From: Paramicrosporidium saccamoebae KSL3 | Lineage: Eukaryota > Fungi > Cryptomycota | Reading direction: 5' to 3' | Assembly: GCA_002794465.1 (NCBI GenBank) | Contig: MTSL01000200.1 | Coordinates: 11,063 to 43,062 of the forward strand | DNA: 32,000 bases | Part shown: in pieces, positions 1 to 32,000 of the stretch | Position numbering within the stretch: the stretch's first letter is position 1 | Layout of the letters: every line of letters starts with the position of its first letter | Notes under the pieces: model-generated | What the model was told of the DNA's origin: nothing | Databases searched by the model: none | The model's input: the letters and a program-made list of their open reading frames with translations, nothing else | Translations under genes and position numbers: made by a program

Positions 1-2142
1 GAATACGGGTGGCGTACTTGGCCTGCTGCCGAGTGCCAGTGTTAACGAGCGTGATGATAAATTCGAAAAAGTCGTCTCTCGGGGTAATCTTATCCAGGCA
101 GGCCGACGCAAATCTTGCATAGGAAGACAGAGTATCAATGGAGGATCCCGATTCACTAACAATAGCGTCCTGAAGGACACTGGCGTGACTAACACCGAGT
201 GCGGGAAACTCTGAAATAATGTCGGCAATCAGTTTTCTAGCACTGGAATAGAGTTCCTTGTCACTCAACTTTAGTACTGCAGTTAGAATCTCGTTGTTGA
301 TGGACAGCATACAAGCACGCCTAACAGTAAATGTGATCAGATATTCCTTCAGGCGAGCATCAGTCTTTTCCCAGTTTCGACTGGACAGAGTTTCCACCAA
401 GTCCTTTTGAGATTTAATAGACTTGTTCGGCTGAACCAGATGGCGAAATTGCTCCAAGAATAAAGTCTCCTTGGTCAAGGTTATAGGAAGGGCTTTAAGC
501 ATGCTTTGGGCGGGCAGAGGGAGACGATATTGATTCGAAAGATGCTGATTCAGAGCCTCAAGCCTCTGGTCCTCGGGATTGATTTCAACTAATTTCAGGT
601 ATGCGTCGAAATACTTGACAAAGATGGCCTTGTCATTTAGCCATCTCTTGAAAGCTTTGTGTGCTTCGTCACCCAGGACGCGATACATGCAAACCAGATA
701 TCGCGCATGCTCGGCCACATCGAGCTTGGGGAACATGGCGCCGTGCTCGATAAAGTATTCATAGAACAAACGGAGGTCTCTGTCATTGGTATAGATAAGC
801 TTAAATAGGGCATTAACGGCCACAGAAAAGCATTGATGATTAGGGTCCACTTTGAATTGGCGGTGAATAATTTCGCAAAGCAGATCAACAGCCACAAACT
901 GGACATCGGCGACCTTGTCGCGACATCGACCGCCCACCTCCTCGACAATATCCACTCCAAAAAGCGCAGGAGTACTGGTGTCTTCGAGACTCTTTTTGAG
1001 GAGCACTATGGATTTTTCTCTCACTTTGGCGTCAATGTCCAGCAATTTTTCCGCTAGGGCTTTCTGGAGTTGAATTTTGTATTGCAATCCTACTCCATGG
1101 AGCATGCTAACAGCCAACTTGAACCATTGAAGACGGACAGCAGCCACTTTGTCATTCATCTTGTTCAGCCACGACTGCCATAAATGGGGGTAAAGCTTGG
1201 GTACATCTTGATCGGGACAAGTAAGAAACGATGACAATGAGTTCATCGCCAGCAATCGCAGCTCTGCATCTGCTGTCTGTAGTTCTTCCTCCAGCTGCGC
1301 AACAACACTGGCAACCGCAGCAGGCGACACTCTTCCGACCTGAATAATCTGTAAATGAACCTGCCTCAGAGGCTCGATGCGTTTCTGCTGGTCGTTAGAA
1401 TCTCCCGTATATGCCAGTACGGCCTCGTTGAATAAAAGCCCCAGGGAGGGCTGTAACTTGTCAGAGCAAAGACGCACCAGGTCGGCCGCAAATATCCGAG
1501 TCTCTTCTCGAATATCGCCACACTTTTGCATGACACATCTGACGATATCGGAAGAGATTGTATCAGACTCGTCGATCAAGGTTTGAGCTATTTCCAAAAG
1601 ATACAATTTTGCCGTCCGTGTGACATTTGGAAGGGGCGCAAGATCAAAGATGAGGCCAAATAGTTGCTGCAAGAGCCGCTCCCTCGCCCCCATAGAGTCG
1701 TCGACATCGAGTAAAAGAACAATAGACTTGACTGTTGCCAAGCTCTCCACTAAATAAAATACATAGTTTTGATATGCATTCTTCTCGTCCGCCAGCAGTT
1801 TTAGCTGTTGTACAATCAAGGTGAAAACTTGCTATAATACAATCAAAACTAACTTTAGGCCGATACCGTCAGTTTGTCGGCGGGATATGGAGCATCTGGT
1901 GCAAAGACTCGGAGAATGTTGGCTATACAGCAGGATACTAGCAGCTTGATAGTCTTGTCGGCGCTATTAAGCAGCTCCGAATGCACCAGCCTCTCTGCTA
2001 CCGGCACCAGCTCATCTTGCAGCATTTCAAATTGGCTCTGGTCCACCTTGCAGAGGGAATCATGTAGTGTCTTGAGTTCTTCAACGACCTGGCTGATATT
2101 GCTACTGCGAACCCGTGTTGGTACAGTGAATCTGGCCGTCAT
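1..2142 (-). CDS. PDS5: Cohesin-associated HEAT-repeat protein Pds5, 5' part; runs off the window at position 1. Exons 2142-1867 and 1831-<1; intron 1866-1832 (35 nt)
   Basis: Manual translation gives LVSCCIANILRVFAPDAPY, then after the GT-AG intron FYLVESLATVKSIVLL, KMNDKVAAVRL, LLDIDAKVR, RCRDKVADV and GTRQQAKYA, all recognisable Pds5 blocks. The frame is open from 1831 to 1 with no stop, so it is absent from the ORF track. Confidence 0.93.
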
Positions 2143-2187
2143 TCTGTTAATCGCCCGCGTGAAATATTGAATTATTATTTAGTTTAT

Positions 2188-3423
2188 TTACGGAGCCTCT
2201 TGTGATGCGAGACGACGAAGACGGGCACTAGTTTCTTGCAGAGCCAAAAGACGATTTCTCAACTCTTCGGGAACGCCTTTGTCAATATCTGTCGTGAGTG
2301 GGGCGCTGAAGCTGGGAGCTGATGAATCCAGCTTTGGAGAATTGTCCATCAGCGAATCTACCCTAGATGGGTCTGCTCTCAGCAAATCGCTTCTTGGTGA
2401 ATAAGACTCGTCACTGGACAAGGTAAGAGGACTGACTATAATGTTGGAATCTGGAATCTGCTGCGCCTTGTTCAGCTTCAAGGCATCAAGAGAAGGAAGA
2501 GCTGTGGTTTGGCTTTTTAACTTTTGCTTTAACAGTTGAATCTTTTCATCTTTTCGTTGCAATTCGGCTCGGAATGACTCTTCTTGATCAATGATTGCCA
2601 TGGCCTTTTTGAGGGCCGTCTTGGCATTGCTGCGCTCCGTTTCAAGGGAGGCCAGCCTCAACTGCAATTCTTCGTCCATGGTAAGTTCGTTTTTCTTTGA
2701 CGCGCGACTTTTCACTTCTTCCTTAAGCCGGTAAACATCCTGCACCAAACAAGCCCGGTCGGTGGACATTTTCCGCATCTCAGTGCGAGATTCTTCCAGC
2801 CGGCGAGCCAGATCGTTGTTTAACGTCTGCTGTCTAGAGCGTTCCTCCAGAAGTTGCTGGATTTGGTGATCCTGCACGGGTGATGCAGTCTTTCCGGCCT
2901 TGTCAATCGTCTCTTTGGCAGAGTCCAATTCGGTCTTGAGTGATTTTACCTGTGCTTCTAAGCCTTTTATACGAACCTGGTGCTTGTTTGCTTCTTCGGC
3001 AATTAATCCGCGAAGTCTTTTACACTCATCCTCCAACTCGACTCGCTTTGCAGACAACTCTCCATATTCTTGCGTCTTTTTGGCGAGTTGGCCCTCAAAG
3101 GTCTGACATTTGGATCGTAACAGACTCATCTGACTGTAAATTTTTCCGTGCTCTCCCTCATATTTTTCCTTCTCATTCCTCAGCGCACGACACTCTTCCT
3201 CACGTGCTGCGAGTTGTTCCCGGATGTTCCGCAAGTCCGTCTTGGCCAGCGACAATCTGCCGAGCATGTCAGTGGGACTATCAGGTTGACGGGCGACAGG
3301 CTCAGCAACGAGGGGAGAAAGATTCCAACGGACCGATTTGGCGGGCGGCTTACGACGAGAACTTGCAATGGGGGTAGAACCATCGGTGGATTTGGCGCGC
3401 GCCGTTCCTTCAATGTACATCAA
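2188..3423 (-). CDS. Uncharacterised 411-aa coiled-coil protein with an N-terminal KSVRW (RVxF-type) motif
   Basis: Single-exon ORF with a long heptad-rich E/K/L/Q/R region and an S/P-rich linker; no family recognised. Confidence 0.8.
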   Translation of the reverse strand: MMYIEGTARAKSTDGSTPIASSRRKPPAKSVRWNLSPLVAEPVARQPDSPTDMLGRLSLAKTDLRNIREQLAAREEECRALRNEKEKYEGEHGKIYSQMSLLRSKCQTFEGQLAKKTQEYGELSAKRVELEDECKRLRGLIAEEANKHQVRIKGLEAQVKSLKTELDSAKETIDKAGKTASPVQDHQIQQLLEERSRQQTLNNDLARRLEESRTEMRKMSTDRACLVQDVYRLKEEVKSRASKKNELTMDEELQLRLASLETERSNAKTALKKAMAIIDQEESFRAELQRKDEKIQLLKQKLKSQTTALPSLDALKLNKAQQIPDSNIIVSPLTLSSDESYSPRSDLLRADPSRVDSLMDNSPKLDSSAPSFSAPLTTDIDKGVPEELRNRLLALQETSARLRRLASQEAP

Positions 3424-3462
3424 TCAAAAATAATTCATTTTCGTAAGATTTAGTTTCAATCT

Positions 3463-3513
3463 ATGGGTTGTGTAAATCATGTGTAGATGGGATGGGTTAT
3501 GTAGATTGTGTAG
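3463..3513. repeat. Degenerate direct duplication atgggttgtgtaaatcatgtgtag / atgggttatgtagattgtgtag
   Basis: Copies start at 3463 and 3492. Confidence 0.55.
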
Positions 3514-3593
3514 GGAGAGAGAGTGTGTTGGGGTTGATGAGCAAATTATTTCGTTGTGGCATGTAAATTACCACCCTCAACACACCGGCTTGG

Positions 3594-3646
3594 GGGATCG
3601 CTATCTGGATCAGACTCACTGTTAACAAATGGATACTGTTTAGCAG
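3594..3646 (+). repeat. Dispersed intergenic element, copy A (53 nt)
   Basis: 43/53 ungapped identity to the reverse complement of 20546-20598. Confidence 0.85.
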
Positions 3647-3647
3647 C

Positions 3648-3709
3648 GTGGATGTGATCTCACTAAAAATAGCATTGAATGCTGTGTGGATGTGATTCCG
3701 CTAAAAATA
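3648..3709. repeat. Direct repeat gtggatgtgat(ctca/tccg)ctaaaaata x2, period 38
   Basis: Copies at 3648-3671 and 3686-3709, separated by the palindrome agcatt-g-aatgct. Confidence 0.75.
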
Positions 3710-3763
3710 TCTTTTTAATGGTTACATTTAAGGATACCTTGCCGGGGAAGGACGCTTGGGCAC

Positions 3764-4965
3764 ATGGCTGAAGCTAACCGCGACGAGGCAGCCAGGTGCG
3801 AAGAACTTTCGCGTCGGTTCTTTGACCAGAAAGAATACACACTTGCTGCAAAGTATGCAGAAAAGTCGGTGCGACTTTACGAAACGGCACAATCGCTGGC
3901 TTGGCTATCTACAGTGAGGCAGACGTTGTCTGAACCAGCCCCACCTCGGCCGGCAGAGTCAAAGAGTCCTCAAGATTCCAAAAGTGCCTCACATGCACAG
4001 ACTCCTCAAAAGACCAAGCCACTCGATTCCAACACTTACACAAAGGAGCAGGCTGAGGGGGTAAAACGCTTTTTGCGAATCAATAAGGATGATTTTTATT
4101 CCGTCCTTGGCATTCCTCGAACTGCTGACGAGAACGAAATCAAGAAAGCTTATCGAAAGGTACAGCATTATTCTCCATATTCTCACAACCGTAGATGGCC
4201 TTGCAGTTTCATCCCGACAAGAACCATGCTCCCGGTGCGGATGAGGCGTTCAAGGTGGTCAGTCGTGCATTCTCATGTCTCAGTGACACGAGCAAAAAGA
4301 CCCAGTATGACCAATTTGGCTCTGAAGAACCTGCGGGCTTTAGTGGAGTCCGTTTCCGGAGGACTGCTCGCCCCATGAACTTTGAGGGCGAAATTTCCCC
4401 TGAAGAGCTCTTTAACATGTTTTTTAATGGTGGCTTTGAGGGAGCGCACTTTCAGTCTAGTGGATTTCCACCCATGTTTGTACACCATTTCCACTCTGGT
4501 GGTCAACGAGCGAGGAGGAGACAGAAACATCAGGAGCAACCCCTTTCGTGGATCGCCATTGCCCTGCAGATAATACCCGTGGCAATTGTTGGACTTTTTC
4601 TATTTTTGGGCAGCTTTCTGGGCACGTCGAATGCATCCACAGACACCTGGGATGCCTACTCTCGATACATTTCACTGAGTAGAACATCAAGTCACACCCA
4701 CCAGATGGCCACTGAAAAGAATGCCGTCCCATACTGGGCCACGACCGATTACCAGAAATATTTTTCGCGTGGAAATCAAAGGGAGCTGCGTGTGTATGAA
4801 GAGGCTGTTGAGCGCCAGTATCTGGTAGAAATACAGAAAAAGTGCCAAGAAGAAGAGCTGGATTTGCAAAAGAGAAAGGTAAATGCCAAAACCCGCGAAG
4901 AGCTGGAACGATTGCAAATGGAAAAATGTCCTTCCTGTGACAAGCTTCATTCATATTCTGTATAA
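3764..4965 (+). CDS. DNAJB12: ER-membrane J-domain protein of the DNAJB12/DNAJB14 (Hlj1-like) family, 388 aa. Exons 3764-4159 and 4195-4965; intron 4160-4194 (35 nt)
   Basis: N-terminus EANRDEAARC...AEKSVRLY; splicing restores the J-domain KKAYRK|MALQFHPDKN; G/F-rich region, one TM helix and a DUF1977-like luminal C-terminus follow. Confidence 0.92.
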
Positions 4966-5061
4966 ACGTTCATTGAGAACCCATTCTAGGTGTGGTTCAA
5001 GTGCAAATGCTAATGGTATTGTAAGCGCGAGTAGACTTGTTATTTGTGTTGAAAGTGCAAG

Positions 5062-5145
5062 AGTCATGGCTCAACCACAAAAGTCATGGCTCAACCACAA
5101 GTCATGGCCCGACCACCAAAGTCATTGCCCAGCCGCAAGATTCAT
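5062..5145. repeat. Degenerate 18-20-nt tandem repeat (gtcatggctcaaccacaa-like), about 4 copies
   Basis: Units read directly at 5063, 5083, 5101 and 5121. Confidence 0.8.
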
Positions 5146-5410
5146 GACCTGGTCATACGAGTCAACACACTTCTGATTCCAATAACAACCAATCTATCAA
5201 CAACACAGCCACGACTGGTGCCAAACTGAATTAAAGTGTTTGATCAAATGTCATATGAGATGGACTGACCAATAGAATCCGAGTATATAATTCCGGGGTT
5301 GGAGGGAATAAAAGTAGCAGTCTGACCCCCTGACTTGTCCGCCGCATCCGTCGTCGTTGTCCCGTTGAGCGCCCTTCTCTCCCGTTTAGAGTACGCCCAC
5401 CGGCCACCAC

Positions 5411-5454
5411 CTCAAAAAATTGAAAAAACACTAGAAAAAAGCGAAAACTTACAA
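5411..5454 (+). promoter_or_regulatory. A-rich 5' leader of PAB1, candidate autoregulatory PABP-binding tract
   Basis: ctcaaaaaattgaaaaaacactagaaaaaagcgaaaacttacaa lies directly before the ATG; oligo-A 5' UTR autoregulation is known for PABP genes. Confidence 0.55.
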
Positions 5455-7356
5455 ATGTCGACTTCTACTTCTACTGCCGCTGCTCCGGCGCCCGCCGCTG
5501 CAACTGCCCCTGTTGCAAATGGTCCCGTTGCGAATGGAGCTGCAGCACCGGTTAACCCAGCAGGAAATGCTGGATTTTATGCACAGGCAGCACCGAGTGC
5601 GTCGCTCTATGTGGGTGAGCTGCACCCTGACGTGACGGAGGCGATGCTCTACGAGCTGTTCTCGCAGGTGGGACCGGTTTCTTCCATCCGGGTGTGTCGT
5701 GACGCCATTACCCGTCGTTCTCTTGGCTATGCGTATGTGAACTTTCACAATGTTGCTGACTGCGAACGCGCCTTGGACTCGCTGAACTATGCGCCCATTA
5801 AGGGACAGCCATGCCGTGTCATGTGGAGCCAGCGCGACCCCGCCCTGCGTCGTTCAGGTGTCGGCAACATTTTCATCAAGAACCTTGACAAGACAATTGA
5901 CAACAAGGCGCTCCATGACACCTTTTCTGCGTTTGGACATATTCTGTCCTGCAAGGTGGTCACTGATCTGGAAGGCAATTCCCGTGGATATGGCTACGTC
6001 CATTTTGAGACCAACGAGGCTGCCGAACAGGCCATTGCCAAGATCAACGGAATGTTGTTGAACGGTGTCAAAGTGTTTGTGGGTCACCATGTTTCCCGCA
6101 AGGAACGTCGTTCTCGTCTTGATGAGCTGAAGGCGCAATTCACCAATGTGTTCGTCAAGAACTTGGAGGAGAGCTGCACTGATGACGACCTGAAGGAGCT
6201 CTTCAAGACTTATGGAGAGATCCAAAGCGCCGTTGTCCAACGCGACGAGGGGGAAAAGACTAAGGGCTTTGGCTTTGTCAACTTTACCACCCACGAGGAG
6301 GCGCAAAAGGCTGTTGATGGACTGAATGAGACTGAATTCCAGGGACGTCGTATCTTTGTAGGACGCGCCCAGAAGAGATCTGAACGCTCTGAGGAGCTCC
6401 GTCTGCAGTTTGAAGCAATGAAGCTGGAGCGTATGAGCAAGTTCCACGGAGTCAACTTGTACGTCAAGAACTTGGACGAGCAAGTGACTGAGGAGCAACT
6501 TCGCATGGAGTTTACTCCCTTTGGACAGATCACCAGTCTCAAGGTAATGTCGGACGAGAAGGGACTATCGCGTGGCTTTGGATTTGTCTGCTACTCTGCC
6601 CCTGAAGAGGCTGCCCGTGCCATCAGCGAAATGAACGGCCGTATGATTAACGGAAAGCCGCTCTATGTCGCTCTTGCTCAGCGTCGTGACGAACGACGGG
6701 CGCAATTGGAGAATCAGTTTGCTCAGCGTGCCCAGCAGATGCGCATGCAAGCAATGGCTGCTCAGACCGGAATGGGAATCTACCAGCAAGGACCGCTGTT
6801 CTATCCCCCTGGTCCTGGTGCTCCTCCCCGTTTCTTTGGTGTGAATCGCGGTGGTGCTCCCGGCGGTGCCTATCCTCCGGCGCCGCAGATGATGCAACCC
6901 GGTCAGATGATGCCGCCTCAGGGCTATCCTCCCCACGGAATGATGCGTCCCAACCGTCCCATGCGCGGCGGATATCGTGGTGGTGCTCCCATGAACAATG
7001 GTTTCCACGGCCCTCAACAGGGTGGATTCCGTCGTCCTTACGGTGGTCCCTCTCAGCCTCGTTATGCCAACCGTGCTCCCCGCACTGACTATGGCGCCTT
7101 TGGTCCCGGTGCTCCCCTCACTGCTGCCTCTCTGGCCGCAGCGCCCCCTGAGCAGCAGAAGCGCATCCTTGGAGAGCGCCTCTATCCCTTAGTGCATCTC
7201 CGCGACGGAGAACACGCCAGCAAGATTACCGGAATGTTGTTGGAGATGGATAATGGTGAATTGTTGCATCTGTTGGAGTCTCCCGATGCGTTGGCTGCCA
7301 AAATTTCGGAGGCGCAGGATGTACTCCGTCAGCACCAAGTTGCGTCGCAGCACTAA
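5455..7356 (+). CDS. PAB1: Cytoplasmic poly(A)-binding protein, 633 aa, intronless
   Basis: Four RRMs (SLYVGEL...RRSLGYAYVNF; GNIFIKNLD; TNVFVKNL; NLYVKNLD), a P/G/M-rich linker and a PABC domain (QKRILGERLYPLV...KITGMLLEMDN). ATG 5455 is preferred over the upstream TTG start in the ORF track. Confidence 0.98.
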   Translation: MSTSTSTAAAPAPAAATAPVANGPVANGAAAPVNPAGNAGFYAQAAPSASLYVGELHPDVTEAMLYELFSQVGPVSSIRVCRDAITRRSLGYAYVNFHNVADCERALDSLNYAPIKGQPCRVMWSQRDPALRRSGVGNIFIKNLDKTIDNKALHDTFSAFGHILSCKVVTDLEGNSRGYGYVHFETNEAAEQAIAKINGMLLNGVKVFVGHHVSRKERRSRLDELKAQFTNVFVKNLEESCTDDDLKELFKTYGEIQSAVVQRDEGEKTKGFGFVNFTTHEEAQKAVDGLNETEFQGRRIFVGRAQKRSERSEELRLQFEAMKLERMSKFHGVNLYVKNLDEQVTEEQLRMEFTPFGQITSLKVMSDEKGLSRGFGFVCYSAPEEAARAISEMNGRMINGKPLYVALAQRRDERRAQLENQFAQRAQQMRMQAMAAQTGMGIYQQGPLFYPPGPGAPPRFFGVNRGGAPGGAYPPAPQMMQPGQMMPPQGYPPHGMMRPNRPMRGGYRGGAPMNNGFHGPQQGGFRRPYGGPSQPRYANRAPRTDYGAFGPGAPLTAASLAAAPPEQQKRILGERLYPLVHLRDGEHASKITGMLLEMDNGELLHLLESPDALAAKISEAQDVLRQHQVASQH

Positions 7357-7423
7357 GCAAAGAGGAAGAGGACAAGGAGAAGAAGAAGGAGAAGAAGAAG
7401 AAGACGATGATAAAGATACAAGG
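7357..7423 (+). repeat. Purine-rich (GAA/GGA)n tract immediately after the PAB1 stop
   Basis: gcaaagaggaagaggacaaggagaagaagaaggagaagaagaagaagacgatg. Confidence 0.8.
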
Positions 7424-7662
7424 TGGTAAAATCAAATAATAAACGGCTGGACATTAATAGCGGGGACTTGGTAAAGAAGACTGGTAATCTGTAGTAGTAA
7501 AAGTCTCGCTGGGATTTTGATATGAGATTGGGGATGTGCTATACAATTTAATGCACGGTAGGTCATTTATTGAGATTTGCTCCACAATCCTCTCACAGTC
7601 GGTCATACATTTATAATATGCACAATTTTGTTAAGCGGAAACGAACAATTTGAATTTACAAG

Positions 7663-8586
7663 ATGCTTTCAGTGTTTCGTACTCCATTGTCAGTTAGGAT
7701 AGGTGGGAGGGGACTTTGCTTTCCTCGACTGTATCAATGCAATCGAGAGTATAGTACGGGGTATGGTGGCAAGAAGCCAATTTCCTTGTCAAATCTCCGT
7801 TCTTTGCCGGGTTCCACCCGCAAGGTGTCTTTTTCCGACTGTCCTCATATGATAGAAAAAACGGTGTCGTGGATTGGCATCGGGTGGCCGTACTAACGGA
7901 CGCGGAAACAATGGACAGAATGCACGTTCGGGCGGGCATTTGCCCCACGGCTTTGAGGGTGGTCAGACCCCCTTTCATCTGACTGTACCAAAGCGTGGCC
8001 ATCACAACCCGTATCAGCAACACCCCACCTTGGTCAATCTGGAGAGGGTGCAGCATCTAATTGACACTGGTCGCCTGGATGCAGAGAAGCCAATTACAAT
8101 GTTCCACCTGCGCAAGGCCGGAATCGATATCAAGGACGGTGTCAAAATCCTTGGCAGGGTATTACAAACCGATTACATTGATTGTAGGGAGCAACGTATT
8201 TTCAGAGTAAAGTGACTCTTCAGGCAACAATGTTCAGTCAATGTGCCATTGAACGGATCGAAGCATTGGGCGGCGTTGCGGCCAGTGTCTTTCATGATCG
8301 AAAAGGCCTACTGCAACTTCTCCGTCCCTCCACCTCCCGGGTGCATCCCTCGCTTCCACAGCCTCTCATTATGCCTCCCATGAATTACAAACAGCGACTC
8401 GAGTTTTCCGGCTGGGAACGACGTGGCTATCTCCATCCCACGGTGAGAGCGCGATTAGGCCTAGTGGACCCAACCTTTGAGGAGCGCTACTTGATGGTGG
8501 AGCCGGTGCAGCCACTAAATAAGCCAGACATTCAGCTCAGGAGGATTCCGACCGAACTTCGCGAGGAAGGAGTATTGCCGGCATAA
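7663..8586 (+). CDS. MRPL15: Mitochondrial ribosomal protein uL15m, 287 aa. Exons 7663-7824, 7856-8158, 8188-8586; introns of 31 and 29 nt
   Basis: Spliced product contains LSNLRSLPGSTRK|KKRCRGLASGGRTNGRGNNGQNARSG, GFEGGQTPF..VPKRG, VNLERVQHLIDTGRLD, GVKILGR|GA and AIERIEALGG, preceded by an R/S-rich presequence. The yeast orthologue is named MRPL10. Confidence 0.92.
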
Positions 8587-8665
8587 TAAAATTGCGAGTG
8601 ATCTTATTGGTGCAACCTGAATAACCAATTATTTAGACGCAGGACCCCGTGGTCATGATGTGAAA

Positions 8666-9117
8666 ATGTCCCATGTGCCGTTAGCCTCAAAGGTGGTTGT
8701 ATACTTGTGTGGCTTTGTATTTGCTGCCGGCTGGTGGACAGTTATTGCCGGCTATTATGGTTCCAGTGTTTCCTTTCTGGGTGCGCTCTGTCCATTACTG
8801 ACCTCGGTGGCATTGCTCGCCCTGACGCGTCTGCCCAGCAAAGCCATTGTGCCCTCTGACAATGAATGGGGTGAGGATAGTAGCTCCCAGCGAATTGCGA
8901 TATTGGTACTGATTGCGACTTTGCTGGGGGGAGTGGGATGCAGTTGGGGTCTGTGGGGACTGTATCACCGGGAGGAAGCAGAGACGGTGGCGGTGCTACT
9001 GCCGCCGATTGGGACAACAATGCTGGCCATTAGGTAAGCCATGGTTGAATGTCCATACTCATGTGTAGTGCATTGGTGGTAAAGTTTTGTCGAGTGGCTG
9101 ACGAAGATTCATTCTAA
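8666..9117 (+). CDS. VPS68: Vps68/TMEM50 (UPF0220) family small membrane protein, 138 aa. Exons 8666-9033 and 9069-9117; intron 35 nt
   Basis: CGFVFAAGWW motif and four hydrophobic segments; a GTAAGC...TAG intron gives the C-terminus SALVVKFCRVADEDSF. Confidence 0.7.
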
Positions 9118-9156
9118 CTAGACAGGTCCAAGTTGTGGGACTATTAGCAATCTGTT

Positions 9157-9191
9157 GGGATAGATGGGATAGATGGCATAGATGAATAGAT
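9157..9191. repeat. 9-nt tandem repeat (gggatagat)x2, ggcatagat, gaatagat
   Basis: Read directly from the sequence. Confidence 0.75.
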
Positions 9192-9302
9192 ATGTAGTTT
9201 ATGTTTGCTGGTTTTGCGAGATTTAATTTGTAGAGACGGATTGCATAGCAGCATTATCAGTCTGCCCGACCCCATCCGCCGTGCCTCACCCCAGACTGGT
9301 CG

Positions 9303-11767
9303 ATGGAGGTCAGCAAGCCACTAGAGGTCACACATGCCAGCGTGGGGGCGGGAGGCCGCAAATCTGGACAGGCCAGCAGCATCTTTTCGCTGTCATTAAG
9401 CAGTACCGGTCGTCTGGCCACGTCCGGTCTGGACTGCACTGTGCGAATCTGGTCGTCCGAGCTGCAGCTACTTTCCATTCTGTCCCGTCACACTGGCGCA
9501 GTGCTCTGCGCACGTTGGTCGCCAAACGGAGAACTGTTGGCCACGGCATCAGATGATTCCATTGTGTTGGTCTGGCAACTCTCACAGTAACCCTCTCATG
9601 TGATGCATGAATATTGTAGAAACTCTTATGGAAGTTTTGAGGCCGAGTGTAAGGAGCATTATACGGTGGTACACCGATTGACGGGACACGAGTCTGACGT
9701 CAATGGAGTAGAATGGTCCTCGGATGGACGCTATTTGGCGTCCTGTGGACTAGATGGACGTGTGTTGGTATGGGATGTGCAGAACAGCTTTAATTTACTG
9801 CGTCGGATTGAGACAGAGCCTCGACGTCCCTTGAAAGGATTGGTGTGGGACCCATTGGGACAATTTCTTGCCACGCAATCCAATGATGGCACTTTGTACG
9901 TGTGGAGACTGCAGGATTGGAAGCTGGAGACACTGATAAGTTCTCCATACACAGAAGGACCGGTGGAGAGTCTGACTTACTTTTCCCGACCGGCATGGTC
10001 ACCTGATGGACGAGTGCTCTGTCTGCCTGATGCACTGAACGAAAGCGATACAGTGGCATTGTTGGTAGAACGTGATGATTGGCGCTGTGAACAAAGTTTG
10101 GTGGGTCATGCGGGAGCAGTACAGACGGCACGATTCAGTCCACGTTTGTATCGGACGACGGAAGACAATCAATTGGTCGTAGCATTGGGTGCCCAAGACG
10201 GCGTCGTGTCATTATGGGGCAGTGGAGGAGAGCGACCATTGGCGGTGCTGACGGGATTATTTGATCATGCGGTAATGGATCTGGCTTGGAATGCAGATGG
10301 ACGTTGTCTGTATGCGGCCAGCTATGATGGAACCGTGGCAATGATCAAAATGGAGACGAGCGTAGTAGGCACAGTTGTAGACGTTCAAGAACAAGACGAA
10401 TTGTTGGGAAAGCTATGTCAGGTGCAAAAATCAGCAGTACTCGCCCTTCCCACTAGTTTGGCTCAGATTGCTCTACAGGATCGTCTGGACTCTATCATGA
10501 CACAACGCAAGCCCTTAAACCCCGACAGTACGGCGAATCTTGATGGTACGGCGAGTACTGGTAATCTGGCGACTCCTGGTAACACGGCGAATCTCTCCAA
10601 TACCATGAATCTAGCCAATTGCAGCAATTCCTCTGCCCTTCAAGCGGGATTAGTTACGGCCCCCGCCTCCACGGATGCTATCACATCTGTGCCGGCTCTG
10701 GCTACCCCTCAAAGGGAAAGTCGATTAAAGAATGGAAAGAGACGGATCACTCCGCAGTTGCTGCAGTCTGCCAATCCGACGCCATCCACTGAATCGTATA
10801 CAGTGGTGGTAGGAAAGGCGGCGCGTAAGAGCTGGCTTCGAGTGGCAACACCAAAGACATTGGTTGTCGGCTCTATCGAAGTGACCAACAACACTGGCAG
10901 TGGCAACAATTGCCGAATCGTTAGATTGCAGGACGGACGGGTTTTGTGGGAGGAGCGATATGATTCGCTAGTGACAGCAGCAGTAGTGACGGGAACAGAT
11001 GTACTGATTGCTGCGCTCAATACGAATCGCATTGTGGTGCTGTCGCCGGCGGGCCGGAGATTGTTGCCTCCGTTACTGCTCTCGGCTCCAGTGACGCGAC
11101 TCTTGTCCTGTGAGGATGTTTGCACTGCTCTCCTTGACAATGGTCTCTTTTACGTTTGGTACGGACCACAATGTATTATAATATTTGTAGGCGGATGGCT
11201 GGATCGCTGTTGAATTGCATTGTGCAAGATGAATTACCTCCACAGGGATTGTCTTCAGAATTGGTCTCTTTGGAGCTGCGCTGTCGCGACAACGAGATAA
11301 CTCTTGATTTTGGCTTTCCCTCTAATCGGCTAGTTTATTCGGCAAGCCAGCGCGTCTTTTTTGAATGCGACGGCACTGATCTCCCTGACACTCTCATTGA
11401 CGCAATTTGGGGTGATCCCGCCGTTGATCCGGCCCTCATTGCACGGCTTCTCAATCAGGTTGATAGCGCCGATCTGAAGGCGAAATCGTTGGCCCAAATG
11501 GAGGCACAAATTGCCGCATGTCGCATGGTTGGTGACTTTGATCGACTTGTGGCATGGCTGGCCGCCTATGTGCAGCGACTTGCCCTGGAGGAGCGGGTGG
11601 GGAAGCTACAAGAGCTATTGGAAGATTTGCCCACTCTGGGCGTTAATACCTCCAATGTCCGACAAATGATTTCGTCCTTCCTAGCCACCAGCCCATCTGC
11701 CCTACTACGGCATCTTGCTGATAACACTATTACTAGCACCGCCAGCCACAACAGTAATATTATTTAA
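9303..11767 (+). CDS. HIR1: Histone chaperone HIRA/Hir1, 799 aa. Exons 9303-9586, 9620-11158, 11191-11767; introns of 33 and 32 nt
   Basis: WD40 blocks (HTGAVLCARWSPNG..LATASDD, HRLTGHESDV, KGLVWDPLGQFLATQSND, FSRPAWSPDG), the Asf1-binding B-motif QRESRLKNGKRRITPQLL, and a C-terminal HIRA region. Confidence 0.93.
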
Positions 11768-12195
11768 TTCTGGCTGGAGAAACGTGTATAATCGTTTACA
11801 TTTATAAAGCAAATTAATGTTGTGACGTAGAAGACTGATTAGTTGGGTATTTGAGGATAGTTCCCTAGTTTGGAGAGGAGATAGTCAGAACAATCGATGA
11901 AGGATAATGTTATTTGTGAGACTATAAATGGGTCATTGGACTGACTGAATAAATTCTCTTCTCGTCCCATCTCGTCTCTTTCCGCCTGACAAAGTCCGTG
12001 GTATTATCCCCACTACGCGACAATGTGATCCCTAGTATGAGATTTTCAGTATAAATCCTTGGTCCGTAGATGTGCGATCTTACCCAGACGCTTACTGCGC
12101 ATGAAAACTATGGTGTAACGTGTTTATACAGAAAAGACTATTATCCCACGCACGTATTATTATCTCTACGTGCGCGTTACTTTCATCTTCGCGCG

Positions 12196-14210
12196 CTAGT
12201 AATCGTGTCCAAGACACTTCTGGGCTGCCACCATCTCCAAATACTTTTGGAGAAGTGCGTCCACTTGGGCTCCCATGTTCAGGGTCATCATTGTCGTCCT
12301 GATCCGCTCCACGCCGTGCATCCTGATCATTTTAAAGATTTGTCGACCTACCACGTTTGGGTAGATTGCCGTCTGATAATGTCCTGCCTGGTGTAGTAGT
12401 AGCTTAGTTACTGCGGTCAAGGCATGGGCCAGACGTCCTTCATCCGTGTACATTTCCAACAATGCCTGCCACGCCTCCTCGCAGAATGCCGTTTCTACAC
12501 ACTGCCGATAGGCCTCTTTGGCTTCTTCAAAATGTGCAAGCCGTCGACAGAGTGTCCCAAGGATAAGCCATTCCCGTGCAGTGCGCTGATACGGCATATT
12601 TTCGCCCCGAAAGTGCTGCACCTCTCCGCGATAAATGGTATAGACGCGCATATCATCAAACAGAACCATAAACAATTGATCGAGCCAGCGTTCGCAAAGT
12701 CTCTTTCCAGTTTTGGGGGGCGGATGGTCGTCTAACGGAATCTGTTCCATCTCAGAGACATCAGAGGGACGGCGATCTGTCCTTTGGGCGCGATATTCTT
12801 CCTCCATCAAAAATATTCGTGATCGCAATTTCAGCAAATCGTCCCATCCCGTTGCCGCCACTAATTCGACCAGCACGTCGTAAGCCTGCTTTAGCGCTCC
12901 TCGCAGTCGGGATCCCTTTAGACGTTCCAAAATGCTGTCCTCACTAGGCGATTGGGAGACCTCGTCTTGTAAGGATCGGTTCTTGCGAGGGATCCACGGT
13001 TTCGTGGTCGGCAGGATTCTAATAGCTTCTGGTTCTGGATTTGGCGCCACTGGGCACGTGTTCATGGCAATCAGTGCCGCCTCATACTTTTCCATCTTGA
13101 TCAATGCTCTTGCAAGCGTCATCCAAGTTTCGTGATCGACTGGTGACGCTTTTACTGCCGCTCGTCCAATCTCTACTGCTTCCTCATACCGTTTCTGCAC
13201 ATTATTATTGAGGCGCTATTTACCTTGGACATGAGAAATTCACATTGATGCACAAGAACGGTGGGCATCCTGGCACCATTTTTGATCAAGACATCATGCA
13301 TTAGCTGCACAGCCTCTGGCTCCCGGTCTACACTTAGATCAGTACGGTTATCGTACCAGAGAAGAGGAGGAGTTTAGCAATTAGGGAGGACACTTCCGGG
13401 TCCTTTTTGGAAAATACCTCAAAAGACTCAATGGCTACTTGCGGCTTTTGGCATTCTTCAAAATATCGTAGTACCCCCAGTGACAAAAAGTTGTTTACAT
13501 TTGTCCCAGTGGATTGTCCGTTGACCGCGCCAAGTTGCCAGCCACTCCAAAATAGCTTGTTCACAGCCTCCAGAAACCGTCGCTCCATAATTTCAGTGGC
13601 CAGAGGATCAACTCTCCTCAAGCCCACCAGTCGTAGATTACTTTGGTGGATTGTCCTCAGCACGGAGCATACAAACGTCTCCTGCCACAACTCTGCTGTC
13701 GTCGGGATCCTAAACTTAAAAGCCCGCCCTGCATGTACTTTGTGCCAGCAGCAGTGATCGCATATGCAGTGACGCCTCCTGGGATCCGTGCCTCCACCCG
13801 CATATCCACGCCAGTGAATGCGTTGTAACTGCAGTAAACACTACGCGTAATCTTCCACGGATTGCTCCGAAACCATCCCTCCGAGCTGTCCAGAGAATAG
13901 GTGAGCGAGTTTACATATGCTGCTATTGATGCGCTTGAGCTAGTGTCCACACCCAACACAAAGTGATAACTTCCAACCTAGCTGTCAATCTACTGGGTGG
14001 CCAACCTCCTTAAGCGTCTTGCCAGACTGCGAGCTCTTGACAATGTGCACCAAGTCGGGTGGTCCCAACTCTCTGGCATTCCCTATCCATCAGCAACTCC
14101 ATTTGCGTACCCAATGATTCAGTGCGGCTCTGTAGACACTGTCCAGAGTTGGCTTCAAAGAGCTCCGAAATGTCGGTAAAGCGCTCCCCGCTGTGTTCAG
14201 TACGGCTCAT
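12196..14210 (-). CDS. ChAPs family exomer cargo adaptor (Bud7/Bch1/Chs6-like), 623 aa. Exons 14210-14111, 14082-14006, 13977-13739, 13709-13357, 13327-13224, 13194-12196; introns of 28, 28, 29, 29 and 29 nt
   Basis: The spliced frame is continuous (1872 nt) and gives ELGPPDLVHIVK, VGSYHFVLGVDTSSSASIAAY, YCSYNAFTGVDMRVEARIPGGV, LWQETFVCSVLR, GWDDLLKLRSRIFLMEEEY and KRLCERWLDQLFMVLFDD. The paralogue cannot be assigned. Confidence 0.92.
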
Positions 14211-14223
14211 CGTTTATGCAAAG

Positions 14224-14234
14224 TCGACCAATCA
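14224..14234 (+). promoter_or_regulatory. CCAAT box (tcgaccaatca) in the 39-nt bidirectional promoter
   Basis: The identical 11-mer occurs at 25738-25748 in another divergent promoter. Confidence 0.5.
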
Positions 14235-14249
14235 AAGTTCCTAATTAGC

Positions 14250-17051
14250 ATGAGTGACAGCGACTATACAGGCTCAGAGAGTGACTATGAAGAGGAGCTA
14301 TTTAATGGAGATTACGAAGAGGAGCTATTAAATGAAGATGATGAAGAATATGGTGATTATGAAGAGTATGACGAAGAGGAAGAGGAAGAAGAGGAGATTT
14401 CCGAGGACGAGGATTTGGATTCAGACTTGGCGGCATCTCTTTCAAGGTGTAGTAGTGCGCCTGCCCCCATTGAAGACGAAGCAACTGCCAATACCATTAT
14501 AGAGTCTTTGCAGAATATCCTCCCCGAGTTGGGAAGTACGCCCAGTAATACGCCTGTGCGCATGACCGACCTCGGACTGAAAATTTCACAAATGGTGCTC
14601 CACCGCCGGCCTGTCGAATCTCCGGAAATGGAATTGGATGAGGCGCCTGATGCATTTTTGGAAAAGACACTCGCAGGTCGTCGTCGAAACCGCACGGGGA
14701 AACGCGGCCGTCCGAAAAAGGTGGATTATGGATTTGGGAAATCGACCACCCAAAATCTCCCGCCCGAGACCAGCAAGTTAATGGGCCAGGCAAATATGTG
14801 CTACGTTAGCAGACGGTATGAGGAGGCCATAGTGTTGTTGTTGGAGGTTGTACGCCAAGCACCACATGCATTTGAGGCGTATCAGACACTAGCTCTGATC
14901 CACGAAGAACGAGGAGATCGCGATAAGGCCTACAGCTATTACGTAATTGCTGCCCATCTAATTAAGAACGACCCGGAAATGTGGCGAAAGTTGGCGTTGC
15001 TGACGCTGGAACTCAATCGACCGGTGGAAGCAATCTATTATTTGGGTCGACTTATCAGGATGCGGGATGCACGGCCAGAATATTTCTGGACACGGGCGCG
15101 CTTGTGGGTGGAGAGGGAAGAATATCGAAAGGCAACACTTGGATTTCTGCGCCTGTTGTTGTTAGAGGTGGAGGGGGATGGTGAGACATTTCTGCAAGTG
15201 GCCACCTTTGCCGCGAGGGTGGAACATGCCGATCTAGTTGGTGGAATATTCTTGCAGACGATTACACTGGCAATTAATTCTCAAAGGATCCCCAGCATGG
15301 CAGTGATTATGTATGTGCTGGGATGGCTACAGGAGCAGAAAGAACTAGACAAGATCCAAGCAATAGTCGAGTTGATAGCCGTGCCGTTAGTGTCGGAAAT
15401 GAATATTAATATGCCAGTTAATTGGTATGCCCTTGATGACGAGCAACGCGTCCTGATGGCGTTGGATAATTTGCCTGTTGAGATTAGACTGTACTATTTG
15501 GTATCACTAATTGGATTGAAGAAGCCAAACGAACATGCATGGACCAGTTCTCTCGATCCCCATAGATACGGCACTTTGATGAGAATTGTTGGCAAGACGC
15601 TACTTGCAAATGCACAGCCGACAAGTGCCCTATCCATCCTTCTTCCCCTAATGGATGTCCCCTCCCTGGGCGATCCTGATCTGGGAGTATCTATTGGGGA
15701 ATGTTACCGATTGATCCCGGGTCAGGAGGAGATGGCAATTGGGACATTTGAGGCAGTCCTGGCAGTGTGTCCTGAGCGGGGCGATGTGCGGACAGCACTC
15801 TGTGATTTGTACCGTCAACAAGGTCGCTTAGAAAAGGCTGCAGCGGTGCTGAAGCAAGAAAATGTCCAATGGCCCACTCTAGCGGCAAAGCCCGAACGAC
15901 ATCCGCCATATCCCGCGGATGAGGTGTTTGAAGGCCTCTTTGCCTGGGACTCGGCATTACCACTGCCAGAAATTGAGTCGGGAGGAAGTAGATCGTTGCT
16001 TCATCTGCGGGGCGACACTGCGATTAGACGAAGAAAGTCAAAGAGACGAGTCAGAAGAGTCCGCCGATTTATTGCCTACTCAGAGGCCCAAATGAACGCA
16101 GTGCAACAGGATTACCATCGGATTCTGCGGTTGTGTGGCGGGTCCAATGAAGCAGCAAGCATGCGTCAGGCTCGACAGTTGGCGGCCCCGTTAGTGGAAG
16201 ATATGATGAGCAATCCGAGTTTACGTCCTGCTGATAAACAGACTATACGGACTACGGATCTATCGCTGCTACATGGACTGACTATTGCGGAATGGTTCGA
16301 TCTTTTGTGTCGCTACTTGGTTGTGGAATGCCACGTCGGGTCGGTGGAGCGAGCTCTCAAATTTACACGAATCTTCTTATCCCGTTCCGTATTTCATCTA
16401 GATTCTCACACATCTGTCGTCCTAAGATTGCTACATTTGGGGATTGCACATCAGACGAGGAATAATAGTGTCGTGTTGCAGGCAACCCGATGGTTTATCA
16501 GAGTGTGGTCTGATTTGCCCCTCTCCTCGAGCCTTTTGACAAGGGCAATGGCTAATTGTCCTCCTGACACTATTGATGCTCCTTTCATCCGCTTCCTCGA
16601 ACGTCTGGCTGCCCGTCATCCAGAACGACCTTTGGTGCAGGCATCCAATCTCGCTCTGATGCTCTACACGGAACGCTACGAATCTGCCATTCGCACTGGC
16701 TATGTTTTGTTAGCTAAATGTCCTACTCATCAGATGGGATTGTTGGCAACGGCGGTGGCGTTACTTCACCAGTCAGCAAAGAGGACGTGTCGCGCACCGG
16801 GACTGTTGCAAAGACGGGCGTTTGCGCTGATCCACCACTATCGCAATCTCGTCGGGGTTGTTGGAGATTACAATGTGGCACGCGCCTACCATATGATGGG
16901 CAAGCCCGAACTCGCTGTGACATACTACCGACGGGCCCTTCACGGCCCCTTGAGAACAGCCGCAGCGTTTAATCTGCATTTGTTGTTTATCCAGGCCGGG
17001 GAATATGCTCTGGCAGCCCATTATTTAGCCAAATACCTCCCCGTCGTATAG
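14250..17051 (+). CDS. TFC4: TFIIIC TPR subunit Tfc4/GTF3C3, 933 aa, apparently intronless
   Basis: Acidic N-terminus; KLMGQANMCYV..RYEEA..LL.EVVRQAPHAFEAYQTLALIHEERGD..KA; C-terminal YNVARAYHMMG...LAVTYYRRAL and AAFNLHLLF. First ATG at 14250. Confidence 0.88.
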   Translation: MSDSDYTGSESDYEEELFNGDYEEELLNEDDEEYGDYEEYDEEEEEEEEISEDEDLDSDLAASLSRCSSAPAPIEDEATANTIIESLQNILPELGSTPSNTPVRMTDLGLKISQMVLHRRPVESPEMELDEAPDAFLEKTLAGRRRNRTGKRGRPKKVDYGFGKSTTQNLPPETSKLMGQANMCYVSRRYEEAIVLLLEVVRQAPHAFEAYQTLALIHEERGDRDKAYSYYVIAAHLIKNDPEMWRKLALLTLELNRPVEAIYYLGRLIRMRDARPEYFWTRARLWVEREEYRKATLGFLRLLLLEVEGDGETFLQVATFAARVEHADLVGGIFLQTITLAINSQRIPSMAVIMYVLGWLQEQKELDKIQAIVELIAVPLVSEMNINMPVNWYALDDEQRVLMALDNLPVEIRLYYLVSLIGLKKPNEHAWTSSLDPHRYGTLMRIVGKTLLANAQPTSALSILLPLMDVPSLGDPDLGVSIGECYRLIPGQEEMAIGTFEAVLAVCPERGDVRTALCDLYRQQGRLEKAAAVLKQENVQWPTLAAKPERHPPYPADEVFEGLFAWDSALPLPEIESGGSRSLLHLRGDTAIRRRKSKRRVRRVRRFIAYSEAQMNAVQQDYHRILRLCGGSNEAASMRQARQLAAPLVEDMMSNPSLRPADKQTIRTTDLSLLHGLTIAEWFDLLCRYLVVECHVGSVERALKFTRIFLSRSVFHLDSHTSVVLRLLHLGIAHQTRNNSVVLQATRWFIRVWSDLPLSSSLLTRAMANCPPDTIDAPFIRFLERLAARHPERPLVQASNLALMLYTERYESAIRTGYVLLAKCPTHQMGLLATAVALLHQSAKRTCRAPGLLQRRAFALIHHYRNLVGVVGDYNVARAYHMMGKPELAVTYYRRALHGPLRTAAAFNLHLLFIQAGEYALAAHYLAKYLPVV

Positions 17052-17328
17052 ATTGCTATTCCTGTGAATATTAATGTGAATGCGAATATGAATAGACTTT
17101 TATTTCTAACAAGTCCTGTCAGATTTAGTCACTAGGGCTTTGACTGTCTTGAAACCAAGTTAGCAGCCATCAATTAATGAAACTTGCCAACACTTTATGA
17201 AAAGGTGGCGGTTATTGTGAGGTTATAGTAAAGACCCTTTATCAGTGTCCCCGGCCCGTAGTTATACTATCTCACCGTCATGTTTGCCTTTTCATGGGCC
17301 TGCGGAAGCGGAATTTGAATAAATCGCA

Positions 17329-17340
17329 CATTGGCCAATG
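17329..17340. promoter_or_regulatory. Perfect 12-bp palindrome CATTGGCCAATG (back-to-back CCAAT), 40 nt upstream of the ankyrin-like gene
   Basis: Read directly from the sequence; function is inferred. Confidence 0.4.
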
Positions 17341-17380
17341 ATATGGCAGGACATCATTTAATTAAACACTCTCGCCGTTA

Positions 17381-19315
17381 ATGAAGGTGCCGCTGCTTCT
17401 CACCGTCCCTTTCGTTTTTGCGTCCGTATATAATCCTGTAAGACCCCTTCTCCCGGCAGAGAGTGACAGCAGCGTGGACACTGAACCGTTAATATCTCCG
17501 AATACAGAGTCGGGAAAGAATGCTGAAAATTTTGACGACTTGCTTGGGAGCGAAGGCGGGCTGGACTTGAAAAAGCTGGATCTAGCACTTGGGATTGCCA
17601 TGTCAGGCGTCGTAATGGCAGATGCCTCAGGCATAATGAGAAGAAGCGCAATTTTGGACAAGGATCAGCTCCCATTAATCAAGGAAGCGCTAGAGATGGG
17701 CTATGGCAACTATCTGGAGTGCATGTTGAATGTCGAGCTTGCCTGGTGGCATACCGAGGAGGAACGCCACTTGTTCTTGGCCCAGATCTACAAAACACCA
17801 TACTACAAAAGAGACTTGTGGAATGCCCATCGTCCCCAATTGAATTGGAAAAGGTACATGGACGCAGCAATCATGGCGGACAATGTCGTCTTTACTTTAT
17901 CTCGTCCCAAGACTTTTGAAGCTACTCTTAAGAGCCCTGCAGCAATCGCAAAATTTATCAAATATGATTCTGCCAATATGGTGAGATGCTATGTCAGCGA
18001 TCTCAACGTCTTTGCTACCAAGATGCGGGATTTAGCCATCGCTGGCTCCGTTAAGATTCTACGTCTGCTGGTGGAGCAAGACATTGAGTTGGATATGAAG
18101 AACATTACCCTGGAGGATGCGTGTCATGATGTAAGAGTCTTGCGCTTAATGTGCGAAAGCGGATACAAGGTTACTGTGACTGATGAAAGGCTCGATTTAT
18201 TTATGGAACAAGGCATGCTGGCACACCTTGAACTCTTCCATCACCTTAAACCCAAGAATCTTCCCACTGCAGAAGGAGTTGCAAGGGCAGCCAAAGCAGG
18301 CCATCTGGAAGCCGTAAAATGGGTAGTGGGTAAATCTCGAAAACGGCTTCCCTCAAATTCTGTCGACGGAGCCATCGCCAAAAATGGCCATCTAGCCATG
18401 CTCCAATGGCTTTTTGAGCAAGATCAAGGGCGGAGGATGCACACTATGGTGCTACTAGAGGCCATTGCCAAAGGGCATTCAGCTATCTTGGACTGGGCTT
18501 ATGGCATCGATCCAAATTTTTTGCAACGCATTGGAACGATTGATCGGATCTTTGTCGACAAGGCTTGTATTTCCGGAAAAATCGAGGGTCTAAGGTGGCT
18601 ACATAGAATGAATGTTAAAGTATTTCCAAGCAAACTCGGGTTGGCTCTAGCTACGTATAAAGGTCGCTTGGATGTGCTCCAATGGGTCATCACCATCAAG
18701 CCCAGCGTCTTCCCTAATGTCAGAGACCTTAATGCGGCTGCTAGTGAAGGCCATTTGGACCTGTTAAAATGGGTCCATTCCAAACAGCCCACGCTGATTC
18801 CCAATGCTGAGGGCGCAAATAAGGCAGCAAAGGGTGATCACGTCCCAGTCCTCGAGTGGTTGGCCTCGAAGGGGGTGTTTCCCAACGCAGTAGGTCTTAA
18901 CAAGTGTGTCGGATCTGGCAGCCTTACGGCCGTGCACTGGATAACGCAAGAGCAGCCAACATTAAACCCATCTCTCTACTCCATCCTCAAGGCTGTGAAA
19001 GCTGGTCATTTACAGGTCATTAAGCACATTCACAGAACCAAACCTAGATTGCTGAATTGTTTGGAATTCCGATTGGCCGCAGAAACCAATGGTTGGGAAG
19101 GAATAGTTGCTTTCCTAAAGACAAATGTGCCGAATCCCGAAAATGAAACAATTGCCGAGATTCTTCCTCCAAAGAGCTGGAGAGCGATGGATATTCCGAT
19201 AGTGAATCTTCGGGCACCATATCCACATCCGACTACGGCTCGTGGTCGCCATGGTCGCCATAAATCGTCCTTTACAGGAGGCTGTCCATTTTCGAGCCGG
19301 CATAATTCAGGTTGA
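17381..19315 (+). CDS. Predicted secreted 644-aa protein with 9-10 ankyrin-like 29-aa repeats
   Basis: Signal-peptide-like MKVPLLLTVPFVFAS; repeats of the form AAxxGHLxxLxW (AAKAGHLEAVKW, AKNGHLAMLQW, AASEGHLDLLKW, AVKAGHLQVIKH); intronless. Confidence 0.85.
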   Translation: MKVPLLLTVPFVFASVYNPVRPLLPAESDSSVDTEPLISPNTESGKNAENFDDLLGSEGGLDLKKLDLALGIAMSGVVMADASGIMRRSAILDKDQLPLIKEALEMGYGNYLECMLNVELAWWHTEEERHLFLAQIYKTPYYKRDLWNAHRPQLNWKRYMDAAIMADNVVFTLSRPKTFEATLKSPAAIAKFIKYDSANMVRCYVSDLNVFATKMRDLAIAGSVKILRLLVEQDIELDMKNITLEDACHDVRVLRLMCESGYKVTVTDERLDLFMEQGMLAHLELFHHLKPKNLPTAEGVARAAKAGHLEAVKWVVGKSRKRLPSNSVDGAIAKNGHLAMLQWLFEQDQGRRMHTMVLLEAIAKGHSAILDWAYGIDPNFLQRIGTIDRIFVDKACISGKIEGLRWLHRMNVKVFPSKLGLALATYKGRLDVLQWVITIKPSVFPNVRDLNAAASEGHLDLLKWVHSKQPTLIPNAEGANKAAKGDHVPVLEWLASKGVFPNAVGLNKCVGSGSLTAVHWITQEQPTLNPSLYSILKAVKAGHLQVIKHIHRTKPRLLNCLEFRLAAETNGWEGIVAFLKTNVPNPENETIAEILPPKSWRAMDIPIVNLRAPYPHPTTARGRHGRHKSSFTGGCPFSSRHNSG

Positions 19316-19549
19316 ATGCTTTATAGTCGCATCGTAATAAAAGTACGCATTTGGAAAATAAGAGCGAGAAGCTGCGGGAGGGTATATTGACGGATCAAGT
19401 CATTGAAAGGGATCGTAATTACATTGCAGTTAACATGGCCGCCATCATGGCAACTGAGGGTAAGAAACTACAAGAGTGTATCGATGAATTGAGCCCCCAG
19501 AAGAGATTACTACGTTGTAACTAGCACAGCTGTCATTATGAATGTTTCA

Positions 19550-20481
19550 TCATCGAATTCGTTTACTGAATTTGGCAAATGCATATGCTAACGAGTTGAC
19601 TGGGCCGGCCGTCATCACACCCTTTAGGGCCTGCAGAGTCGCTGGCCGTCGTACAATCGATGCTATCGATCGGTCCATAATAGTTGGGAGATGGGGGTGC
19701 TGGGAGAGTTGGACAAAGTCTCCATGGGAATACATTTGTCGCTGTAGATTTATGGGTAACTTGCAAATTTGATTCAGTCTGCTGATCGGGTCCTCATCCT
19801 ATGCATTAGTCCCACCATGCGTCTACTTGATTATAATAGTCGCCACTCTGAACTGTTTCAGCATCTAATGTCAGGAGCTTGGAGTATATTTCTGCGAGCT
19901 CGTCATATTGTCCGTCGAGGATCCGGCCGACCTTGTGTGGGTCCTCTGCCCAGCCCATCCTCGGATCACCGCAATATGAAATTCTCACCACACACTGTAA
20001 AAAGTCTCGGAGGCTGAACCGTCCGCCTAGTGACAATAAGGAAGCTCGCATTGCATGCATCCTATTTTCCGCAAGCAGATCGGTTGTGCCGTGGAAAATC
20101 CGGACCGACTTGTGCAGACGCCCCGCTACATAGAGTGTCGTCCAGTGTCGCATGTCGGCCTGAAATGAGGCAGTGGCAATGACGCCGTATTTGATGCGTT
20201 GACCACCGACCACGACAGACGGCACATAGTACAGACCAGCCGCACTATACTGCAAAAAGCCGTCTAGAGAGGAAGGATGGTGATAATGGGTGGGATGGCG
20301 CTGTCGATTTTCATAATGCCAGGCCAATGGGTCTGCCACGACAAAGATAAAGTCCAGCATCGAGTTCTATCAATCAGAATTGCTGCAAAAATACAGATGC
20401 ATCGTAGCCAGCTTGCGGCACGGCGACGGAGCCATAGGCACATGCAAACTCTATGGGAGGAAATTCTCCAAGAAGGCTCAT
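19550..20481 (-). CDS. TAM41: Mitochondrial phosphatidate cytidylyltransferase Tam41, 291 aa. Exons 20481-20395, 20366-19827, 19798-19550; two 28-nt introns
   Basis: FACAYGS..PQ, MLDFIFVV.DP..WH.EN...HP.HY, IKYGVI, HWTTLYVAGRLHK, ISYCGDPRM..AEDPHKV..I, LPINLQ and ALKGVMTAG. Confidence 0.94.
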
Positions 20482-20545
20482 TAAAGAAAACACTTAATAT
20501 TTGTGAGATGGTATATTGACAGATCAAACCTTTAATCCAAAGGGT

Positions 20546-20598
20546 CTGTTAAACAGCATCCACTTATTACTGGTGAGTCCGACCCAGATAGCGGTCCC
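20546..20598 (-). repeat. Dispersed intergenic element, copy B (53 nt)
   Basis: Reverse complement gggaccgctatctgggtcggactcaccagtaataagtggatgctgtttaacag matches 3594-3646 at 43/53. Confidence 0.85.
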
Positions 20599-20774
20599 AT
20601 GGTCCAGTTTGATTGCATTAAGAATGGCCACCTACAAAGAAGCCATTTACTTTAATAAAAGTCAAGTTCACCCATCAACAGGGTTCTTATTGGCACCTCA
20701 CAGGATGGTGTGTTGATAAACCAAGGCTCCCTTCATAAAGGGTCTCTACATAAATATTACAATAGTAGTAACTT

Positions 20775-21494
20775 TTAATGATCAGAATCGGAGGGTACCT
20801 GTCCTGATTTTTTCAGCCCGGCAAGATGCAATTCGGTGATAGAACCGCTCCGCCTTCCTCCCTTCAGCACGGGGGATAGCGGCTCCAGGATGGGACTGTC
20901 TTCAATGCTTTGCCGTCGCACCTTGTTCTGCAATCTCATATTCTCTACCAGTAACTGTTGGTTCTCCTCCTGCAGCTTGACAATCTGCCGTTTCAATGCC
21001 GCCTCCCGTTCAATGTGTTGGGTAACTGCCAAGTTGATCTGTTCCGGCAATTCTAGTCGTGGCGATGGTGTTAGATTGCCTTCGAGGGAAACGGGTGACC
21101 TTTCCTGACTGGCGCTGATGCGCAATTCTTCAATGTGTCGCTGTAATCTATTGACAATGCGCTCCTGCTCGCATTCTAGCGCATTCTCCAGCTCTACCTT
21201 TTGTGTCCGCAAAGTCTGCAGTCGCTCTTCCAGCACGGCAACTAGTTTTGCTTCGTGGGCCTCCACTTCGTTGCACATGTCCAGTTGAATTCCCTTTAGA
21301 CGCGACACTTCTCGGATGAGACGGTTGGAGATGCCCTCTTGGGACTGTTCGAATGTGTTCAGCAGCGCCGATGTGCTGGTGCGCAGCGTCTCCACAGTGT
21401 CCTCAAGGTGGTGGCGATGCGATTGTTCTTGGGCCAATTTGGCCTCCAGCTCGGTAATACGAGAGCGGAGGCTGAGCTCATCACTAGTAACCAT
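20775..21494 (-). CDS. CCDC6: CCDC6-like (DUF2046) coiled-coil protein, 239 aa
   Basis: EGISNRLIREVSRL...QKVELENALECEQERIVNRLQRHIEEL resembles the CCDC6/H4 pattern EFISN.L...ELEQHLEQEQE..VNKL (recalled, not searched). Confidence 0.7.
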   Translation of the reverse strand: MVTSDELSLRSRITELEAKLAQEQSHRHHLEDTVETLRTSTSALLNTFEQSQEGISNRLIREVSRLKGIQLDMCNEVEAHEAKLVAVLEERLQTLRTQKVELENALECEQERIVNRLQRHIEELRISASQERSPVSLEGNLTPSPRLELPEQINLAVTQHIEREAALKRQIVKLQEENQQLLVENMRLQNKVRRQSIEDSPILEPLSPVLKGGRRSGSITELHLAGLKKSGQVPSDSDH

Positions 21495-21542
21495 TGCTTA
21501 CTTAAACTCCGAGTAATCATTTTTAGGTTAACTGGGTGAGTC

Positions 21543-23738
21543 ATGCGATTTTCAAAATGCGCCTGGTTCAGCACTGTCAAACGGTGCATCTCCCCTCAAT
21601 ATATTCTGGAAATGGAGGGAAAGTGGAAAGGGCGCTGGTCCATGCGTCCCGAGGAATACCATGTGAACGCTACCGCTGCAAAGAAATACATTTTGGCAAT
21701 GTTCCCCTATCCATCAGGAAACTTGCATATCGGCCATGTCCGCGTCTATGCCATCAGTGACGCACTCTCCCGCTATCAGCGGCTTCTCGGCGCCCCTGTT
21801 CTCCACCCCATCGGCTGGGATGCCTTTGGCCTGCCCGCCGAAAATGCTGCGATCGAAAGAGCCATCCCGCCGGCGGAATGGACCCGAGCCAATATTAAAC
21901 AGATGCGCTCCCAGCTAGACTCGCTGTCGTTACGTTTTGACTGGGATCATGCGGTAACGACCTGTGAGCCGGAATACTACAGATGGACCCAATGGCTATT
22001 TTTGCGACTAATGAAGAAAGGGCTTGTGGAGCGACGCGAAGCAGAGGTCAATTGGGATCCGGTAGATGAGACAGTGTTGGCAAACGAGCAGGTGGACTCT
22101 AACGGATGCTCCTGGAGGTCTGGTGCAAAGGTGGAGAAGCGAATGCTAAGGCAGTGGTTTTTAAAGATTACAAAGTATCAGGATGATCTTTTAAAGGGTT
22201 TGGAAGGATTGGAATGGCCGCGGGCGGTAAAGGACATGCAGAGGCATTGGATTGTTGCGTCTGGTGAGTATCGTTTCACAATCGAGGGAGGAAGTTTAGT
22301 GGTTGCGCTGAAAAGATCTGATGATTGGCGTCTAGCTGAATCGATCCTAATCGATCCAAAGCACCCGAACAGAGCAATTGGCTCCATAATCAATCCTGCT
22401 ACCTCACAGCCAATCCCAGTGGTAGTATCTACGGAGAGTTTAAAAGATCCGATGGTTGCACAAGTGGTGTTGGGTAAGAAGCAGGCCAAGTTGAATCCTC
22501 TGCCTGCCCAGCCTCCACCCGAGTTTGTGATTACAGAATACAGATTGAGGGATTGGCTAATTTCTCGCCAAAGATATTGGGGTACACCCATTCCCATCAT
22601 TCACTGTGCCACCTGTGGAGTAACGATGCATTTGGTATGCTAATTTCTAGACGGTTCCGGTTCCCGAAGAACAATTGCCAGTGATTTTGCCCCAGGATGT
22701 TCCGATGCTTGGTAAGGGGTCTCCTCTTGCCCAGCACCCTTCCTGGAGCGCACCCTGTCCTTCGTAAGATGTACTGTTCGAAGCTAGACTTTTTTGTAGT
22801 TGTGGCAAGGATGCAAGGAGAGAAACTGATACAATGGATACATTTATGGACTCTAGTTGGTATTTTGCCCGACACGTTGATCCCCAAAACGACAAGATGC
22901 CCGCCGATCCATCAAAATTACGACAGTGGCTACCTGTGGATGCCTACATTGGCGGCATTGAGCATGCAATTCTACATTTGCTATATGCGCGGTTTATGAC
23001 CAGGTTTATGGCCGAGGAGCTTGGATTTGAGCAAGCGGAACCGTTTGCCGGCCTGATTACACAGGGTCTGGTAGAGGGCAAAACATATCAATGTCCTGCC
23101 ACTGGTCGCTATCTCAAGCCTGAAGAATTGCGGCAAGAGGGAAAAAAAGTCATAATTACAGAAACAGGTGCTTTGCCGCTGGAAACGTGGGACAAGATGA
23201 GCAAATCAAAGTACAATGGGGTTGATCCAGTTGGACTAGTTTCACAATACGGTGCAGACGTACTCCGTCTGTGTGTAATGTTCAAGGCACCTCCTGAAGT
23301 GGCACTGCAGTGGAACACGAGGGACATTGCGGGTCCCCAGAGATGGATCTTGAGACTGCTGACTCTGGCGGGGAAGATAATGGACCGTTCTGATAATGCA
23401 GCGATCGGCTGCCCTCGTTCCGAGGCATCGCTTGTTGCCTCAGTCAACAAAGCCATCTGCAATGTACACTCCAACTGCGACTTAATTGTTAGATGGAATA
23501 TGCATATGATCCAGCCCGACACCGGCTCAATCTGGCGGTATCCAATTTGATGACCTTGTCAAACGACATTGAAAAGTCGCTTGATGCCTCACCAACCACT
23601 TTAAGAACGGCAATGAAAGCTTTAGCCGTAATGCTCCATCCCCTTGCACCCCACACGAGTGCAGAGCTGCGCGAAACACTGCAATGCACTAGCCTCCTAA
23701 AATGGCCCACCCCGATTAAAGAAATAATAATAGAATAA
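21543..23738 (+). CDS. NAM2: Mitochondrial (bacterial-type) leucyl-tRNA synthetase, 699 aa. Exons 21543-22619, 22651-22763, 22800-23463, 23493-23738; introns of 31, 36 and 29 nt
   Basis: MFPYPSGNLHIGH, GWDAFGLPAENAAI, WDPVDETVLANEQVD, YRLRDWLISRQRYWG, ETDTMDTFMDSSWYF, YIGGIEHAILHLLYARF and KMSKSKYNGVDP, with an R-rich presequence. Confidence 0.96.
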
Positions 23739-23763
23739 CTTTTTGGATTAGCTCGACAATGTG

Positions 23764-24468
23764 ATGAGACGAATACTTGCTGGACTAAGTGATTTCTTGG
23801 CATGGCATCGGCTTGTCCCATTGTTTATCAAGGATCGCGACCTTCTTGTACTATTCCTGCGATTTCTGTTCCTGAACGGAGTGCTGTACCTCGGAACTGT
23901 CTCCTTGCTGCTTTCGCTTCTCACCCGACATCCAACAAACTTTTTCCGACTTGTCGTCCTGCTACTATGGTTTCTGCCAATTTATCCCCTCTGTTTTATG
24001 CTCAATGAGCGGCTGTACACGTTGCTTGCTGCACATCTGCACCCGTCCGACCATCATGCGCGTCCCGCAGAACAGCTGTACCGCGCCATCTTCCTTGGTA
24101 TCCATCTGGCGCTCATATACGGCCTGCCAGCCATCTCGTCGAAATTGTATGTACTGACAGTGCCTATGGGAGCGTGGGTATATGCGCTGTATGCCTGCGA
24201 GTATTATTGGCATGCCACCTTTTCCGTGCGGGTGGCTCGAATTGAAGACAATGCCTTGTATTTTTTGGGATTCGGACTGATGCCCGCACTGGCAATGGCG
24301 TTGTTTAGACCCTTGGTGGGACTAGGAGTTTCATCGTTGGCATTTGGGATGGCAGTGCTGATGGCGTTCTTTGTACCGATCCGTCCGTCAAACGGCCTCC
24401 GCGTTCCCATCTTCAAGGCTACGGGTCTTATAGCTGACACGGCCATCCGTCTGTTCTTCCGCAAGTAA
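23764..24468 (+). CDS. EI24: EI24 (etoposide-induced 2.4) family membrane protein, 234 aa
   Basis: FLFLNGVLYLG, LWFLPIY, YALYACEYYW and RIEDNALYFLGFG; multi-pass TM profile. Confidence 0.8.
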   Translation: MRRILAGLSDFLAWHRLVPLFIKDRDLLVLFLRFLFLNGVLYLGTVSLLLSLLTRHPTNFFRLVVLLLWFLPIYPLCFMLNERLYTLLAAHLHPSDHHARPAEQLYRAIFLGIHLALIYGLPAISSKLYVLTVPMGAWVYALYACEYYWHATFSVRVARIEDNALYFLGFGLMPALAMALFRPLVGLGVSSLAFGMAVLMAFFVPIRPSNGLRVPIFKATGLIADTAIRLFFRK

Positions 24469-24506
24469 AACTGTGTATTAAAGTTTGAGTAAAAGTGCGA
24501 GGTTGA

Positions 24507-24530
24507 GGTCTGTTAAATAGTGTCCACTTA
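24507..24530 (-). repeat. Dispersed intergenic element, partial copy C (24 nt)
   Basis: ggtctgttaaatagtgtccactta vs 20543-20566 ggtctgttaaacagcatccactta, 21/24. Confidence 0.65.
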
Positions 24531-24631
24531 GGATTAGCCGTCCTGAGATCCTTGATCTCCCAATATACTGTTTCACACAAAGTTACCCTATGAACCATAA
24601 TATAGAGAATAGATAGCATTGCACACTTTAT

Positions 24632-25687
24632 TTACGTTCTAGCACAGCGACTCTGAGGACCAATATTGGCATCAGTGAGGAATGACCACAGGACATTTCG
24701 CCACGACATGTGTGCCTTTAGCGGTTGGTAAAATTCTGGCGCCAGCTTGGTGATCATGGGGAGGAGACGGGCAGGCACGGCGGGAAAGTCGTGGTGTTCG
24801 TTATGGAAGCCAATATTTAAATAAAGTGCATTGGCCCAGCCATAGTAATTGTATGTCTCCTGACCACTGGCAAAGGTGTAATGTTCCTGGAGGAAGTGGG
24901 CAGCAACGGGATGGAACGTGTAACCGTAGAGGAAACAGATTAGCGTATAAGTCCAACCACGCACTCCAAAAAAGTACAGCGTCACAATATTGCAAAAGAT
25001 GGTAAAGACAGTGTTGACAGACTCCCAATAGGTCACTGTCTTGCCACGGACGATGGCACGGACGGCATACATGGCGGGATAAAGGGTAAGCCAGATGAGT
25101 TTGTGCCAAAAGGTTCCTCGGATCAGCTTCAGCTCCCAATCCAACGGCATGTCGGGATCCTTGGCAGCGGAGCCTTGGTAGACGTGGTGGTCGCTGTGGT
25201 ATCGGCGGAAGGACATGGCAATGGGTACGGGAGTTCCGACATTGCTCAGCAGCGCCAACAGTTTGTTTGGCAGCGATTCCTTGGTGACCAAACTGTGGAC
25301 ACATTCGTGTACACACACGGCCATCAGGTCCACAATACTTGCCCCAATGACACATGCCACTGCTGTCATGGCCAGAAACCAGGAAACGCCCTCTGTCCGT
25401 CCGAAAAAGTAGGCCAGCAGCGTGTTGCATCCAACACCAAACACAATAATCCACGCCACCATTGGGTCATGTGAATATAATCGTCGGATTAGTGGATGTC
25501 GCTCCAGGATGGTTTTGCGTCGTCGTGTATGCGGTTGCGTTTGCCAATCTCGTGCGAAATCAGTGTCGCGCCATGCCAGCGACCGCTCCCATCCTCCCAA
25601 GTGAAGCGGCATAGCTTCATCCTTAGGGATCGTCGGTTTGGTGACCTCGGATACTTTGGTCTTTTCCACACTACACGGAGTAGGCAT
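24632..25687 (-). CDS. DES1: Sphingolipid delta-4 desaturase (dihydroceramide desaturase), 351 aa
   Basis: DF..DWQTQPHTRRRKTILERHP; His boxes HECVH, YHSDHH and HNEHHDFP; HPVAAHFLQEH and ETYNYYG. Confidence 0.96.
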   Translation of the reverse strand: MPTPCSVEKTKVSEVTKPTIPKDEAMPLHLGGWERSLAWRDTDFARDWQTQPHTRRRKTILERHPLIRRLYSHDPMVAWIIVFGVGCNTLLAYFFGRTEGVSWFLAMTAVACVIGASIVDLMAVCVHECVHSLVTKESLPNKLLALLSNVGTPVPIAMSFRRYHSDHHVYQGSAAKDPDMPLDWELKLIRGTFWHKLIWLTLYPAMYAVRAIVRGKTVTYWESVNTVFTIFCNIVTLYFFGVRGWTYTLICFLYGYTFHPVAAHFLQEHYTFASGQETYNYYGWANALYLNIGFHNEHHDFPAVPARLLPMITKLAPEFYQPLKAHMSWRNVLWSFLTDANIGPQSRCART

Positions 25688-25788
25688 TTGTTGAAACTTC
25701 AGACTACACTATGTTTATATTTAGATCATGACAATTTTCGACCAATCAGGAAATATCTGTGGAAACGGATAAACTTGAATTCTGTTTA

Positions 25789-26559
25789 ATGAAGCGAGCC
25801 CACGGAGAAGATGGAGCCAATGAGGATGGTGTGGGCGAGGCGAGTGTGAACGAGAGGTTTGTAAAGAGAGCGGGTGGGAGCGAGGAGTACGATTCAGAAC
25901 TCGACGATTTGGACCTCAATACGGTGAGGGCTAATGAGCGCAAGAATAAGGTAAAGGACGAATTCTCAGAAGCCAGTGATGATGAGTTGCGCAGCGACGT
26001 GTTCAAGAAAGAATCCAAGCCTTTGAATGATGATTTAAAGAGTTGGACGAAATTAGAAGTCAATGACGCTTCTCTAGCAGGCGAGGTGGTAATTGAACCA
26101 TTTCACATGGATGAGGAGATGGAAGAGGGCAAGTTTGACGAAGAGTCTGGCGCATATATTAGACGGAAAGATGAAGGCTCACATGAAGATTCATGGTTGA
26201 GGGGCATTACTGACGATGAAATACAAAAGGCGCGTATTGCTCACGAAGCCAGAGAAAGGATAGCCTCACCAATGCAGAGGGACCATGCCGAATTGATAAA
26301 GGGCATTATTGGATTTCTTGAAGTGGCCGAGACACCAACAGAGGCGTTGCAGCGACGAGCAACCAAGCCCAGACGATTTGACGCAAAAAGCAAACGAGTG
26401 ATGACCCAGCAGACTGTTGAAGAAAAATCCATCGAAGAGCATAAAAGAAAGGAAGTAGAGTTGATTACTGAATTGGCTGCTGCACTGATGGATTCTGGCG
26501 TGTTAAATATATATGAGCTGAGTAGAGAAGAAATCCAAAGATTAGCAAATAATAAATGA
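25789..26559 (+). CDS. LIN1: U5 snRNP 52K / Lin1 / CD2BP2-like protein, 256 aa, with no GYF domain visible
   Basis: IEPFHMDEEMEEGKFDEESGAY...EDSWLRGI, AETPTEALQR and ITELAAALMDSGVLNIYELSREEI. Confidence 0.82.
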   Translation: MKRAHGEDGANEDGVGEASVNERFVKRAGGSEEYDSELDDLDLNTVRANERKNKVKDEFSEASDDELRSDVFKKESKPLNDDLKSWTKLEVNDASLAGEVVIEPFHMDEEMEEGKFDEESGAYIRRKDEGSHEDSWLRGITDDEIQKARIAHEARERIASPMQRDHAELIKGIIGFLEVAETPTEALQRRATKPRRFDAKSKRVMTQQTVEEKSIEEHKRKEVELITELAAALMDSGVLNIYELSREEIQRLANNK

Positions 26560-26632
26560 CCCATACGCAAGGTCTGTAGATACTAAGGACGAAGGTTCCT
26601 GGTTTGTAAAACTGCTAGGATAGATAATTCCC

Positions 26633-26752
26633 TTCATCCCTCCCACACTGACCATATGACCCCCTTCATATCTCTACACTAACCATATAATCTCTTTCAT
26701 CCCTCCTAAACTAGCCATATAATCTCTTTCATCTTTCCCACGCTAACCAACA
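26633..26752. repeat. 31-32-nt minisatellite, about 3.8 copies (consensus ttcatccctccyacactaaccatataatctct)
   Basis: ttcat anchors at 26633, 26665, 26696 and 26728. Confidence 0.85.
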
Positions 26753-26800
26753 CTTTGGTGGATCAAGTTCATTCTTTACATTAATTTCCTAGACTACAGC

Positions 26801-27556
26801 TCACGCGCGCTTTGGCTTCTGCTTCTTCTTCATTGGGGCCGTGGGAGTCTTCCAGTAGTACACCATCTGCCACATTATTGTCGAGTTCAGTAGTGCTGCC
26901 ATCACGAATCCAAGGACGAGCAAACGGTCCTCGCCCGTCTCTTGCATTGAAGTGTACACTCGCGCCAAGGATCCAATCCATACCAATCCCACCGACAACG
27001 CCGACAATTGTCCAGTGCCACCTTGACGCCAAACGGTCCAGATTTGCGGGAGACGACTGACCATGGTGAGGGGAATGGTGGCCGCTTGCAGACTCTTTAG
27101 GGTGGCGTCTGTCGCGTAGGTGGGGATCAATAGCGAAGACATCAAGACAGAATAGGTGCAGAATAGCAATAAGAGACGCATTGATTGCTTTCGGTACAGA
27201 CCCAGCAGCAGCAAAAGCAAGACATTTTGGATGGTCATGAAAAACGTTTCTCCATACGTCGTGAACGAATTGCCCGCTCTAAAGTTGTACGCAAAGGTAA
27301 TGGATGCTGCCAATGTTTCCAAAACCACGGAAAGAAAGCTCAATCCTTCAGTGGAGCGAGAGGCGAGGATCTTGAGGATTTGCGGGACCTTGACGACCAT
27401 GGCGCCACCGATGATGCCCACTCCAAGTCCCTTGGACACTGCCAGTTTAAGACACTTGAAGTTCTTAAAGTCCATGTTGGTGAGCAATGCGCGGCTGCAT
27501 TCTTTGCCTAAAAGCTTCTCCCCAAAAGACTGTACAAATTGCGCAACTGCCGTCAT
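26801..27556 (-). CDS. MPDU1: Mannose-P-dolichol utilisation defect 1 (PQ-loop) protein, 251 aa from the likely ATG at 27556 (273 aa from the upstream ATG at 27622)
   Basis: CLKLAVSKGLGVGIIGGAMVVKVPQILKI, EGLSFLSVVLE, F.TYGETFF.TIQN, SRLPQIW and GTGQLSA; C-terminal basic tail. Confidence 0.92.
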   Translation of the reverse strand: MTAVAQFVQSFGEKLLGKECSRALLTNMDFKNFKCLKLAVSKGLGVGIIGGAMVVKVPQILKILASRSTEGLSFLSVVLETLAASITFAYNFRAGNSFTTYGETFFMTIQNVLLLLLLGLYRKQSMRLLLLFCTYSVLMSSLLIPTYATDATLKSLQAATIPLTMVSRLPQIWTVWRQGGTGQLSALSVGLVWIGSLARVYTSMQETGEDRLLVLGFVMAALLNSTIMWQMVYYWKTPTAPMKKKQKPKRA

Positions 27557-27625
27557 GACCAAACAAAAAACAATTTTCTTGTTTAACCGCCCATTTTGGA
27601 CGCTGATTATGAGTGATGCCATCGC

Positions 27626-29102
27626 TTAAATTTCTGGTTGGAGGAGCGAGGAGTGGATGGCACAGAGGGCACGCAAAGAATTTTCAGAGGAAATGACACA
27701 GGAAATGTTAATTTCAGAGGCGCCTTGCGAGATCATTTCAATGTTGACACCGGTGGCTGCGAGGGTGGTAAACATTTGTGCCGAGATGCCAATCCTGCGA
27801 CGCATTGCCTGGCCGATGAGACTGAGAATGGATAGGCCGTCGGACCTAGAGACGATCCCAATCTTTTGCAAGTCTCTTATGAGTGCATCACTTAGATGAT
27901 CAGCGGGGATGGCCATGGAAAGATTGACTCTGCTAGTAGAAATCAAATCCACAATAACGCCATGTTGATTTAAAAGAGTAAATATTTCGGCAAAGAATAG
28001 TTGTGGTGCCGTAACTAGTCGCGAGGTAATGTTCAGGATGGAGATTCCCTCTTTGAGAGTTACTGCGACAGCAGATTCGTCTGTACAACATTTGCTATGA
28101 CTCGCTTCATTGTGGATCATGGTGCCTTGTGAGGTTGGATCGCGTACATTTCTTATTTGGATTGAAACTCCCGATTGCGTGACCTGTCGCATTGTAAATG
28201 GGTTTATCACTTCAGCCCCATAGTATGTAAGCTCAGCTGCCTCTTCTGGTGAAATTTCATGCAACAATTTAGCATCCTCCACTTTGGTGGGATCCGCACT
28301 ATATATGCCGGCAACTTCTTTCCAAATCGTCAATTTCTTAGCTTGTAGACCTTTGGCGAGGAGGGCACTAGTAAGGTCAGTGTAACCGCGGCCAATGCAT
28401 TTGAGCAGCGAGCCGGGCACTGGGCCGATGAATCCACTTACCACGGCAGTGAGGTTGTTTGGTAAATCTGTAATGCTCTTGGCCAAAACACGGGACACAA
28501 TGTCATACAATTCCTGTCCCAAGTACAATGGTGCCTTGCTAACATGCTCCATTAACAGATCCTTTCCATCAACAGCAATGGATTCGATTCCCTACATACC
28601 TTAGTTCACTACTAAATCGTAACTTGATCCTCCAAATAGGTTGCGAGGAACATGGCCGAAAGACTCTCACCAACGCTGACAATGACATCCCGTGTTCTTG
28701 GAGAGACTTCATGTAATACCATAGCCGCATTGATGAATTCCTTAAGCCTCTTTACCACTCTTTGCAGCGTCGCATGAAACTCTGCTGCCGCATCACTACT
28801 CAATGAGTTTGTTGCCATGTTAGCATGATATTCGTATAACTCCTTCATCTCGGCTTGAATCTCGTCGGGACGACTCTCCTCGATACACGCCACCATGCGC
28901 AGCAATCTGGCCGTGGTACCGACAGTCTTGTTGCCATCACTCATTGCCGACACGACTACAACCGGTGCACTTTCATCCATTTTTCCATCCCTAGACCATC
29001 ACTTCACATTCATGGAGAAAACCGGACAATCTTGGCAATGTTTTGCAAGTTGCAAAAATTTCCAACACTGGTGCCACCAAATTTGTGTACCTGGTAGCGC
29101 AT
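27626..29102 (-). CDS. HOM3: Aspartokinase, 470 aa. Exons 29102-29023, 28990-28624, 28591-27626; two 32-nt introns
   Basis: VHKFGGTSVG, VVVVSAMS...GTT.RLL, SVGESLS, IGRGYTDLT, IWKEVAGIYSADP, EEAAELTYYGAEVI.PFTM, and C-terminal ACT domains (NIEMISQGASEINISCVI). Confidence 0.96.
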
Positions 29103-29183
29103 GATTTATTTGAACAGTAAAAAATCTTTAAATCAAACAATTTGTACAGTCAATCTGAAGAGTTGGGGGAGGAGGGGTCTACT

Positions 29184-29311
29184 TGAAGAGTAGGAAATCC
29201 ACATGAAGAGTCGGTAGTCCACATAAAGAGTAGGAAATCCCCACGAGTAGGGAATCCACACGAGGAGGGAATCCACATGAGTAGGGAATCTATCTGGAGA
29301 GTAGGAAATCC
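29184..29311. repeat. 17-20-nt minisatellite, 7 copies, core GAGTAGGRAATCC, overlapping the ASH2 stop codon
   Basis: Units at 29184, 29204, 29224, 29244, 29261, 29278 and 29295. Confidence 0.88.
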
Positions 29312-30084
29312 TTCAAACTAGATAATTCTCTTCCAATTTCATTCTTCTGGCAAATGTCGCAAAATGGTAATGAATTAGGGGGAGAAGGGTAAATAAATTC
29401 TGGACCAAAGTTGACGTATACTTTTGCGTCTCTGTACAGCGAAAAGGCGGGATAGTATACTCCTCCCGGTAAATCGGAAAATGCAACCCCCATTGATACG
29501 CCATTTTTAAAGAATTCTATAGATCCCCGACTGTGGAGAGTAGTCAGACCACCCGAGGTAGGTGCTTCGCGGGAAATTGTTTCTTGGAAATAGAGTCCTC
29601 GGCAAGAAATCAATCTTTGGTTCTCATGACCGGACAATATCATTGCCTCTTCAGTACTACTGATGGAAGGAAGCCTAATGCAGCAGCCAAGAATATCGTC
29701 TTGTTCAAAAGGCGCCGAGAATGTCTCCCTTTTCCCCATATGGTATCGGTCTCCATTGGAGCACCATGCATATCCAAACTCATCCACACCCACAGGTCCC
29801 AGCATGGTTGCACCTATCCGAATCACACCGAATCGAACATTTGACCCGTCAGGACCGTTCCATTGCAGCTCAAAATACAGGTCACCAGATACAGCACCTT
29901 CACTGGCCAGGACACTGCGGTAGCCCAGCCGACCACCAAAGGCTGCACATCCATCCACCGTAACATCCTGCGCCTTGTCAGTTTGGGAGAGTGTCACTCC
30001 ATTTGTCCTGGCGCGACGATATCGGCCATGAATCCACGGGACAGGCTCTGCCGCACAATAGCGAAAGCCGTGGCTCTGGTGCAT
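29290..30084 (-). CDS. ASH2: COMPASS/Set1C SPRY-domain subunit Ash2/Bre2-like, 264 aa
   Basis: HGFRYC.AEP, TLSQTDKA, GYRSV.AS.G...G..YFE, PVGVDEFGYAW, SIEFFKNGVSMGVAF.DL..GVYYPAFSLY and VNFGPEF.YP. Confidence 0.88.
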   Translation of the reverse strand: MHQSHGFRYCAAEPVPWIHGRYRRARTNGVTLSQTDKAQDVTVDGCAAFGGRLGYRSVLASEGAVSGDLYFELQWNGPDGSNVRFGVIRIGATMLGPVGVDEFGYAWCSNGDRYHMGKRETFSAPFEQDDILGCCIRLPSISSTEEAMILSGHENQRLISCRGLYFQETISREAPTSGGLTTLHSRGSIEFFKNGVSMGVAFSDLPGGVYYPAFSLYRDAKVYVNFGPEFIYPSPPNSLPFCDICQKNEIGRELSSLKDFLLSR

Positions 30085-30093
30085 GGAATAAAT

Positions 30094-30536
30094 TTATTGA
30101 CGATTCTTTAAAAACTCTGACAGGAACGGCGAGGTCTGCGGCAGACTGGCCACTGTTGGCGGTCGTATTAATGGATCATCCGCTTTCATCTGTCGCTCCC
30201 ATTCACCCTCAAAATATCGCATCACATGCGTTTTTTGTTTCCACTTGTTGTGTGTCTCTATTAGTTCCTGTGTGCCCTTTAGAGTCACAATATTAAGGAC
30301 TGACAGGTCAGTGATATGACGGTAACGCTCAAATTCAGCCCGCACACGCGCTCGTCCCTCAGCCAGCGATATTTCCAGCGGATATTTCGTTATGCACCGC
30401 GGCACCTATGGTCAGCGCACCTATGCTATGGCGATACTTCGCGGAGCCACTCACGATAGAGAACCAATGCGCGAGCTCGAGCAGACTCGACTGTTGCAGC
30501 CGGATTGGTGTTGGGAAAGATTCTTCGAAATGTCAT
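30094..30536 (-). CDS. NDUFA6: NADH:ubiquinone oxidoreductase subunit NDUFA6/B14 (LYR family), 136 aa. Exons 30536-30438 and 30405-30094; intron 32 nt
   Basis: RALVLYREWLRE|VP, RARVRAEFERYRHITD, KGTQELIETHNKWKQKTHVMRYF. Confidence 0.94.
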
Positions 30537-30657
30537 TGGTGTCTCCGACAGACACTGAACCTTTTCTATTGGAGACGGGACTCACCAATCATAATGACTC
30601 CTGGGCGGCACCAATACTAATGGAGGCTAGACGAGAGGGTTCGGATAGGATTGCGTG

Positions 30658-32000
30658 ATGAGGTGGAAACTCATCTTTGTGGACCTGCTATTACTTCTCA
30701 GGATGGCCGGGTCCGCCTCCACTGAATGGACGGAAGTTGACGTAATCGAGGATCAGAGAGAACTGATCCGAAACCACACACCTCCATCAAAGTTGCGACT
30801 ATTTGCGAATCCTGAGAATTTTGAGCATCACACTCCAGTGCTGTTTGAGCTAATCCGCGTAGATCAGCTCGAGGCGCTGATTAAATACGTACGCAGTAAG
30901 GAATGGCTCAACAACTTTGTCGAGTGTCTCACCGACGACGATATAAAGGCCATTCTTGCCGGTCACCAGGAGCAGAAATTGGAGGTATCCATTCCCCTGT
31001 TCAACTTGTTGCCGATTAATAAGCTGGAGTTGTTTGATGCGGATCATTTTAGAATCTTGGATGAGGCGACTAGGATCGGGAAAATGGAACTATTTGATCG
31101 GCGAAGGTTGTACGATATGCCGCTGGCTTGGCAAAAGCACATGGCACCAAAGCTACCCTCTACGCTTCAGCCGTTTTTGAAACTTGAAATACTGCAGGAA
31201 TTGATTCAAAATGGCCGATGTGATCTGCTGGGAGCAAGCGTTCTTAACCGGCTTCCACCCTCGCTGAGCCCTTTGATGACTGGCGATTGCGTGGGAAGTC
31301 TCCAGAACGACACCAACGAGGTCATTGTCAGCAAAGAGAATCTGGAATTAATGCCAGATGATGCATTTCGAAGAATCAAAGCAGGGCTCCTCTCACCGGC
31401 TACCTATAAACATATGAGTCGGACTGAATTGGCCCTCCATCTGCAAACCGCTGAGCCTACCGAGGACCAATTGCTAGCTGTCCCCCCAAAGCTATTGATA
31501 GAAGCATTAGTGCTCGTCACTGGAAATGCTGCTTCGGCGGCCCGAGTTTCTCCAAGACTATTAGCATCGTGTCCGGTATCGGCAGTGCATGCATTCGGAC
31601 ATATATTCTGGGAACACGCAGATCCAAAAAAGAGTTGGACCCTCACCGTGGGACAGTTGGAGAGGCTGCCAGAAAACGCATTCGCATCGGCAGAGCCGAC
31701 GATTTTGCGTAGGCTGACAATTCTCAACGGCGGACGGTTAAATAGCAACAAGATTAAAACGATTGTTGCTCGAATGGGAACTGTGGCCAGAGAGGACGGG
31801 AAGCATCCGTGCATGTATCCGGCCGGCCTTCTCCACGCCATTAGTCCTACTTTGACGGAGAACTTAAAGGCAAAATGCGTAGCTGCCATGGAGCCGGTTG
31901 CTATGACAAGTTTTACGCAATCCGCCCATCTTAATCATCTCAGCGCAAAAGCAGTGTCGTCCCTCAAGGCTGAACATATCGCACTGATTCCAAAAACGGC
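30658..32000 (+). CDS. Predicted secreted orphan protein, at least 447 aa, running off the window; Leu-rich degenerate helical repeats
   Basis: Manual translation gives an open frame from ATG 30658 to the window end (MRWKLIFVDLLLLLRMAGSASTEW...). It is missing from the ORF track because there is no stop. The N-terminus is signal-peptide-like. Confidence 0.8.
   Translation, partial: MRWKLIFVDLLLLLRMAGSASTEWTEVDVIEDQRELIRNHTPPSKLRLFANPENFEHHTPVLFELIRVDQLEALIKYVRSKEWLNNFVECLTDDDIKAILAGHQEQKLEVSIPLFNLLPINKLELFDADHFRILDEATRIGKMELFDRRRLYDMPLAWQKHMAPKLPSTLQPFLKLEILQELIQNGRCDLLGASVLNRLPPSLSPLMTGDCVGSLQNDTNEVIVSKENLELMPDDAFRRIKAGLLSPATYKHMSRTELALHLQTAEPTEDQLLAVPPKLLIEALVLVTGNAASAARVSPRLLASCPVSAVHAFGHIFWEHADPKKSWTLTVGQLERLPENAFASAEPTILRRLTILNGGRLNSNKIKTIVARMGTVAREDGKHPCMYPAGLLHAISPTLTENLKAKCVAAMEPVAMTSFTQSAHLNHLSAKAVSSLKAEHIALIPKT

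Follow-up and report, generated by a model that had tools for sequence, protein, structure and literature searches.

A non-coding sequence of ~53 bases is dispersed through the intergenic DNA of Paramicrosporidium saccamoebae KSL3 (accession number MTSL00000000; PMC5701793), and its repetition is real. On the sequence evidence, the feature is most likely a modestly interesting relic of a lineage-specific short interspersed repeat, with any function being a candidate only. A probability of about 0.45 is given to the reading that the copies are decayed fragments of such a repeat, in which the core is the best-kept terminal segment. The window, meaning the whole 32000-nt stretch of DNA that was analysed, represents bases 11063-43062 of contig MTSL01000200.1 in assembly GCA_002794465.1, and the desaturase and PABP proteins encoded in it are on record on that contig. 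Together with an adjoining upstream piece (L022), the window covers 36.5 kb of the 7.3-Mb genome, in which the gene space is 76% and repeats, mostly simple, make up only 0.53% (PMC5701793).

Three copies, A, B and C, had been described in the earlier note, and the three sequences were found to read as quoted there at their coordinates (Table 1). The ungapped match of A and B at 43/53 positions was recovered by self-BLASTN as a single HSP (3594-3646 versus 20598-20546; 81.1% over 53 nt, E = 1e-6), which was the sole dispersed similarity in the window at that stringency, and the match of C to B at 21/24 positions over 24507-24530 was reproduced. The core said to be shared by all three, YAARTGGAYRCTRTTTARCAG, has exactly three matches in the window, at 3626 (+), 20546 (-) and 24510 (-), where 0.04 are expected from shuffles. 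For a pattern built from A and B alone, ~4e-4 chance matches would be expected, by our own estimate, at the two mismatches that C shows. As the core counts and the A and B pattern both far exceed chance, the similarity of A, B and C was accepted as real. The core holds a near-palindrome, CTGTT-T-AACAG, around which B aligns with C on both strands. Each of the two 34-nt tandem units listed next to copy A carries GTGGATGTGAT and the TATA-like CTAAAAATA, and the pair lies upstream of the DnaJ start.

Table 1. Coordinates in the window of the repeated element, its extensions and the associated module M2
Feature	Position	Strand	Remarks
Copy A, diverged upstream continuation	3539..3593	+	~49% identical to B; transition-tolerant alignment
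Copy A, 53-nt well-conserved block	3594..3646	+	Core is the last 21 nt, 3626-3646; 43/53 to B
Two 34-nt tandem units, 79% identical	3643-3676 and 3681-3714 (span 3643..3714)	+	Begin at the last bases of copy A
M2 alone, GTATATTGACGGATCAA	19382..19398	+	Convergent spacer between ankyrin-repeat ORF and Tam41; no recognisable core after M2
Segment just 3' of copy B	20500..20545	-	Contains M2 (20511-20527, + strand)
Copy B, 53-nt block	20546..20598	-	Core is 20546-20566; self-BLASTN and core match
Copy B, diverged upstream continuation	20599..20652	-	Homologous to A; transition-tolerant alignment
Copy C, core only	24507..24530	-	21/24 to B
Sequence 5' of the C core	24531..24568	-	M2 at 24552-24568; perfect GAGATC-AAG-GATCTC hairpin/palindrome at 24545-24559; TAATCC

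Copy A is in a divergent spacer, flanked by a 410-codon ORF, which the annotation takes for the N-terminus of PDS5, and by a gene encoding a DnaJ and DUF1977 protein. This is the gene that had been called DNAJB12, and the distance of 117 nt given from A to its ATG was reproduced. The spacer of copy B has the 3' end of a DUF2046 gene on one side and the start of Tam41 on the other, B being found about 64 nt before the TAM41 ATG as claimed, and copy C sits, also as claimed, between convergent 3' ends, which belong to a class I aminoacyl-tRNA synthetase gene and a sphingolipid delta-4 desaturase gene. With copies in divergent, tandem and convergent spacers and in both orientations, the view that the element is not simply a promoter motif was borne out; when the copies were assessed as a cis-regulatory promoter or terminator signal, they had no fixed position or orientation relative to genes and no copy at syntenic spacers. 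Spacers of 9-48 nt, which had been taken as the rule in this genome, are not the rule in the window, as 13 stretches of 60-316 nt have no open frame of at least 75 codons.

The element is larger and more mosaic than first described, with ~108 nt shared by A and B and a second module present in other spacers. A transition-tolerant local alignment extended the A/B homology to about 108 nt (A 3539-3646, B 20652-20546; z = 8.8 for the whole alignment), the identity being 81% over 53 nt and then ~49% over the 55 nt added upstream, where many of the differences are transitions. A fourth copy of the core, E (TAAGCGGATACTGCTTAGTAG), was detected by nhmmer (E = 0.019) 3 kb upstream of the window, at L022 1481-1501 (+), in a tandem spacer between an mRNA triphosphatase gene and a RING-finger gene, which brings the cores in the 36.5 kb to four. 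C and E retain the core alone. In all four copies the similarity stops sharply at YAG, and the flanks past YAG are unrelated. A metagenome scan for further copies of the core returned only 12 unrelated chance matches, and a scan of prokaryote genomes with the 5' block returned only two chance matches.

The second module, M2 (GTATATTGRNRGATCAA), matches at 19382 (+), 20511 (+) and 24552 (-), three occurrences where 0.06 are expected. In B and C it is separated from the core by 18-21 nt, though its orientation relative to the core is opposite in the two. The segment at 20500-20545 was found to be homologous to the spacer at ~19376-19420 (46-nt alignment, z = 3.2) and also, on the opposite strand, to the C locus through the centre of the palindrome. 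The spacers involved are divergent for A, tandem for B and E, and convergent for C and for M2 at 19382, with both orientations represented. A weaker M2-like site is present at about 5227-5262 (+).

A 236-nt element, R2, which is unrelated to A, B, C and E, was found at L022 1196-1431 (+) and, with internal deletions, at 11821-12022 (-) in the window. The R2 copies are ~90% identical, differing by 17 transitions and one transversion, end in TG..CA with an imperfect 10-bp inverted terminus (TGTCGCGTAG / CTACGTCACA), and are each flanked by their own 4-bp direct repeat (CCTT/CCTT and ACAT/ACAT). R2 therefore has the hallmarks of insertion (TG..CA ends, inverted terminus and flanking repeats) and looks like a solo LTR or MITE, indicating that relics of inserted mobile elements sit in the spacers of this contig. 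Several spacers additionally carry their own tandem arrays of 9-38-nt units (5058-5139, 9156-9184, 26633-26749 and 29184-29311), for example about 4-7 copies of GAGTAGGGAATCCACAC directly 3' of a SPRY gene, and a GTGGAT/ATCCAC motif is common to the spacer tandem arrays and the element.

Gene order is kept in three related genomes, represented by a 132 kb JGI contig (L013 and L018), Logan contigs (L014-L016) and a JGI contig (L017). Identity in protein is ~70% for L013 and L018, and the desaturase of L017 shows 92% protein and 87% DNA identity. No copy of the element was found at the sites equivalent to A, B and C in L013/L018 or L014, nor anywhere in the DNA of the relatives that was searched, and two relatives, for which 40.7 kb and 17.7 kb were available, had no dispersed repeats. 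The similarity between L017 and the window stops a few bases past the desaturase stop codon, and no copy is present in the 254 nt of unrelated 3' flank available from L017; a 48-nt stretch 5' of the gene is 92% identical. The desaturase/aminoacyl-tRNA synthetase spacer of L018, equivalent to that of C, contains two adjacent tRNA-Ala genes (AGC and CGC) at 11426-11578 (also L020 2165-2317). A rearrangement breakpoint was considered in connection with the ankyrin-repeat ORF, which has no homologue in the relatives, and was set aside as movement is not demonstrable.

Examination of the neighbouring genes revealed several differences from the gene calls. The ankyrin-repeat ORF (17381-19315, +; 644 codons) was not called as a gene, and the syntenic relatives lack a homologue of it. 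For Tam41, only a 184-aa middle piece has been called, though homology spans 20490-19556 (listed as 19556-20482, -) with two tiny introns inside, and an ORF with a weak EI24 Pfam match (23761-24468, +) has been called as the C-terminus of the aminoacyl-tRNA synthetase. Two genes, at 2144-2191 (-) and 24626-24635 (-), end with CGTAAATAAA, in which the stop codon lies within GTAAAT and AATAAA, and the desaturase copy of this motif is conserved in L017. At 2144-2191, the recorded gene span and product length imply that a 48-nt GTAAAT..TTAACAG sequence was treated as an intron, fusing the 410-codon ORF to PDS5; in the relatives, the counterparts of this ORF and PDS5 are two genes, 130-299 nt apart. 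The 32-kb window contains no tRNA genes.

Eight clear introns were inferred from homologues, all in coding sequence and 28-35 nt long, with a GTA or GTG start and CTNAY 6-8 nt before a terminal TAG. They are located at 4161-4195, ~28589-28620 (-), 1832-1866 (-), 20368-20395 (-), ~19792-19819 (-), ~22623-22653, ~23467-23495 and ~7826-7856. Joining the HIRA gene frames that flank ~11180-11210 would need a ~20-nt intron or a frameshift.

The count of nine transitions among the ten differences between A and B, reported in the earlier note, is correct (one transversion), but it does not amount to a special excess, as the neutral transition fraction is ~0.78 (p ~0.3). This fraction is saturation-corrected and comes from our own Kimura two-parameter calculation; comparison of the desaturase gene with that of the 87%-identical relative gave 40 transitions and 17 transversions at four-fold degenerate sites. 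When A/B (9:1) and R2 (17:1) are pooled, 26/28 differences are transitions (p ~0.04). No CpA or CpG context preference was found among the transitions, and the eight variable sites of the core all differ by transitions only. Given the corrected neutral fraction, the 17:1 ratio in R2 and the absence of a context preference, the A/B transitions are attributed to mutation bias; as evidence of G-U pairing they do not count. A RIP-like or CpG-deamination signature was likewise rejected, there being no dinucleotide context preference and the neutral transition fraction being already so high.

Under the favoured reading, A, B, C and E would be decayed, partly rearranged pieces of a lineage-specific repeat in the intergenic DNA of P. 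saccamoebae, and the source of the repeat would most likely be a non-autonomous mobile element. The 21-27-nt core may be best kept because it was a terminal, protein-recognised segment that was held similar among source copies before insertion, and the present copies would be neutral relics with no host function. This reading is favoured as homologous fragments in any orientation are confined to spacers at four loci in 36.5 kb, as they have a common sharp YAG end with identity falling 5' of the core, and as collinear blocks with indels form a mosaic among spacers (M2 at 19382, 20511 and 24552). It is also favoured by the absence of the element from the same spacers in the relatives examined, by the A/B spectrum (9:1), which is like that of R2 (17:1) with both near the neutral bias, and by the flanking duplications of R2, which indicate that inserted repeats do occupy the same spacers.

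The MITE/SINE-like relic was the best-fitting of the three candidates that had been put forward, though terminal inverted repeats, target-site duplications and SINE features were not found. No terminal inverted repeats bracket the copies, the GGGAYCGC... and ...TTTARCAG ends not being complementary, and the only inverted match is internal to copy C (8/10, TGTGAAACAG versus TGTTAAATAG). Whether the unit is taken as 53 nt or as 108 nt, its flanks lack a direct repeat at the boundaries. On the reverse strand the copies start with (C)TG, which would suit a solo LTR, yet neither a CA end to match nor a duplication was found; R2, in contrast, has TG..CA ends, short inverted termini and a flanking duplication. 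No Pol III boxes, poly(A) or A-rich tail, or tRNA-like head are present in the copies, and no full-length master copy, transposase gene or reverse-transcriptase gene was seen. Curated families also contain no match to the element, in agreement with the remark in the earlier note that no known family was recognised. It is because inverted termini, target-site duplication, tail and master copy were not found for A, B, C and E that the mobile-element reading is held at about the value given above. The low figure of 0.53% repeats given for the genome likewise speaks against the mobile-element reading. The stronger conservation of the core could equally mean host selection, and the presence of B, C and the 19382 module within 5 kb also fits local patch duplication.

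In another reading, a sequence-specific factor would bind the 21-27-nt core, whose features are an oriented TAAGTGGA arm and the near-palindrome CTRYT-T-ARYAG; the predicted factor could be of a general regulatory/insulator type or an origin-recognition type able to act in any spacer and free of orientation. We regard this as unlikely, though in C and E conservation is far stronger in the core than around it, and A and B precede the TATA-like sequences of the DnaJ and Tam41 genes by 20-60 nt. Within the core, invariant triplets are spaced at 5 bp (TAA RY GGA YR CT RY TTA RY AG) and the eight variable sites differ by transitions only, but four sequences are too few to establish a contact pattern and such variation goes just marginally past the background bias. 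GTGGAT-type motifs are found in several spacers, which would also suit a bound site. Yet the core is absent at every syntenic spacer of the relatives, although L017 retains 92% identity over 48 nt 5' of its desaturase gene, and homology of 50-108 nt with collinear blocks far exceeds the length of a binding site. Patch duplication, in which pieces of spacer would have been copied nearby during repair or rearrangement and then drifted, with no mobile element involved, is distinctly unlikely in our estimate. The close placement of B, C and the 19382 module is in keeping with it, and B shares different segments with A, C and 19382 and, weakly, with spacers at 17.2 kb and 5.2 kb. Local gene content also differs from that of the relatives, the ankyrin-repeat ORF having no counterpart in L013/L018 or L014 and two tRNA-Ala genes occupying the C-equivalent site of L018. 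However, A and E are 17-23 kb away from B, and duplication of patches leaves unexplained why four copies have a common sharp YAG boundary and retain the same 21 nt.

An RNA gene or a conserved regulatory signal found no evidence in the tests applied. The suggestion that the copies form a small non-coding RNA gene family, each being its own transcription unit, was not upheld and is now very improbable. It is in keeping with their location in spacers of above-minimal length, with TATA-like sequences 25-40 nt from the core on one strand or the other, and with a small hairpin that A, B and C each have 25-30 nt 5' of the core, but the hairpin of A/B and that of C are built from non-homologous bases and the element is not conserved in the relatives. 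Rfam gave no match in the whole window at the gathering score; at relaxed E-values, three matches around copy A (E 1.9-9.9) were taken as chance and there were none elsewhere, leaving no Rfam assignment even at E up to 1-10. ARAGORN identified no tRNA or tRNA-like sequence. The folding energy of the 71-nt units was no better than that of shuffles on either strand (z -0.4 to +0.8), the same being true of whole spacers except one of six (z = -2.5), and the consensus fold of -4.6 kcal/mol includes a covariation term of -0.77 kcal/mol that comes from just three sequences, and even four are too few for covariation to be judged. The transitions match the background bias, as set out above. The TCTG-N3-CRGA stem is indeed kept in A and B, but these are only two sequences, and the transitions that were taken as G-U pairs are in line with the background.

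Other candidates were examined and rejected. A reverse-strand micro-exon, LLNS[IV]HL followed by GTGAGT, looked synonymous-biased in A, B and C, yet it has no start and in C a stop lies directly before the frame. Copy E breaks the frame (N to S, H to R and a stop), the variable sites are adjacent pairs every 4-5 nt and not every third base, and the peptide was not found in the relatives. An ordinary intron on either strand was discarded as the copies differ in length, 3' end (CAG versus TAG) and branch-site spacing and are not between coding exons. A tRNA relic, prompted by the tRNA-Ala genes in the C-equivalent spacer of the relative, and a U2 snRNA pseudogene (ATCGCT start, AAGTG..CTGTT) both aligned no better than shuffles. 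A UPRE-like CAGCGTG at the boundary of A, forkhead- or homeodomain-like submotifs and an alpha2-operator-like CATGTAAATTACC occur in one copy each, within chance.

The copies were also compared with the 'long introns' of microsporidia, which occur in unrelated genes with a common internal region, a G-U-tolerant stem-loop and a hyper-extended, U2-pairing branch site, and of which a 120-bp example is found in RPS23 of P. saccamoebae (Whelan et al. 2019; PMC6349667). An intron-like element of this kind, spliced from UTRs or a relic of such introns, would begin with GYAAAT, continue with a conserved internal block that holds a small hairpin and then with a stretch able to pair with the U2 region that recognises the branch site, and finish at YAG. 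The A/B homology does run from GCAAAT/GTAAAT to CAG over about 105-108 nt, and in C a GTAAAT precedes CAG by 129 nt. The AARYGGAYRCUGY stretch of copies A, B and E is able to pair with nt 33-44 of U2 (human sequence) over 12 uninterrupted Watson-Crick or G-U pairs, which only 4-12 of 2000 shuffles equal (p ~0.002-0.006 per copy). This stretch is the left half of the core (3628-3639, +; 20553-20564, -; L022 1483-1494, +) and is weakly significant per copy. Against these points, the eight homologue-supported introns described above are far shorter, with their own start and branch-site features, and are found within coding sequence. No adenosine is bulged in the stretch complementary to U2, and 14 U2-complementary runs of equal length were counted in 73 kb, many of them in coding DNA. 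Copy E has no co-oriented gene, the TATA-like boxes downstream of A and B argue that both are outside mRNAs, and the desaturase stop is the same in the 92%-identical relative. The intron-like reading is improbable, and it is a little more doubtful still that the copies are members or relics of a family related to the long introns that has spread to UTR or intergenic positions in a rozellomycotan.

If the repeat-relic reading is true, the finding is a minor one, namely that a compact genome with 0.53% repeats still holds short decayed repeats that standard finders miss, and the relics could serve as markers of earlier activity of mobile elements and of places where local rearrangement occurred. 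Should the copies instead be akin to the long introns or be factor-bound, they would offer a route to the origin of conserved intron-like or spacer elements in reduced genomes, and a true relation to the long introns would link the puzzling likeness of those introns in unrelated microsporidian genes to the propagation of an element.

Extended ARS consensus sequences of some yeasts and the sites of general regulatory factors are conserved across related species and are present genome-wide at functional spacing. The element is like them in its occurrence in any type of spacer, its independence of orientation and its partly palindromic core, and unlike them in its absence from the relatives examined and in homology that extends far beyond a binding site. 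Introners of fungi and algae are inside transcribed genes, are spliced and usually number from tens to thousands of copies. The likeness to introner-like elements is in the near-identical short elements at several loci with splice-site-like ends; of the element described here, four intergenic cores are seen in 36.5 kb. The microsporidian long introns of Poly-A and RPS23 genes (PMC6349667) resemble the element in described features, these being sequence common to unrelated loci, a length of about 76-150 nt, a YAG end, an internal block with a G-U-tolerant stem-loop and extensive potential for pairing with U2. Those introns are proven to be spliced, are near coding 5' ends and have a bulged branch adenosine, whereas the copies here are intergenic, have no bulged A and in one case have no host gene. 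Compared with MITE or solo-LTR relics of fungi and microsporidia, A, B, C and E differ in that no inverted termini, flanking duplication or full-length or autonomous partner was found. They are like such relics in being short, multi-copy and confined to spacers in either orientation, with one sharp well-kept end, internal decay, indels and a lineage-specific distribution, and R2 on the same contig displays the TG..CA ends and 4-bp duplications.
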